64,000 nt of DNA from a bacterium (GTDB lineage Bacteria > UBA8248): NCBI GenBank assembly GCA_965203325.1, contig OZ241875.1:3936001-4000000 (forward strand). The letters run 5' to 3'. Shown here in pieces: positions 1 to 64,000 of this stretch (the first letter of the stretch is position 1; each line of letters starts with the position of its first letter). Both the position numbers and the translations under genes were made by a program. The notes under the pieces were generated by a model that saw only the letters and a program-made list of their open reading frames with translations, did no database searches and was not told where the DNA came from.

Positions 1-2
1 CT

Positions 3-695
3 CTAGCGATTGGTTTGTTCAATCTCGGGCAAATCTTCTTGTAGTTTTCTCAACCGGCGGCGTAATTGAGTCATTTCCTCGATGATGTTTTCTTCTTTTT
101 GGTAAGTGAGTAGCGTTCGCTCCAATTCTCTCGCTTCGGCAGCCAGCCTGCGTCTTTCCGAAGGATTTCTTGAGCGGATTTGCTGTCGTTCGATATCTCG
201 AATGCGTTGTCGCAATTCTTCGAGAGTCATCGTCGTACGTGGTGGCAGAGGCATTTCTTTTGAGGTTGTATTTCGCGTAATTTCCCTGGCTGTTTGCCGG
301 GCTTGACCGGGCCTCAGGTTTTCCTCCACTGCAGCAGGAGTTCTAGATGGGAACCGGTCCTGCGAGCGCGGCGTTTCAGGAATACGGACTGCGGGGCTTT
401 TTTTGTCTTCAGTACTCTTATCGTTTGCAGGTTGTTTTTCTTCGGTGTCATTTCGCCCGTATGCGTGGTTCCGCTGATAATTTCCGATCGTGATCAGCGT
501 ATTCGTAACGGCTCGCTGAGTCTTGAAGTATGCGGACCGAGCAGTGGATTTCGTCTTCTCCCAAATTTCTTGTGAAGAAAAGCTGCTTCCGGTACAACCC
601 CCGGCCAGAAAGCTCAGCAACACAGCGGATAAAAGAATCAGTTTTCTTGCAGAATAGAAATCAGTTTGCGATTTGCTCGAATTCAGGCGTTTCAT
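3..695 (-). CDS. Hypothetical lipoprotein with C-terminal coiled coil
   Basis: Hydrophobic stretch ending in lipobox-like LAGGC; low-complexity linker; E/R/L-rich heptad C-terminus; overlaps the hflX stop by 35 nt. Confidence 0.6.
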   Translation of the reverse strand: MKRLNSSKSQTDFYSARKLILLSAVLLSFLAGGCTGSSFSSQEIWEKTKSTARSAYFKTQRAVTNTLITIGNYQRNHAYGRNDTEEKQPANDKSTEDKKSPAVRIPETPRSQDRFPSRTPAAVEENLRPGQARQTAREITRNTTSKEMPLPPRTTMTLEELRQRIRDIERQQIRSRNPSERRRLAAEARELERTLLTYQKEENIIEEMTQLRRRLRKLQEDLPEIEQTNR

Positions 696-2376
696 CTTGT
701 CTGTCCATGCTCAATAGGCGGTGGGCTGCCTCCTCCACTAGGGGGATAAGGCTTTCGGCGTCTATGCCGCTTACGGGGATACCGTTGAATCGACGACACA
801 GATTGGCCAGACGGATGTCATCCGTCTGGTCCATTTTGTTGAAAACCCGAATGAGAGGCGTGCCTTTCAGCCCAATCTCATCCAGGATTTTCTCCACAGC
901 AAGAAGGTTGTCCTCACAATGCTGAGAAGAGGCGTCGATTACGTGAAGGAGAAGGTCCGCTTCGCTCAGTTCCTCCAATGTCGAGTGGAACGCTCCTATC
1001 AACTCCTGAGGGAGGTCGTGAATGAAACCGACGGTATCGGTGATGATGACTTCCTGCTCGCGCGGGAGTCTGAGTCTTCGGCTCGATGTGTCCAGGGTGG
1101 CGAAGAGTCGGTCTTCGGCCATGATATTGCTGTTCGTTAAAGCGTTCAGCAATGTGGATTTCCCCGCGTTGGTATAGCCCACTAGGGAGAGAATCGGCAC
1201 CTGGCGACGCTGGCGCAGCCTTCTCCCCTGAGAGCGTTTTTTTTGTAAATTTCCGAGTTCTTTCTCCACTCTGCGAATGCGCTCGAACGCGCGACGGCGA
1301 TGAATTTCCAGCTTCGTTTCGCCCGGCCCCCTGCCGCCGATGCCGCCGGTGAGTCTGCTCAAGGCCGTGTGTTGGGAGGAGATTCGGGGCAGCGTATATC
1401 GCAACAACGCCAACTCCACCTGAAGTTTTCCCACGCGGCTCTTTGCTCTTTGGGCGAAAATGTCAAGGATGATCTGCGTCCGGTCAAGGATTTTCAGATC
1501 GGTGAATTCGGATAAATTCTTGATTTGCGAGGGCGTCAACTCGCTGGAGAAGAACAGGGCTTCGGCTCCCACCTGCATCGAATTCATCAGGACATCCGCC
1601 AGCCGGCCTTTGCCAATCACGAAGCGAGGGTCCGGCTTCTTGCGGCGCTGCAGTATTTGTCCGCAGGGGATGAAACCGGCCTCACGTGTGAGAAGGGACA
1701 ATTCCTCGAACTCGGTCTCAGGGGAGCGGTTCGAGTTCTGCCCGGTATCGAGATGCACCAATATGGCGCGCTCACCCTCTTCGAGTTCAATGGATGTTTT
1801 CTGTAGTCGGGCGAACTCACTCTCAAGAGAGTTGATGAGGGCCTCGATGTCGATTCGGGTCGATTCGAGATTCGGGAACGACTGGATTTCCCATGGAGCG
1901 CGATTCTTCTCTAAGGTCAAGTGGCCGTTGGCTTGCCCACTCTCGTCAGGAGGCCGGGGTGTAATGTGGGCGAATTGGAAGCGGCCCGTATTCCCGTCAT
2001 CCACGACTTCAATGACTCCCATGGCGTCGAGGCGGAGGAGGGCCATATCCGTCAGGTCTTCCTGGGATAACGGGGAGGCGTTTAAGTGGGTGTGTACGCA
2101 CCGAAGGCCTCTGAGTCTGGCCGTTCCGGCCCGTGCGCGGCCCAGTTCCGGGATTTCGATCCCCCGCGCGTCCCCGATGATCACGTAGCGCACGACGCCG
2201 AGCCGATCGATGAGCAAACCGATTTGACGCGAGATTTCATGAGATAAAAATGCCAGTTCGCGGCCAAGCTCTAAATGAATGAATTGACCGGGTGGAATTT
2301 TGCGGCGGTAAAGCCTTTCCAGAACTTTCATTTGCTTAGGCTTCAGCCCGGTGAGGCGACCATGAAGTCTAGCGAT
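661..2376 (-). CDS. hflX: GTPase HflX with long N-terminal extension (probable ATC start at 2376; ORF-track ATG at 2331)
   Basis: G1 VGYTNAGKS, G2 LFATLD, G3 DTVGF, G4 NKMD, GGIGGRGPGETKLE motif. Confidence 0.95.
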   Translation of the reverse strand: MARLHGRLTGLKPKQMKVLERLYRRKIPPGQFIHLELGRELAFLSHEISRQIGLLIDRLGVVRYVIIGDARGIEIPELGRARAGTARLRGLRCVHTHLNASPLSQEDLTDMALLRLDAMGVIEVVDDGNTGRFQFAHITPRPPDESGQANGHLTLEKNRAPWEIQSFPNLESTRIDIEALINSLESEFARLQKTSIELEEGERAILVHLDTGQNSNRSPETEFEELSLLTREAGFIPCGQILQRRKKPDPRFVIGKGRLADVLMNSMQVGAEALFFSSELTPSQIKNLSEFTDLKILDRTQIILDIFAQRAKSRVGKLQVELALLRYTLPRISSQHTALSRLTGGIGGRGPGETKLEIHRRRAFERIRRVEKELGNLQKKRSQGRRLRQRRQVPILSLVGYTNAGKSTLLNALTNSNIMAEDRLFATLDTSSRRLRLPREQEVIITDTVGFIHDLPQELIGAFHSTLEELSEADLLLHVIDASSQHCEDNLLAVEKILDEIGLKGTPLIRVFNKMDQTDDIRLANLCRRFNGIPVSGIDAESLIPLVEEAAHRLLSMDRQDETPEFEQIAN

Positions 2377-2496
2377 GGTAAGGTACTCCCCAAATCAAAT
2401 GGGCGAAAATGAAGGGACTGCGCCAGCGATTTTTCCCATAGCATAAACGACAATCTGCCACCAAGATATGCTAAGTTTGCCCCTAACACAAGATGA

Positions 2497-2525
2497 TTGA
2501 CACTCCCCATAGTGTTCAATAGACT
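2497..2525 (+). promoter_or_regulatory. Sigma70-type promoter for mgtE
   Basis: TTGACA-17 nt-TAGACT about 48 nt upstream of the ATG at 2573. Confidence 0.6.
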
Positions 2526-2572
2526 CTACGCCCTTTGGACGCCATGTTTACTTGATTATTTGGGGATCAGCC

Positions 2573-3940
2573 ATGGTAAACGAGCGTGATCCGAGACTTC
2601 TTCGCGTAGAAGACATGGTGCGTCGGCTTTTAAGGCACAAGGCCGACGCTAACCTTTCCAATGCGCTGGAAAAAATGCACGCGGCCGAAGTGGCGCAGAT
2701 TTTTCAGCATTTCCTGCCCGAAGAACGCCAGGAAGCGTTTTCCCTCGTCCAAAATCGTGAGCACCGCGCCTCCATTCTGACGGAATCGGATTCTCACATC
2801 GTACGGGAACTCCTGGAGCCGGTGTCGAATCAGGACGTCGTCCCACTGATCAAGGAATTGGACAGCGACGACGCGAGATACATTCTCGAAACCCTGCCAG
2901 ATGAGCGTTCCCAGGAAATCGTTGCGCTCCTCGATGCGCCGGAAACAGAGGCGATACAGGACATGATGGCGTATATGCCGGAAACCGCCGGCGCCATCAT
3001 GACGGATTCCTATGTGGCTCTTCCCGAGGAGCTTACTGTGAATGAGGCCATCTCCCAGGTGCGGAAAGCGAGCGAGGTGGACTATATATTCTATGTGTAC
3101 GTCATCGATTCGAATGGTTGCCTGAGAGGGGTGATTACTCTTCGTCAACTCTTGCTGGCGGATCCGTCCAAAAGCTTGTCCGAAATCATGATTACCAACG
3201 TCTGGAGCGAAAACGTACATGCCGACCAGGAGCACGTCGCACGCGTCGTCTCTCGCTACAACATTTTGGCCATACCCGTTGTGGATGACGACAACGTCCT
3301 GGTCGGAATCATCACGGTGGATGACGTGCTCGACGTCATCAGAGAAGAAGCGACCGAGGATATCCTGAAAATGGCGGGAACGCACTCCTATCAAGACGAG
3401 GTGACGTCGCTTTCCGCAAGGCGCCTTGCGTGGATTCGTTTACCCTGGCTGTTCTTCAGTTGGCTGGGGGGCATTCTCGCCGCCCAGTTGATCCATCAGT
3501 ACTCAGACCAATTGAGTAAAATTGTGGCTCTCGCCGCGTTCATGCCGGTTATCATTGGTATGGCGGGCAACGTGGGCACACAAAGCGCCACCATCGTGGT
3601 GCGTGGCTTGGCGACAGGGCGCATCGATCCCAAATCATGGCTTCGCGTCATCTCGAAAGAGGTGGCCGTCGGGACGCTTCTGGGCATTTGCTATGGCTTG
3701 TTGTTGGGGTTGTTGGCAACGTACCAGTTCGCCTCCGTCGCCTGGTTGGGCTTCGTCGTGGGTCTTGCGATATGCGTGGTGATGATGTTCTCTGCCCTTC
3801 TGGCCTCGTTTTTACCGTTGCTGCTTCATCGTTTTCGGGTGGATCCCGCCGTGGCGACAGGGCCTTTCGTCACGACCGGGGTCGATGTCCTGGGACTTTT
3901 GATTTACTTTAACATCGCTCGTTTCTTTCTTTTTTCATAA
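2573..3940 (+). CDS. mgtE: Magnesium transporter MgtE
   Basis: MgtE_N helices, tandem CBS domains (YVYVID, IPVVD), RLPWL, GNVGTQS and DPAVATGPFVTTGVD transmembrane motifs. Confidence 0.95.
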   Translation: MVNERDPRLLRVEDMVRRLLRHKADANLSNALEKMHAAEVAQIFQHFLPEERQEAFSLVQNREHRASILTESDSHIVRELLEPVSNQDVVPLIKELDSDDARYILETLPDERSQEIVALLDAPETEAIQDMMAYMPETAGAIMTDSYVALPEELTVNEAISQVRKASEVDYIFYVYVIDSNGCLRGVITLRQLLLADPSKSLSEIMITNVWSENVHADQEHVARVVSRYNILAIPVVDDDNVLVGIITVDDVLDVIREEATEDILKMAGTHSYQDEVTSLSARRLAWIRLPWLFFSWLGGILAAQLIHQYSDQLSKIVALAAFMPVIIGMAGNVGTQSATIVVRGLATGRIDPKSWLRVISKEVAVGTLLGICYGLLLGLLATYQFASVAWLGFVVGLAICVVMMFSALLASFLPLLLHRFRVDPAVATGPFVTTGVDVLGLLIYFNIARFFLFS

Positions 3941-3961
3941 CCGCTCATAGGTTAATCCGGC

Positions 3962-4387
3962 TTGGCTCTTTCCATCGATTTCCGTGTAAGGTATGCCGAA
4001 ACCGACCAGATGGGCGTGGTGCACCACGCGGTCTATTATGTGTGGTTCGAGCAGTTGAGAACGGAGTATTTTCGTAAAATCGGGTTTCCCTACGGGCAAC
4101 TCGAAGAACAGGGCGTTTTCTTTCCCGTGGTGGAGAGCCGTTGCGAGTACAAGGAAGGCGCCCGGTATGATGGCGAGGTGAGGGTCACCGGCTGGTTCAG
4201 AGAGCCCGAGGGCGTCCGGGTCCGGATCGATTATCTGGTGGAGCAGGAGGGGCGGATTCTGGTGAAAGGCTATACGCTTCATGCGAGAACCGATGCGGGC
4301 GGAAAACCAAGACGCATTCCGCCTGAAATTCTCAAAAAGATAAGAGAGGAGGCCGCGCCCGTCCCAGAGGGGGTGCATCTGAAGTAG
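3962..4387 (+). CDS. Acyl-CoA thioesterase (YbgC/4HBT hotdog family)
   Basis: RVRYAETDQMGVVHHAVYYVWFE signature. Confidence 0.9.
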   Translation: MALSIDFRVRYAETDQMGVVHHAVYYVWFEQLRTEYFRKIGFPYGQLEEQGVFFPVVESRCEYKEGARYDGEVRVTGWFREPEGVRVRIDYLVEQEGRILVKGYTLHARTDAGGKPRRIPPEILKKIREEAAPVPEGVHLK

Positions 4388-4461
4388 CGCAAGTATTTTG
4401 AAACAGCCGCAGTGCCTGTATAAGAATTCAAGAGACATATACCGGAAAATTGAGGAAATTG

Positions 4462-7074
4462 ATGCTCGGCGAATATAGTCCATCAAGTTACGAGGAAAAG
4501 TGGCAGAATCATTGGGCACAGGAGAAGATTTTCGAAACCTCCGATCATCCCGGTGAGAAGCCCACCTATTATTCCCTGATGATGTTTCCCTATCCGTCGG
4601 GTGACCTGCACATGGGCCACGCCTGTAACTACACGATGGGCGACGCCATCAGTCGTTACCGGAAGATGCGCGGCTTCGAAGTCTTACACCCCATGGGCTG
4701 GGACGCCTTGGGGTTGCCCGCGGAGAACGCCGCCATCAATGCCGGCGCGCACCCCGCCGAGTGGACGAAAAAAAACGTCGACAACATGAGACGCCAGCTT
4801 CGCATGGCGGGTCTCGCCTATGACTGGCCACGCGAGATTTCCACAGCGCATCCGGGCTATTACAAGTGGACGCAGTGGATATTCCTCAAAATGTTGGAGA
4901 ACGGCCTGGCGTATAAACGCGAGGCCCTCGTCAATTGGGACCCGGTGGATGGCACGGTTCTCGCGAACGAGCAGATTCACGACGGCATCGCCTGGCGCAG
5001 CGGGGCCAAAGTGGAAAAACGCTGGCTCAGCCAGTGGTTCTTGAAGATTACCGACTATGCGCAACGCTTGCTCGACGATCTGGATGGCCTCGTCGGCTGG
5101 CCCGAGCACGTCAAGCAGCAACAAAGAAACTGGCTGGGGCGCAGCGAGGGTGCGCGAATCGATTTCAAACTCGAATCGACCGGCGAGACGCTCTCCGTGT
5201 TCACCACCAGACCGGATACGGTATACGGCGTCACTTTTATGGTCTGTGCGCCCGAGCATCCTCTCATCGATCAACTGCTGGAGGGCAATCCGCGCGCGGA
5301 TTCCATCCGCGAGGCCGTGGAGGTCATGCAGGCCCAGAGCGCTGCGGAGCGCATGAGCGAGGAGAGCGAAAAAACAGGCGTTGAAACGGGTCATTTCATC
5401 ATCAACCCCGTCAATGGTGATCGCGTGCCCTTGCTCGTAGCCGATTACGCGCTGATGGAATACGGCACGGGCATCGTGATGGGCGTGCCCGCGCACGATC
5501 AGCGCGATTTCCTTTTTGCCAGGAAATACGGCATCCCCGTCAAGGTGGTCATCCAGCATCCCGAGGGGGGGCTCGCTGGCGACACGATGGAGCAGGCCTA
5601 CACCGAAGACGGCGTGATGGAGAACTCTGGTCCCTTTGACGGGCAGCCGAACCGCGAAGCGTATCCGAGGATGATCGATTATTTCGCAGATAATGGTTTT
5701 GGGGATAAGACCATCAACTGGCGCCTGAGAGACTGGCTCATTTCGCGTCAGCGTTATTGGGGGGTGCCGATTCCCGTCATTTATGAGGAAGACGGCAGCA
5801 TCACTCCGGTGCCGGACGACCATCTGCCCGTCATGCACCCACGCGACGTCGAGTTCACGGGCCGGGGCGGAAATCCTCTGGATCAGAGTGAAGATTTCGT
5901 GAACGTCATCAGTCCGAAAACAGGCAGGCCCGCGCGCCGTGAGACCGACACGATGGACACTTTCGTGGATTCGTCCTGGTATTACCTGCGATACGTGAGC
6001 CCCCGCGATGATGACGCCGTATTCCAGTCGGAAAACGTGAACCGCTGGCTGCCGGTGACGCAGTACATCGGGGGGGCGGAACACGCCGTCATGCACCTGC
6101 TGTACTCGCGGTTTTTCACAAAAGTGCTCTACGACCTGGGGCTCGTCTCCTTCGAAGAGCCGTTCGAAAATCTCTTCACCCAGGGAATGGTATGCAGGAT
6201 GGCCTATTATGTGGCCGATGCGCGTGGCCGCATCTGGGTGCCTTATCAGGATGTGGACGAGGAATCTCTGGTCGTCACGACGGACGGCCCAACTGGCAGT
6301 GGCTACGAGGCCGGGCAAAAAGTGCTCACCGAGATGGCCTCGATGAGCAAATCGAAGATGAACGGAGTCTCGATTGAAGAATGCACGGGGAAATACGGGG
6401 CGGATGCGGGCAGGCTCTATACGCTGTTCATCGGCCCTCCCGAGCGCTCGAAGGAATGGCGCGATGACGGCCTGATCGGCGTGCACCGCTTCCTGCAAAG
6501 GCTTTGGAGCACGTTCTCAGAGCGCCTCGAAGGCTGGCGGGAAGCGGAGGCCTATTCAGGGGATGGGGATGGACTATCCGCTTCAGGGAGAAAACTCAGG
6601 CGGGACGCCCACGCCACCTTGAAGGCTGTGACGGAAGTTTATGCGCACTCCTTCTCGTTCAACACGGCGGTGGCGCGCATCATGGAACTGGCCACGTCGC
6701 TTCGTGCAGAGGCCAATGCCGAAAATGCGGCGCAGCGCGAAGCGGCCCAGATTCTGCTTTGCTGTATGGCGCCCATGGCGCCTCACGTTGCTGAGGAGCT
6801 CTGGCAGGCCCTGGGCACGGGTGGGGGAGAGGCGAGTATCTTCCGTGAAACATGGCCGGAGGTGAACGAGGCGGCCATTGCCGCCGAGGAGAAAGAATTC
6901 GCCGTACAGGTAAACGGAAAGACGAGGCGCACGTTCATGGCGCTGCCGGACGCGTCGGAGGAGGAATTGAAGAAAAAGGCGGAAGCCGTAACGGCCGGCT
7001 ATATCGGCGATAAAGAGATCGTGAAGCACATCGTCGTGCCCGGTCGTCTGGTGAACCTGATTGTGAAGGGGTAG
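4462..7074 (+). CDS. leuS: Leucine--tRNA ligase
   Basis: MFPYPSG..HMGH, editing-domain FTTRPDT and VPAHDQRD, DWLISRQRYWG, SMSKS, C-terminal VPGRLVNLIV. Confidence 0.98.
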   Translation: MLGEYSPSSYEEKWQNHWAQEKIFETSDHPGEKPTYYSLMMFPYPSGDLHMGHACNYTMGDAISRYRKMRGFEVLHPMGWDALGLPAENAAINAGAHPAEWTKKNVDNMRRQLRMAGLAYDWPREISTAHPGYYKWTQWIFLKMLENGLAYKREALVNWDPVDGTVLANEQIHDGIAWRSGAKVEKRWLSQWFLKITDYAQRLLDDLDGLVGWPEHVKQQQRNWLGRSEGARIDFKLESTGETLSVFTTRPDTVYGVTFMVCAPEHPLIDQLLEGNPRADSIREAVEVMQAQSAAERMSEESEKTGVETGHFIINPVNGDRVPLLVADYALMEYGTGIVMGVPAHDQRDFLFARKYGIPVKVVIQHPEGGLAGDTMEQAYTEDGVMENSGPFDGQPNREAYPRMIDYFADNGFGDKTINWRLRDWLISRQRYWGVPIPVIYEEDGSITPVPDDHLPVMHPRDVEFTGRGGNPLDQSEDFVNVISPKTGRPARRETDTMDTFVDSSWYYLRYVSPRDDDAVFQSENVNRWLPVTQYIGGAEHAVMHLLYSRFFTKVLYDLGLVSFEEPFENLFTQGMVCRMAYYVADARGRIWVPYQDVDEESLVVTTDGPTGSGYEAGQKVLTEMASMSKSKMNGVSIEECTGKYGADAGRLYTLFIGPPERSKEWRDDGLIGVHRFLQRLWSTFSERLEGWREAEAYSGDGDGLSASGRKLRRDAHATLKAVTEVYAHSFSFNTAVARIMELATSLRAEANAENAAQREAAQILLCCMAPMAPHVAEELWQALGTGGGEASIFRETWPEVNEAAIAAEEKEFAVQVNGKTRRTFMALPDASEEELKKKAEAVTAGYIGDKEIVKHIVVPGRLVNLIVKG

Positions 7075-7133
7075 ATGACTCCGGTATCATTTTTGGAGCG
7101 ATATAACGGGAATGATTCATAATGTCATGACTT

Positions 7134-7604
7134 ATGGAGAGGAGATGGAAAATGGCCGAGCGCCCGACCGAAATGGATGAATTTTTACAAGAACCACACA
7201 TGGCGAGAATCGCCACCACGAATGCGGATGGCTCACCGCACGTCGTCCCGCTTTTGTATCTGTTCAATCCCGAGGATGCGAGTTTTTTCATCAGCACGGG
7301 TGAAGATTCGGTTTCGGTGAGAAACTTAAAGCGCAATCCGGCCTTTGCGATTTGCATCGATGATGAGAATGCTCCGTTTCGCGCTGTAGTCGTGGAAGGG
7401 GAAGCGCAGGTTTCCGAGACGATGGGAACGGACCACGAGGGGCTGAAAAGTGTGGTGGACCACTTCTTCGGGCCTGAAATGTGGGCGAATTACGTCAATA
7501 CGCCCATCGCGCAGAAAATACGCGTGCGCATCACCATGGTGCCCAAGAAGTGGAAATGGTGGGATTACCGCAGAATGTTGATGGGTTCGGTGACGGTAGA
7601 CTAG
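7134..7604 (+). CDS. Pyridoxamine 5'-phosphate oxidase-like (PPOX/FMN- or F420-binding split barrel) protein
   Basis: ARIATTNADGSPHVVP...RNLKRNP...VVVEGEA. Confidence 0.85.
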   Translation: MERRWKMAERPTEMDEFLQEPHMARIATTNADGSPHVVPLLYLFNPEDASFFISTGEDSVSVRNLKRNPAFAICIDDENAPFRAVVVEGEAQVSETMGTDHEGLKSVVDHFFGPEMWANYVNTPIAQKIRVRITMVPKKWKWWDYRRMLMGSVTVD

Positions 7605-7620
7605 GTTAGCTGGCGACAGG

Positions 7621-7654
7621 AAAGCCCCGGAGAGTTATCTCCGGGGCTTTTTTT
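7621..7654. terminator. Bidirectional intrinsic terminator
   Basis: AAAGCCCCGGAGA-GTTA-TCTCCGGGGCTTTTTTT between convergent genes. Confidence 0.85.
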
Positions 7655-7658
7655 CGGT

Positions 7659-8486
7659 TCATTTCTTTCTCGCCCGTTGAATCATGCGGGCTAGCTGAGC
7701 CGAGGTGAGCGCGCCCGGGAACATTTGTTCGCCGATGACAAAGGCGGGTGTGCCACGTATGCCCAGAGAACGCGCCAGGGCGCGTGTCTTTACGATATAG
7801 GCATGGATGTCAGGCGCTTGCATGTCTTTTTTCAGGCGGGCCGTGTCGATGCCCACCGACGTGGCGATTTTCATAATGCTCGTTTCATCATAAGAGATTT
7901 TGGCCTTCATGAGAGCCTTGTGAAAAGCGAGGTATTTACCCTGTGCGCGCGAGGCGAGCGCCGCCCGGGCCGCCAATACCGAATTTGGACCCAGGACAGG
8001 GAATTCCTTGTAGACGATGCGGATTTTTTTGTCTTTTGCGAGCGCTTTCTCTACGACGGGGGCCACCCGCTTGCAAAACCCGCAGCGGTAATCGAAAAAC
8101 TCCACAATCGTCACGTCCCCGTTTAGGTTTCCGCCCACGGGGTCTTCGGGGTTTTCGTAGATTTGTTTCCTATTTTTCTGGATGGAAGCCTGAGCTGCCT
8201 GCGCGCGTTGCGCCTGTCTCTTTGCTTGTAAGGCTTGGATGGCCTCCTCGAGCACTTCGGGGTTGTTGATGAGATATTCTCTGATGATTTTCTCGATGCG
8301 CTTTTTGTCCAGGTTTTGCGCCACGAGGGCGGGGGAGGGCGCTGCTTTCGGCTTGACTTCTTTCGAGGCGAGTATGATTGCGGCGGGTGTATCTTTTTGA
8401 CTATTAGCGGATGGAAGCAGGAAAACGCCGGAGAAGAGTATGGCGCCGGCAAGCAGCACGGCCAGAAAACCTGTTTTTTTCGACAT
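7659..8486 (-). CDS. DsbA/DsbG (Com1-like) thiol-disulfide oxidoreductase
   Basis: Signal peptide; IVEFFDYRCGFCK; cis-Pro motif GIRGTPAF. Confidence 0.93.
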   Translation of the reverse strand: MSKKTGFLAVLLAGAILFSGVFLLPSANSQKDTPAAIILASKEVKPKAAPSPALVAQNLDKKRIEKIIREYLINNPEVLEEAIQALQAKRQAQRAQAAQASIQKNRKQIYENPEDPVGGNLNGDVTIVEFFDYRCGFCKRVAPVVEKALAKDKKIRIVYKEFPVLGPNSVLAARAALASRAQGKYLAFHKALMKAKISYDETSIMKIATSVGIDTARLKKDMQAPDIHAYIVKTRALARSLGIRGTPAFVIGEQMFPGALTSAQLARMIQRARKK

Positions 8487-8631
8487 TCGAATCCCCTTTC
8501 ATTGGGGTATGAAGCGGCTGATATACAAACGGGACTCGCGCGCGCCAACCACGCTTGCGCATGTTATGATGCCGCACCATTTTAGGCAAACGAATTTATT
8601 CTGCTCTGCATACGCTCTTGGAGGGATAGGA

Positions 8632-9141
8632 ATGGGTTGTAATGTCGCAAGGCTTGGTCACATGGGTATCCATGTGAGTGACGTGGAGCGCTCCATCAAG
8701 TTCTATCGTGACGTGGTAGGGCTCAAGCTGACGGGCAAGTGGGGTCCGCCCGATTTTTTCTGCCCGATTTGTTTTATGCGCTGCGCGGAGAAACACCACA
8801 CCCTGGTCCTTTTCGAGTTGCCCGAAGACGCTGTGAAAGCGGGCCTGACGACGACCGACTCGGAACATCGAACGGACGTGGGGCTCCACCATATCGCTTT
8901 TGAAGTGGATGACCGTGAAAATTGGCTTCTCGCCCAGGAACACGTGAAATCCTGCGGCGTCGAGTTCGTCTCGGGTCCCTATGTCCATGCGCATGAAGGG
9001 CTGGATGAGAACGGGTTCATCGGCGGAAGCGGAAGCCATGCTTTCTACTTTCTGGACCCTGATGGCAATCGGATAGAAATCTATTGCTGGATGATGCGTG
9101 TCACCAAGGCGAGCGTTTCCGCTCCCAACCCCGATCTGTAA
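8632..9141 (+). CDS. VOC/glyoxalase (extradiol dioxygenase-like) protein
   Basis: RLGHMGIHVSDVERSIKFY, GLHHIAFEV, FYFLDPDGNRIE; SD-like GGAGGGA upstream of ATG 8632. Confidence 0.9.
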   Translation: MGCNVARLGHMGIHVSDVERSIKFYRDVVGLKLTGKWGPPDFFCPICFMRCAEKHHTLVLFELPEDAVKAGLTTTDSEHRTDVGLHHIAFEVDDRENWLLAQEHVKSCGVEFVSGPYVHAHEGLDENGFIGGSGSHAFYFLDPDGNRIEIYCWMMRVTKASVSAPNPDL

Positions 9142-9159
9142 TGAAAGGTTTTTCCGCAC

Positions 9160-10212
9160 ATGAGTCAAAGTGAAGAGCGCATCGTCAACGCGGACGCTCT
9201 GCGCGATTTGATGGAGCGTATCCTGGCGGCCGCGGGTTGTTCGCACGAGCAATCGATGACGACGGCCGACCTATTGATAGAAGCCGATCTCAGGGGGTAT
9301 TCCACCCACGGCCTGATTCGCCTGCCCAATATGATCAGGAGAATCCAGAGCGGGATGATCAACGCCCGGGCCAGACCCCACGTCGTGCACGAGCGGGAAG
9401 CGACAGCGCTGGTAGAGGGCGACCGCGCCATGGGACCCGTGGGCGCGACTTATGGCGCGAGCCTCGCGGCCAGGAAAGCGGAAAAGGCGGGTTCCTGCGC
9501 CGTGGGGGTCGTGAACAGCGATCACATCTGCATGACGGGCTATTATGCCGAGCGCATCGCCCGTGCCGGCTGCGTGGGAATCGTCCTCGGCGTCACGCAG
9601 CCGCTCGTGCATCCATACGGGGGAGTGGAGCGCCTGATGGGCACGAATCCCTTTTCAATCGCCGTTCCAAAGAGCGGGGACGAACCCGTACTCCTCGATT
9701 TCGCGACGAGCGCGATTCCTTATGGGATGATCTTGAAGGCGAGCGTCACGGGAGAGCCGATTCCAGAAGGCGTGGCGGTAGGGCCGGATGGCGAACCGAC
9801 GACTGACGCCAAAACAGCCGCCGCGGGCGCAGTTGCGCCTTTTGGGCAGCACAAGGGTTACGGTCTTTGTCTGTTGATCGGCCTTTTGGCGGGGCCATTG
9901 CTAGGAGCCAAGGTCGGCAAGCCGCTCAGCCAGTCGGTGCAAGAGGGGCATTACGACAAGGGGGATTTGTTCATCGCCATCGACCCCTCCGCTTTCGGCG
10001 ATACGAAAATGTTCAGGGAGATGGTCGATTTCCACGTCGCCGAGGTAAAGAACACGCGCAAGGCGCCTGGCGTGGAGGAGATTCGCGTTCCGGGGGAACG
10101 CAGCTTCAGGGAGAAAGAAAGAAGGCTGCGGGAAGGAATCCCGGTGGGCGATGGTGTTTGGAAACAGGTGACGGAAATTGCCGGCGAACTCAAAGTAGCG
10201 ATGCCCGTCTGA
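9160..10212 (+). CDS. Ldh_2 family oxidoreductase (malate/sulfolactate/ureidoglycolate dehydrogenase-like)
   Basis: EADLRGYSTHGLIRL, GTNPFSIA, LLDFATS, HKGYGL, IRVPGE. Confidence 0.92.
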   Translation: MSQSEERIVNADALRDLMERILAAAGCSHEQSMTTADLLIEADLRGYSTHGLIRLPNMIRRIQSGMINARARPHVVHEREATALVEGDRAMGPVGATYGASLAARKAEKAGSCAVGVVNSDHICMTGYYAERIARAGCVGIVLGVTQPLVHPYGGVERLMGTNPFSIAVPKSGDEPVLLDFATSAIPYGMILKASVTGEPIPEGVAVGPDGEPTTDAKTAAAGAVAPFGQHKGYGLCLLIGLLAGPLLGAKVGKPLSQSVQEGHYDKGDLFIAIDPSAFGDTKMFREMVDFHVAEVKNTRKAPGVEEIRVPGERSFREKERRLREGIPVGDGVWKQVTEIAGELKVAMPV

Positions 10213-10270
10213 TTCTTGTATGCGGGAATTTTCTGTCTCACTTAACCATGCGTAAGGGCGCAATTTCATA

Positions 10271-11092
10271 ATGGCTGAGTTCTTTGCTCACACAACATCT
10301 TGGGTAGAGAAGGAGAACCACAGGTTCATCGAAATCTCGAGAGGTTTGAGCGAGCAAGAGTGGCGCGCGTCCACCTTTTGCCCCGGCTGGTGCGTGGCCG
10401 ACGTGGTGGCGCATATGACGCTGGGAGCGCGTTTTTATGCGCACGTCATCCCTGCCGGCGCCGCAGGGCGCCTGGAGATGCCTTTCGGCGCTTCGGATCT
10501 GGAATCGTTCTGGTCGTATCGAAAAATAGCGGGAGATGAGCTCGTCGCGCTTCCTGACGATGAGCGAATAGACACCTTTGCAGAAGCCGTATGGCGGTTG
10601 CAGGAAATCCTTGAAGAAGTGCGCTCCGAAGATATGGATAAAAAGGCTTGGCACTGGCTTGCACCGTGCCCGATACGCACGTTTCCCGGACAGAGGCTCT
10701 ATGAACTGATCCTCCACGATTGGGACATTCGCAATCAGCCCGGTGGCGATTTACATTCCTCATCGCTTCCCACTGCCGTGGATTGCCTGCCCGAGCGTTT
10801 CATCATCTTCTTCGGTGCGCGGGGGGATAAGGATTTCAGCGGAACCATCTGCTTCGAGACGAAAGAGCCTGACCGGAAATGGGTGTTGCGAATCGAAAAG
10901 GGGCGTCCTGAAATCTTGTTTTCCGACGAGGGGGATTGCGACGCGCGCGTCATATGCGGCGGGAGCGACCTAGTTTTACTCACCACGGGCCGGGCTATGC
11001 TGGAGGAGAAGGAAGGAGGTGATCGCCTGCGCATCGAAGGCGACAGGGCGATGGCTGTCAAGGTGCTCGAGGTACTGAGCCGTCCCTTTTAA
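10271..11092 (+). CDS. Maleylpyruvate isomerase N-terminal (MDMPI/DinB-like) metal-binding protein with SCP2-like C-terminus
   Basis: STFCPGWCVADVVAHM and ELILHDWDI motifs. Confidence 0.85.
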   Translation: MAEFFAHTTSWVEKENHRFIEISRGLSEQEWRASTFCPGWCVADVVAHMTLGARFYAHVIPAGAAGRLEMPFGASDLESFWSYRKIAGDELVALPDDERIDTFAEAVWRLQEILEEVRSEDMDKKAWHWLAPCPIRTFPGQRLYELILHDWDIRNQPGGDLHSSSLPTAVDCLPERFIIFFGARGDKDFSGTICFETKEPDRKWVLRIEKGRPEILFSDEGDCDARVICGGSDLVLLTTGRAMLEEKEGGDRLRIEGDRAMAVKVLEVLSRPF

Positions 11093-11098
11093 CAACCG

Positions 11099-12382
11099 CT
11101 ATGCTTCAGAGGTTCCTCGTGGCGTTTCATAGACGAACAGGCACAAGAAGATGCAGAACACCAGGCCGATCGCTATCCCGACGAAGGGGATCACGTAGCT
11201 TCCCGTGTAGTCGAAAATAAAACCCGCCAAAGGTGGGCCGATGAACCCCCCCAGCCCAAAGAAAATTTCGAGCAGTCCGATGGTGGCGCCGAACGAGGGG
11301 CCCCTGAACGCATCCGCGGACATGGATGAGTAGCATACGCTCATTCCGCCGAGACCCATACCGTAGACGAATATGAAGACCCATCCCATCAGAAATTTCA
11401 ACGATATATGAGGGATGGAAAGCAAAATAACGATTCCGCAAATTGTCATTAAAGACGAAAGCGCCTGGGCGCGCTGCCGACCGATGATATCGCTCAGCCA
11501 GCCCATGGAAAACGTGGCGAGCATTCGGATCGCGCCCAGCATCCCGAAGAAAAAAGCCGCCAGAGCCGTGCTGTATTCGGCATCGACCAGAAAAAGCTGG
11601 AGCTGGCTCAATATCGAATTATTGTTCAACCCCATAAAGAAGACGACGATGAGTAGCGTCCAGAAGTTCTTTTTCCGGCAGACCTGCCGAAACACCTTGA
11701 GCAAGGAAGGGCTGGACGATTTTTCGCTTGCTCTGGACGGTGAATAGGCGGGAGGCTCGGGTTCCCCGTCAAGGTATTGCCCCACCTCCTCGGGGCTTCT
11801 TCGGAGCAGCAATGCAGTCAGGGGGACGACGATGCAAAGGATGGCCAGACCGAAAATCAAATAGGTCAGGCGCCAGCCTTGGGAGGAGATGAGCCATTCA
11901 ATAAGGGGGATGAACAGCAGGATTCCCGTCCCGCTGCCCGAGAGGGCCAACCCCGTGGCGAGGCCCCGTTTTTTCTGAAACCACTGCGGCATGAGGGCGC
12001 TGTGCAGCGCAAAGCCGCTCAGCGCCATCCCGAGACCCACGAACAAGCAGGGAACGAAGTAGACGTGCCAGAGTTCGCTGATGAAATAGCCCAGCGTGAA
12101 GCCGACGCCAACGAGAACCGACCCCCAGGGCATGACGGCGCGCGCGCCTTTTTTGTCGAACAGGTTCCCCGTGAAGGGGCTGACCAGCGCGTAGCTGCCC
12201 AGCATCAGGGCGTAGGCCCCGCCCAGGGCGCCGCGCCCCCAGCCGAACTCCTGGATCAGAGGAACCTGGAAGATGGAAAAAGAAAAACGCGCCGTTTGAT
12301 GAAACGCCATGGCGGTGAAGGACGTGCCGACGATTACCCACCCGTAATACATCCAGGGGCGGGTGGTTTTTCCTCCTCTCAT
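11099..12382 (-). CDS. MFS transporter (OFA/YhjX-like)
   Basis: 12 hydrophobic segments; YYGWVIV start; WFQKKRGLA; GWLSDIIGR. Confidence 0.93.
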   Translation of the reverse strand: MRGGKTTRPWMYYGWVIVGTSFTAMAFHQTARFSFSIFQVPLIQEFGWGRGALGGAYALMLGSYALVSPFTGNLFDKKGARAVMPWGSVLVGVGFTLGYFISELWHVYFVPCLFVGLGMALSGFALHSALMPQWFQKKRGLATGLALSGSGTGILLFIPLIEWLISSQGWRLTYLIFGLAILCIVVPLTALLLRRSPEEVGQYLDGEPEPPAYSPSRASEKSSSPSLLKVFRQVCRKKNFWTLLIVVFFMGLNNNSILSQLQLFLVDAEYSTALAAFFFGMLGAIRMLATFSMGWLSDIIGRQRAQALSSLMTICGIVILLSIPHISLKFLMGWVFIFVYGMGLGGMSVCYSSMSADAFRGPSFGATIGLLEIFFGLGGFIGPPLAGFIFDYTGSYVIPFVGIAIGLVFCIFLCLFVYETPRGTSEA

Positions 12383-12388
12383 GGCGGT

Positions 12389-13690
12389 CTATTTCTCGGT
12401 GCTGTAGACGAATTGACAGACGAGGAGCGCAACCGCCTGGAAAAGGACCACGATGCAGAAGGGTAGAACATAGCTTCCCGTGTAGTCGAACATGAAGCCC
12501 GCCATCGGGGGGCCGATAAATCCCCCGAGACCGAAACAGACTTCCAGTATCCCGACGATGACGCCGAACGAACGTCCGCCGTAGGCGTCTGCGCACATGG
12601 CCGCATAAGAGGTCGACATGCCGCCGACGCCGAAGCCGTAGGTGGCGGCGAATAAGAAGGCGAGGACGACGCCGTCGCCCGCGTGCGGCACGGAAAGCAG
12701 GATGAGGACGCCGAGTCCGGAGAGGAAAAGGGCGATGGCCTGGGCCCTTTTGTGCGACATGCGATCACCCGCCCAGCCCATGACCACGCTGCCCAGAATC
12801 CGGATGGCGCCCGTTAGCCCGAAAACAAAAGCGCCGAACGCGGTGCTGAAATTCGCGTCGACGAAGAATATTTGAAGCTGGCTCCAGATGGAGTTGTTGT
12901 TCAGGCCGATGACGAAAACGAGGATCATCAATGCCCAGAAATTCTTCTCCCGCATCACATGCCGGAATACTTCTCCCACTTTCTGGGAGCTGGAGGCGGG
13001 TGGTTTTGGAAACCCGGCGGCTTCTTCGTCCGATGCGCCGTCGATGTTCTGTCCGACGTCGGAGGGGTGATTTCTGAGCAGGAGCAGTTTGAGAGGCAGG
13101 ATGATGAGGAGTATCGATGCGCCGAAAATCAGGTAGGCGTAGCGCCAGCCGAAGAGGGCGATGAGTCTTTCGATGGTGGGCATCAGGATTAATGAGCCGA
13201 TGCCGATGCCCGAGAGGGCGATGCCCATCGCCAGTCCCCTGTTCCTGAAGAACCATCGCGGCATGAGCGCGCTGTGCGTTACGAAACCGCTCATCGCGAT
13301 CCCCACGCCGATCATGACGCCGATGAACACATACACGTGCCAGAGGGAGGAAATGAAAAAACCCAGCGCGAGTCCCACCCCGATCGACACCGAGCCCCAG
13401 GGGATCAAAGCTCTGGGACCTTTCCGCTCGAGGATAGAGCCCGCCTTTGGGCTGCAGATGGCGTAGAGGCTCATGCACAAGGCGAATGCGCCTCCCAGGG
13501 CGCCTCTGCTCCAGCCGAATTCTTCAATGAGTGGAACCTGAAACAGGGAAAAGGAAAAGGTTGCCGCCATGTGGAAGGCCATGGCGGTGAACGATACGCC
13601 GACGATCACCCATCCATAATATAAGCCGCCTGTTCGCCCGCGCCTGGCGGAGCGGCCCGAAGCCGGAGTGGAACCACCGGATTTGTTCAA
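12389..13690 (-). CDS. MFS transporter, tandem paralogue of the adjacent gene
   Basis: Same motifs (YYGWVIVG, WFFRNRGLA, FDYTGSY). Confidence 0.93.
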   Translation of the reverse strand: MNKSGGSTPASGRSARRGRTGGLYYGWVIVGVSFTAMAFHMAATFSFSLFQVPLIEEFGWSRGALGGAFALCMSLYAICSPKAGSILERKGPRALIPWGSVSIGVGLALGFFISSLWHVYVFIGVMIGVGIAMSGFVTHSALMPRWFFRNRGLAMGIALSGIGIGSLILMPTIERLIALFGWRYAYLIFGASILLIILPLKLLLLRNHPSDVGQNIDGASDEEAAGFPKPPASSSQKVGEVFRHVMREKNFWALMILVFVIGLNNNSIWSQLQIFFVDANFSTAFGAFVFGLTGAIRILGSVVMGWAGDRMSHKRAQAIALFLSGLGVLILLSVPHAGDGVVLAFLFAATYGFGVGGMSTSYAAMCADAYGGRSFGVIVGILEVCFGLGGFIGPPMAGFMFDYTGSYVLPFCIVVLFQAVALLVCQFVYSTEK

Positions 13691-13787
13691 GAAATCGCCT
13701 TTCTCTTCGTTTTTTTCTGAAGCATGGGTATAATGGCGCTACTCTAAAGGGTTTTCGTTCATTCAGAAAGCGCCGTGGGGATTCGAG

Positions 13788-15233
13788 ATGGATAGCGCCG
13801 AGTTCATTCAAAAATTGACGGATGCGGTGGGGGAGGAATTCATCCACACCGATCCGGTAGCGCTCAGGACGTATGATTGCGACGGCCTCACGATTTACAA
13901 GGGCATCCCCTCGGCCGTCGTTTTGCCGGAAAGCACCGAGGAAGTCAGCCAAATCGTGGAAATCTGCCGCGAGTATCGCGTACCCCTGATCGCCAGAGGA
14001 GCGGGCACGGGCCTCTCCGGTGGCGCGACGCCCCTGCCGGGCGGCGTGCTCATCGTTTTCACGCGGATGAACAAGATTCTGGAACTCGACTACGTGAACC
14101 GCCTCGCGCGCGTGCAGCCGGGGGTGGTGAACCTTCATCTGTCTCAGGAGACGCTGCCGCATGGCTTTCATTACGCGCCCGATCCTTCCAGCCAGGCGGC
14201 CTGCACCATCGGCGGCAACACGGCGGAAAATGCCGGCGGTGCGCATTGCCTGAAATACGGAATGACGACGAACCACATTATGGAGATGACCGTCGTCCTG
14301 CCGACGGGCGAGGTGGTGCATCTGGGCGCCGACGGGGAGGATGCGCCGGGTCTGGACCTGCGCGGTTTCTTCGTTGGTTCCGAGGGCACGTTCGCCGTCA
14401 TCACGGAACTCACCGTGCGGCTCACGCCGAACCCCGAGAGCGTACGCACCATGCTCGCTTGTTTCTCGCAGGTGGGAGACGCCTGCCGGACGGTGAGCGA
14501 CGTCATTGCCGCTGGAGCCGTGCCCGCCGCGATGGAATTGATGGATCGCTACACTATCGAGGCTGTTGAGACTGTGGTTCAGGCTGGTTATCCCAAGGAC
14601 GCCGAGGCCGTCTTGCTGATCGAACTCGACGGCCTGCCGTCTTCAATAAAGCCGCTCGAGACACTCATTCGCGATATAAGCGAGAAGAACAACAGCTCCT
14701 CGTTCCGGATCGCGCAGACGGAAGAGGAGCGCGAGGGCCTTTGGATGGGCCGGAAAAAGGCGTTCGGCGCCTTCGGGGTCATTGCGCCTACCTACTACTG
14801 TCTCGACGGTACTGTCCCACGGTCTAAGCTGGCGCAGGTGCTCGAGGAATTCGATGAGATATCCGCCCGCTATAATTTACGCATCACCAACGTGTTTCAT
14901 GCCGGAGACGGGAGCCTGCATCCCAACGTCTTGTTCGACGACCGGGTGCCCGGAGAAACGGAACGGGCAATTGAGTGCGGCTCGGAGGTGCTTCTCGCTT
15001 GCATCCGGGCCGGGGGCGTTCTTTCTGGCGAGCACGGCATCGGCATTGAGAAGATCAGAGAGATGAAGGATCAGTTCGACGAACCTACGCTCGAGATTAT
15101 GGAGCGCGTGCGCGACGCCATCGACGAAGATGGCTTGATGAACCCCGGCAAACTCATACCCGATGAGGAAAACGTGTTTCCGGTCGCTCTCAGCGGCACC
15201 ATCGCCCGGATGGGCGGGGGAATGACGAAGTAG
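13788..15233 (+). CDS. glcD: Glycolate oxidase subunit GlcD-like FAD-linked oxidase
   Basis: ARGAGTGLSGG, YAPDPSSQAACTIGGN, HAGDGSLHP, GEHGIG. Confidence 0.9.
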   Translation: MDSAEFIQKLTDAVGEEFIHTDPVALRTYDCDGLTIYKGIPSAVVLPESTEEVSQIVEICREYRVPLIARGAGTGLSGGATPLPGGVLIVFTRMNKILELDYVNRLARVQPGVVNLHLSQETLPHGFHYAPDPSSQAACTIGGNTAENAGGAHCLKYGMTTNHIMEMTVVLPTGEVVHLGADGEDAPGLDLRGFFVGSEGTFAVITELTVRLTPNPESVRTMLACFSQVGDACRTVSDVIAAGAVPAAMELMDRYTIEAVETVVQAGYPKDAEAVLLIELDGLPSSIKPLETLIRDISEKNNSSSFRIAQTEEEREGLWMGRKKAFGAFGVIAPTYYCLDGTVPRSKLAQVLEEFDEISARYNLRITNVFHAGDGSLHPNVLFDDRVPGETERAIECGSEVLLACIRAGGVLSGEHGIGIEKIREMKDQFDEPTLEIMERVRDAIDEDGLMNPGKLIPDEENVFPVALSGTIARMGGGMTK

Positions 15234-15240
15234 GAAAGCC

Positions 15241-16620
15241 ATGGCCCTCAAACTCGATTCGTTCGCCCAAACCATAGAAGCAGACTTAGGCGATTCCGTT
15301 CTGTTGTCGGATGCGAGGGTGGAGTCGTACAGGCTGGGCGGGAAGACGCCCTCGGTCGTGGTGAGCCCCGTCGACCATGAAGCCATATGCCGCGTACTCT
15401 CGCGCGCGAATGAAGCGGGACTGGCCGTATTCCCCTGGGGGGGAGGCACAGGCAGGGCAACGGGATATGCGCCCCAGAGGTACGACGTGGCTCTCTCTCT
15501 GGAGCGCATGTCGAAGGCGATGGAGTTTTTGAAAGACGACCTTACAGCCGTCGTCGAGGCGGGAATGAGCGTCGAGGACCTCAATAAATTGACGGGGGCA
15601 GAGGGCCAGACGGCGGGTCTCGACCCCCCGCATCCGGGAACCTCCACGGTGGGGGGAGCCGTCATCGCGGATCGTTCGGGTCCCATGCGGGTGCGCTGGG
15701 GCAAGGCGCGCGACCGCGTGATGCGCATGAAGGTGGCGCTGGCCGATGGCGCGACCCACACCTACGGCGCGCTGGTGGTGAAAAACGTCACCGGCTATGA
15801 CATGAACCGCCTCTTGTCAGGAAGTTGGGGGACGCTGGCTGTCGTTACCGAGTTGGCGATTCGTCTCTACAAGGCTCCCGAGTACATTGGAGCGAGAGCG
15901 GCCTCTTTTTCATCCACAGACGCAGCGTTCAAAGCGGCCAGGGCGCTGATGGCCTCGCCCCTCATGCCCGTTTGGGCAGAAGTGCTGGACGATGTGCGCA
16001 TCGCCGCTCTGGCGCCAGAGGACGGGGCCGCCTTGCCCGGCCCGGTGTGTCTCGTGGCTTCTTTCGGGGATTTTGAGGAAGGGCTGAACGATCAATTGGC
16101 CCGCTTCGAGGAAATCCTCGCGAGAGAGGGCAGAGACGACATCTTTCACCTTGATGATGAGGCGACCTCGCGTCTCGGTCACGCCATAGCCGATCCGCCG
16201 GGAGGGGATTTCTCCGGCCCCGAAGTGCTCGCTCTCAGAGCCTCGGGCCGTCTCGATCAGCTGCCCCGCTTCGCTGAAGCAACGAGACGAGCCGCTGAAG
16301 CGGGGAAATATCGCTCCGCCATATCGGCGCACGCGGGAAGCGGTGTGCTGCGCTCTTGGCTAACGCCTGAGGATGAGGAATCCTCTCCGCTTGAGGCGTG
16401 GCGCATCTTCTCTTCACTTTGCAGGGAAGGCAGGAACGAAAGCGAGGCCCGCTCTGTACACCTGCGATTGGATTCGGGGCCGGACTCGCTGAAAGAACAG
16501 GTATACGTGTGGGGTGAGGACGCGCTCGAACCTGCGGCGCTGCAGGTGATGCGCAACATCAAGAGAACCTATGACCCCAATGGGATTTTGAGTCCCGGCC
16601 GTTTCGTGGGCCGGACCTAG
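15241..16620 (+). CDS. glcE: Glycolate oxidase FAD-binding subunit GlcE-like
   Basis: VVKNVTGYDMNRLLSGSWGTL; C-terminal YDPNGILSPGRF; lies between glcD and glcF. Confidence 0.85.
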   Translation: MALKLDSFAQTIEADLGDSVLLSDARVESYRLGGKTPSVVVSPVDHEAICRVLSRANEAGLAVFPWGGGTGRATGYAPQRYDVALSLERMSKAMEFLKDDLTAVVEAGMSVEDLNKLTGAEGQTAGLDPPHPGTSTVGGAVIADRSGPMRVRWGKARDRVMRMKVALADGATHTYGALVVKNVTGYDMNRLLSGSWGTLAVVTELAIRLYKAPEYIGARAASFSSTDAAFKAARALMASPLMPVWAEVLDDVRIAALAPEDGAALPGPVCLVASFGDFEEGLNDQLARFEEILAREGRDDIFHLDDEATSRLGHAIADPPGGDFSGPEVLALRASGRLDQLPRFAEATRRAAEAGKYRSAISAHAGSGVLRSWLTPEDEESSPLEAWRIFSSLCREGRNESEARSVHLRLDSGPDSLKEQVYVWGEDALEPAALQVMRNIKRTYDPNGILSPGRFVGRT

Positions 16621-16634
16621 GAGGAAAGCCCTAA

Positions 16635-17990
16635 GTGGCCACGGACCAAAAAGCAGGTTTCGCGCAGGTTTTCCCCGAATACGAGAATCCCTTCGTCGGC
16701 CCGGATGCTCCCGACAGGGAGATGATTCAGCGCTGCATCCATTGCGGGTTCTGCGGCACGAGTTGTCCTACTTTTACGCTGCTCGGCAACGAGATGGACT
16801 CCCCACGCGGGAGAATCTATCTCATGCGCATGGTGACGGACGGCGAGATGGCGCCGAACGAGACGGTGATGAAACATCTTGATCGCTGCCTGGACTGCCG
16901 CGCCTGCGAGACGGCGTGTCCATCGGGTGTGCCCTATGGTTCTTTGATCGAGGCGGCGCGCGAAGGACTCGAAAAGGTGCGAAAACGCCCCTTGTCGGTT
17001 CGGATTTTGAGAAGAATCCTCTTCCGCTGGCTTTTACCGAACAGGGCGTTGCTCAATCTGGCGGGTGTGGCCACCCGGCTGTATCAGACCACGTTCTTGA
17101 AAAATGTTGTGAGGGGCCTGGGTCTTTTGCCCAAAAAGCTGGCCGAGCTCGAGCCCATGATGCCCGAAGCCCCGCCCGTATCCTCGATGAGAGCCCTTCC
17201 TGCGGAAGTCGCGCCCATCGGGAAAGAAAAATACCGCGTCGCCTTTTTCGGCGGGTGTATTCAATCCACCTTGTTCGGAGACGTGAACAGGGCCGCCATA
17301 CGCGCCCTGGCGGCGAACGGAGTGCGCGTCGTGTTTCCCGCCTCGCAGACCTGCTGCGGCGCGCTGCAGGCCCATGCCGGAGACAGGGAGGCAGCGAGAA
17401 TCCTCGCGCGCGAGAACCTGGACGCCATCGACACAGGCGGGTTCGACGCCGTCGTCCTGGCCGTCTCCGGTTGCGGGGCGATGCTCCATGAATACAAGGA
17501 TTTACTCGCGGAGGATCCCGTATACGCGAGCCGGGCCGAGGTGTTCAGCGAGAAAGCGATGGACGTAACCGTGTTCCTCGCGAGAATCGGCGTTAGAGAG
17601 GCGCATCACCCTTCGCCCCGGAAAATCGCGTATCACCACCCCTGCCATCTTTTCCACGCGCTCAAGGTGCGCAAGGAGCCGCTCGAAGTTCTTTCCGCGA
17701 TCCGCAACGTCGAGTCGGTGCCTCTCAAGGAGAGCGATTGGTGCTGCGGCTCCGCCGGCAGCTACAACCTCACGCAGACGGAAATTTCCATGCAGCTTCT
17801 CGACAGGAAGATGGGGCACGTGAAAGACTCCGAAGCGCCTGTGGTCTGCACGGGCAACCCCGGTTGCCAGATTCAAATCGCGTTCGGCGCCCGCGAGCGG
17901 GACATGGACCTTCGGGTGGTGCATCCCGTCGTCCTGCTCGATGAGGCGTATGAGGCGGAAGGCGTATACCGGAACGCGACCCTTCCATAA
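16635..17990 (+). CDS. glcF: Glycolate oxidase Fe-S subunit GlcF-like
   Basis: CIHCGFCGTSCP and CLDCRACETACP ferredoxin motifs; two CCG domains. Confidence 0.9.
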   Translation: MATDQKAGFAQVFPEYENPFVGPDAPDREMIQRCIHCGFCGTSCPTFTLLGNEMDSPRGRIYLMRMVTDGEMAPNETVMKHLDRCLDCRACETACPSGVPYGSLIEAAREGLEKVRKRPLSVRILRRILFRWLLPNRALLNLAGVATRLYQTTFLKNVVRGLGLLPKKLAELEPMMPEAPPVSSMRALPAEVAPIGKEKYRVAFFGGCIQSTLFGDVNRAAIRALAANGVRVVFPASQTCCGALQAHAGDREAARILARENLDAIDTGGFDAVVLAVSGCGAMLHEYKDLLAEDPVYASRAEVFSEKAMDVTVFLARIGVREAHHPSPRKIAYHHPCHLFHALKVRKEPLEVLSAIRNVESVPLKESDWCCGSAGSYNLTQTEISMQLLDRKMGHVKDSEAPVVCTGNPGCQIQIAFGARERDMDLRVVHPVVLLDEAYEAEGVYRNATLP

Positions 17991-18015
17991 CCTGATACCG
18001 GCGAGGTGCTTGAAG

Positions 18016-18963
18016 ATGACCAAACATATTTCCAGGGCCGTACCCACAACGATTATCCGTTTTGCTGAAATCATGCCCGATTGGGCATCGTCTCCCGATG
18101 CCCGCGAGGAGGGGCGCCACCGGGCCGTTTACCGTTATATTGGCGGACCTCGCGACAAAGAGCCCAAAGCGGCGCTCCCCGGATGGGAATTCGCCAACGG
18201 AATCGTGATGGCGCCTCCCGGAAACGGCGCCCCGATGCACAGCCACGGGTTCGAGGAAGTTTTCATGGTGTGGCATGGCGCGTTCGAAGTTTCGTGGGTC
18301 GATCCGCGCGATGGAGAGATAAAAAACGTCGATCTCGGGCTTTACGACGCCATCCGGATGCCGCCGGGCGTCATGCGCGGCTACAGGAACTCAGGCGATG
18401 AGGATGGGTTTCTTTACTACCTACATGGCCGCGGCGCGTATGAGCCGCCCGTGTTTCAGGGAAATGGGGAGGACGCGGCGAGCGAGAGTGCTTCTTTCGT
18501 CGATCCCCACACCCAGGTGGTGCGCTATGATGATTGCCCCAAGAATTTTCAGGTCTATCATGAAACCTCGCTGCCGGAGGGCGTTCGGGGGATTCGGCGC
18601 TATATAGGACACGTGGGCGGTGAACTCGAGGGCGTTGGTCCGCCTCCGTCTTTATCAGAGGGAGAGTTCTCCTTCGTCATCAACGAGAACCGGGTGGGCT
18701 CGGGCGCTCCGCTGCACGATCACTCAGACCTGGAAGAGGCCTTCATTCCTCTTGAGAGCGACTGGACGGTGTTCTGGACCGATGAGAGGGGAGATTCGTA
18801 TCAAGAGGTTCTCGGCCCATGGGACATGTGCTGGACGCCGGCGGGCGTACACCGCGGATTTCGCAATTCAGGCCGGGGATGGGGTAAGCTACACGTCATT
18901 CAGGGCCAGGGAGGCGCGCTGCCGCCCGCGTATGACCAAGATTATTCACACCTGAAAAATTAA
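18016..18963 (+). CDS. Bicupin (two cupin domains) protein
   Basis: GAPMHSHGFEEVF...PGVMRGYRN and GAPLHDHSDLEEAF...AGVHRGFRN. Confidence 0.85.
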   Translation: MTKHISRAVPTTIIRFAEIMPDWASSPDAREEGRHRAVYRYIGGPRDKEPKAALPGWEFANGIVMAPPGNGAPMHSHGFEEVFMVWHGAFEVSWVDPRDGEIKNVDLGLYDAIRMPPGVMRGYRNSGDEDGFLYYLHGRGAYEPPVFQGNGEDAASESASFVDPHTQVVRYDDCPKNFQVYHETSLPEGVRGIRRYIGHVGGELEGVGPPPSLSEGEFSFVINENRVGSGAPLHDHSDLEEAFIPLESDWTVFWTDERGDSYQEVLGPWDMCWTPAGVHRGFRNSGRGWGKLHVIQGQGGALPPAYDQDYSHLKN

Positions 18964-18978
18964 GGGAATCTGGATTTA

Positions 18979-19989
18979 GTGGTTCCACCACGGAAGAATG
19001 TAAATTCGAAACGAGTGGAGCGAATCGATCACTACATCGACTCGCTTGACCCCGGCATCACTTTGCACCTGAGAGAAAAACGTCCCAGGGGCAAGAAGAA
19101 ATTCGAGGATCAGGCGACACTCCTCATGGTGCACGGGCGGATGGCGCCATGCCCCGTGGCCTACGACTTGCCGGTTCCCGGCTATTCATGGATGGATTAT
19201 ATCGCTTCCCGCGGGTTCGACGTCTTCGCGCTCTCGATTCGAGGTTTTGGGGAATCGACTTGGCCCCAGGAGATGCTCGCAAGCCCTAAGGGGAAGCCTC
19301 CAGCAATTCCGGGCAAGGTGGCCGTGAGGGACATCAAGGCGGCGGTCGACTTCATTTGCGAACGGCGTGGGGTGAACAAACTCGGCATCCTGGGCCGTTC
19401 GTGGGGGACGACGACGAGCCCGGCGTATGCGGCCGATAATATGAAGCAAGTGCATAAACTCGTTCTTTATGCGCCTTATTACGCCTATGACAACCCCCAG
19501 CGCGCGAGGCGGATGGAAGATCCCATTAAACCCGGGGTATTCGACGCGAGGCGAGGTGCTTGGTCCTGGTGTACGGAAAAAGACGTGCACCAGCGCTGGT
19601 GGGGCCATATCCCGGGGGATGCCCATCACAAATGGCGCGATCCCAAGGTACTCAAGACTTATTTTCGCGAACTGCTTCGCTACGATCCGGAAGGCGCCAG
19701 GCGCAAGACACCCGCGTTCCGGCTGGCGAACGGCTCCCTGGCTGATCTGTACGACAGGGCGAGGAACATACCGCTTTATGACGCGGGCAAGATTACGTGT
19801 CCCGTGTTGCTCATCAGGGGAGATCAGGACGGCGCCTCGGCTGACCCGGAAGCCTGGGGGCTTTACAAGGCGCTCTGCAACAGCCGGGGCAAGCGCTACG
19901 TCATCATCAACGACGGCACGCATTTCATGGAACTGGAAAAGCGCAGAATGGAGCTCTTGAGCGAGGTTCAGTTGTTCCTGGAAGGGTGA
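18979..19989 (+). CDS. Alpha/beta fold hydrolase
   Basis: LMVHG, nucleophile elbow GRSWG, PVLLIRGDQD, catalytic-His region GTHF. Confidence 0.88.
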   Translation: MVPPRKNVNSKRVERIDHYIDSLDPGITLHLREKRPRGKKKFEDQATLLMVHGRMAPCPVAYDLPVPGYSWMDYIASRGFDVFALSIRGFGESTWPQEMLASPKGKPPAIPGKVAVRDIKAAVDFICERRGVNKLGILGRSWGTTTSPAYAADNMKQVHKLVLYAPYYAYDNPQRARRMEDPIKPGVFDARRGAWSWCTEKDVHQRWWGHIPGDAHHKWRDPKVLKTYFRELLRYDPEGARRKTPAFRLANGSLADLYDRARNIPLYDAGKITCPVLLIRGDQDGASADPEAWGLYKALCNSRGKRYVIINDGTHFMELEKRRMELLSEVQLFLEG

Positions 19990-20100
19990 ATTCTCGCCCG
20001 CGTCGGCTCCGCCCTTGCGCTTTGAGAAGCGAACGACTAGATTAGGCCACCTTCGAGAAAACGGGAATTTTCATATCGTTTCCAATACAAAGGAGCATCC

Positions 20101-20553
20101 ATGTCTGCGATATCCGCACCCACGAAACAGCGCTGGTGTCTCATCGATTCGACGGCCATCGGCGTGGACAAGAAATACGAGCCGCCCCTCATCATCGCGT
20201 GGGGCGTGGACAGCAATGCCACCGGCACCCAGACCATCACGATGGGGCGCACCATCATTCCCCCCAAGGGCCGCAACCAGAGGCACTACCACGTCTGCGA
20301 CGCGACGTTCTACATCGTCAAGGGCCCGATCATCGTCTGGATGGGAGAAGAGAGGGAAGAGCATACCGTGCCCTCGGGTACGTTCGTCTATTGCGCGGCT
20401 GGCGAGATTCACGGTCTCTACAACCCGAGCGAAACCGAGGACGCCGAACTCGTCTTCACGTATGGCAATTGCCCCAACCGGGACGCCGCCAAAACCATCT
20501 ATGTGGAAAACGAGTGGATGGAAGAGGACAGCAGGGACAAGATTCCCGGCTAA
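20101..20553 (+). CDS. Cupin domain protein
   Basis: NQRHYH...AGEIHGLYN; SD AAGGAG upstream. Confidence 0.85.
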   Translation: MSAISAPTKQRWCLIDSTAIGVDKKYEPPLIIAWGVDSNATGTQTITMGRTIIPPKGRNQRHYHVCDATFYIVKGPIIVWMGEEREEHTVPSGTFVYCAAGEIHGLYNPSETEDAELVFTYGNCPNRDAAKTIYVENEWMEEDSRDKIPG

Positions 20554-20571
20554 GCACCAAGCAAGAAAAAG

Positions 20572-20601
20572 AAAAAGCCGGCCCATGAGGCCGGCTTTTT
20601 T
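20572..20601. terminator. Bidirectional intrinsic terminator
   Basis: AAAAAGCCGGCC-CATGA-GGCCGGCTTTTTT between convergent genes. Confidence 0.85.
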
Positions 20602-20614
20602 CGTCAGTGGATTT

Positions 20615-21166
20615 CTAGTTGAGCATCGACACAAGCTCGAGAAAATTCTTTTTCAGACCATCCACTTCGGGGGCGCGCCTGATGGCTTCGTAAATTTCGC
20701 CCTGCGCCTTGCCGTATTCTTTTTTCTGAAGGTAGATGCGTCCCAGGTTCATGTAGGGGAAATGGCGCGGCTCGTACCTCGGTGCGGACTTCGCTTTTTC
20801 GAGCCATCCGGCCGCTTCGTCGAGTTCACCCAACTGCATGAGATAACAGCCGATATCGTTGTATGGGTTTCCGAACTCATCGTCGACCTCGATGGCCATG
20901 TGGCACTCTTCGATGGCCTCCTCGAGACGTCCCTGCTTGCTGTACATCCAGCCCAGATAGGTGTGCGCGTCCGCTGTGGGGTAGTAGGCGATGGAGTCCC
21001 GGTACAACTCGATGGCCTTGTCGAGGTCTCCTTTCGCGTGGGCGACGCCACCCTGGTCCAAAAGATCCAGGGCGCGCTTGAGGTCGGAGTTGACCTTGGA
21101 TTCTTCCTCATACTTTTCGTCGAAACTCACGTCTTCGTTTTCATCCGTCATCGGATTACTCTCCAA
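20615..21166 (-). CDS. Tetratricopeptide repeat protein
   Basis: TPR patterns AHTYLGWMY, PYNDIGCYL, PYMNLGRIY. Confidence 0.9.
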   Translation of the reverse strand: MESNPMTDENEDVSFDEKYEEESKVNSDLKRALDLLDQGGVAHAKGDLDKAIELYRDSIAYYPTADAHTYLGWMYSKQGRLEEAIEECHMAIEVDDEFGNPYNDIGCYLMQLGELDEAAGWLEKAKSAPRYEPRHFPYMNLGRIYLQKKEYGKAQGEIYEAIRRAPEVDGLKKNFLELVSMLN

Positions 21167-21393
21167 GATCGAACCCCACGCCAGCTGAAATTATGCCACT
21201 TCTCGTCGGCGGTTTGTCAAGGGAAAATCGGCTTTGGGCTATGGCGATGCCGCCGGTTGATGTGAAAGAATAAAGGGTGCTTGCTTTGAGGTCAGGACGG
21301 CGGATAAGTTGTTTTAGATCAAGAAGAAGATGCGGTTCGGCGAGAATCGAAATCATCGTTTGAATTATCGTTATTTCCGGGAAGAAAGGACGT

Positions 21394-22269
21394 ATGGCCG
21401 ATTCGGTACGAAAAAAATTCAGAAAAATTCTTGAACGACCGGGGGCGACGATCATCCCTGGAGCGCACGACGCGTTGACGGCCAGACTCATCGCCTCCAA
21501 GGGATTCGAGGCCGTCTATATGTCGGGAGCAGGCGTGGTGAACGCCCTGGCGGGGTTGCCTGACAACGGGTTGGCGTCATTCAGCGAAGTGCTCATGAAT
21601 GCGAGGTATATGGCCGACTCCGTGGAGGTCCCGCTGGTGGTGGACGTGGATACAGGCTACGGCAACGCGGTGAACGTCGTGCGCACGGTGCGTGATTTCG
21701 AAAAAGCGGGTGTTGCGTGCATTCAGATAGAAGATCAGGCGCTGCCCAAACGCTGCGGCCATCTGGACGGCAAACAGGTGGTGAGCCGCGAAGAGTTTAT
21801 TGGGAAAATCCGCGCCGCCGTGGCCCATCGTATAGATCCGGATTTCGCCATCATGGCGCGAATCGACGCCAAGTACGTCTACGGCATGGATGAGGCCGTC
21901 GAAAGGGGCAATGCGGCACTCGAAGCCGGGGCGGACGTCATATTCATCGAAGCGCTCGAAACGCGCGATGAGTTCGTCGAGTATGCCGAGCGCTGCCCGG
22001 GGCCACTGCTCGCCAATATGACGGAGTTCGGCAAGACGCCCCATATCTCAAAAGCGGATTTCGAGGAGATGGGCTATAAACTCGTCCTGTTTCCGGTGAG
22101 CATCATGCGCGCGATGCTCAAGGCGGGCGAATTGCTGCTCGACGAGCTCAAGGAAAAAGGCACGATGTCGGATTATCTGGACAACATGATGACGCGCAAA
22201 GAACTCTACCGACTCCTCGATTATGACGCCTATCATGCGATAGAAGCAGAATATCTACCCAGGGATTGA
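21394..22269 (+). CDS. prpB: Methylisocitrate lyase (ICL/PEP mutase family)
   Basis: AVYMSGAG, VDVDTGYG, IEDQALPKRCGH, LANMTEFGKTP. Confidence 0.85.
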   Translation: MADSVRKKFRKILERPGATIIPGAHDALTARLIASKGFEAVYMSGAGVVNALAGLPDNGLASFSEVLMNARYMADSVEVPLVVDVDTGYGNAVNVVRTVRDFEKAGVACIQIEDQALPKRCGHLDGKQVVSREEFIGKIRAAVAHRIDPDFAIMARIDAKYVYGMDEAVERGNAALEAGADVIFIEALETRDEFVEYAERCPGPLLANMTEFGKTPHISKADFEEMGYKLVLFPVSIMRAMLKAGELLLDELKEKGTMSDYLDNMMTRKELYRLLDYDAYHAIEAEYLPRD

Positions 22270-22276
22270 GGTCAAA

Positions 22277-23641
22277 ATGAACGGCCACACGCGTGAACTC
22301 GCGCGATTCATCAGCGAAACTTCCTATGGTGATTTGTCCGACAACTTGCGCGCCTGCATGCGCAAGTATTTCCTGGACGCGGTGGGTTGCGGTCTCTACG
22401 GCACGACCACCGAATCGGGACGCATACTGTCTCGCCTCACTCAGGAACAAGGCGGAAGAGCGGAGGCCACCATGTGGAAGAGCGCCTGGCGCGGGCCGGT
22501 GGGGCCCGTGGCGCTTTGCCTGGGCACCTGGATGCACGCGTTCGAACTCGATGATTACCACAGCGGCGCGAAGTTGCATCCGGGCGCGGTGGTTTTCGCC
22601 GCCGCTTATCCACTCGCCGAGAAATTAGGGGTGGATAGCAGGAAGTTCATGACCGCCTGCGCCGTGGGCTATGAAACCATGATCCGCGCGAGCATCGCCG
22701 CCGACTGCCTGGAAGTGCGGAGGCGTGGGTTTCATCTCACGGGCCTGTGCGGTCCATTTGGAGCCGTCGCCGCAGCGGCGCACCTGATGGAAATGACTCC
22801 CGAACAGACGGCCAACGCATTAGGCCTCGCGGGAACACAGGGGGCGGGGACATGGGCCTTTCAGTGTGATGGCTCCGAGACGAAGCGCTTTCACGCGGGC
22901 CGTGCGGCCCAAAGCGGCCTCCTGGCCGCTGCTTTGGCCGAGGGGGGCTATACGGGCCCCAAGGAGATTTTCGAGTACGAAGACGGCGGGTTCATTCGGG
23001 CGTTCAGTGGTTGCGGGGACCCTGAGCCGCTGACGAGAGGCTTGGGTGATCATTGGGAGGCGGAGGGTGTCTCCTTCAAGCCCTATTGCTGCTGCGGCAG
23101 CACCCACTCGACCATCGACGCGGTTCTCGCCCTGCGCAGGGAGCATGGCGTCGCGCCCGATGACGTACAGGAAATGGAGATCATGAACCACAGCGTGGTG
23201 AAACAGCAGTGTTCCTGGCAATACGAGCCGGTGAGTTCGCTGCGCGCGCAGATGAACATCGAGTATTGCGCCGCGGTCGCGCTCACCGACGGGGAGGCGG
23301 GACCGGGACAGTTCACGCCCGAGCGAATCGCCGACCCCGAACTCGTGAGTCTCGCGCGTCGGGCGCGCTTCACGGTGGATCCTGAAATCGAGAAACTCTA
23401 TCCAAAAACCTTCCCGGCGAAAGTGGCTATCCGTACTCATGACGGCCGCGAACTTAAGAGCCGCGTCGCCGGCCCCAAGGGCTCGCCCCAGAACCCGATG
23501 GATTTCGACATGGTGGCGGGGAAATTCAGACAGATTACGGGCGGTGTTATTTCGTCCGGCGCACAGGACAAATTGGTGGAAGCCGCCTCGAGTCTGGATG
23601 AGATGGAAACGATGGGCGCCCTGGTGGCGCATCTCGCCTAG
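22277..23641 (+). CDS. MmgE/PrpD family protein
   Basis: HAFELDDYH..LHP, RGFHLTG, KRFHAG, KPYCCCGSTH. Confidence 0.92.
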   Translation: MNGHTRELARFISETSYGDLSDNLRACMRKYFLDAVGCGLYGTTTESGRILSRLTQEQGGRAEATMWKSAWRGPVGPVALCLGTWMHAFELDDYHSGAKLHPGAVVFAAAYPLAEKLGVDSRKFMTACAVGYETMIRASIAADCLEVRRRGFHLTGLCGPFGAVAAAAHLMEMTPEQTANALGLAGTQGAGTWAFQCDGSETKRFHAGRAAQSGLLAAALAEGGYTGPKEIFEYEDGGFIRAFSGCGDPEPLTRGLGDHWEAEGVSFKPYCCCGSTHSTIDAVLALRREHGVAPDDVQEMEIMNHSVVKQQCSWQYEPVSSLRAQMNIEYCAAVALTDGEAGPGQFTPERIADPELVSLARRARFTVDPEIEKLYPKTFPAKVAIRTHDGRELKSRVAGPKGSPQNPMDFDMVAGKFRQITGGVISSGAQDKLVEAASSLDEMETMGALVAHLA

Positions 23642-23673
23642 GGCCGGGCCGGATTCTGGATCAGGAGACGAAC

Positions 23674-25053
23674 ATGGAAACGATGAGCGACAAACTGGCG
23701 CGTTTCGCCGCCGGTTTATCTTACGAGGACATTCCCGGGCAGGTGATTGAGAAGGCGAAACTTCATCTATTAGACGCCTTGGGGATAGGTTTGGCCGCAA
23801 CACGGGAGGCCTACGCTGACGCAGTGACGAAAACGGCGCGCGATTGGGGCGGCAATCCCCAGGCCACCGTATGGCGTTACGGAGACAGGCTGCCCGTCGC
23901 TCACGCCGCCATGGTGAACGGCAGCTACGTGCACGGGCTTGATTTCGACGATACGCATACGGATTCCATCACCCACATGAGCGCCTGCGTGGTGCCAACG
24001 GCGCTGGCCGCGGGCGAGGCCGCCGGCGCGAGCGGGCGGGATATCCTCGCGGCCATGGTGGCGGGCTATGAGGTCATCGCCAGAATCGGGGGCGCGGTGC
24101 CGGGGGCGTTTCACGCCGAGGGCTATCACGCCACCCCGATATGCGGCGCCTTCGGCGCGGCGGCCGTCATGGGGCGTCTGATGAACCAATCGCCCGAAGC
24201 CATCGCCAACGCGTTCGGCGTTTGCGGGAGCCAGGCGGCGGGGATTCAGGAGTTTCTCGACGATGGAAGCTGGGTCAAGCGTTTTCACCCGGGCTGGGCT
24301 TCCCATGCGGGTGTCACCGCCGCGCAGATGGCGGGCCACGGGTTCTTGGGTCCCCGGAAAGTCCTGGAGGGCAGGTTCGGCCTTTACGCCACGCACTTGA
24401 GCGACCCGGCCTACGACGCGGAAATCCTGGCGGGCGGACTCGGCGAGCGATGGGAAACGCTGCGCATTTCGTTCAAGCCCTATCCTTGTTGCCATTTCAA
24501 TCACGCGGCAATGGATGCGGCGAAGAATCTGGTGCGCGAAGCGGGCATTTCCATTGATGAGATCGACGAGATCGAAACCATTACGCCCGAACCGATCCTC
24601 CATATCGTGTGCGAACCCATCGAGCACAAGCGAAAGCCCAACACGCAGTATGCGGCCCTATTCAGCCTGCCTTTTTGTCTGGCCGTCAACGTGGTGAAGG
24701 GCCGGGCCACGCTCGATGATTTCGAGGAAGAACATCTGGGCGACGCGAAGGTGCTCGAACTGGCCGGGAAGGTGAGGTGTACAGGTGTGGATTCGGACAG
24801 GTTCCCCAAGTACCTGCACGGCGGCGTGAGGATGACGCTCAAGGACGGTCGTGTCCTGGAGTGCGATGAACCCGTCAACTGGGGCAACCCCGAAAACCCG
24901 ATGGAATGGGCGGACGTCGAGGCGAAGTTCCGCGGAAACGCGCGCCGCGTCCTGCCCGAGAGCAAGGTCGATTCCGCCGTGGGGGCCGTCATGGGATTCG
25001 AAGCGGCGCCGGATGCGAGCGCGTTGATGAGCGCTTGTAAGGCCGCTCGATGA
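23674..25053 (+). CDS. MmgE/PrpD family protein
   Basis: HGLDFDDTH, GYHATP, KRFHPG, KPYPCCHFNH. Confidence 0.92.
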   Translation: METMSDKLARFAAGLSYEDIPGQVIEKAKLHLLDALGIGLAATREAYADAVTKTARDWGGNPQATVWRYGDRLPVAHAAMVNGSYVHGLDFDDTHTDSITHMSACVVPTALAAGEAAGASGRDILAAMVAGYEVIARIGGAVPGAFHAEGYHATPICGAFGAAAVMGRLMNQSPEAIANAFGVCGSQAAGIQEFLDDGSWVKRFHPGWASHAGVTAAQMAGHGFLGPRKVLEGRFGLYATHLSDPAYDAEILAGGLGERWETLRISFKPYPCCHFNHAAMDAAKNLVREAGISIDEIDEIETITPEPILHIVCEPIEHKRKPNTQYAALFSLPFCLAVNVVKGRATLDDFEEEHLGDAKVLELAGKVRCTGVDSDRFPKYLHGGVRMTLKDGRVLECDEPVNWGNPENPMEWADVEAKFRGNARRVLPESKVDSAVGAVMGFEAAPDASALMSACKAAR

Positions 25054-25745
25054 CGAAAGACGCCTGGGAGGAGGAGGGTTTCGCCAAAAGCTGGGACGCG
25101 GTGAACGCCGCACGGGACAATCCCGACCGGGCGAATCAACTCGATATGCTCATCTCCCTGCTGGAGGGTGTGAGGCCGGACGATGGCTGGATGCTGGATT
25201 TGGGCGCAGGGTCGGGACGGGTGGAAACCCTCATTTTCGAACGCATCCCCCATGCCAGGGTCGTATGCCTCGATAGTTCTGAGGAAATGCGGAAGCTCGC
25301 CTCAGAGCGCCTGATCGCTCATGAGGGCAGATATCTTCCGCTTCCAGGTGACATGAACGATCTGGAAGCGGTCGAATTTCCCCATACGCCATATGCGGCT
25401 GTTTTCAGCAGCCAGGCCCTGCATGAGATTCCCCACGAGAGCAAACAAGCGGTCTACGAAAAAATGTACGGGCTCCTGCGTCCGGGAGGCGCTTTCTATA
25501 TTCTGGATCGGATCGAGCCGCGCTTCGACGACCTGCCCGATGAATATGAGCGCGTGTGGAATCGTCTGAACCGGCGAATGGATGCGCCGATGACATTTCA
25601 CGAGTATCGAGAACGCTACGACGAGAAGGGGGATTACCCCGCAGGTCTGGATGAGCAGCTCGGGTGGCTGGTGGCCGCAGGCTTTGTCGCCGCGCCCCTT
25701 TATCTGCACTACAACCGCGCGCTCATTGCGGCGCGTAAGACCTAA
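25050..25745 (+). CDS. Class I SAM-dependent methyltransferase
   Basis: MLDLGAGSG motif I; SSQALHEI; LLRPGG; ATGA overlap with the upstream gene. Confidence 0.9.
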   Translation: MTKDAWEEEGFAKSWDAVNAARDNPDRANQLDMLISLLEGVRPDDGWMLDLGAGSGRVETLIFERIPHARVVCLDSSEEMRKLASERLIAHEGRYLPLPGDMNDLEAVEFPHTPYAAVFSSQALHEIPHESKQAVYEKMYGLLRPGGAFYILDRIEPRFDDLPDEYERVWNRLNRRMDAPMTFHEYRERYDEKGDYPAGLDEQLGWLVAAGFVAAPLYLHYNRALIAARKT

Positions 25746-26170
25746 TCCCCTTTTCTCCGCAGGAATTCTTCGAGGACGCTCCTGAGTGTATCCCCGGAAA
25801 TGGTCTCCAGGGCGTCCTCGGGGGAGAGCCAGACGCGCCTTCGCTCATGACTCTCGGGCCAGTCGTCCTCGACGACGCTGACCTCGATTTCGAAGATGTC
25901 GACTTTGCACCTGCCTGCGCCGATGTCATATTCATAACGCGCGATGGGCTCTGTCGACACTACTCCGCGAACTCCCGCCTCCTCCCATGTTTCGGCGATG
26001 GCGGCCTCTTGGGCGGTCTGCCCCGGCTCCACGCCGCCCTGGGGCACTATCCACCAGAAATTGTCCTCGTCCAGGGGCTTGTCGCGCGCCGTGATGAGGA
26101 GGATCTCCAGCCCGTCTTCCGTTATTCGCCAGGGCACGGCCCCAGCCAGGTTGAATCTGTTTCGTTTCAT
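25742..26170 (-). CDS. NUDIX hydrolase (diadenosine/diphosphoinositol polyphosphate hydrolase-like)
   Basis: Nudix box GGVEPGQTAQEAAIAETWEEAGV; WPESHERRRVW. Confidence 0.9.
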   Translation of the reverse strand: MKRNRFNLAGAVPWRITEDGLEILLITARDKPLDEDNFWWIVPQGGVEPGQTAQEAAIAETWEEAGVRGVVSTEPIARYEYDIGAGRCKVDIFEIEVSVVEDDWPESHERRRVWLSPEDALETISGDTLRSVLEEFLRRKGD

Positions 26171-26174
26171 GACG

Positions 26175-26558
26175 TCATGAATCTTCCAGCGTGCAGAACA
26201 CTTCCACGAGGTTGTCCGAGGGGTCTCTGAAGAACAGTTGCCGAAGTCCCAGCCCGGCGTTGATGCCGTCTTTCACGTCCACGCCCGCAATCTCGAGCCT
26301 TTGTTTCACGGGCTCCAAGTCAGACGCAGCGAAGGCGAAGTGGGTTTCGCCCGCTCCGGTGCCCGGGATAGTCGTTTCACTCGCACGATCCCGGCGCCCC
26401 GTGAGATGAAGCTGGCAGGCGCCCGCCTGGAACCAGTAGCCCGGATTCGGCAGGTCCGGCCGATCGATTTCCGCGAGTTCCAGCAGGCCAGCGTAGAAAT
26501 CACGCGCTTCTTCCAGGTCATCGACGCTGATGGATATGTGGTGCATTCCCTCCAGCAT
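26175..26558 (-). CDS. VOC/glyoxalase family protein
   Basis: GMHHISISVDDLEEARDFY...HFAF...FFRDPSDNLVE. Confidence 0.9.
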   Translation of the reverse strand: MLEGMHHISISVDDLEEARDFYAGLLELAEIDRPDLPNPGYWFQAGACQLHLTGRRDRASETTIPGTGAGETHFAFAASDLEPVKQRLEIAGVDVKDGINAGLGLRQLFFRDPSDNLVEVFCTLEDS

Positions 26559-26574
26559 GCTCCGCCTCCGCTTG

Positions 26575-27468
26575 TCAGCTTGTGGATGAGGCTACGAATT
26601 CCGGCTCTATTTGTTCGGGAATGATGCCTGCCTCCGCCGCGCGGTTCAACAGCGTGGAGACGGCTTTTCGCCCGGCGTCGCCGTATGAACGCGTCCATTC
26701 GTTCACGTACATGCCGACGAATACGTCCGCCTTGTCACGCGGCAGATCCCTGGCGTAGGCCATGGCGTGGTCGAGCGCCTCGTCCCGGTTCTCGAGCGCA
26801 TAGACGATGCTCTGGTGCAGCAGGCGGCTCACCTCGCCCACCACTTCGGGGCCCAAATCTTTTCGGATGACGTTGCAGCCCAGGGGCAGGGGACCTCCGG
26901 TTTCCCGCATCCACCACTTGCCGAGATCCTCCACGAGATGAAAGCCCTCCTCCTCATAGGTGAGCTGGCCCTCGTGAATGAGAAGCCCCGCTGGCGAGGC
27001 GCCCTTCTTTACTTCGTCCATAATGTGGTCGAAATGCACCACGCGGTGTTTCGGCTCCTCGCCCCCCAGATAGAGGCGTAGCGTGAGATAGGCCGTCGTC
27101 AGCAGGCCCGGAATGGCGATTTCCGCGTCCCGGAGCGCCTCTGGCGTCATGGGCTCGCGCGAGATGATGACGGGACCGTAATTCTCCCCAAAACTCGCCC
27201 CGTGCGGCAAGATGGCGTAGCGGTCCGCCAGATGGCAATACGCATGAAAGCTGATGGCGCTCACCTCGTATTTGCCTTGGAAAGCGGCCTGGTTCAGCGT
27301 CTCGATGTCGTGGAGTTCATGGATGAATTCATACGTGCCCTGCGCGATCTTCCCGTTCGCCAGGGCGTGGAACATGAAGGCATCGTCCGAATCGGGGCTA
27401 TGGGCGACGCGAATGACTTTCGACACAGGCTTCGTTTCTCCTAAAGTGCGGTTTTTGTAGGATTTCAA
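26575..27468 (-). CDS. mqnD: 1,4-dihydroxy-6-naphthoate synthase (futalosine menaquinone pathway); true start may be GTG at 27426
   Basis: AHSPDSDDAFMF, LLIHEGQLTY, PLPLG, GMYVNE. Confidence 0.85.
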   Translation of the reverse strand: MKSYKNRTLGETKPVSKVIRVAHSPDSDDAFMFHALANGKIAQGTYEFIHELHDIETLNQAAFQGKYEVSAISFHAYCHLADRYAILPHGASFGENYGPVIISREPMTPEALRDAEIAIPGLLTTAYLTLRLYLGGEEPKHRVVHFDHIMDEVKKGASPAGLLIHEGQLTYEEEGFHLVEDLGKWWMRETGGPLPLGCNVIRKDLGPEVVGEVSRLLHQSIVYALENRDEALDHAMAYARDLPRDKADVFVGMYVNEWTRSYGDAGRKAVSTLLNRAAEAGIIPEQIEPEFVASSTS

Positions 27469-28594
27469 GCATCAGAGGGCGACAAATAATCCCGCCTCAA
27501 ATCCGGCGCTCCTCCCTCGGCGGCGGAGCGCAAAAGAGCGCCGATGAGCGCCGCCATGGCTTCCAGGTCCGATTCCATGAAAGTCTCCACCGGACTGTGG
27601 GAATAGCGTCTGGGCATATTGATCGGCACGGTGGGCAAGCCGCCCGGCCGGGATTTGCTCAAAGTCGCGGAATCGAGAAACGTGCCCACGAACACGTCTT
27701 CCTGCAGCGGCACATGGGCGTCGTTCGCCACGCCCTTCACCCACTGGATCAGCTCGGGCGGAGTGATATAGCCGTAAAGGCTCATGGGCTGGTGGTCGTA
27801 CCTGCGCAACACCGGCCCGGCCCCGATCTTCGACCCCCGTGCGTCGGAGCGGCCCGGACCGTCCGAGGGTACGTTGTCGAGCACGATGGCGAGGGAGGAC
27901 GGGATCGCTCCCCCCTTCATCCACCGAAAGAACCGAAGCGCCGCGTCCGCCGATTTCCTCCTGCGCGCAGAAGGCGGCGCTCAGGCGGAGCCTGTCCGAG
28001 AGGGAATTCGCCGTGTTGATGAACGCCTCCACGCACAGGGCGCAGCCCGAGCGGTTGTCCACCGCCTTCGATTTCCATGCTCCGCCGGGGAGTTGCGTGA
28101 AAGGGCTGTGGAACACGCCCGGCGTGCCTGCTTCTATCCCGAGCGCGCGGATCGGCGCATCGTCCGAAGCGCCTATATCTATCCACATCTCATCGACGCC
28201 GGGGTGTTCCTGTCCCTGTAGGGACTGGAGATGCCCGCTGCGGACGTTGACGACGCCCCGGTGAAGGTTCCCGTCCAGCGTCAGGAGGGAGACCTCGCGT
28301 CCGGGGAAAATCGAGTCCGCCACGAGACCCACTTTTTCAAAGCGGATCGCGCCGCCCGCCTCGACTTTCGTGACGATGAGGCCGACTTCGTCCATGTGGC
28401 ACTGAAGGACGATGTGAGGGGCCGCCTCGTTCGCTTCATGGCGGGCGATGAGGTTGCCGATATCGTCGCGCCGCAACTACGCTCGCGCTGTCTTTCAGCA
28501 TCTCTGTGATGGCGTCGCGCACGGCGCCCTCATGACCCGGCGGGCCGGGCAGGGCGCAGAGCGTCTTCATTCTCTCCAGCAAAGGCGATGGCAT
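27465..28594 (-). pseudogene. M42 family aminopeptidase interrupted by two +1 frameshifts (~28479 and ~27923); probably sequencing errors
   Basis: Three frames give consecutive M42 motifs: PGPPGHEGAVR / DDIGNLIA..HMDEVG..KAVDNRSG..QEEIG / AIVLD..PRRYSHSPVE. Confidence 0.8.
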
Positions 28595-28815
28595 TTGATG
28601 ATCCCGGAGTTGTGATGATTTTCAATACTCTCTTGAGCGGGGAGATACTCTCACGGAGGGGAACGCTTGCCAAGCCTGAGAGCTTTTGGGGCTTAAAAAT
28701 AAATTGACCATGCAGGGGGGGAGCATGTAGGCTTTGGCGCGATACCCTCTTGAGTGAATAGTGAATGACGCGCCCGACCCTCGGATGGAGACCTGCGGTG
28801 AGCGATGACGGCCAG

Positions 28816-29503
28816 ATGACGGATTTACTGAGCGTGGTGATGCCGTGCTACAACGAACGCGACACGATTCGCGAAATCGTAGCCCGCGTCCAGTCCGTGC
28901 CGATGAACATCGAACTCATCATCGTGGACGACGGCAGCACGGACGGCACCAGGGATATCCTGGCCGAGATCGAACAAAACGGCGCGCGCGTCATCTACCG
29001 CGAGAAAGAACGAGGGGAAAGGAGCCGCCCTGTGCGATGGGTTTGCGTCGGCGAACGGGGACGTGATCGTCGTGCAGGATGCGGACCTCGAATACGACCC
29101 CGCCGAATACACCGATCTCTATGACCCGATACGTCGGGGGGCGGCCGACGTGGTCTACGGCACGCGCTTCGGCGGAAAACCCCAGCGCGTGCACATGTTC
29201 TGGCACAAGGTGGGAAACCGGATGCTGACCACGCTGGCGAATCTGCTTTTCAACTGCACGCTCACCGACATGGAAACCTGCTACAAGATGTTCCGCCGCG
29301 AGGTGGTGAAGGACATGAAAATCCGCGCCAAGGGGTTCGATTTCGAGCCGGAATTCACCGCGAAAATCCTGAAACCCGCGAAATGGCGCATCTACGAGGT
29401 GCCGATATCCTACTACGGGCGCACCTACGCGGAGGGCAAGAAGATCACCTGGCGAGACGGCTTCATCGCCGTGTGGACCCTCCTGCGCGAGCGGTTTTCC
29501 TGA
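28816..29503 (+). pseudogene. GT2 (DPM synthase-like) glycosyltransferase with one +1 frameshift at ~29005
   Basis: [19 protein letters not shown] in one frame continues as [19 protein letters not shown] in the next. Confidence 0.85.
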
Positions 29504-29504
29504 A

Positions 29505-30578
29505 TCATCCCCTCACGCGGGCGCACACCGTCTCGGTGATGGCCTTGGAGCCGTCGACGGCGCGCCCCTTGTCGTCGAGGCGGATTTCCCCGGCTTCGAG
29601 TGCTCCCCACACGCTGGTTTCAATCTGCTTCGCGGCCTCGCTCTCCCCGATATGGGCGAGCATGAGGGCGGCGGAGAGGATGAGGCTTAAAGGATTGGCG
29701 ATTCCCTTGCCGGCGATGTCGGGGGCCGAGCCGTGGACCGCCTCGAAAAAGGCGAATTTCTCCCCGATGTTCCCCGAGGGACACATGCCGAGGCCGCCGG
29801 CCGTGGCGCCGCCCAAATCGCTCAGCAGGTCTCCCAGCATGTTCTCCATCACGAGCACGTCGTAGTGTTCGGGGCGGATCACCAGATTGTAGGCGCAGGC
29901 GTCCGAATACAGGGTTTCCGCCTCGATATCGGGGAAATCGGCGGCGACTTCCAGGAAAATCTCGCGGAAAAACGCCAGGGAGCGCAGGACGTTGCCCTTG
30001 TCCACGCAGGTGACGCGCCGCACGCCGTCTTCGGGCGCGCCGTTTCTTTTGCGCGCGAGCTCGAAGGCGAATCTCGCCACGCGTTCCGCCCCTTTCCGGG
30101 TGATGATCAGGGTGTCGGCCACGGCTTCGGGGCCGCCGACCCCCTTGTCGCGCGAGGCGTAGAGCCCTTCCGTGTTCTCGCGGATCACGACGTAGTCGAT
30201 GCCGCCGGGTTCATAGCCCGCCAGGGGACTCCGGATGCCCGGGTAGAGCTTGACGGGCCGCATGTTGGCGAAGACGTCGAGACTGGTTCTGAGCACGCCG
30301 CCCAGAAGCCCTCCCTCGGTGCCCTCCGGCGTGCGGACGGACGGGTCGCCCACGGGCGATTTGAGGATGCCGTCCGCCTCGTGGCAGGCCTGCAGGGTTT
30401 CATCGCTGATGCGCTTGCCGTACTTGGCGTAGCGGCCCGCGCCCGCTTCGTGTTCTTCGAGGTTGAGTTTCAAGGCCCCGTTCACCTCCTGTACGGCTTC
30501 GAGAACCGCGATGGTGGACTCCATGAGTTCGGGGCCGATTCCGTCTCCAGGGATAGTGATGATGCGATATTCCTTCAT
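29505..30578 (-). CDS. Isocitrate/isopropylmalate/tartrate dehydrogenase family protein
   Basis: IPGDGIGPE, IRENTEGLY, NMLGDLLSD, FEAVHGSAPDIAGKGIANP. Confidence 0.93.
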   Translation of the reverse strand: MKEYRIITIPGDGIGPELMESTIAVLEAVQEVNGALKLNLEEHEAGAGRYAKYGKRISDETLQACHEADGILKSPVGDPSVRTPEGTEGGLLGGVLRTSLDVFANMRPVKLYPGIRSPLAGYEPGGIDYVVIRENTEGLYASRDKGVGGPEAVADTLIITRKGAERVARFAFELARKRNGAPEDGVRRVTCVDKGNVLRSLAFFREIFLEVAADFPDIEAETLYSDACAYNLVIRPEHYDVLVMENMLGDLLSDLGGATAGGLGMCPSGNIGEKFAFFEAVHGSAPDIAGKGIANPLSLILSAALMLAHIGESEAAKQIETSVWGALEAGEIRLDDKGRAVDGSKAITETVCARVRG

Positions 30579-30694
30579 TTTCTCTCCTGTGGTGGTCTAT
30601 TTCAGGCGCCCGTCTCTTCATTCGAGCAGGTGAGCGGGTATAATCACCCCTCCAAGGGAGCGGCGTTCTCATCGGCATGGGAGTGTAGCGAAAA

Positions 30695-31462
30695 TTGTTT
30701 CGTTTGGAGAACCCCCATAGCGAATCTTTCCAGAAATTCCTGCGCGGACAGGGGCCGCTCCGGTTGCGCTTCTCAGAAGCCATCGCCGAGGGGGGAGAGT
30801 CCCTCGCCATTTGGGTGGACGATCTCACCGCGCCGCAACTGGCGGTGCACACCGGGCGCGGCTGGCTCGCGCCGCTGGGGCGGCCCGAGGCGATATTGGC
30901 AAATCTGGGAGACTTGGAACGCCTCTCCGCGCAGATGGAAGAGAGTGAGGGCTATCTCAAGTTCTCTTCCGTCACGGTCGAGGTTCAAAAGGCGGTCGAG
31001 AGGCGAAGAAAGCTCATCCGGGGTTCTCCCGTGGGCATGTTCATTCTGGAGAAAAAAGATTTCAGGCCCGTTTTCAGTTCGCACCGCATCGAAAGCCTTG
31101 AAAGCGAGGATGCGAAGACGCTGGCCGAGAATTCACCCTACGACCAGGGGGAGGAATACGCCTTGGCGAGAATCCGAAACGCTCCCACCGCGGCGATACG
31201 CATCGGGGGCGAACTCGCCTCCTACATGGTCGTTCATGCGAACGGCTCAATCGGCATGCTGCACACGATGGATCGCTTCCGCGGCCAGGGGCTCGCGCGC
31301 GTGGTGGTGTCCGCCCTGGTCGAGGCGCAATTCGCCAGGGGGCGCGAGGCGTATTGCTACATCGTGGAGGGAAACGAGGCCTCCGAGCGCGTGTTCGAAG
31401 CTGTGGGGTTCAAAAAGGTGATGGACGTCTACTGGAGCGCTTTCGAAAGGCGTGAGGCCTGA
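30695..31462 (+). CDS. GNAT N-acetyltransferase (FR47-like C-terminal domain)
   Basis: RFRGQGLA acetyl-CoA motif; NEASERVFEAVGF. Confidence 0.85.
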   Translation: MFRLENPHSESFQKFLRGQGPLRLRFSEAIAEGGESLAIWVDDLTAPQLAVHTGRGWLAPLGRPEAILANLGDLERLSAQMEESEGYLKFSSVTVEVQKAVERRRKLIRGSPVGMFILEKKDFRPVFSSHRIESLESEDAKTLAENSPYDQGEEYALARIRNAPTAAIRIGGELASYMVVHANGSIGMLHTMDRFRGQGLARVVVSALVEAQFARGREAYCYIVEGNEASERVFEAVGFKKVMDVYWSAFERREA

Positions 31463-31578
31463 GCCTGACCCAGCAAGCGCTCGCGGCGCGAGGCGGTTCT
31501 CCTTCACAGAATCGACAAAATTATGGAAATACACTAGTTTTTCTTATTCGCTATTCATCTTTCATAGGAGGTTGATAG

Positions 31579-32217
31579 ATGCAGAAAGAAGACTATATCG
31601 ACAGGCCGCCCGGCCCTCTCGGAGGGTTGTGGAGCATGTGGTACCTGGATCCGTTTCTGATGATCAAGCGCGAGTTGAGCGGATTCAGAAAGGTCCGCCA
31701 CAAGGCGTTCGAGGATCAACTGAAACCAGGTCAGCCCGCGCCTGCGGTCAAGCTCCAGAGCACGTCGGGCGAAACCGTGGACCTGGCTGATTTCCGCGGG
31801 ACGAAGAACATTGTTCTCGAGTTCGGCGCGATCACGTGACCGCCCTTCCGCCGGCAGGTGCCGGGCATGGACGAGTTGCATGAGCGCTACAAGGAGGAGG
31901 ACGTCGAGTTCTTCGTCGTTTATTCCAAGGAACCTCACGCGCAGGAGCGCAAGTACTTCAAAAAATACACCCAGCACACCACCTTCGAGCACAAGATGGG
32001 CTATGCGAAGGAGTTGGTGGCCGAATTCGGCATGAAGATACCCGTTCTGGTGGACGACATCGATGAGGCGGTGGTGAACGCCTACGGGCGCATGCCGAAC
32101 ATGGTCTTCGTCATCGACAAGGAGGGGAACATCGCCTACAAGGCGAGCTGGACGGAGCAGCCCAGAGTCGACCGGGTGCTCGATGAACTCCTCGCCGAGC
32201 AGGCCGTAACGGCTTAA
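31579..32217 (+). CDS. Deiodinase-like/peroxiredoxin-fold selenoprotein (UGA=Sec at 31837-31839), 212 aa
   Basis: ORFs 31579-31839 and 31858-32217 are in frame; read-through gives VLEFGAIT-U-PPFRRQ and FFVVYSKEPH, matching iodothyronine deiodinase motifs; hairpin just downstream of the UGA. Confidence 0.85.
31840..31871 (+). promoter_or_regulatory. Putative bacterial SECIS element
   Basis: CCGGC-AGGT-GCCGG stem-loop (31851-31864) with a G-containing apical loop starting 16 nt after the UGA; stem extendable via TCC/GGA. Confidence 0.7.
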
Positions 32218-32248
32218 AAAAACGATATACATTCTACTGGAGCGTACT

Positions 32249-32575
32249 ATGAAACAGCCGGTGAGGCTTGCGGTGATTTTGTTCATTGGTTTGTTTTGTT
32301 TTTCAGGTTCAATTCATGCTCAAGATTACAGAACTGAAATAATTGAATATGTAATTGACCCTTGTTTACTTTTCTCTGTCCGGAAATCGGGGTTAGACAA
32401 AAAGATAGACGAAAAACAGGCCCTTGAACTAATGAGATTGATGACGCAAGCGCAAATGGAACAGACAATAACACAGGCAACACAGTTAGTTAGGAACAAG
32501 AATTTTGATGTTAGATTAAAGCTCTATAATGTTTTTAGAATGATTTGTATAAACTCAGCGCAAAAAAGTAGATAG
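32249..32575 (+). CDS. Small AT-rich secreted hypothetical protein
   Basis: Signal peptide ending IHA-Q; SD GGAG; markedly lower GC than its neighbours. Confidence 0.7.
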   Translation: MKQPVRLAVILFIGLFCFSGSIHAQDYRTEIIEYVIDPCLLFSVRKSGLDKKIDEKQALELMRLMTQAQMEQTITQATQLVRNKNFDVRLKLYNVFRMICINSAQKSR

Positions 32576-32598
32576 TGCAAATCAATAATCGGTAGGTA

Positions 32599-33801
32599 TC
32601 ACCGGACTTTCGGCAGGAAGAGCGCGAACGCGCAAGCAGCGATGAAAAAGCCGGGCAGCGCCCAGAAGGCGTTGGCCAGACCGAACCACTCGCCGAGAAC
32701 AGACATCGGGTAGACCGAAAGGCTCGCGATGAACCACGAGAGTCCGAGCGTGATGGAACTGGCCAGACCCCGGTTGTGGGGCATGAGTTGCTGGGCGAAG
32801 GCCATCGTCACCCCCATCGGGAGGTAGGTGGCGACGCCCAGGAAAGCAAGCAGCACGAAGCCCCACTCGGGCGGCGCAATCAAAAAAGCGCAGACGCACA
32901 GAGCGCCCAGGCCGATGCCGCCGACGATAAGCTCTTTCTTCCCGAAACGGTCTCCCAAGACACCGCCCGCCAGGACGCCGAGCGCGCCCGAGGTGAGCAT
33001 GATGGCGCTGGCCGCCCCGCCGCTCCAGATGCTCATGCCGTGTTCGGCGTAGAGCGAGGGTATGAGACTGATGAAATTGATGTTCACGACGGCGCGGCAA
33101 ATCGTGACGCCCGAGAGCAGAAGCAGCGGTGTGCCCGCCGTTCGCAGCGCTGTTACGAAATCCCAGATGGAGGCTTTCTTGTCGCCGCTCGTCGGGGGCG
33201 ATTGAGGCTTCGGCAGCCCGTATTTCACCGCCAGGGCCATGGCGACGGCGACCAGGGTGAACGACGAGAGCCATTTTATGCCCCCGAGCGAGACGATGGC
33301 GATGGCGATGACGGGCCCCAGCCCGTGGCCCACGCGCCCTCCGGCGATGAAGACGCTCACCACGAGTCCCTTCCGGTATTCGGAGAGCGCACCCGCGCGC
33401 GACGCCATGTCCGGGTGGCACAGGCCGACCATCGAACCGCCGACCGCGGCCATGACGGTGAGGGCCGTGAAGTTGGGCGCCCAGCCGATGGAGGTGATGA
33501 AAAGCGCGCTGCCCACCATCCCCACGGCGAGCCAGGGGAGCGTCGGCCAGCGGTCCACCAGAATCGCCGTCACGGGTTGTGAGAGCGCAGCGCTCATCGA
33601 GACGAAGGTGAGCAACAAGCCGCCCGTGGAGAGCGAGACCTGGAATTGCTCCCGAATCAGCGGCAGGAGCGGCGCGATGAAATTCACCGTGCCGTCCACT
33701 ACGAAGTGGGCCGTGAACAGGATGGCGAGCGCCCCCCAGGGAATCTCCTGAGCCGGGCCGCCTTCACCTAAACTCGCGTCGATTTCCTGTGCCCGGCTCA
33801 T
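32599..33801 (-). CDS. MFS transporter (Fsr-like)
   Basis: AHFVVD..APLLPLI, SQP, LCHP, GGVLGDRFGKK. Confidence 0.92.
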   Translation of the reverse strand: MSRAQEIDASLGEGGPAQEIPWGALAILFTAHFVVDGTVNFIAPLLPLIREQFQVSLSTGGLLLTFVSMSAALSQPVTAILVDRWPTLPWLAVGMVGSALFITSIGWAPNFTALTVMAAVGGSMVGLCHPDMASRAGALSEYRKGLVVSVFIAGGRVGHGLGPVIAIAIVSLGGIKWLSSFTLVAVAMALAVKYGLPKPQSPPTSGDKKASIWDFVTALRTAGTPLLLLSGVTICRAVVNINFISLIPSLYAEHGMSIWSGGAASAIMLTSGALGVLAGGVLGDRFGKKELIVGGIGLGALCVCAFLIAPPEWGFVLLAFLGVATYLPMGVTMAFAQQLMPHNRGLASSITLGLSWFIASLSVYPMSVLGEWFGLANAFWALPGFFIAACAFALFLPKVR

Positions 33802-34994
33802 GTCTCGCCCCCTTGCGTCTGGGGCTGCAGGACGCTTTCTTTATGCAGGAAGATGGCGATGAACCCGCCGATAACGAACATCGATGCGTAGAAGGTGAAC
33901 GCCATTTGAAGCCCCATCGCTTCGGCCACGAGGCCGCCGACGAGCGGCGATAGCGCGCTGGCCGCCTCGTTGAAGCCATAGATCATTCCCACCGAACTCG
34001 AGCGCACCCGCTCGTCCACGAGTTCCGTGCCGACGGCCAGCACCAGGGTGGGCACCGGCGTGAGGATGCAGGCGACGGCGAAAAGCGCGAGTAACAGCGT
34101 CGTGAGGCTTGCGACCCAGGTGAGAGAGGCCATAGCGGTGGCGCACATGAAGGTGAGCACGACGATAAGCTTCGTCCTGCCTGTTTTGTCCGACCACCTG
34201 CCGATGATGATGGACATGGTCGAGCCGATGAGAAAATAGGCGCTGAGCAGCCAACCCACCCCTTTGGTGTCGAAGCCGAATTGCTCCGCCAGCAGGAGCG
34301 GCAAAAAAGCCATGAAGCCGCGAAAGCCCATGATCCGGAACGAGGAGAGGGCGATGAGGAGCATGAGAGACTTGTTTCGGAACAGGGCGCCGAAAGTGGA
34401 CCTCGCCGCCTGGCGGAAGGGGAGGCGCTCTCCGAGTTGATCCTGAAATCGGAACCAGATGAGCGCCGCCCAGATGATACCGGGTATGACGTAGAACTGC
34501 GCCGCCATGCGCCAACTCGCCAGGTAGACGGCGAGCCAGCCGACGATGGCGGGCGAGATGATGTTCCCCATTTCGCCCCCGCCGTTGAACAGGCCCGTGC
34601 AGAAACCGCGCCTCTCGGGCAGTTCTCGCGTGATGAGCGCGACAGCCGGCGGGTGGTAGGCCGCGCTCCCGATGCCGCCGATGAAGACGAACAACAGCAG
34701 AAGGGAGTAGTTCGCCGCGTAGCCGTAGAGCAGAACGGGCAGCGCCTGCGTGAGCAGGGAAAGCGCCAGCACGGTCCGCCAGCGCCGGGTGTAGTCCGAT
34801 ATGAAGGATAGCGGGAACTGAAAGACGCTGTTCGCCACCGAATAGGTCGTTACGATGAGGCCCGCCTGCACGTAGTTGAGTTCGAATTCCGCGACGATAA
34901 GCGGGAGTACGGGTATGAGAAGCTGCGTGTAGAAAGCGTTGACGGCGTGGCTGCCCGCGATCGCGAAAAGGTTGAATATTTTCGATGGGGCCAT
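33798..34994 (-). CDS. MFS transporter
   Basis: SHAVN..PVLPLI, AYHPPA, GRWSDKTGR. Confidence 0.92.
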   Translation of the reverse strand: MAPSKIFNLFAIAGSHAVNAFYTQLLIPVLPLIVAEFELNYVQAGLIVTTYSVANSVFQFPLSFISDYTRRWRTVLALSLLTQALPVLLYGYAANYSLLLLFVFIGGIGSAAYHPPAVALITRELPERRGFCTGLFNGGGEMGNIISPAIVGWLAVYLASWRMAAQFYVIPGIIWAALIWFRFQDQLGERLPFRQAARSTFGALFRNKSLMLLIALSSFRIMGFRGFMAFLPLLLAEQFGFDTKGVGWLLSAYFLIGSTMSIIIGRWSDKTGRTKLIVVLTFMCATAMASLTWVASLTTLLLALFAVACILTPVPTLVLAVGTELVDERVRSSSVGMIYGFNEAASALSPLVGGLVAEAMGLQMAFTFYASMFVIGGFIAIFLHKESVLQPQTQGGET

Positions 34995-35163
34995 GAAGAG
35001 TCCATTGATGACGGGAACGCGAAATACTTTTCATTAGGCTTATAGGTTCTGGGGAAAACGCGCGTCAATGGCGGACGACTCATTCGGGAGGAAACCGGCG
35101 GGCCGCATCTATGCGTTCGGTGCGGGAAGACTGTGGGTGGTGTTGTTTGTAGGGGACGTATAC

Positions 35164-35444
35164 GGGGCTGTTGAAAAAGCCCCTTGAAAGGGAAACTCCA
35201 TAAAGTCAACCCCCCCTACCCCCCTGACAAGGGGGGTAGGGGGGGGTGGTTTCGACGAGGGAGGTCGGGGGTTCGCACGAAAGCGGCCTTCCCGCCAAAG
35301 GCAATATCCCCCAATAAGGATTTTTTCAACAACCCTTCCCGGTCGGGTTCGTGCCTTCGATACGGCGCTTGCGCGCCTACTCAGGATGAGGGTGTCAGGG
35401 CTTCTGCGAAGCCCGCTGCCGCAACTGGGTTCTTCAACAACCCC
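35164..35444. mobile_element. MITE-like composite element with GGGGYTGTTGAARAA terminal inverted repeats
   Basis: Left end GGGGCTGTTGAAAAAGCCC; right ends TTTTTTCAACAACCC (35335) and GGGTTCTTCAACAACCCC (35444); no transposase. Confidence 0.7.
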
Positions 35445-35551
35445 ACATGCCTCCCCGACACCGGACATTCCGTCCGTTTTTATGTTAAGAACAAATTGAA
35501 TTGAATCGGTTTCGACTGAAAAGGCAATGGAACGATGAGAGAATACGCCGC

Positions 35552-36343
35552 ATGAGCCAGCCCCCCGGTTTTGATGAGAAAGCGGCGCGACGCGTCGAGG
35601 CCGTTTACACGACGGCGGACGTGGCCGCGCAGCGCGATATTCTTTTGCAGATAGTCGCTCTTCAGACGGGCGAGCGCGTGCTCGATTTGGGTTCCGGCCC
35701 CGGCTTCATGACGCTGGAAGCCGGGCGCATGGTGGGGGAGGGGGGCGCCGTTTTGGGCGTGGACAAGAGCGCGCCCATGCTCGCTCTCGCGCAGGCGCGC
35801 TGCGCTTCGCAGCCGCAGGTGTCGTTCCGAGAGGCCGATGCGCTGAGCCTCCCTTTCGAGGATGGCGGTTTCGATGCGGCCATCATCTCCCAGGTGTATG
35901 AATACGTCACCGACATGGAAGCCGCCCTGGCGGAGCTTTTCCGCGTCCTGCGGCCGGGTGGCCGCGCCCTCATCATGGACACGGATTGGGGTTCGCTCGT
36001 GTGGAACGCGCAGGACGCCGAACGGGCGAAGCGGATTTTCACCGCATGGGATTCGCATCTGGCGGACCCCCACCTGCCGAGAAGGCTATCGTCCCTGCTG
36101 CAAAATGCCGGCTTCGAGATTTTGGACTTGAGGGTTTTGCCGCTTCTCAATACGGAGTATCCTGCGGAGAACTACAGCCACGGGATGGTTAGCGTCATCG
36201 TGCCCTTCGTCATCCGAGTGGGCGGCGTGGCGAAGGAAGAGGCCAAAGCCTGGGCGGAGGATTTGACGGCGCTCGGCGAGCGCGGTGAGTATTTTTTCAG
36301 TCTCAATCGCTACGCCTTTCTGGCAAGAAAACCTGAGGCATAA
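35552..36343 (+). CDS. Class I SAM-dependent methyltransferase (UbiE-like)
   Basis: VLDLGSGPG, ADALSLPFEDGGFD, RVLRPGG. Confidence 0.92.
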   Translation: MSQPPGFDEKAARRVEAVYTTADVAAQRDILLQIVALQTGERVLDLGSGPGFMTLEAGRMVGEGGAVLGVDKSAPMLALAQARCASQPQVSFREADALSLPFEDGGFDAAIISQVYEYVTDMEAALAELFRVLRPGGRALIMDTDWGSLVWNAQDAERAKRIFTAWDSHLADPHLPRRLSSLLQNAGFEILDLRVLPLLNTEYPAENYSHGMVSVIVPFVIRVGGVAKEEAKAWAEDLTALGERGEYFFSLNRYAFLARKPEA

Positions 36344-36344
36344 A

Positions 36345-37235
36345 ATGGACAGGTTCATCGACTGCCACAACCACCTGCATGGATTCAGTTTCGACGACTG
36401 GGAACTCCAGGGCATGTGCGGGATGGTGGGTTCCGTCCTCTCCTGCGGGAACCCCCACGTGCACCGCGAGATATGGAAGCGCCCGCCCGGGCCGGAAGAC
36501 GTGAGGAGGCTTTGGGAGAGTCCGCTCCGGATGGCCGAGGCCGCCGAAGCCAAACACCACATTCGCGCCATGTGCGCCGTGGGCGTCAGTTCGATGACGC
36601 GGGTCGACGACTGGGAGCGGCTCATCGACGCGCTACCCGGCTATCTGGAAAGCCAAAGGGTTGCCGCCCTTGGCGAAGTGGGTCTCGATCCGGGCCAGTA
36701 TTTCGGTTTCTCCTGGGATTTGGAAGAACAGGCCAGGTGTCTCGAAGCGCAGGCGCGCCTCGCGGCGGAACTGAAAAAACCTCTGATCCTTCATACGCCC
36801 ACTTATAAAAACCCGAAAGAATTCCTGGGCGGCGTGGATACGCAGGGAGATATTTCGCCCGAGGAATTCAGGCTCCATTACCTGAAGATGGATCTGGAAG
36901 TCATCGACGCCGCAGGTCTCGAACACTCCCTGCTCGTTGTCGACCACGTGGATGCGACGATAGTGGATTTCGTTCACGAACAGACGGGCGCCTGGTGCGC
37001 GACGAGTCTCGGGAGCAGGCTTCGTCCGATTCCTCCCGCCGCCGTCGTGGAGTGGGTTCGGCGTCACGGGGCAGGGCGAATGATGCTCAACTCGGACCTC
37101 ATCCCCTACACCTCGAACGATCTTTACTGCATTCCCCGGGCGATTCGCGCCATGCGTCGTGGCGGCATCGCCGAGGCGGAGATCGAAAAGGCCGCCTTCG
37201 GAAACGCGAACGCGCTCTTCGGCTTCGGCCTATAA
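36345..37235 (+). CDS. TatD-like metal-dependent hydrolase
   Basis: FIDCHNH, ALGEVGLD, LILHTP, VVDH, MLNSD. Confidence 0.88.
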   Translation: MDRFIDCHNHLHGFSFDDWELQGMCGMVGSVLSCGNPHVHREIWKRPPGPEDVRRLWESPLRMAEAAEAKHHIRAMCAVGVSSMTRVDDWERLIDALPGYLESQRVAALGEVGLDPGQYFGFSWDLEEQARCLEAQARLAAELKKPLILHTPTYKNPKEFLGGVDTQGDISPEEFRLHYLKMDLEVIDAAGLEHSLLVVDHVDATIVDFVHEQTGAWCATSLGSRLRPIPPAAVVEWVRRHGAGRMMLNSDLIPYTSNDLYCIPRAIRAMRRGGIAEAEIEKAAFGNANALFGFGL

Positions 37236-37236
37236 T

Positions 37237-37947
37237 TCAGTCCAGCACCGCTACGGCGCGCACGGGCGAGCCGGTAGCGTCTTTCAGCTTGATGGGCAGG
37301 CACAGGAAGGTGAAGCGCTTGCCCACCAGGCGTTCGGGAATCACCAGATTCTCCGTGTTGAGCATCCCCCGCTCCTTGCACACCTGGTGAGAGGGGTAGG
37401 GTTCTTCCGATTCGGGAAACATCTGCGTGGGGTTTTCTATCGTGAACGCCTCACAGCCGATGTTGCGCACCCCCCGATCGGCGAGATACTCGGTGGCGGG
37501 CCGGCTCAGGCCCGCGAATTCCTTCCACCATACATCGGGGTCCGGGTCCTTGAAGGACTTCTCGAAGTGGCCCGTGTAGTACAAAAAGGCGTCGCCCTCT
37601 TCGATGGTGAGCCCGTGTTTTCCCAGTTCGCGCTCGATGTGTTCGGTTTCGATGTAGGTCTTGGGCGCGACGTCCGAGAAATCCACGCAGATCGCGCTCG
37701 AATAAAAACGCTCCAGCGGCAACTGGTCGATGGAGGGCGCGTCTCCGGGAACGTAGTGGTTCAGGGCGTCCACGTGGCTTCCGGTGTGGTCAGACAGCGT
37801 GAGCTTCATGGCCGCGAAGGAGAATTTCCCGAGAAATCTTTCGGATGACTCCTCGTGCGTCATCATCGGCTCGATGGCCACCTTGGGATGAAACGGACGC
37901 TCGAATCCGCCCGCCGCCACAGTTTGTGAGAGGTCGATCAATTCCAT
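37237..37947 (-). CDS. Cyclase family protein (kynurenine formamidase-like)
   Basis: HTGSHVDA, ENL, GSPVRAVA. Confidence 0.92.
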   Translation of the reverse strand: MELIDLSQTVAAGGFERPFHPKVAIEPMMTHEESSERFLGKFSFAAMKLTLSDHTGSHVDALNHYVPGDAPSIDQLPLERFYSSAICVDFSDVAPKTYIETEHIERELGKHGLTIEEGDAFLYYTGHFEKSFKDPDPDVWWKEFAGLSRPATEYLADRGVRNIGCEAFTIENPTQMFPESEEPYPSHQVCKERGMLNTENLVIPERLVGKRFTFLCLPIKLKDATGSPVRAVAVLD

Positions 37948-37992
37948 GAAATTTTATCCTTTCCTCGTGAAACGCGAATCAAATCACTCTCT

Positions 37993-39579
37993 TCAAGCCA
38001 TCATGGTTTCCACGGGCGCCCAGAAGCGGTCGATTTCCAGATCCTCCGCGATCGCGTTCGCGCAGTTATAGCCGGGCGCTCCCGTCACCGCGCCGCCCAC
38101 GTGCGAGCTTGAACCGCAGAGATAGAGTTTCCCGATCGGCGTGCGGAAGTCGCTCACGTCCGGATGCGGGCGGTTGTGCCCCAACTGCTCGGGAATGTAG
38201 GCGCCCACGTGATGACTCGCGCGGACGAAGTTCGGGTTCATGCGCACGATGTCGAGCGGCGTGTAGAGATAGCTGCCCATGATGTTGTCGTGGTTGATGT
38301 TGGGCGCATAGGGCGTCCAGGAGTCGATGAAGTGCTGGGTGTACTCCTCGCGCCGCGCGTCCCACGCCTCGGCGCCGCCGTCTTTGAGTTCAAAGGGCGC
38401 AAACGGCCACCAGTAGCCCACGTGCGTGCCGTCCGGCGAGTAGGTCGGGTCGAAGTGGCTGTTGCTGCCGCCGTTGCCCATGAGCTTGGGAAGTTCGCCG
38501 TCGTGGATCGTCTCGAAGCACGCGTCGATCTCTTCGGTCGAGTCCGCGCCCCAGAAGATGTTGAACGTCTTGTTGACGTCGGGCTCGAATTTCGCCGCCT
38601 TGAAATCGGGCGCTTCCTTGAGCGCCAGGTGGATGGTGCACAGCCCGTGGCTCGCCCACTGATACTCGAGAGCCGCTCTGGCGAGCTTGCCGCCGAAGTA
38701 ATCCTCCCCGGCCAGACGCACCGTGAGCGGCCAGTTCACACCGCTCGCCACGAACTCGGTGGCATCGATGCGTGTGCCGTCGTCCAGGATGACACCGGTG
38801 GCGTCCCCGCTTTCCACCGTGATCTCGCGAACCTCCGCATTCGTGAACACCTTGCCGCCGCCTCGCTCGACCACGCGCTCGAGCGCGCGCGTGAAGTTCA
38901 CCGACCCACCCACGGGCAGGGCGAAGCTCGCGATGCGCGAGAAGATACGCGGGAAGAAAATGCCGGTCGTGGGCGTGTTCTCGAGGGTGAAGGAGCCCAG
39001 GAAGAGCTTGAAGAGCACGCGCAGCTTTTCGTCCTCGAAATGCTGGTCCACGGCCTCGTACATGCTGAGGTTCGTGTAGCTTAAGAACTCACGGCCCAGC
39101 GGCCCCGCGAAGCGCTCTTTCAACTCCTCGGGCGGCAGGGGGGCGCAGTACATGAAGGAGGTGATGATGTCGAGCATCCCCTCGGTGAACTTGACGTGGA
39201 GGTCGCGGTAGGTTCTCGCGTCGTTTTTGTTGATGCGTTCGATCGACTTGATGGTCTTCTCCACGTCGCGGTGGATGACGAACGCCGTGCCGTCGCTGAA
39301 GATGCAGCCTTGCTGAAACTCCGGGAAGATGAGGCTGAAGCCGTATTCGTGGAGTTCCAGGTCGCGCAGGATGGGACTTCTCTCCAGACCCACGTAGTAA
39401 TTCGAGTGCAGGTTGTGCTTGAAGCCCGGCAGGGTGACTTCGTGCGTGGAGCAGCCCCCGCCGGCGACGTCTGAGCGTTCCAGAACGGCTACCTTTTTTC
39501 CGGCTTTCGCCAGATAGGCGGCGCATACCAGGCTGTTGTGTCCGCCGCCGACGAACAATCCATCGTAAGATTCGGTCAT
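37993..39579 (-). CDS. FAD-dependent oxidoreductase, phytoene dehydrogenase-like
   Basis: GGGHNSLVCAAYLAKAG..VLER; TPIGKLYLCGSSSHVGGAVTGAPGYN. Confidence 0.9.
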   Translation of the reverse strand: MTESYDGLFVGGGHNSLVCAAYLAKAGKKVAVLERSDVAGGGCSTHEVTLPGFKHNLHSNYYVGLERSPILRDLELHEYGFSLIFPEFQQGCIFSDGTAFVIHRDVEKTIKSIERINKNDARTYRDLHVKFTEGMLDIITSFMYCAPLPPEELKERFAGPLGREFLSYTNLSMYEAVDQHFEDEKLRVLFKLFLGSFTLENTPTTGIFFPRIFSRIASFALPVGGSVNFTRALERVVERGGGKVFTNAEVREITVESGDATGVILDDGTRIDATEFVASGVNWPLTVRLAGEDYFGGKLARAALEYQWASHGLCTIHLALKEAPDFKAAKFEPDVNKTFNIFWGADSTEEIDACFETIHDGELPKLMGNGGSNSHFDPTYSPDGTHVGYWWPFAPFELKDGGAEAWDARREEYTQHFIDSWTPYAPNINHDNIMGSYLYTPLDIVRMNPNFVRASHHVGAYIPEQLGHNRPHPDVSDFRTPIGKLYLCGSSSHVGGAVTGAPGYNCANAIAEDLEIDRFWAPVETMMA

Positions 39580-39687
39580 GATCCCTCTCCTCTGAAAGGA
39601 CTCAGCCTCACGGGCTGCTTGCGATCTGGTCTGTATGTGTCCCTATTCTGCCTTGTTGAGGCGCATTTCTCAATACGCGTTATTTCC

Positions 39688-40080
39688 TCAGGCCTCTGGC
39701 AGATAGGCCGTGGCGTCGATTTCGACGAGAAAATCCTCGGAAGCCAATCCGTCCACGATCACGCCCGTGCTTGCAGGCGCATGGGGGCCGAAGTATTCCG
39801 CGATCACCGCGTATACGGGTTTTCGGTACGCCCTGTCGGTGATGTAGTTCGTGAGCTTCACGACGTGGGAGAGGTCGCCGCCCGCCTCTTCGAGAAGCTG
39901 ACGGATGTTCTCGCACGCCTGACGCGCCTGGGCGGCGGCGTCGCCGGGTGCGGGCGGTGCGCCGTCGAGTCCCTCTCCGGTCTGACCCGCGAGATAGAGC
40001 GTCCTGCCCGCCAGGAGGCCCTGGGAATAGCTGCCCACCCCGGCGGTCACCTGCGTGGTGTGGAATTTTTGAAATGGCAT
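39688..40080 (-). CDS. RidA/YjgF family protein
   Basis: YSQG..LYLAGQ, PASTGVIV, LVEIDATA. Confidence 0.92.
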   Translation of the reverse strand: MPFQKFHTTQVTAGVGSYSQGLLAGRTLYLAGQTGEGLDGAPPAPGDAAAQARQACENIRQLLEEAGGDLSHVVKLTNYITDRAYRKPVYAVIAEYFGPHAPASTGVIVDGLASEDFLVEIDATAYLPEA

Positions 40081-40216
40081 GGCGTTATCTCCAGAAATCA
40101 GCGGAAAAACGTGGATGCGCCGGCGATGGCGCTTCTATGCCGTGTTTATGAGCTTCACCGCCCGTGCATGAGGGGGCCGCGGCGGAGTGTGCACCCACCC
40201 CCGCGCCTCGCGCGCG

Positions 40217-40612
40217 TTACTCCATGTCGAACATCGCCGTGGACGCGACCTCGATCAGGTTGTTTTCCGGGTCTCTAAAGAAGATTTGGGGATACCCGTA
40301 AGGCTCGTCGTGGAACGGGATGCCGTGCGACTTGAGCCGTTCTTTCATACCTGCCAGATCCTCGGTCACCATCCCGAAGTGGTGGTCCATATAGCTGTCT
40401 TCGTTGTCGCTGATGGAATGCTTGACGTGCGTGTCGCTCACTTTGGCGAGGTGAATCTGATGGTCCTCACCCGCCTCGTACCAATAGCCCGGGAAGGGGA
40501 AGTGGGGCCGGGGCATTTCGGGCAGTCCCAGGATTTCGTTGTAAAACTTGTGCATGGCCGGCAAATCCCGGCAATAGATGCTGAAGTGCTGCAGGAACTT
40601 GATCTTGGACAT
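40217..40612 (-). CDS. VOC/glyoxalase family protein
   Basis: LQHFSIY..FYNEILGL, HHFGM, IFFRDPENNLIE; SD GAGGAG. Confidence 0.88.
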   Translation of the reverse strand: MSKIKFLQHFSIYCRDLPAMHKFYNEILGLPEMPRPHFPFPGYWYEAGEDHQIHLAKVSDTHVKHSISDNEDSYMDHHFGMVTEDLAGMKERLKSHGIPFHDEPYGYPQIFFRDPENNLIEVASTAMFDME

Positions 40613-40756
40613 CAGTGTCTCTCCTCGGGTTGTCGGGTGCTTTCTCACACTAATAATGCTCTTTTCCCTCTCTGGCAAGGCGCGGCTCCGGCGGGGATAT
40701 TCAAATCCGCCCGATTGTCGTATTCTCAGGAAAACACCAAACCGGAGGATTCCCCC

Positions 40757-42160
40757 ATGGCGGGTCGTTTCGTGATCGAAAACGCCTGCGTCCTCACCCA
40801 GAACGAGGCGCGTGAGGTCATCCCCCGTGCGTCGGTGCTCGTCGAGGATGGCCGCGTCGCGGAGATCTCAGTATCCCGAATTAACGCAGGCGCAGCGCAG
40901 GTGGTCGACGGCGAGGGGATGGCGCTCATGCCGGGGCTGGTGAACGCCCACAGCCACATCATGTGCATTCTTTTGCGGGGCGGCCTGGGTGCGGACAGGC
41001 GGCTGATGGACTGGCGCCTGAACGTCATGGCGCCCGGCCAGGTGGCCTATACGCCCGGGGATGCGGCGCTCTCCGTAAAACTCTTCGCGTGCGAGGCGAT
41101 TCGCTCGGGCACCACCGCGGTCGTGACGAACGAGCGCATCCCCATCCCGCTGGCCGAGGCGATGATAGAGGCCATGGACGATTCGGGCATGCGGAGCGTC
41201 TTCGCCTTGAGTTTCAACGAGATGTCGCCACAGGGAAAACTCGCCGAGCGGGCGCATTCCCACATCGCCGCCTGGGGCAAGACCTTTCCGCCTAGCCTCA
41301 AGACGAGGGATGAGGTGTTCGAGGAGACTTCCCACCTGGTGGACAAGTACCACGGTCGCTCAAATGGCCGGGTTCTCGTCTGGCCGGGGCCGAACATCCC
41401 CGTCTACGTGAAGCCCGAAACCTTCCGCGAGGTGGACGAATGGGCCGGCGCGCGCGGCCTTCGCGTTTCCACGCACGTCTCGGAAGACCCGATGGAATCG
41501 GAAGTAGGCGGTCTTCCCGTCGTGCAGCACCTGGCCGCCTGGGGCCTGCTCTCGGAGCGCCTGGTGGCGGGCCACTGCATTCACTTGAGCGAGGAGGACA
41601 TACGGCTCCTCAAGGAATCAGGCACGCAGGCCGTGCACCTGCCCTCGAGCAACATGTATCTCGGCTCCGGAATATCGCCCGTGCCCAGGATGCTGGGTTA
41701 CGGCATTCCCGTGGCCTTGGGTACGGACAATGCGAATTGCAATGATCTCGCCAACATGTTCTGGGAGATGCGCCTCGCCTGCCTGCTCCACAAGGGGGTG
41801 CACCAGGACCCCGCTGCCATCACGGCGCAGGAGGTGCTCGACATGGCCACGCGCAACGGCGCGCGCGCGCTCGGCCTGGAAGAAGAAATCGGGAGCATCG
41901 AGGTGGGTAAGCGGGCGGACATGATTCTGCTCGACATGAGCGGTCCCCACATGTTCCCGAACCACCATCTGCCTTCCATCCTCACCTATCAGGCGCACGG
42001 GACGGAGGTGCGCTGGGTCTGGGTGGACGGCGAGCCGCTCATGGAGGCGGGGCGTTTGAGCAAGATAAGCGAAGATGAGGAACGCGCGATTCGCGAGGGG
42101 GCGCAGGCGGCGTCTGCGGCTATCGTCGAGCGCGCGGGCCTGATGGTTCCGGGAGTTTGA
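40757..42160 (+). CDS. Amidohydrolase family deaminase (AtzA/AtzB/TriA/MtaD-like)
   Basis: PGLVNAHSH, THVSE, AGHCIH, LGTD, GSIEVGKRAD; SD GGAGG before ATG 40757. Confidence 0.92.
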   Translation: MAGRFVIENACVLTQNEAREVIPRASVLVEDGRVAEISVSRINAGAAQVVDGEGMALMPGLVNAHSHIMCILLRGGLGADRRLMDWRLNVMAPGQVAYTPGDAALSVKLFACEAIRSGTTAVVTNERIPIPLAEAMIEAMDDSGMRSVFALSFNEMSPQGKLAERAHSHIAAWGKTFPPSLKTRDEVFEETSHLVDKYHGRSNGRVLVWPGPNIPVYVKPETFREVDEWAGARGLRVSTHVSEDPMESEVGGLPVVQHLAAWGLLSERLVAGHCIHLSEEDIRLLKESGTQAVHLPSSNMYLGSGISPVPRMLGYGIPVALGTDNANCNDLANMFWEMRLACLLHKGVHQDPAAITAQEVLDMATRNGARALGLEEEIGSIEVGKRADMILLDMSGPHMFPNHHLPSILTYQAHGTEVRWVWVDGEPLMEAGRLSKISEDEERAIREGAQAASAAIVERAGLMVPGV

Positions 42161-42208
42161 TGCGGCGCTTGCGCATCGAGCGCTTTTGACGAATGAGGAG
42201 GCCCAATC

Positions 42209-43315
42209 GTGTTTGATACCCAGGTGGTGAAATTTCAGATGTCGGGGCCCGAGGACGTCTCGGGCCTCGCGGCGGCGGTGGCGGAAGGCCGGATTCAGGC
42301 GGCGGACATTCAGGCCATCATCGCCAAGACCGAGGGCAACGGCCGGGTGAACGACTATTCGAGGCCCTACGCGCTCCATTCCTTCGAGGACTACATGATG
42401 GAGAAGCTCGATCTTTCCCGCGACGAGGTGCAGGGCATGTGCGCCATGGTGATGTCGGGCGGATGCGAGGGGATCATGAGTCCACACGCGGTGGCGTTTT
42501 CCAAGACCGACGTGGGCGACGCCGAGAGCCCCGGCGAGAAACGCCTCTCCATGGGAGTCGCCTTCACCCGTGAGCTTTTGCCCGAGGAGTTGGGCACGAT
42601 GGCGCAGGTGGACATCGTGGCCGAGGCGGCCGCGAAGGCGATCGAGAAGGCGGGCGTGGATTCGCTGGATGACGTGGGCTACGTGCAGGTGAAGTGCCCG
42701 CTCCTGACGTCGGACCGCATCAACGATGCGGCCTCGCGCGGCAAGAAAGTCGTGAGCACGGACACCACGCGTTCGATGAGCCTCTCGAACGGCTGCTCGG
42801 CCCTCGGCGCGGCGGTGGGCATCGGGGAGATCCCCCGCGATTCGTTCGAGATAACCGACGTGTGCAGCCGGGGCGACCTGTATTCGGAGATGATCTCCTG
42901 CTCGGCGGGCGTGGAACTCATGCGTTCGGAAGTCGTCGTGTTGGCGAATTCCTCACAATCCGTGAGCCGCTACAAGATCGGCCGGGCGGTGATGCAGAAC
43001 CTGATCGACGCAGACGCCGTCCGTCAGGCGCTCAGAAACGCCGGGCTCGCCTTTGACGGCCTGCCAAGTCAGGGCGATTTGAACAAAGTGGTGCACGCGT
43101 TCGCGAAAGCCGGCGCGCCGTGGGACGGCAGGCTTCTGGGCAAGCGCGTCACGTTGCTCACGGATTCGGTTCTGGGCACGCGGCCCGTGCGCGCGGTGGC
43201 GAACGCCGTCATTGCATCGGTGGTGCAGGACCCGGCGGTCTACGTCTCGGCGGGCCTCGTTTTCCACCAGGGGCCGGTGGGGGGCGGCGTGGTTTCCGCC
43301 ATCATCGAGGCGTAG
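42209..43315 (+). CDS. Ring-opening cyclic amide hydrolase (cyanuric acid hydrolase AtzD/barbiturase family)
   Basis: KTEGNGRVNDYSR, VMSGGCEG, VQVKCPLLT, SCSAGVE, YVSAG..HQGPVGGG. Confidence 0.93.
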   Translation: MFDTQVVKFQMSGPEDVSGLAAAVAEGRIQAADIQAIIAKTEGNGRVNDYSRPYALHSFEDYMMEKLDLSRDEVQGMCAMVMSGGCEGIMSPHAVAFSKTDVGDAESPGEKRLSMGVAFTRELLPEELGTMAQVDIVAEAAAKAIEKAGVDSLDDVGYVQVKCPLLTSDRINDAASRGKKVVSTDTTRSMSLSNGCSALGAAVGIGEIPRDSFEITDVCSRGDLYSEMISCSAGVELMRSEVVVLANSSQSVSRYKIGRAVMQNLIDADAVRQALRNAGLAFDGLPSQGDLNKVVHAFAKAGAPWDGRLLGKRVTLLTDSVLGTRPVRAVANAVIASVVQDPAVYVSAGLVFHQGPVGGGVVSAIIEA

Positions 43316-43429
43316 AGATGGAGTGAAGGGCAGAATGGTCAGGGAGAAGAGCGCCTGGAAAATTTTGATGATAAGGTGTTGAAATATATGGAACTGAGAT
43401 TTTCCGGCGCTTGTGAGAACAAAAAATGC

Positions 43430-43458
43430 TTGACACGGAAACCGTCATTCGCTACGAT
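43430..43458 (+). promoter_or_regulatory. Strong sigma70-type promoter
   Basis: TTGACA-17 nt-TACGAT with an A-tract upstream. Confidence 0.75.
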
Positions 43459-43497
43459 TTTAGAGTACAAATCGCAAGTAGCAAGAGGAGGGCTGTC

Positions 43498-43593
43498 ATG
43501 GTAAGAAACTTGATAGTAACCGCCTACGACACATCTCTCCGGAGGGTTCTGAAAACGGCTCACCACCGGAAGAGGGTTCTGAAAAAACCCTAA
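43498..43593 (+). CDS. Small basic ORF, 31 aa (MVRNLIVTAYDTSLRRVLKTAHHRKRVLKKP)
   Basis: AGGAGG 6 nt before the ATG; lies between a promoter and a terminator. Confidence 0.5.
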   Translation: MVRNLIVTAYDTSLRRVLKTAHHRKRVLKKP

Positions 43594-43645
43594 ACTGCCC
43601 CTTGGTGTTACCTGAAACGGAACATTGAGGGAAACTCAAAAACAG

Positions 43646-43678
43646 CAGGCGGCGTCGACGGGCGTCGCCTGTTTTTTT
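43646..43678 (+). terminator. Intrinsic terminator
   Basis: CAGGCGGCGTC-GACG-GGCGTCGCCTG followed by T7. Confidence 0.8.
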
Positions 43679-43739
43679 GCGCGTTTTTGGAGGAGGGCGG
43701 GGAGACCCCCTCTCCTCCGAAAGCGTCGAAGCCCTCCTT

Positions 43740-43776
43740 CCTCACCCTGAGTAGCGGCGAAGCCGCGTATCGAAGG
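43740..43776. repeat. REP-like repeat family A (CCTCATCCTGAGTAG..hairpin..GTATCGAAGG)
   Basis: Other copies at 35354-35391(-), 50131-50168(+), 50208-50244(-), 55452-55488(+), 55529-55567(-). Confidence 0.85.
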
Positions 43777-43783
43777 GGGGCCA

Positions 43784-44221
43784 CTACTCCCCGTGTCCCG
43801 GCGGGCGGCCCCGGTTCATCTCGTCGGGTTCTTCGGCGAACTCCATGCGGCTCTTGATGGCGTCTATCGTGAAATCTTCCTTGTCACCGGCCAGTTCGGG
43901 GTTCCACATCGGGTAGAACACCTCGAGCGCCATCCCCGGCTCATCGCTCACCAGCTTCAACGTGTGCATCGCGCCCGCCTTGACGTGCACCACGTCGCCC
44001 GGCCCGATCCGCCGCACCTCGTCTTCGAGCGTGAACTCCCACTCGCCCGCCTGGATGTAGAAGAACTCCTCGTGATCGGGGTGGTTGTGCAGCTTCGACG
44101 GCGTGCCGCCCGGCTCGGTAATGAGGTGCTGCATCTGGATGTTGTCGCCGAAGATCCGCCGGTGCGCGACGCCGGGGCGGTCGTGGCTCAAGGGGAGCAT
44201 GTCCCAGTTGTAGAAACTCAT
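43784..44221 (-). CDS. Cupin domain protein
   Basis: LHNHPDHEEFFYIQAG...GPGDVVHVKAGAMH. Confidence 0.9.
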   Translation of the reverse strand: MSFYNWDMLPLSHDRPGVAHRRIFGDNIQMQHLITEPGGTPSKLHNHPDHEEFFYIQAGEWEFTLEDEVRRIGPGDVVHVKAGAMHTLKLVSDEPGMALEVFYPMWNPELAGDKEDFTIDAIKSRMEFAEEPDEMNRGRPPGHGE

Positions 44222-44469
44222 GGTGTATTCCTTCATCGTGAGAGGCGGAAAAAATTTCGTTTTTGAACACGAAGCCTTGACGTATTCGGCCTCGTGAAGC
44301 ATGCGCGGGCATTCTAGGGGCAGGAGACGGAATAAGACAATCCGCGCACCTGGCCACATGGGTGAAAGGAGGCAGGGACCCTGCTTTGTCTGGCCGTGCG
44401 CGCCTCTGTAGGATACACTCTTCCTACTCGCATTCTACTTTACGTGGTGATTCGGAAGAGGAGATGGAT

Positions 44470-45993
44470 ATGCGGTTCTCCGTTGTGGGTGGTGACGGCT
44501 TCGACCAGGGGACGGACGCCCTGGTTTGCCTCATGGCGAAAGATGAGAAAGACGAGCGGCTCGAAAAATCTCTGGGCAGCGCCTTGGGCTCCTTGCGCGA
44601 GCGCAAGGTTTTTGGGGGAAAGGAAGGGCAAGTCTCCGTTCTGCCGGTTCCCGAGGGGGGCGGAGCGCCCGATTTCGTGATTCTCGCAGGCCTGGGGGAG
44701 AAGATAACGCCCGAATCGGTTCGCTGCGCCGGCGCTCTGGCGGCCAGGCGCGCGCGCTTAGAGGGGCTTGAGAGCGTTGCGATCTCGGCTTCTTCCGTTG
44801 TTGGCGATGACCTTGATGCCCGCGGGGCGGCCCAGGCGATTGTCGAGGGCGTAGGGCTCGGGCTCTACCGGATGGACAAGTACAAGAGTGCGGATGATGA
44901 CGAGAAAGCCGAGGTCTCACGCGTCGTTCTCTGCGGCGGGGCCGGCGGGAACCTGAGCGCGATGCGGCGCGGCGTGCGCTACGGGCGCGCTCTGTGCGAG
45001 GGAACGAACTACGCGCGCGACCTCATCAACACGCCCAGCAACGAGAAGCGCCCGCCCGCACTCGCCGATATGGCGCGCGCGATGGCGCGGCGCGAGGGCC
45101 TTCGCTGCCGCGTGCTGGACGAGAAACAGATGGCGAGGCAGAAGATGGGCGCGCTTCTCTCCGTAAGCCGGGGCAGCAGCGAACCGGCGCGCATGGTCAT
45201 TCTGGAGTACAGGCCGCAGGGCGCGCGGACGAAACCCATCGCCTTCGTCGGGAAGGGCGTTACGTTCGATACCGGCGGCATCTCCATCAAGCCGAGCGGC
45301 GGTCTCGAACTCATGACGACCGACATGAGCGGCGCCGCCGCCGTACTTGGCGCGATGCTCGCCGTCGCGCGCTCGAAGCCCCGCGTGCCCGTGGTGGGCG
45401 TGGCCGGCCTCGTGGAGAACATGGTGGACGGCGACGCCACCCGCCCCGGCGACATCGTGCGCTCCATGAAGGGAACGACGGTGGAAATCCACAACACGGA
45501 CGCCGAGGGCCGGCTCGTACTCGCCGACGCGCTCCACTACACGCGCGAGAAATACGAGCCCCAGTGCATGATCGATCTGGCCACCTTGACGGGCGCGTGC
45601 ATGGTGGCCCTCGGCCAGAAAGTGACCGGCATGTACGGAACGCACGATGAGTTGCTGGAGCGGGTGCGCGACCTGGGCGAGCGCACCGGCGACCGCGTCT
45701 GGCACATGCCGCTCTTCCCGGAATACGGCGAGGCGATGAAGGGCAAGATAGCCGACATGTGCAACATCTCGGGCGCGCGGTGGGGCGGCGCCAACACCGC
45801 GGCGGCCTTCCTGCAGCACTTCGCCGACGAGACGCCCTGGGTGCATCTCGACATCGCGGGGCCCTCGCACACCGGAAAAGCCGAACCCTACCGCCCCGAG
45901 GGCGGCACGGGCGTGGGCGTGCGGATTCTCGCGGAGCTTGCGATGGCCTGGAAGCGCCTCTCGCCCCAGGAGGGCAAGGCCTACGGGTGTTAG
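44470..45993 (+). CDS. pepA: Leucyl aminopeptidase (M17)
   Basis: VGKGVTFDTGG, DMSGAA, NTDAEGRL, DLATLTGA, WVHLDIAG. Confidence 0.95.
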   Translation: MRFSVVGGDGFDQGTDALVCLMAKDEKDERLEKSLGSALGSLRERKVFGGKEGQVSVLPVPEGGGAPDFVILAGLGEKITPESVRCAGALAARRARLEGLESVAISASSVVGDDLDARGAAQAIVEGVGLGLYRMDKYKSADDDEKAEVSRVVLCGGAGGNLSAMRRGVRYGRALCEGTNYARDLINTPSNEKRPPALADMARAMARREGLRCRVLDEKQMARQKMGALLSVSRGSSEPARMVILEYRPQGARTKPIAFVGKGVTFDTGGISIKPSGGLELMTTDMSGAAAVLGAMLAVARSKPRVPVVGVAGLVENMVDGDATRPGDIVRSMKGTTVEIHNTDAEGRLVLADALHYTREKYEPQCMIDLATLTGACMVALGQKVTGMYGTHDELLERVRDLGERTGDRVWHMPLFPEYGEAMKGKIADMCNISGARWGGANTAAAFLQHFADETPWVHLDIAGPSHTGKAEPYRPEGGTGVGVRILAELAMAWKRLSPQEGKAYGC

Positions 45994-46109
45994 GGGGCGA
46001 GCGCGTCGCTAGATTCACGACGCCCATGTACCAGGTTTGAAAGCAGATCGAACCTGACGCCTTGCCTGCGTATCCAGGCTTCAAGGTGCGTCAGGCCATT
46101 CCTATCTTT

Positions 46110-46322
46110 TCATAATAGCTTGCGGAATTCATCAACGCTCAGACCGGCGGCCCTGACGATCACGCCCATGGTGACCGCGTTGACTGGGTTGTTCCTCGGG
46201 ACCGTCAATACGCGTACGCCATCCGTCATTACGATGTGTTTGCCTTGACGAAGAATACGGAAGCCGGCCTTTTCCAGGGCACGCACCGCATGCAGGTGGT
46301 TGACTCCCGGGATCTTCGGCAC
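46110..46322 (-). CDS. hicA: HicA family toxin
   Basis: ALEKAGF..RQGKHIVM..TVPR; 70 aa. Confidence 0.88.
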   Translation of the reverse strand: MPKIPGVNHLHAVRALEKAGFRILRQGKHIVMTDGVRVLTVPRNNPVNAVTMGVIVRAAGLSVDEFRKLL

Positions 46323-46324
46323 GG

Positions 46325-46522
46325 CTAGACGGCCACTTCGATTTCCCGTATATCTCCGCCCTCCAGGAGATCCTCCACGGCCCTAAGGTATTCCCTGGCA
46401 GCTATCTCAATGTTGGAGATCGCCTCCGCCTCCGTTTCTCCCTGCGAGCAGCAACCCGGCAGGCCCGGGACCCATACGCTATAACCTTCCTCAGAGTGGT
46501 GAAGAACGATTTTGTATTTCAT
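46325..46522 (-). CDS. hicB: HicB family antitoxin (short form, no DNA-binding domain)
   Basis: YSVWVPGLPGCCSQGETEAEA. Confidence 0.88.
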   Translation of the reverse strand: MKYKIVLHHSEEGYSVWVPGLPGCCSQGETEAEAISNIEIAAREYLRAVEDLLEGGDIREIEVAV

Positions 46523-46648
46523 ATTGCGCGTCTCCTTACCCCTAGGTTACTGAGCATCAGGCATTCTATGTTTCTTGACCCGGCTTTTCAATAATGGTTT
46601 CAAGAAGCCGAAGACCAGATATGACAATAGCAGCAGTTTACTTTGTGG

Positions 46649-47674
46649 CTATTCCACCACGAACGCCTTCGAGACGGGCCGGTTCGTGTTGTTCCATCCC
46701 GGGATGATGAACGAAGAAGGTCCGGGGAGGCCGCCCGCCACGAGGAGGGTGACGTCTTCAGGCTGCCTGATCATGGGCGCCATGCAGTCGTCATCGTCGT
46801 GATCCACCCACCCGGGCCACTCGCTCTTCTCTTTCCCCCGGTAGCGGCCGCCGCGTTTTAGCAGCCCCACGGGCAGGCGGGCGCGTTTTGCAAGTCCTTG
46901 TTTCGCGTCGTCCCGGCTGAATCCGTGGTCGGCGAGAAGCTGCGCGTGTTCGGGCCCCATGATCACCGTGAGTCCCACGGGCGAGTAGGCGTGGCGCGTG
47001 CCCATGGTGGAGATGGTGCTCGCAATCGTAGTAAGCACGCCGTCCGGGTGGTCGCTCGAATCATCGAGCGCGACGCGCGGGCCTTCCCCCGCGCAGGCGG
47101 TGACGACGTTTTCTTCCTTTTCAAATCCGCGCTCCTCGGCGAGCGAAGGCCAGGGGCTGATTTCCTCGTTCTCGCGCAGGCAGTAAGCGAACTTGCTCGG
47201 GCTTCCGAACGTGCTCATGTCCACCACGCCGGGGATGCCGCCCCCCAGGTTCAGGAGCATGAGCCTGAGCGCGCGGCCGATGGTCGCGTTGGCCCGAAAG
47301 CCCGGTCCCAGGCATCCCGTGCCGCCGTGGACCCCGATCTCGCGCGGGTAGGGGCCGTTCATGACGATGAGGGGGCCGGCGGGGTTCATCGTCGCCTGAA
47401 TGCCGTTCATGTTGAAGCGAGGGTCCAGAATGCACGATAGCGCGCACAGAAGCGCCGGGAAGTATTCGGGCTTGCAACCCGCCATGACGGCGTGGAGCGC
47501 GACGGCTTCCATCGTGGCGAGGTGATTCGCCGGCGGCACGTGGCCGATGAGCGTATCGAACGCATGATCTCCCAGCATGTCCGAGAGGCGCTCTTCGGTC
47601 GGCACGACGACGGGCAGGCCGTCGGACCAGGGCTGCGCGAAGAAATGCTCGACCGGGTCTAGAGCGTCCGCCAT
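46649..47674 (-). CDS. Conserved hypothetical protein (WSDGLPVVxPT family, resembles partners of UGSC-type thioredoxin-like proteins)
   Basis: WSDGLPVVVPT, AVMAGCKPEY, GFRANATIGRALRL motifs; 10 nt downstream of the citE-like gene. Confidence 0.65.
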   Translation of the reverse strand: MADALDPVEHFFAQPWSDGLPVVVPTEERLSDMLGDHAFDTLIGHVPPANHLATMEAVALHAVMAGCKPEYFPALLCALSCILDPRFNMNGIQATMNPAGPLIVMNGPYPREIGVHGGTGCLGPGFRANATIGRALRLMLLNLGGGIPGVVDMSTFGSPSKFAYCLRENEEISPWPSLAEERGFEKEENVVTACAGEGPRVALDDSSDHPDGVLTTIASTISTMGTRHAYSPVGLTVIMGPEHAQLLADHGFSRDDAKQGLAKRARLPVGLLKRGGRYRGKEKSEWPGWVDHDDDDCMAPMIRQPEDVTLLVAGGLPGPSSFIIPGWNNTNRPVSKAFVVE

Positions 47675-47684
47675 TTGCTTAAGC

Positions 47685-48599
47685 CTATGCTCTTTCGGCG
47701 ATGGCGCGGGCGCGCGCGAGTACGTTCTCGGCGTGCTTGACCATGGCGACGTCGATCATCTTCCCCTGGAAGGAGACCGCGCCCAATCCTTGCGCCTCGC
47801 CCTCGCGGTAGGCTTCGGCCATCTCGGTGTAGTAGGAGATCTCTTCTTCGCTCGGCGAATAGACGTCGTTGAAGATCGGCACCTGCCTGGGATGGATGGC
47901 CGCCTTGCCGGTGTAGCCGAGTTTTTTGGCGAACTCCGCGTCCGCCCGGCAGCCGTCGTCGTCCTGCAGGCGCATGTAGACGCCGTCGGTGGGGTGGGGC
48001 AGCCGCGCGGCGCGCGCCTCGACGAGTACCTTGCTGCGCGTGTAGAGGAGCGTCGTGCCGTCTTCGGTCCAGGTGGCCCCCAGGCTGCGGCAGAGATCCG
48101 CATCCTCCGCACTCCCCAGGTTCACGCCCACCACGCGGTCCGCCGCCTTGCAGATGTCGTAGCAATGCACGACGCCCGAGGCGCTCTCGATCTGGGCGAT
48201 GACCCCGACGCCGCCTTCTTCCAGGCCGCGCTCGCGCTCGTATTTCGAAAGCAGCGCATCGGCGGTTCTCACGTCCGCAGCGCTCTCGGGTTTCGGCAGG
48301 AATATGCCGTCGAGTCCTTGGGTCATGATGGCAGCAATGTCTTCTTCGAGCATGCCCGATTCCACGTCGTTCACGCGCACGAGAATTGTTGAGGGGCCGC
48401 CGGGCGCGCCGCTCGTCTCCGCGATGCCTGCGCGCACGAGTTCGCGCGCCGCCTGCTTCATCTGGGGGGCGACGGAATCCTCGAGATCGAACAGGGCGGC
48501 GTCCGCCTCGATGGTGGGACCTTTCCCCACCATCTTCTCGCTCGAACCGGGGATGAAGAGCATGGAGCGCAAGGGGGTGTCGATGTCTGGTCTGGCCAT
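47685..48599 (-). CDS. CitE/malyl-CoA lyase family CoA-ester lyase
   Basis: RSMLFIPG, DLEDSV, VRVN, LPK, GKAAIHPRQ. Confidence 0.92.
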   Translation of the reverse strand: MARPDIDTPLRSMLFIPGSSEKMVGKGPTIEADAALFDLEDSVAPQMKQAARELVRAGIAETSGAPGGPSTILVRVNDVESGMLEEDIAAIMTQGLDGIFLPKPESAADVRTADALLSKYERERGLEEGGVGVIAQIESASGVVHCYDICKAADRVVGVNLGSAEDADLCRSLGATWTEDGTTLLYTRSKVLVEARAARLPHPTDGVYMRLQDDDGCRADAEFAKKLGYTGKAAIHPRQVPIFNDVYSPSEEEISYYTEMAEAYREGEAQGLGAVSFQGKMIDVAMVKHAENVLARARAIAERA

Positions 48600-48682
48600 G
48601 GGATTTCTTACTCCTCTTTCAATTCGTGGCCGATCCGTGGACGCGAATCGTCGATTGTGAATCCGCCTATGGGTTTTGGTAT

Positions 48683-49966
48683 TCAGTATTCCAAAAGGGA
48701 AAAGTCCATGTTCTCAAGCGCTGCGCGGACGTCGGAGATGAACCTGCCCGCCGCCATGCCGTCGTTCACGCGGTGATCGAAGGTGATCGCCAGAATCATG
48801 ACGGGCCGCACGGAGACCGAGCCGTTCGGAAGCGCCACCGGGCGCGGCGCGATCGCTCCCGTGCCGATGATGGCCACCTCGGGCGGGTTGATGATGGGAT
48901 TGCCGCCCAGCGCGCCCGAAGCGCCGAAATTGGTGAGCGTGAGCGTTCCGCCCCGGACGTCGTCGGGCGTGAGCGCGCCCTCGCGCGCGCGGGCTCCCAG
49001 ATCGCCGAGCCGGAGGGATAGCTCCACGAGGTTCATGGCGTCCGCCGATTTCAAGACGGGAACCACGAGGCCGCCCGGAGAATCCACGGCGACGCCCAGG
49101 TTCAGGTAGCGCCTGATGGTGAGGGCGTCGTCTTGAAAAGTGCCGTTAAAGCGCTCGTTATCGGTGTTTCTTAACGCGTGGACGAGCGCCATGATAAAAA
49201 AGGGCGTGTAGGTGAGGTTTACGCCGTGTTTCTCGCGAAACGCCTCCTTGTTCGCGTCCCGAAAGGCCGACACGCCGCTCATGTCGACTTCCAGCCAGCT
49301 TGTGACCTGGGGGATTTCCTGTACGGAGCGGGTCAAGTTCTCGGCGATTCGTTTTCGGACCCTGCTGAGTGGCTCCACGCGCTCATCATGGTCTTCGCTA
49401 AGCGGCTCGGTGGACATCTCGATCCTGGGCGGTGCGCCGCCGCCCGCGATGAACGCCTCCACGTCGCGCGCGCTGACCCTTCCGCCCGCTCCCGTGCCCT
49501 GTATGCCGGCGATTACGCTGAGATCGACCCCGTGCGCGGCGGCGAGGCTTTGGACACGGGGGGAGAGCCAGGTTTTCCTGTCTCCTGAGGAACGCGGCGC
49601 TTTTTCCACCCGCGCCGCCGGGATGACGGGTTTTTCCCTGGGTTTCAGCGGCGCGACGGGAGCCGCCCAGTCGCTCGCGCCCGATTCCGGCTCTTCCGGC
49701 TCTGGCGTTTCGTCTGCGACCTCGGTTTCGGTCTCCATGGTCGCCAGCACTTCGCCCACGGGCACCGTCTCCTCGGCTTCCGCCAGGATTTCCGTTATCA
49801 CGCCGTCTGCGGGAGCCTCGACCTCGAACTCCACCTTGTCGCTCTCTGCGGAGAGGAGCACCTCGCCCTGCGCCACCGTATCGCCCACCGCCTTCTTCCA
49901 GGCCACCACCGTGCTCTCGTGCACGCTGGTTCCCATGCGGGGCATTCTGATGCGCGCGATGTACAT
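48683..49966 (-). CDS. 2-oxoacid dehydrogenase E2 (dihydrolipoamide acyltransferase)
   Basis: Lipoyl ESDKV, E3-binding GTGAGGRVS, catalytic FDHRVNDG. Confidence 0.95.
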   Translation of the reverse strand: MYIARIRMPRMGTSVHESTVVAWKKAVGDTVAQGEVLLSAESDKVEFEVEAPADGVITEILAEAEETVPVGEVLATMETETEVADETPEPEEPESGASDWAAPVAPLKPREKPVIPAARVEKAPRSSGDRKTWLSPRVQSLAAAHGVDLSVIAGIQGTGAGGRVSARDVEAFIAGGGAPPRIEMSTEPLSEDHDERVEPLSRVRKRIAENLTRSVQEIPQVTSWLEVDMSGVSAFRDANKEAFREKHGVNLTYTPFFIMALVHALRNTDNERFNGTFQDDALTIRRYLNLGVAVDSPGGLVVPVLKSADAMNLVELSLRLGDLGARAREGALTPDDVRGGTLTLTNFGASGALGGNPIINPPEVAIIGTGAIAPRPVALPNGSVSVRPVMILAITFDHRVNDGMAAGRFISDVRAALENMDFSLLEY

Positions 49967-50079
49967 GGGGGCTCCTTCAAGCGTGATGGGGAATTTCCTG
50001 GGGAGTATATACCAGAATCCGTTCCGTATTTACAAAAGCGGGGCGCGCCCGTCATCCCGGTCTCAAACCCGGCCGATGA

Positions 50080-50460
50080 GGGGTTGTAGAAAAAGCCGAT
50101 TTCGGGACAGGCGCGCAAGCGCCCCAACCTCCTCATCCTGAGTAGGCGCGCCAGCGCCGTATCGAAGGAGGAGGGACGAACGTCCCCCGGCGGGTGCGGG
50201 GCCTCGCCCTTCGATACGCGGCTTCGCCGCTACTTAGGATGAGGCAGTGCGGTTTTGGTTCGTCATTCCGGTGTCAGACCCGACCAATGCGGAAGGGTTG
50301 CATGGGCGGCCCTATATGTCATTCGTGTTCCATCATTGCGTTTTCGGGGTGTAGGGGTCGCATACATGCGACCCGCATGCCGGACGGGGGAGGGCCGCAT
50401 GTATGCGGCCCCTACATTGGAATCCCGACAGTCCCGCAAGGGCTTTTTCAATTCAAACCT
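50080..50460. repeat. Composite repeat/MITE: TIR-like left end, inverted pair of family A repeats and a GTAG-REP pair
   Basis: GGGGTTGTAGAAAAAGCC at 50080; GTAGGGGTCGCATACATGCGACCC..GGGCCGCATGTATGCGGCCCCTAC at 50351-50415; degenerate right end at ~50440-50460. Confidence 0.7.
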
Positions 50461-50509
50461 CATCAATCGGGTTTGACCCTCAAGGGGGGAATGAAAAACC
50501 TTCGGCGGG

Positions 50510-51502
50510 TCAGAACGCGGCGAGATCGCGAAGTTCTTCTACGACTTTCTCCGTGCTGGGCAGGTAGGCCCGCTCGAGCGGGGGGCTGAGCGGCACGTGG
50601 GCTTCGGGCGCGCCGATGCGGCGGACGGGCGCGTCGAGATATTCAAAAACCTCCTCGCTCACGATGGCGGCCAGCTCGCCGCCCACGCCGCCACGTTTTC
50701 TCGCCTCGTGCAGGAAGAGGATTTTTCCCGTCTTCTTGACGCTTTCGAGGATGGCTTCTTTATCGAGCGGAACGAGGGTTCTCAAGTCGATGACCTCGAC
50801 CGACACGCCGTCATTTTCGAGCACTTCCGCCGCTTCCAGGGCTTCGAGCACGGTGGTGCCGAAGGTGATGAGCGATATGTCGTCCCCATCGCGCAGGGTC
50901 CTCGCTTGGCCAAAGGGCACGGTGTAATCGTCTCCGGGAATCTCGGGTCTCAGGACTTCGGGCAGTTCGTCCACCGGGTAGTTATAGAACTTTTTGTATT
51001 CCATGAAGATGATGGGGTTGGGGTCTCTTATCGCTCCCTTGAGCATTCCTTTGGCGTCATAAGCGGTGGTAGGGGCGACGATCTTGAGGCCAGGCGTCCC
51101 GAAAAACCAGATCTCGGGGTTCTGGCTGTGGAACGGCCCCGCACTCACGAGCGCGGCGGCGGGCAGGCGCAGGACGATGGGCACCGGCCCCATCTGCCGG
51201 TAATGGTTCCCGGCGGCGAAGTCCACGATCATCTTGTAGGATTCGGTGACGAAATCGGCGAACTGAAACTCCACCACAGGCCGCATGCCGCATAAGGCGG
51301 CGCCTATGGCCGTCCCCGTAAAGCCCGCCTCGCTCAGGGGAACGTCCACCACGCGGTCGCGCCCGAATTTCTCCATGAATCCCTTCGTGATGTAGAAGGC
51401 CCCGCCGCCCAGGCCGATGTCCTCGCCCAGGAGAAACACGTCCTCATCGCGCTCCATCTCCTCCCAGAGGGCCTCGCTCAGCGCTTCGCGGTAGGTGATC
51501 AT
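50510..51502 (-). CDS. 2-oxoacid dehydrogenase E1 beta subunit
   Basis: GEDIG..GG, PLSEAG, EFQFADF, GPFHSQ, IDLRTLVPLD. Confidence 0.95.
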   Translation of the reverse strand: MITYREALSEALWEEMERDEDVFLLGEDIGLGGGAFYITKGFMEKFGRDRVVDVPLSEAGFTGTAIGAALCGMRPVVEFQFADFVTESYKMIVDFAAGNHYRQMGPVPIVLRLPAAALVSAGPFHSQNPEIWFFGTPGLKIVAPTTAYDAKGMLKGAIRDPNPIIFMEYKKFYNYPVDELPEVLRPEIPGDDYTVPFGQARTLRDGDDISLITFGTTVLEALEAAEVLENDGVSVEVIDLRTLVPLDKEAILESVKKTGKILFLHEARKRGGVGGELAAIVSEEVFEYLDAPVRRIGAPEAHVPLSPPLERAYLPSTEKVVEELRDLAAF

Positions 51503-52596
51503 TCGGCAAAGACTCCTTTGGTCAGGCCCGCGGGGTCGGGCATCGGGCTTTTGAGCGCCTCATCGCGCGCGTCTTCCGCGTCTTGTCTCGCTCGCTTATG
51601 CGATTCGGTTACTTGTTCCTGCGTCATGACGCCGAACTCGATGAGGGTTTCATCCAGCCGCTTGATGGGGTCGCGCTCGCTGGTCCATTTCTCGAAGTGT
51701 TCCATGTCCACGTAGTCGGAGAACTTGTCGTACACCGAATGCCCCGCGGCGCGCAGCGTGATGCTCTCGATGAGCGTGGGGCCGCCGCCCGCCCTCGCGC
51801 GCGCGAGCGCCTCGCTGCAGACGTGGTGCACCAGGGGCGCGTTCGTGCCGTCGATGAGAAAGCCGGGAAGCCCGTAGCCGGGCGCCTTGAGCACCAGCGC
51901 GTCACAGGCGTATTGATCGCTCAACAGCGTCTTGTAGGCGTACTGGTTGTTGTCGATGATGATGACGAGGGGGAGTTTGCGCACCGCGGCGAAATTCACC
52001 GCCTCGTGGAAATCGCCCGCACTCGTGCCGCCGTCTCCGATGTAGTTGATGGTGGCCTCGCCCTTGCCGCGCGCCTTGGCCGCCCACGCCACGCCCGTCG
52101 CGATGGGCACCATGGTGCCGATGTGGCTGATGAGCTGGGTGATGCGCTTGGGCCGGTAGCCCATGTGAAAATTTCCGTCGCGTCCGCCGGAGGGGCCGTC
52201 GGCGCGTCCGAAGAAATGCGACATGATGCTCCTGGGCGGATGGCCCTTGGCGAGGTGCGCCCCGCAGTTTCGGTGCATGGGCACGAGCCATTCGTGATCT
52301 TCGAGACACATCGCGCTCGCGACGCTCGCCCCCTCGTTCCCCCTGCCGAAAAAGGCGGTGCCGGGGATGTGGCCGGCGCGAAAAGCGGAATCGAGCGTCT
52401 CCTCGACCGCGCGGGCGAGCGAGACGAGATAGTGCATCCGCTCGGCGGTTTCCTGGTCGGGGAGGATCTCTTTTTTGGTGAAACTCACCCAGCGCGCCTC
52501 CAGGCCGTCCACGGCGAGGTAGCGATCGGCGAGATCGGTATAAAAATCGAGGTTCGCCAGCTCCTCGCGCGTGGCGAGGGGGTGATTCGCGTCCAT
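51499..52596 (-). CDS. 2-oxoacid dehydrogenase E1 alpha subunit (TPP-dependent)
   Basis: GDGGTSAGDFHEAVN...NNQYA; RAAGHS. Confidence 0.93.
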   Translation of the reverse strand: MDANHPLATREELANLDFYTDLADRYLAVDGLEARWVSFTKKEILPDQETAERMHYLVSLARAVEETLDSAFRAGHIPGTAFFGRGNEGASVASAMCLEDHEWLVPMHRNCGAHLAKGHPPRSIMSHFFGRADGPSGGRDGNFHMGYRPKRITQLISHIGTMVPIATGVAWAAKARGKGEATINYIGDGGTSAGDFHEAVNFAAVRKLPLVIIIDNNQYAYKTLLSDQYACDALVLKAPGYGLPGFLIDGTNAPLVHHVCSEALARARAGGGPTLIESITLRAAGHSVYDKFSDYVDMEHFEKWTSERDPIKRLDETLIEFGVMTQEQVTESHKRARQDAEDARDEALKSPMPDPAGLTKGVFAE

Positions 52597-52875
52597 GCGG
52601 CTCTCCTTGCGCCCATGCAGCGGAAAAATGTGAGAGAGCGCTCCTTTTGAGCGGTCTTATCGTGATTCTCACTCGCTGTCGGGGCTGTCGGTATTAAACC
52701 ATAATTCGCAGTGAAATGAATATCCCCTTTGAAACGCGCGCGCTTTGAATATAGAGTTGGCCTCCTGAGAACGAGAAGGGAATGGGCGCGCTTTCGCCGG
52801 AGCTTTCCGGCGGGGAGAGGCTGCGGTGATTGATGGTGGCTGAGAACGTCGGCCAGTATGAAAAGTGAGGGAAAG

Positions 52876-53784
52876 ATGAGTCTTCTGGTGGTCGGTTCCA
52901 TGGCGATAGATTCGGTGAAGACGCCTTTCGGCGCGCGCGAAGAGGCGGTCGGGGGGTCGGCCACCTATTTCTCGGTGGCGGCGAGCTATTTCACGGACGT
53001 GCGGCTCGTGGCTGTGGTGGGGGCGGATTTCCCCGAAGGCACGCTCGAATTCCTGAGAGAGCGCAAAATCGACATATCCGGCATCGAAAGAAGCGATGGC
53101 CGGACCTTCCGCTGGAAGGGGGAGTACGGGTTCGACTTGAACACCGCCCACACGCTCGACACGCAACTGAACGTCTTCGAGAGCTTCTCGCCCAGGTTGC
53201 CGGATGATTTCCGCGACACCGAATTCATCTTTCTCGCGAACATCGATCCGGAGCTTCAGGCCGCCGTCCTGGGCCAGGCGAACACGCCCAGGCTCGTGGC
53301 GTGCGACACCATGAACTTCTGGATCGAGGGAAAGCGCGAAGAATTGCTCAAAACGCTCTCGATGGTCGATCTGGTCGTCATCAACGACGCGGAGGCGCGC
53401 GCGCTGTCGGGCGAGGCGAACATCGCGCGCGCCGCGCGCCGCATCAGAGAAATAGGCCCAAAGACCCTGGTGGTGAAACAGGGCGAGTACGGCGCGCTTC
53501 TTTTTCACGAGGACGGCGTGTTCTCCGCCCCCGGGCTGCCGATAGAAGACGTCTGCGACCCGACGGGGGCGGGCGACAGCTTCGCCGGCGGCTTCATGGG
53601 CCATCTCGCCGCAACGGGCGACCTGAGCGAGGCGGGGATGCGCCGGGCGGTCGTTTTCGGCAGCGTCATGGCGTCGTTCAACGTGGAGTCGTTCAGCTAC
53701 GACCGCATGCGCGCGCTCTCAGAGGAGGAGATTGACGCGCGCTACCGGGCGTTCAGCGAACTGGCCCACTTCGAGCGCCTCTGA
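52876..53784 (+). CDS. PfkB family carbohydrate/nucleoside kinase
   Basis: VVGSMAID, GGSATYF, DPTGAGDSFAGG. Confidence 0.93.
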   Translation: MSLLVVGSMAIDSVKTPFGAREEAVGGSATYFSVAASYFTDVRLVAVVGADFPEGTLEFLRERKIDISGIERSDGRTFRWKGEYGFDLNTAHTLDTQLNVFESFSPRLPDDFRDTEFIFLANIDPELQAAVLGQANTPRLVACDTMNFWIEGKREELLKTLSMVDLVVINDAEARALSGEANIARAARRIREIGPKTLVVKQGEYGALLFHEDGVFSAPGLPIEDVCDPTGAGDSFAGGFMGHLAATGDLSEAGMRRAVVFGSVMASFNVESFSYDRMRALSEEEIDARYRAFSELAHFERL

Positions 53785-53793
53785 GGCCGGGCG

Positions 53794-54387
53794 GTGTCGC
53801 TCAGGATCATCGGCGGCGCAGCCAGGAGCCGGAGAATCCCCTCGCCCGAGGGAGAGGGCGTACGGCCCACGGGCGAGCGGGTGCGCGAGGCGCTGTTCAA
53901 CATCTGGGGGGGCGCGGTCGTCGGCGCGCGCGTGCTGGATTTGTGCGCGGGCTCGGGCGCGATATCGCTCGAGGCGCTCAGCCGAGGCGCGGCGGGCGTG
54001 CTCGCCGTAGAGAAAAACCCGCGGCTTTGCGCGGCGATGCAGCGAAACGCCGAGGCCTTAGGCCTTAGCGAAGGCCTGGAGGTCCGCTGCGCGGACGTGG
54101 CCCACGAGATCGGGCGCATCCGGGCGCAGGGCTCCCGCAGGTTCGATCTGGCCTTCGCCGATCCGCCCTGGAGGGAAGACGCGTTGCGGCAAGAGTTGCT
54201 CGATACCGTCTTAGCGCCCGAGCCGATATGCACGCAGTTGGTGATGGAGGCGCCCCGGGGCGTTGAGGCGAAAAGCGAGGTGGGCGAGGCGAGACTCGTG
54301 CGCGAGAGGCGCTACGGCGATACGCGTCTGCTCTTCTACGAGGCGGAATCGGCGGGGATATCGGGCGATGGTGACGTGTCAAAATAG
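53794..54387 (+). CDS. rsmD: 16S rRNA m2G966 methyltransferase RsmD
   Basis: LRIIGG, RPTGERVREALFN, LDLCAGSG, EALSRGA, DPPW, RRYGDT. Confidence 0.92.
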   Translation: MSLRIIGGAARSRRIPSPEGEGVRPTGERVREALFNIWGGAVVGARVLDLCAGSGAISLEALSRGAAGVLAVEKNPRLCAAMQRNAEALGLSEGLEVRCADVAHEIGRIRAQGSRRFDLAFADPPWREDALRQELLDTVLAPEPICTQLVMEAPRGVEAKSEVGEARLVRERRYGDTRLLFYEAESAGISGDGDVSK

Positions 54388-54479
54388 AAATTCTAAAGGC
54401 GCTGTGGGACGCGAAAACGGGATTTCGTCGATAAAACTTGTGCAAAAACAATGCTTAAAACGAAAACGCAAGGCCTGAT

Positions 54480-54650
54480 GAGGCGAAAATTTAGTGTATG
54501 TTATTGAAATTATTTACATTAGAAGGTTTGCCCAAAAATGTGTCAATATGTTTTAAGTGACGGAAAATAGGGGGTTTAGAGGCCCTCTAAACAGACTTAT
54601 CCACAGCTTATTCACGGATTCTGTGGGCAAATGTTACAGAATTGTTACAA
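54480..54650. promoter_or_regulatory. AT-rich region with a DnaA-box cluster
   Basis: TTATCCACA (54597-54605), TTATTCACG (54608-54616), inverted TGTGGGCAA (54622-54630). Confidence 0.55.
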
Positions 54651-54665
54651 ATAGGGGAAAGTGAA

Positions 54666-55427
54666 TTGCCACAACTATTTGATTTAAGCGGAAAGAGGGC
54701 TTTGGTCACAGGAGGCGGCACGGGACTCGGGCGCGCGATGGCCCATGCGCTGGCCGATGCGGGCGCCGACGTCGCCCTGGCGGCGAGGCGAAAGGAAAAA
54801 CTCGAGGAGGCGGCGGAGGAGATTCGCGCCCTGGGCCGGGCGGCCCACGTCGTCGCCTGCGACCTGACGGAGCCCGACTCCATCCGCGACGCGGCGCGCG
54901 AGGCGGAAGACGCGCTGGGGGCCATCGACGTTCTGGTGAACAACAGCGGCGTGAGTGGGGAGGGCTGGGCCACCGATCTGCCGATTGAGCGCTGGAACCA
55001 GGTGCTGGAGACGAACCTCAGGGGCGCGTTCCTGATGAGTCAGGCGGTGGCGCCCGGGATGATAGAGCGCGGCGGCGGCGCGATCGTGAACGTGGCCTCG
55101 GTCGCGGGCTTCATCGGGGTGAAGATGCTCTCCGCCTATTCGGCGAGCAAGGGCGGCCTGATCCAGCTCACCAAGACGCTCGCGCTCGAATGGGCGAAGA
55201 CGGGCGTGCGCGTGAACGCCCTGGCGCCCGGTTATTTCCTCACGGACATCAACAGCAAGTTTTTCGCGTCCGATGCGGGCGAGCGGATGATCAAGGCCCA
55301 CATCCCGATGGGGCGTATCGGCCGGCCCGAGGAGCTCAAGGGGGCGATCCTCTTCCTGGCGAGCGACGCTTCGAGCTTCATGACGGGCTCGACCCTCGTC
55401 GTGGACGGCGGACAGTACGCGCAATAG
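54666..55427 (+). CDS. SDR family oxidoreductase (gluconate 5-dehydrogenase/FabG-like)
   Basis: TGGGTGLG, LVNNSG, YSASKGG, VNALAPG. Confidence 0.93.
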   Translation: MPQLFDLSGKRALVTGGGTGLGRAMAHALADAGADVALAARRKEKLEEAAEEIRALGRAAHVVACDLTEPDSIRDAAREAEDALGAIDVLVNNSGVSGEGWATDLPIERWNQVLETNLRGAFLMSQAVAPGMIERGGGAIVNVASVAGFIGVKMLSAYSASKGGLIQLTKTLALEWAKTGVRVNALAPGYFLTDINSKFFASDAGERMIKAHIPMGRIGRPEELKGAILFLASDASSFMTGSTLVVDGGQYAQ

Positions 55428-55621
55428 GGGTTGTTGAAAAAGTCCTATCCGCCTCATCCTGAGTAGCGGCGGAGCCGCGTATCGAAGGATGCCCGCTCGC
55501 CCGGCGCGAGGCGTTCGACCCCCCGCGCCCTTCGATACGCCGCCTTCGGCGGCTACTCAGGGTGAGGAAAGAGGCGTTGGCGGTTTGCGGGGGCCGCAGA
55601 CGGGGCTTTTTCAACAACCCC
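55427..55621. mobile_element. 195-bp MITE with perfect 16-bp terminal inverted repeats
   Basis: GGGGTTGTTGAAAAAG...CTTTTTCAACAACCCC enclosing an inverted pair of family A repeats. Confidence 0.8.
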
Positions 55622-55998
55622 GATTCATGTGTGATTCAGCCTTGGCGTTCTGGGCGTCGAAGCCGAAAAATCGAAATAAACGAAAGAAGGGACTTGACCT
55701 CGGCGCGCGCTTGACCCATAAGATCGGTGTTGCTTTTGCGAGGAATTGCATGATCTCCGCCCGTTGAGTCACGCAACCTCGCGTCTGATGGATCGATATG
55801 GAGTATTGATTCGATGAAGCATCAGGATCGCAGGAGGTCCTGGGGCGTGTTCAAGACGCCCCGCCATCCACTGGCTTCTTAGGAAACCAGCGCGTTCACC
55901 CGTCTTGCGCGCAAGCGCCCCACCACACACGAAAACCCGGCGTTCCGCCAAGGCGCACATTCACGAAAACATTGAAATTCCCAAGGAGCCTGAAACTC

Positions 55999-57633
55999 AT
56001 GGCGAGACAAGCCACGGCAGCACGAAAGAAACCATCCAGAGGCAGGGCATCGAACAGAATACGCATTTTCGACACCACGCTCAGGGACGGGGAGCAGTCG
56101 CCCGGCTGCAGCATGGATCATTTCCAGAAGGTGCAGATGGCGCTTCAACTCGAGAAACTGGGCGTGGACATCATCGAAGCCGGTTTTCCCATCGCGTCGA
56201 ACGACGAGTTCGAATCGGTGCGCGACGTGGCGAAGGCGGTGACGAAGACCAGCGTCGCCGGTCTTTCGCGCTCCGCGCGCGAGGACATCGACCGCTGTTG
56301 GGAGGCGGTGCGCCACGCGAAAAAGCCCAGAATCCACACCTTCATCGCCACGTCCGACATTCACTTGAAGCACAAGCTCAAGATGACGCGCGCGCAGCTC
56401 CTGAAGGAGATCGCCGCCTCGGTGCGCCATGCGCGAAAACTCTGCAAGGACGTGGAGTGGAGTGCTGAGGACGCAACGCGCTCGGACTGGGACTTCCTGG
56501 CCGAGACGGTGAAGATCGCCATCGAGGAGGGAGCGACGACCATCAACCTCCCCGATACGGTGGGATACATCATCCCCAGCGAGTTCAAGCGCTTCTGGGA
56601 GCATATTTTCGAAAAGGTGCCGAGCTATGACGAGGTGGTCTTCAGCGCGCACTGCCACGACGACCTGGGACTCGCGGTGGCGAACAGCATCGTGGCGGTC
56701 GAATCGGGCGTGCGGCAGGTGGAGTGCACCATCAACGGCATCGGCGAGCGGGCGGGCAACGCCTCGCTCGAGGAGCTCGTGATGGCCATCGCCACCAGGC
56801 GTGATGAGCTCAACTATAAATCCGGTATCAAGACGCGCGAGATCTACCCCACGAGCAGGCTGCTCACCTCCATGACGGGCGTGCCCGTACAGCCCAACAA
56901 GGCGGTGGTGGGCAAGAACGCCTTCGCGCACGAGGCGGGCATCCACCAGCACGGGGTGATTTCGAAGGCCATCACGTATGAGATCATGACGCCCAAGTCC
57001 GTGGGCAGGCCCTCGAACACGCTCGTGCTCGGCAAGCACTCGGGGCGCGCGGGCTTGCGGAAGCGCTACGAGCAACTCGGCTTCAAGATGTCGCGCGAGG
57101 ACATCACGGCCATCTACCCGCGCTTCATCGACCTGGCCGACAAGAAAAAAGAGGTCTACGACGAGGACTTGATAGCGCTCTTGCAGCAAAACCGCGCCGA
57201 GGGCGGGGAGAACTACTACAACCTCGAGTTCCTGCAGGTTACGTCCTCCACGGGCACGCAGCCGGCCTCCACGGCCACGGTGCGGATCCGCCAGGGCGAG
57301 GCGGAGTTCTCCGACGTGAGCCAGGGCAACGGCCCCGTGGACGCGGCCATCAACGCCATCTGCCGGGTGGTGGGCATCGAATGCCGCCTGGCGGATTTTT
57401 CGGTGAACGCCGTCACCCGGGGGCGCGACGCCCTCGCCGAGGTGAACATGATGGTCGAGTTCGAGGGCGACTTGCAGATAGCGGGCCACGCCACGAGCCC
57501 CGACACGGTCGAGGCGGGTGCGAAGGCCTTCGTGAACGCGGTGAACAAGTTCAAGCTCACCGAAGATATGCGCAAATCCAAGGGCAAGGGGCGCAAGGCG
57601 AAAGCACCCGCCGAGCGCCCGCGCGGCATTTGA
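55999..57633 (+). CDS. leuA: 2-isopropylmalate synthase
   Basis: FDTTLRDGEQSPG, HCHDDLG, GIGERAGN, HEAGIHQ, LGKHSGR, regulatory GNGPVDA. Confidence 0.95.
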   Translation: MARQATAARKKPSRGRASNRIRIFDTTLRDGEQSPGCSMDHFQKVQMALQLEKLGVDIIEAGFPIASNDEFESVRDVAKAVTKTSVAGLSRSAREDIDRCWEAVRHAKKPRIHTFIATSDIHLKHKLKMTRAQLLKEIAASVRHARKLCKDVEWSAEDATRSDWDFLAETVKIAIEEGATTINLPDTVGYIIPSEFKRFWEHIFEKVPSYDEVVFSAHCHDDLGLAVANSIVAVESGVRQVECTINGIGERAGNASLEELVMAIATRRDELNYKSGIKTREIYPTSRLLTSMTGVPVQPNKAVVGKNAFAHEAGIHQHGVISKAITYEIMTPKSVGRPSNTLVLGKHSGRAGLRKRYEQLGFKMSREDITAIYPRFIDLADKKKEVYDEDLIALLQQNRAEGGENYYNLEFLQVTSSTGTQPASTATVRIRQGEAEFSDVSQGNGPVDAAINAICRVVGIECRLADFSVNAVTRGRDALAEVNMMVEFEGDLQIAGHATSPDTVEAGAKAFVNAVNKFKLTEDMRKSKGKGRKAKAPAERPRGI

Positions 57634-57643
57634 CGTAAAATCG

Positions 57644-57671
57644 GGGGCGGCCCTCTCCGGGGGGCCGCCCC
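57644..57671 (+). terminator. GC-rich hairpin after leuA (weak terminator or stability element)
   Basis: GGGGCGGCCCTC..GGGGGCCGCCCC with a poor U-tract. Confidence 0.4.
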
Positions 57672-57719
57672 GCATATTTGTTGCCCTCCCGATTCATCCC
57701 CACGCAAGGAGATTCCTCC

Positions 57720-59093
57720 ATGACCTACCCGGCCACAAGAGAGCTGGCGAAACGAATCGCCGCGGTCCTTCCACCCGACGTCGGCGCTACGGCCCGCGCG
57801 GGGGCGCGAAACGCCGCCCTCGACACGCTGGGCGTGATTCTGGCGGGCCGGGGAGATGATTGCGCGCGGCTGGCGCATCGGCTGGCGGTCGCCGAGGGCG
57901 GCGCGCCACTCGCACGGCTTATCGGCACGACGGGGCGCACGAGCGCCTCCTGGGCCGCATTCGTGAACGGCACGGCGGGCCATGCGCTCGATTACGACGA
58001 CGTGGATTTCGTGATGCTGGGCCACCCGAGCGTCACCCTGGTGCCCGCCCTCATCGCGCTGGCCGAGGAGCGGGAAATCGGCGGCGCGCGGGTTCTCGAA
58101 GCCTATGCGGTCGGTTTCGAACTTTTGCACGTCCTGGGCCGCGCGGTGAACCCCCGCCATTACCGCCGGGGCTTTCACGCCACGGCCACGTTGGGATCCG
58201 TCGGCGTGGCGGGCGCCTGTGCGTACCTGTTGGGACTGGACGAAGAGCAGACGCGGAACGCCCTGAGCCTGGGGGCGAGCGGCTCGGCGGGGCTGGTGTC
58301 GAACTTCGGCACGATGACCAAGCCCTTCCACGCGGGCCAGTCCGCGCGGGCGGGTCTCGTGGCGGCGAAACTCGCCGAGGACGGCTTCACAGCGGCCGAG
58401 GATACGCTGGAGACAGGCTTCACGGCGGCCATGGCGGCGGAGGCAATCGGGCCCAAGGCGCATGAATTCGCGGACTGGGAGGGCGCGGTCGCTCCCTGGG
58501 GGCGGCCCTGGGACATCGAAGAGGGCGTCTGCGTGAAGATTCACCCCTGCTGCGCCATGACGCATCCGGGCATCGACGCCATGCTCGACCTGGTGACCAA
58601 AGAAGACATCGCGGTCGCCGACGTGGCGGCCCTGGGCGCGCGCGCATCGACCATGACGCTCAAGGTTCTGCGCTATAAGGAGGCGACGACGGGTCTCGAG
58701 GGGAAATTCTCCATGCCGTTCTGTCTGGCCTCCGCCCTGGTGGACCGCAAGGTGGGCATCCGCCAGTTCGAGGAAGACAGCGTCGCGCGGCCCGAGATCG
58801 CTGCGCTCCAGAAGCGCGTGGCCTTCGAGCTCGATGAGAAGATGGCGCGCGAGGACCCCGAGACCGAGGCGGCCGAAGTCTGGATCAAGCTCAACGACGG
58901 CCGCGAACTTTCTCGCTTTTTCGCCCGCGCGCGCGGCCACGTCGAAAACCCCCTGAGCGAGTTCGAACTCAAGGAAAAATTCCTCGAATGCGCCGCCGAC
59001 CTTCCCGAAGGAAAGGCCGAAGCCGCCTGGGACGCCTGGTATCGTCTCGATGAGGCGGAGGACCTTACCCGCCTCACCGCCATGCTTTCATAG
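57720..59093 (+). CDS. MmgE/PrpD family protein (IDS epimerase/aconitate decarboxylase-like)
   Basis: GHALDYDD..GHPS, RGFHAT, NFGTMTKPFHAG, KIHPCC. Confidence 0.92.
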   Translation: MTYPATRELAKRIAAVLPPDVGATARAGARNAALDTLGVILAGRGDDCARLAHRLAVAEGGAPLARLIGTTGRTSASWAAFVNGTAGHALDYDDVDFVMLGHPSVTLVPALIALAEEREIGGARVLEAYAVGFELLHVLGRAVNPRHYRRGFHATATLGSVGVAGACAYLLGLDEEQTRNALSLGASGSAGLVSNFGTMTKPFHAGQSARAGLVAAKLAEDGFTAAEDTLETGFTAAMAAEAIGPKAHEFADWEGAVAPWGRPWDIEEGVCVKIHPCCAMTHPGIDAMLDLVTKEDIAVADVAALGARASTMTLKVLRYKEATTGLEGKFSMPFCLASALVDRKVGIRQFEEDSVARPEIAALQKRVAFELDEKMAREDPETEAAEVWIKLNDGRELSRFFARARGHVENPLSEFELKEKFLECAADLPEGKAEAAWDAWYRLDEAEDLTRLTAMLS

Positions 59094-59100
59094 GGGTATC

Positions 59101-59157
59101 CGTAGGGGCAAACCCCTCCTCGGGGTTGCCCCACAGTTCGTGAACCGTCCCTGCAAT
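59101..59157 (+). repeat. 57-bp GTAG-type REP repeat, copy 1
   Basis: CGTAGGGGCAAACCCCTCCTCGGGGTTGCCCC...CCTGCAAT; 54/57 identical to 60777-60833. Confidence 0.85.
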
Positions 59158-59344
59158 CTTGATTTACCCTGTAGCCAAGTTTGTTCTTGCCTGTTATTCC
59201 GGCGTACGCTGAAGCGGCGGTGACGTTTGCCGCATTGATCGAAACAAAGCCTCATTCTCCGGGCAGAACTGACAATCTTGCCGCCGCGCGGCGTGGGGGA
59301 TATTATCGTCTCGCCGCTGGTAACTCGTACCAAGGAGATCGAAC

Positions 59345-60646
59345 ATGAAACGCAGGGAATTTCTTGTAGCGTTGGCGGCGACGGCGCTGACCCCCGCGAC
59401 CGGATGGGCGGCGCCAGCAGGTATGCGCTTGAAGGCCGAGCCCGTCACCGCCCGCCTCCTGCCGGATGGGCAGGGGGTGACGCGGATGCTCGGGTTCAAC
59501 GGGTCGACGCCGGGTCCCGAAATCCGCGCCCGTCAGGGCGGCCGGGTAGCCGTCGCCTTCGAGAACGGGATCGACAGCGCTTCCGCCATCCACTGGCACG
59601 GCATCCATATCGCCAACGCGATGGACGGGGTGCCGGGCCTCACACAGGCGGCGGTCAAGCCGGGCGGCGCGTTCGACTACGTTTTCGACGCATCCCACCC
59701 CGGCACCTATTGGTACCACTCGCATGAGCGCTCCTGGGAGCAGGTGGCGAAGGGACTCTACGGCCCCCTGATAATCGAGGAGCGCGACCCCCCGCGCGTC
59801 GACCACGACATCACGGTGGTTATCGACGACTGGCGCCTCACGCGCAGCGGCGAGTTGCACGCAAACTTCGGCAACCGGCACGACTTCTCCCATGACGGGC
59901 GGCTCGGCAACTTCGCCCGCGCGCTGGCCTCACGCGAAACGGTAAGACGCGGCGACCGGGTTCGCCTGCGGCTGATCAACACGGCGACGGCCCGGATTTT
60001 CCCGGTGCGGATCTCAGGCGGCGCGGGCAAGGTCGTGGCGCATGACGGCATGCCTCTGGCGGCGCCCGAGCCGCTCGGCGAACTCGTCCTCGCCCCCGCT
60101 CAGCGGACCGACGTCATCCTCGACGTGGCGGGGTCCGTCACCTTCGCCCTCCTGACCCGGCGCGAACCTTATGAACTCGGCAAAATAGCGGCGAAAGGCG
60201 CGAACCCGGCGCCCATCGACACTCCTATCGCGGCCTTGCCGCCGAATACCGTTTCAGCGCCCGATCGGAAAAAGGCGAAGCGGCTGACGCTCGCCATGCA
60301 GGGCGGCGCGATGGGCGGGCGGCACGGGGGTAAGGATTTCTGGGCCTTCAACGACTATTCCGGCTTGCCCTACGCGCCCTGGCAGCGCTTCGAGCGCGGC
60401 GAAACGGCGCTGATCACCATGCGCAACGACACGGCCTTTCCGCACGGCATCCACATCCACGGCCACCACTTTTATGAACTCGACGAGAACGGCGCGCCCG
60501 GCCATTACCGCGACACTACGCTGGTCGACCCGCGCCGGCGGCGGGACGTCCTCTGCGTGTTCGACAACCCCGGCAAGTGGCTTATCCACTGCCATACCCT
60601 GGCCCACCAGGCGTCGGGCATGAAGACCTGGGTCGAGGTCGTCTGA
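59345..60646 (+). CDS. Tat-exported multicopper oxidase
   Basis: RREFL Tat motif; HWHG, WYHSH, HGIHIHGH, HCHTLAHQASGM copper ligands. Confidence 0.95.
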   Translation: MKRREFLVALAATALTPATGWAAPAGMRLKAEPVTARLLPDGQGVTRMLGFNGSTPGPEIRARQGGRVAVAFENGIDSASAIHWHGIHIANAMDGVPGLTQAAVKPGGAFDYVFDASHPGTYWYHSHERSWEQVAKGLYGPLIIEERDPPRVDHDITVVIDDWRLTRSGELHANFGNRHDFSHDGRLGNFARALASRETVRRGDRVRLRLINTATARIFPVRISGGAGKVVAHDGMPLAAPEPLGELVLAPAQRTDVILDVAGSVTFALLTRREPYELGKIAAKGANPAPIDTPIAALPPNTVSAPDRKKAKRLTLAMQGGAMGGRHGGKDFWAFNDYSGLPYAPWQRFERGETALITMRNDTAFPHGIHIHGHHFYELDENGAPGHYRDTTLVDPRRRRDVLCVFDNPGKWLIHCHTLAHQASGMKTWVEVV

Positions 60647-60776
60647 CGGGGGTTCTGCGGGCAATAGCGTTCGCCACGGAATCGGGTCATTCCGGGGAAT
60701 GCGCCGGATGGGGGTGAATTCACCACATTGCCGGCGGAGTCGAGCGCGGAAATCGAATCCCGCGTAGCCGATCACT

Positions 60777-60833
60777 CGTAGGGGCAAACCCCTCCTCGGG
60801 GTTGCCCCACGGTTCGCGAACCGCCCCTGCAAT
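60777..60833 (+). repeat. 57-bp GTAG-type REP repeat, copy 2 (a further GTAG palindrome at 60870-60899)
   Basis: Direct repeat of 59101-59157. Confidence 0.85.
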
Positions 60834-60944
60834 TGCGTTTCTCATTTGCGAAGAATGGATAAGGCACCCGTAGGGACAGGTCGCGACCTGTCCCTGTACC
60901 CTTCTCGGAAGAACCCTTATTCGGCCAGCATACTCTCCCTCATC

Positions 60945-61180
60945 GGACTTGTTTAAAAACCCCCTGAAAGGGAAATCCCATAAAACCAACCCCCCCCTAC
61001 CCCCCCTTGTCAGGGGTCAAAACCGAACGAAGAGGGAGGTTTTGCAAGACGATGTGTTTCTCGTCAATGGCTTATGCAAACGCTCGTTCATCACTCGCGT
61101 TTGACCCCTGACAAGGGGGGGTAGGGGGGGGTGCCTTCAAAGAGGGAGGTCGGGGGTTCGCGCGAAAGCGGCCTTCCCGC
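60945..61180. repeat. Repeat homologous to 35164-35300 with a ~33-bp inverted repeat of C/G runs
   Basis: TGAAAGGGAAA..CCATAAA..CAACCCCCCC and GAGGGAGGTCGGGGGTTCGC.CGAAAGCGGCCTTCCCGC are shared; inverted repeat 60989-61021/61100-61132. Confidence 0.8.
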
Positions 61181-62321
61181 TAGTGGCGGGCACGCAGACC
61201 ATTCCTTCCATCAGTCTTCGCGCCGTGCGGTAGACGATGACTTTCTCGGCCACGGGGCCTTCGGGTGTCTCTGCGACCACGGCGTTTATCGTCTGCACGC
61301 CGGAGGGATGCCCCAGGCGGATGTCGCACGCTGCGCCTCGGGCGGCCTCGTGCACGATGGTGCCGGGAATCCGGGCGGCGACGGCGAGGCACATCGCGCC
61401 CGTGAGGGCGAAGGCGCGGTGGGTCTTGCCCATCGAGACGATGCGGGCCGCGATGTCGCAATCATCCGCCGAGATGATCTCGCCTTTCAAGTCGATATAT
61501 TCCAGCGGGGGGGCGACGAGCACCACCTTGGGAACCGCCTGCACGCTTTCTGAAGCCTCCCGCCTGTCGCGCGCAAGCCCCATGCGCACCGCCGCTTCGG
61601 CGCGGATCTGCTCCAGATTCACCATCACCTCGACGCGGCTGTCGATGAGGCCGGGGCCTTCACCGCCCGATAGCCCCAGGTCCTTGGCGCGGACGAATAC
61701 CATCGGGTTGGTGGCGTCCACCATGCTCGCCTCGATGGCGCCGATGCCCTCGATCTCGAAGGTATCCACCGCGTCCCCGGAGGGCAGGAGCGATCCGGTG
61801 GCTGCGCCGCCCGGGTCCATGAATTCGAGCGTGATTCGCGCGCCTGAGCCCGAAACGCCGGGCAGCTCATAGGAGCCGCTCACGCCTGCGGCACCTTCTT
61901 CCACCGGAAAGCGCGCGTGATAGGTCTTGCCCGTGTTCGTGTTGAATATGCGCACGGTGGCGACGCCGTCCGCCGCCCGCACCAGACCCTCGTCCACGGC
62001 GAACGGCCCGACCGCGCTCGATATGTTCCCGCAGGTGCCGACGTAGTCCACGGTCTCATCCGTCACGCCCACCTGCGCGAAGGTGAAATCCACGTCCGCA
62101 TCGGCGCGTCCGGAGGGCGCTACCACCGCGATTTTGCTGAGTGAGGATACCCCGCCTCCCAGGCCGTCGAGCTGGCGTCCGTTCGGGTCGGGGCTGCCGA
62201 GCGCTTTCAGGAATATGGCGTCGCGCTCGGCCCGGTCTTCGGGCAGGTCTTTCGCGTGAAAGACGATGGCGCGGCTCGTGCCCCCGCGCATGAAGACGGC
62301 CGGATATTTCCTTTGGCCCAT
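61137..62321 (-). CDS. prpF: PrpF family (methyl)aconitate isomerase
   Basis: FMRGGTSRA, GSPDP..QLDGLGGG.SSLSK, CGNISSAVG, RTARRLMEG. Confidence 0.9.
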   Translation of the reverse strand: MGQRKYPAVFMRGGTSRAIVFHAKDLPEDRAERDAIFLKALGSPDPNGRQLDGLGGGVSSLSKIAVVAPSGRADADVDFTFAQVGVTDETVDYVGTCGNISSAVGPFAVDEGLVRAADGVATVRIFNTNTGKTYHARFPVEEGAAGVSGSYELPGVSGSGARITLEFMDPGGAATGSLLPSGDAVDTFEIEGIGAIEASMVDATNPMVFVRAKDLGLSGGEGPGLIDSRVEVMVNLEQIRAEAAVRMGLARDRREASESVQAVPKVVLVAPPLEYIDLKGEIISADDCDIAARIVSMGKTHRAFALTGAMCLAVAARIPGTIVHEAARGAACDIRLGHPSGVQTINAVVAETPEGPVAEKVIVYRTARRLMEGMVCVPATSGKAAFARTPDLPL

Positions 62322-62322
62322 A

Positions 62323-64000
62323 TCAGGCGCCGTCCCGCGCCGGGGCGGGGTTCGTTGCGCCTGCGCCGCCCCCTTCGATGCGGGCCAGGGCCAGCGCGCC
62401 GCCCGCGGCGAGCATCCGGCGCTCGCGTTCGGTGAGCGTACACGTTGCGCTGAAGGCGTGCCCCGTATCCGTATTTTCGACCTGGAATGAACCCGTGACG
62501 ATAGAATCCTGGATGTTCGATATCGAGAGCTTCTGACCGGCGTCCACCTTTTCGTAATCGTTCTCATCATTGAACACGAGAGGCAGGATGCCCCAGTTGA
62601 TGAGGTTCGCCCGGTGGATTCTCGCAAAACTCTTGGCGATGACGGCGCGGACGCCGAGTATCATCGGGCAGATGGCCGCCTGCTCGCGGGCGGAGCCCTG
62701 CCCGTACGTCTTCGCCCCGACGATGACCCCGCCGCCCGCCTCGCGCGCGCGGGAGGCGAAGGTCTCATCCACGCGCCTGAAGGTGAAGTCCGCGAGTGCG
62801 GGCATGTTCGTGCGGTAGGTGATGGCTTCAACCCCCGCCGGGCTGATGTGGTCGGTCGAGACGTTGTCGCCGAGCTTGATCAGTACCTCTCCCGTGTAGG
62901 AATCGCCGATAAACTCTCCCACCTGTACGGGCTGGATGTTCGGCCCCCGGATGATCTCCACCTCCGCCGGGTCCTCCGCAGGCTCCACGATGCCCGTCTT
63001 GTCGCCCGCGAAGCGGTAGGGGAGCAGCACCTCGGGCGCCTTGCCCTCGTCCCTGGGGTCTCTTATCTCGCCGTGCAGTGCGGCCACGGCGGCGAGTTCG
63101 GGACTCGCGAGATACACGGCGTCCTCGCTCAGCCCCGAGCGGCCCTTGAAGTTCCGGTTGAACGCGCGCAGGGAGTTCATGCCGGGCGCGGGGATGTGGG
63201 CGTAGCCGGGGCAGGAGCCGCAGGTGGATTCCGAGACGCACACGCCCGCGGCCAGCAGGTCGGCCAGATGGCCCTCTCTCGCGAGTTCTTCGAAGGCCTG
63301 CCTGCTGCCCGGAAAGACGATGGCGTCGACGCCGTCGGCCACCTTGCGGCCCCTCAGCACCTGCGCGAAAGAGGCCACGTCGGTGAACGTGCCGTTCGTG
63401 CAGCTTCCGATGATGACCTGGTGGATCGGCGTGCCGACGGTTTCCGAGACCGGCACGACGTTCTCGGGGTTCGAGGGCAGGGCGACCAGGGGCTGGACGT
63501 CCCCGAGATTCAGTTCGATTCTCTCGTCATACGCCGCGCCCGATTCCGCCTCCTGCGGCTTCCAGTCGGCCGCGCGGCCGATGCGCTCGTAGAACGTCCT
63601 GGTCTGCGCGTCGCTCGGGAAGATGCTGCCCGTGAGGCCGAGTTCGGTGCCCATGCTCGCGACCGTGAAGCGCTCCGGCACCGTGAGGGCCCGCACGCCG
63701 GGGCCGGTATATTCGAAATACTTGCCGATTCCCCCGCGCGCGCCCAAGCGGCGCAGGAGTTCCAGGATCACGTCTTTCGCCGTCGCCCAGGCGCCGAGCT
63801 TCCCGGTGAGCCGCACCTCGACGATGGCCGGACGCGGGATGATGGTCGCGCCCGTCGCCATGGCGGTCGCCACGTCCATGCCGCCCGCGCCAATCGCGAG
63901 CATTCCCACGGCGCCGCCCTGGGGGGTGTGCGAGTCCGTGCCGAGGAGGCTCTCGCCCGGAACCGAGAATTCCTCTAAATGGACGTTGTGGCAGATGCCG
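62323..64000 (-). CDS. Aconitate hydratase family protein (5' end beyond the window)
   Basis: GICH..H, DSHT, IGSCTNG, CGSCPG, NRNFKGRSG, TDHISPAG, YGQGSARE, SFARIHRANL. Confidence 0.93.
   Translation of the reverse strand, partial: GICHNVHLEEFSVPGESLLGTDSHTPQGGAVGMLAIGAGGMDVATAMATGATIIPRPAIVEVRLTGKLGAWATAKDVILELLRRLGARGGIGKYFEYTGPGVRALTVPERFTVASMGTELGLTGSIFPSDAQTRTFYERIGRAADWKPQEAESGAAYDERIELNLGDVQPLVALPSNPENVVPVSETVGTPIHQVIIGSCTNGTFTDVASFAQVLRGRKVADGVDAIVFPGSRQAFEELAREGHLADLLAAGVCVSESTCGSCPGYAHIPAPGMNSLRAFNRNFKGRSGLSEDAVYLASPELAAVAALHGEIRDPRDEGKAPEVLLPYRFAGDKTGIVEPAEDPAEVEIIRGPNIQPVQVGEFIGDSYTGEVLIKLGDNVSTDHISPAGVEAITYRTNMPALADFTFRRVDETFASRAREAGGGVIVGAKTYGQGSAREQAAICPMILGVRAVIAKSFARIHRANLINWGILPLVFNDENDYEKVDAGQKLSISNIQDSIVTGSFQVENTDTGHAFSATCTLTERERRMLAAGGALALARIEGGGAGATNPAPARDGA

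Follow-up and report, generated by a model that had tools for sequence, protein, structure and literature searches.

A stand-alone transcription unit that probably encodes an orphan basic micro-protein under hairpin-gated translation in a bacterium of the UBA8248 lineage

Several kinds of small transcripts and micro-proteins known from bacteria and their phages can be compared with the locus considered here. Type I toxin mRNAs of the hok, tisB and aapA1 type are small and structured, and their Shine-Dalgarno sequence and start codon are held in a hairpin. The lambda N/boxB system combines a short arginine-rich peptide segment with small purine-loop hairpins of the same transcript. Tiny basic ribosomal proteins are represented by bTHX of Thermus, bS22 and bL37 of mycobacteria, bL34 and bL36. 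Finally, SR1/SR1P of Bacillus subtilis (PMC3526287) and VcdRP/VcdP (PMC8672173) are dual-function small RNAs which, together with SgrS/SgrT, RNAIII/Hld and AzuCR, are characterized, in the retrieved parts of the sources, by a transcript about 200 nt long that has a promoter and an intrinsic terminator of its own, a micro-ORF of fewer than 50 codons and conservation of both peptide and RNA features.

The locus under study is situated in a window of 64,000 nucleotides (the whole stretch of DNA analysed) and shares all of these traits with the dual-function RNAs, but has no sequence or Rfam relationship with them; its peptide is far more basic, and its host belongs to a small uncultured phylum, with no Hfq found in the genome. 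With type I toxin mRNAs it has in common a small structured mRNA whose Shine-Dalgarno sequence and start codon lie in a hairpin. It was nevertheless rejected as a type I toxin because the peptide contains no hydrophobic, membrane-spanning stretch (the longest is LIVTAY); in addition, no conserved antisense promoter or antisense RNA was seen. Positions 43430–43680 form an independent unit, which is, in our opinion, probably the mRNA of an orphan, lineage-specific basic micro-protein with structure-gated translation; the gene itself and its architecture deserve at least that degree of confidence. The features of the unit and of its neighbour are as follows.

43421–43426, plus strand: A-tract similar to an UP element, which may act as one
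43430–43435, plus strand: –35 hexamer TTGACA, found by promoter scan
43453–43458, plus strand: –10 hexamer TACGAT, found by promoter scan, with a 17-nt spacer from the –35 hexamer
about 43464–43466, plus strand: transcription start, predicted from the promoter rather than mapped
43486–43492, plus strand: Shine-Dalgarno sequence AGGAGGG (AGGAGG at 43486–43491), 5–6 nt before the ATG
43490–43525, plus strand: start hairpin, in which codons 4–10 pair with the start codon and the 3' portion of the Shine-Dalgarno sequence
43498–43593 including the stop, plus strand: ORF of 31 codons and TAA, translated as MVRNLIVTAYDTSLRRVLKTAHHRKRVLKKP
43542–43555 and 43572–43585, plus strand: two copies of the 14-mer GAGGGTTCTGAAAA, coding for R-V-L-K
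43599–43631, plus strand: post-stop hairpin of 13 pairs with one bulged A and the loop UGAAAC
43644–43680 (stem 43644–43673), plus strand: intrinsic terminator found by scan, with a 13-pair stem (eight G-C pairs), a loop of four and T7
43784–44359, minus strand: convergent cupin gene (Pfam Cupin_2, 1.5e-15; conserved core 43787–44218), outside the transcript

Most of these elements had already been noticed in a reading of the sequence alone, and the promoter, the perfect AGGAGG six bases before the ATG, the duplicated R-V-L-K motif and the strong terminator all proved to be present as described. The promoter scores 10 of 12 against the consensus, and the scan of the 1.6-kb region gave three promoter-like sites versus 0.3 expected from shuffles. 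CTTGACA occurs in 22 of 22 aligned genus sequences and the form CTTGAC in three of the four loci outside the genus, while the –10 position is occupied by TAnnAT-like hexamers in most relatives and by TATACT in three of the four out-genus sequences. GGAGG is retained in all 26 sequences of the alignment, and the terminator is kept among relatives with compensatory changes in three of its pairs. Since the sequence on its 5' side is A-rich, it may serve as a terminator for the convergent cupin gene as well, but it was not flagged on the minus strand in the same terminator scan. A promoter-like site was found by the scan on the minus strand (43484–43457) and is absent from relatives in the genus alignment. 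The small gene is present in a single copy in its own genome, and its stretch has 45–52% G+C as compared with 60–70% in the surroundings and 60.4% in the genome. The minimum free energy of the 218-nt RNA is –79.1 kcal/mol (z = –4.0), and none of 200 shuffles was as stable.

Two other elements lie behind the terminator. A G/C-rich palindrome, 43686–43722, consisting of an arm beginning with GGAGGAGGG and the complementary arm, follows it directly and was found in some members of the genus but is missing or replaced in others. Between the terminator and the cupin stop codon, a repeat of about 38 nt (43740–43778) has 40 more matches scattered over the same genome (E ≤ 0.001, 81–100% identity), and it drew unrelated RNA contigs onto 43740–43777.

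Of the eleven RNA runs holding a part of the stretch, four were compared, one per study; their sources were marine, coral reef and two sponge metagenomes. The small gene is covered by RNA contigs in all four. These contigs come from relatives 90–99% alike, and neither strand nor transcript ends are readable from them. Word depth, a per-contig mean that may pool strains and is a poor measure of expression, was 83 for the contig of run X1 (43485–43653) versus 3.3 on the upstream gene, 3.2 for that of run X3 (43481–43653), 940 and 3865 for the two contigs of run X6 (43493–43697 and 43529–43642, respectively; 3865–4805 in the comparison with 10.2 on the upstream gene), and 77 for the contig of the fourth run (43479–43662). 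The contigs of X1 and X3 both stop at 43653, and two contigs run into sequencing adapters near 43651–43653. No contig of the four runs lies over 43408–43475, and neither this gap nor the shared stop at 43653 is readable as a transcript end. There is, therefore, good evidence that the transcript exists, as had been predicted, and a hint that it is abundant. The earlier proposal of a stand-alone unit of about 215 nt also holds: what was found is a discrete short transcript with its own conserved promoter and terminator, as expected of a dual-function small RNA, with predicted ends.

Run X6 also contains a 503-nt contig of a relative (43493–43970), which extends from the small gene over the terminator into the 3' part of the cupin gene, and in which 69 different letters replace 43698–43739. 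It may represent either read-through from the small gene or cupin mRNA running into it, and contigs cannot distinguish these cases.

Using a DNA search, the small gene was found in 21 of the 22 other genomes of the genus (E 2e-23 or better, 72–94% identity), and in the same number of genomes the promoter, ribosome-binding site, 31-codon ORF, post-stop hairpin and terminator occur together. It was not found in one genome, G017, which is 79% complete. Conservation of the ORF and hairpins in relatives had been suggested as a check, and both the ORF and the post-stop hairpin are kept within the genus. In distant members, the DNA match spans the region from the Shine-Dalgarno sequence to the terminator, and in a wider alignment the flanks beyond the promoter and terminator are unalignable. 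Of 51 genomes of the phylum, which is one class in the genome collection searched, 26 gave a match to a peptide profile, each with exactly one copy. The carriers belong to three of nine genera, all of one family (21/22, 3/4 and 1/1 genomes), and elsewhere the profile gave 0 of 24. The DNA of the two other genera was missed by the DNA search, but their peptides still contain RKRVLK.P. No elements other than the peptide motif, start hairpin and terminator are common to all carriers.

Outside the genome collection, a stringent degenerate DNA pattern found seven loci in a metagenome collection, all of two known forms, and, when 1.84 billion predicted proteins were searched with a profile, one cluster of 31 residues was obtained. 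A protein of 1596 residues from the same search, reported without an aligned stretch, was taken as a compositional match and set aside.

The cupin gene follows the small gene convergently in all three carrier genera and, across the family, was found in 41 of 42 genomes. It codes for a single-domain protein of 144 residues with 89–100% identity within the genus and 65–85% across the family; among solved structures, it comes closest to domains of quercetin dioxygenase, DMSP lyase and oxalate decarboxylase (E 1e-8 to 1e-4). Beyond it, a PepA-type aminopeptidase is located. Upstream, 40187–43315 is occupied by two co-directional genes encoding a 657-residue protein of the amidohydrolase family and a 368-residue ring-opening amidohydrolase of the AtzD/TrzD type (cyanuric acid/barbiturate hydrolase family, Pfam 2.5e-123), and this pair recurs in most genomes of the genus. 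The upstream neighbour varies between genera, and the convergent cupin is the only conserved one. Where the small gene is missing, in one genus, the gene that lies upstream of it in other genera (ending in ...WEKYLG) abuts the cupin directly.

This arrangement bears on the idea that the unit is a leader or attenuator, either orphaned, as the sequence-only reading had suggested, or active, or else that it encodes a Pro-stop arrest peptide controlling read-through of the terminator antisense to the cupin. The constancy of the convergent cupin speaks in its favour, as do the concentration of conservation on the C-terminal residues, the Pro-stop ending found genus-wide and the X6 contig running from the ORF across the terminator to 43970. 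Moreover, the distance from the stop codon to the 5' arm of the post-stop hairpin is 5 nt, so that this hairpin would be opened by a ribosome terminating there, and an alternative fold considered below (TTGAG/CTCAA) would then be possible. However, the earlier reading was right that no same-strand gene follows; the next gene is the cupin on the minus strand in all three genera, and the leader or attenuator reading falls because there is no same-strand gene to regulate. Furthermore, no pairing alternative to the terminator arm (an antiterminator) was found in single-sequence or consensus folds, the ORFs of two genera do not end at that proline (KNPE and KHPD), and the bridging contig is strandless and possibly the cupin mRNA itself. 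Such a role is, in our opinion, hardly conceivable.

The 31-codon ORF, as previously proposed, bears a genuine coding signature in relatives. Its length is 31 codons in all 22 genus sequences, closed by TAA, TGA or TAG, and 32–35 codons in four genomes of the two other genera (for example, MARGVMTSSGKRARRRVLTTPSGRKRVLKKPVTAP). Among 25 distinct sequences, synonymous changes account for a share of 0.37 of the differing codons when frame 0 is read, versus 0.14 and 0.085 for the two remaining sense frames, which contain 117 and 9 stops. The antisense frames show shares of 0.09–0.29, and the median dN/dS is 0.38 in frame 0 versus 0.77 and 1.38 in the other sense frames. The residues M1, K25, R26, V27, L28, K29 and P31 are invariant across genera, and the conserved core can be written as R-[RK]-V-L-K...R-K-R-V-L-K-x-P. 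Synonymous exchange is distributed unevenly along the ORF, with a share of 0.61 in codons 15–31 and 0.15 in codons 2–14, the latter resembling a non-coding frame. In the C-terminal half, all four GTN codons were seen at Val17 and Val27, CTG, TTG and CTC at Leu28, and CGG, AGA, CGA and CGC at Arg24, where the exchange between CGG and AGA is a two-base change that still gives Arg. From this codon-level comparison, the ORF may be taken to code for protein, with good confidence for its C-terminal half.

Purely non-coding function, with the ORF being incidental, has some support in the N-terminal half, which is without protein-level constraint, in the rare AGG codons that are kept, and in four GAGGG motifs. 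The latter suggest one special form of this explanation, a CsrA-type sponge acting through GGAGGG, AGAGGG and UGAGGG. Against it stand the fixed length of a frame that stays open in 26 of 26 sequences, the synonymous exchange and the Arg24 switch in codons 15–31, and the peptide motif kept between genera whose DNA went unmatched. As to the sponge, CsrA (PF02599) was not found in the 95.5%-complete genome, in which positive controls were detected, and the GGA/GAGGG motifs are in stems or codons and not in exposed loops; the candidate was rejected. A more general suggestion of a protein-titrating RNA did not find confirmation, since neither CsrA nor Hfq was found in this genome. A non-coding RNA thus appears highly improbable.

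Another layer of constraint is superimposed on the protein code. The codon AGG, accounting for 0.08 of Arg codons in the long ORFs of the genome, is used at Arg16 in 20 of 21 and at Arg26 in 21 of 21 distinct sequences; GCC at Ala9 and AAG at Lys25 show no change among relatives, and ACG at Thr20 differs in one sequence only, by an amino-acid replacement. The fixed AGG, GCC and AAG codons therefore reflect an RNA-level constraint. Codon use is atypical in general (GC3 of 0.61 versus 0.72 in long ORFs), and seven codons of the ORF have a relative use of 0.15 or less.

One of the two conserved RNA structures of the unit is the start hairpin. Its inner stem of eight pairs has 84% of cells paired in 22 distinct sequences, whereas slid controls gave 18–62%. 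Compensatory changes occur in two pairs, the two outer ones, in which C-G/U-A is replaced by U-A/C-G in other genera; this joint switch is probably one evolutionary event. Local minimum-free-energy hairpins of –11 to –21 kcal/mol bury the region of the Shine-Dalgarno sequence and AUG in 21 of 22 distinct sequences, and the lone sequence without such a hairpin carries a 2-nt insertion. RNAalifold predicts the start hairpin, too. Because this hairpin pairs codons 4–10, the N-terminal half is probably constrained as RNA rather than as protein.

There are also arguments against a plain micro-protein mRNA. The low synonymous share of codons 2–14 and the atypical codon use do not fit it well, the invariant AGG and other synonymous sites represent an RNA constraint that an mRNA does not need, and the 3' untranslated region with hairpins, longer by about 200 nt in two genera, seems to exceed what mRNA stabilisation requires.

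Downstream of the ORF, the post-stop hairpin is, judging from the alignment, the best-supported RNA element of the unit. Its cells are paired in 220 of 221 cases (99.5%; slid controls 39–54%), seven of its 13 pairs vary and two of them do so with compensation. Three of its pairs in a row are wobble pairs (U-G, G-U, G-U), and its loop is conserved. A covariance model of this hairpin gave one significant match in the genome (59.5 bits; the next had E = 0.78) and nothing at E ≤ 10 in the four out-genus loci; the hairpin sequence is, consequently, genus-specific.

The sequence-only reading had drawn four successive hairpins with related loops, which were tested on 22 genus sequences. The first one (GAGGGTT/AACGGCTC) is not a helix as drawn, with 44.8% of cells paired, no better than slid controls. 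The second (AGGGTT/AACCCT) is paired in 92.4%, but it is uninformative, being without covariation and having breaks that are uncompensated. The third (TGTTACC/GGAACA) is real but was incompletely drawn, as it is the tip of the 13-pair stem at 43599–43631. The fourth (TTGAG/CTCAA) is paired in 88%, but it uses the 3' arm of this long stem; the two are mutually exclusive because they share the arm, and the fourth can be only a possible alternative fold. The notion of related loops was not borne out: the first hairpin fails, and the two loops inside the ORF drift synonymously. CUGAAAA changes there to CTC AAG or TTG AAA in relatives, and because this drift is synonymous, it is a coding repeat and not a conserved RNA loop. 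Of the earlier statement that the structure extends outside the ORF and is more than a coding repeat, the first part is upheld by the post-stop hairpin and the second does not apply to CUGAAAA.

In two other genera, the 3' untranslated region is about 200 nt longer and carries at least two further hairpins before the conserved terminator (four loci, L052–L055). Located about 100–300 nt after the ORF, their stems differ between genomes with the pairing kept, for example, GGCCGG...CCGGCC, GACCGG...CCGGTC and GGGCGG...CCGCCC. This longer region may be a separate RNA element.

The hairpins and the peptide together recall the lambda N/boxB system. As in the latter, there is a short basic segment, with nine Arg/Lys and two His among the last 17 residues, as well as purine-loop hairpins on the transcript, and a wobble-rich hairpin with a conserved loop stands 5 nt past the stop. 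Autoregulation of this type would mean that the Arg/Lys-rich peptide binds hairpins of its own or similar transcripts and controls translation or termination. The analogy with boxB, raised in the sequence-only reading, does not withstand comparison of relatives: no conserved GNRA-like loop of 5 nt exists, the loop of the second drawn hairpin is 7-nt and changes synonymously, the first one is no helix, and the only conserved hairpin is single in the genome and unrecognisable in other genera that keep the peptide motif. Unlike N, the basic segment here is C-terminal and constitutes nearly the whole protein, and there is no phage context. We regard this mode of action as very unlikely.

Searches for known families gave no relatives of the unit. 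Rfam 15 had no match at gathering score in the 64-kb window, the best sub-threshold hit (24.9 bits versus a gathering score of 55) covering only the terminator, and no match at E ≤ 0.1 in the four out-genus loci; so, a search proposed earlier as a possible refutation has revealed no known RNA family. Pfam, NCBIfam, PHROGs and PADLOC contained no family for the peptide or for 17 aligned peptides, the best scores (E = 0.013–0.08) belonging to unrelated or unnamed families, and the ESM Atlas had no usable match to the peptide. Among the literature matches listed, the retrieved parts of papers on Nitrospinota, sponges and metatranscriptomes did not have small RNAs or micro-proteins as a topic.

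The peptide resembles tiny basic ribosomal proteins in size (25–45 residues), very high content of Arg and Lys, lineage-restricted distribution, strong promoter and Shine-Dalgarno sequence, and apparently high expression. Unlike the known ones, it has no Pfam family, and comparison of its profile with the PDB, which contains ribosome structures, gave no match at E ≤ 10. Ribosomal protein L34 was rejected as its identity; a bona fide L34 is encoded elsewhere in the genome (66.5 bits). AlphaFold2 predicts one helix over residues 2–23 with moderate confidence (pLDDT 71), which would be followed by an extended RKRVLKKP tail; the model is too small for a fold search. Prediction of a complex with the neighbouring cupin gave a score of 0.00, uninformative either way.

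The main rival to a micro-protein mRNA is a dual-function RNA, in which the transcript would encode the peptide and, besides, regulate by base pairing or protein binding, with the start hairpin keeping most of the RNA untranslated. This remains in play because there is conserved RNA structure outside the ORF, and one of the earlier suggestions is, accordingly, half supported: a coding ORF and such structure are combined here. The constraint acts both inside and outside the ORF (AGG, GCC and the near-fixed ACG codons), the post-stop hairpin of 13 pairs has a conserved loop, nearly every sequence has its Shine-Dalgarno sequence and AUG buried in a hairpin, word depth far exceeds that of the neighbouring gene, and an additional structured region is found at the 3' side in two other genera. 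According to the retrieved parts of a review (PMC12310071) and of the papers on SR1 and VcdRP (PMC3526287, PMC8672173), known examples share size and layout with the locus. At the same time, no target or seed region was identified and no Hfq found, the post-stop hairpin is genus-specific by the covariance model, and only the peptide motif, start hairpin and terminator are universal. A second, regulatory function thus seems possible but fairly unlikely.

Returning to the micro-protein mRNA, which we consider the best explanation, the following mechanism can be proposed. The start hairpin, in which codons 4–10 occupy the AUG and the 3' portion of the Shine-Dalgarno sequence, would throttle or gate translation, while the post-stop and terminator hairpins may shield the 3' end and help the RNA to accumulate. 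Like other bacterial micro-proteins, the peptide would most likely act by binding, either to a nucleic acid (the ribosome or another RNA) or to a larger protein, although this step is pure conjecture.

An undescribed RNA–peptide module, composed of a very abundant, mostly untranslated regulator RNA of about 215 nt and an RNA-binding peptide, is also conceivable, although distinctly unlikely. If it exists, the peptide would be a new tiny RNA-binding regulator or a lineage-specific ribosome-associated protein, and its target would be the ribosome, the post-stop hairpin of its own mRNA or some other transcripts.

Summarizing the data, it may be concluded that, on present evidence, the micro-protein is a new family within a known kind, micro-ORF RNAs, and not a new principle; the interest is chiefly for specialists in small RNAs and small proteins. 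In uncultured bacteria, annotation nearly always passes over micro-proteins and small RNAs, and the gene described here is represented by one cluster in 1.84 billion predicted proteins. At the same time, by contig depth, which is a poor measure of expression, its RNA is among the more strongly represented transcripts of the carriers in marine, coral-reef and sponge metatranscriptomes. The locus offers a clean case of dual code in a short sequence, the N-terminal half reflecting the start hairpin and the C-terminal half the peptide. Should the latter bind RNA or ribosomes, the known families of tiny nucleic-acid-binding proteins would be joined by a new one. A single small gene with RNA structures conserved across three genera thus provides a good handle on the self-regulation of these symbionts.
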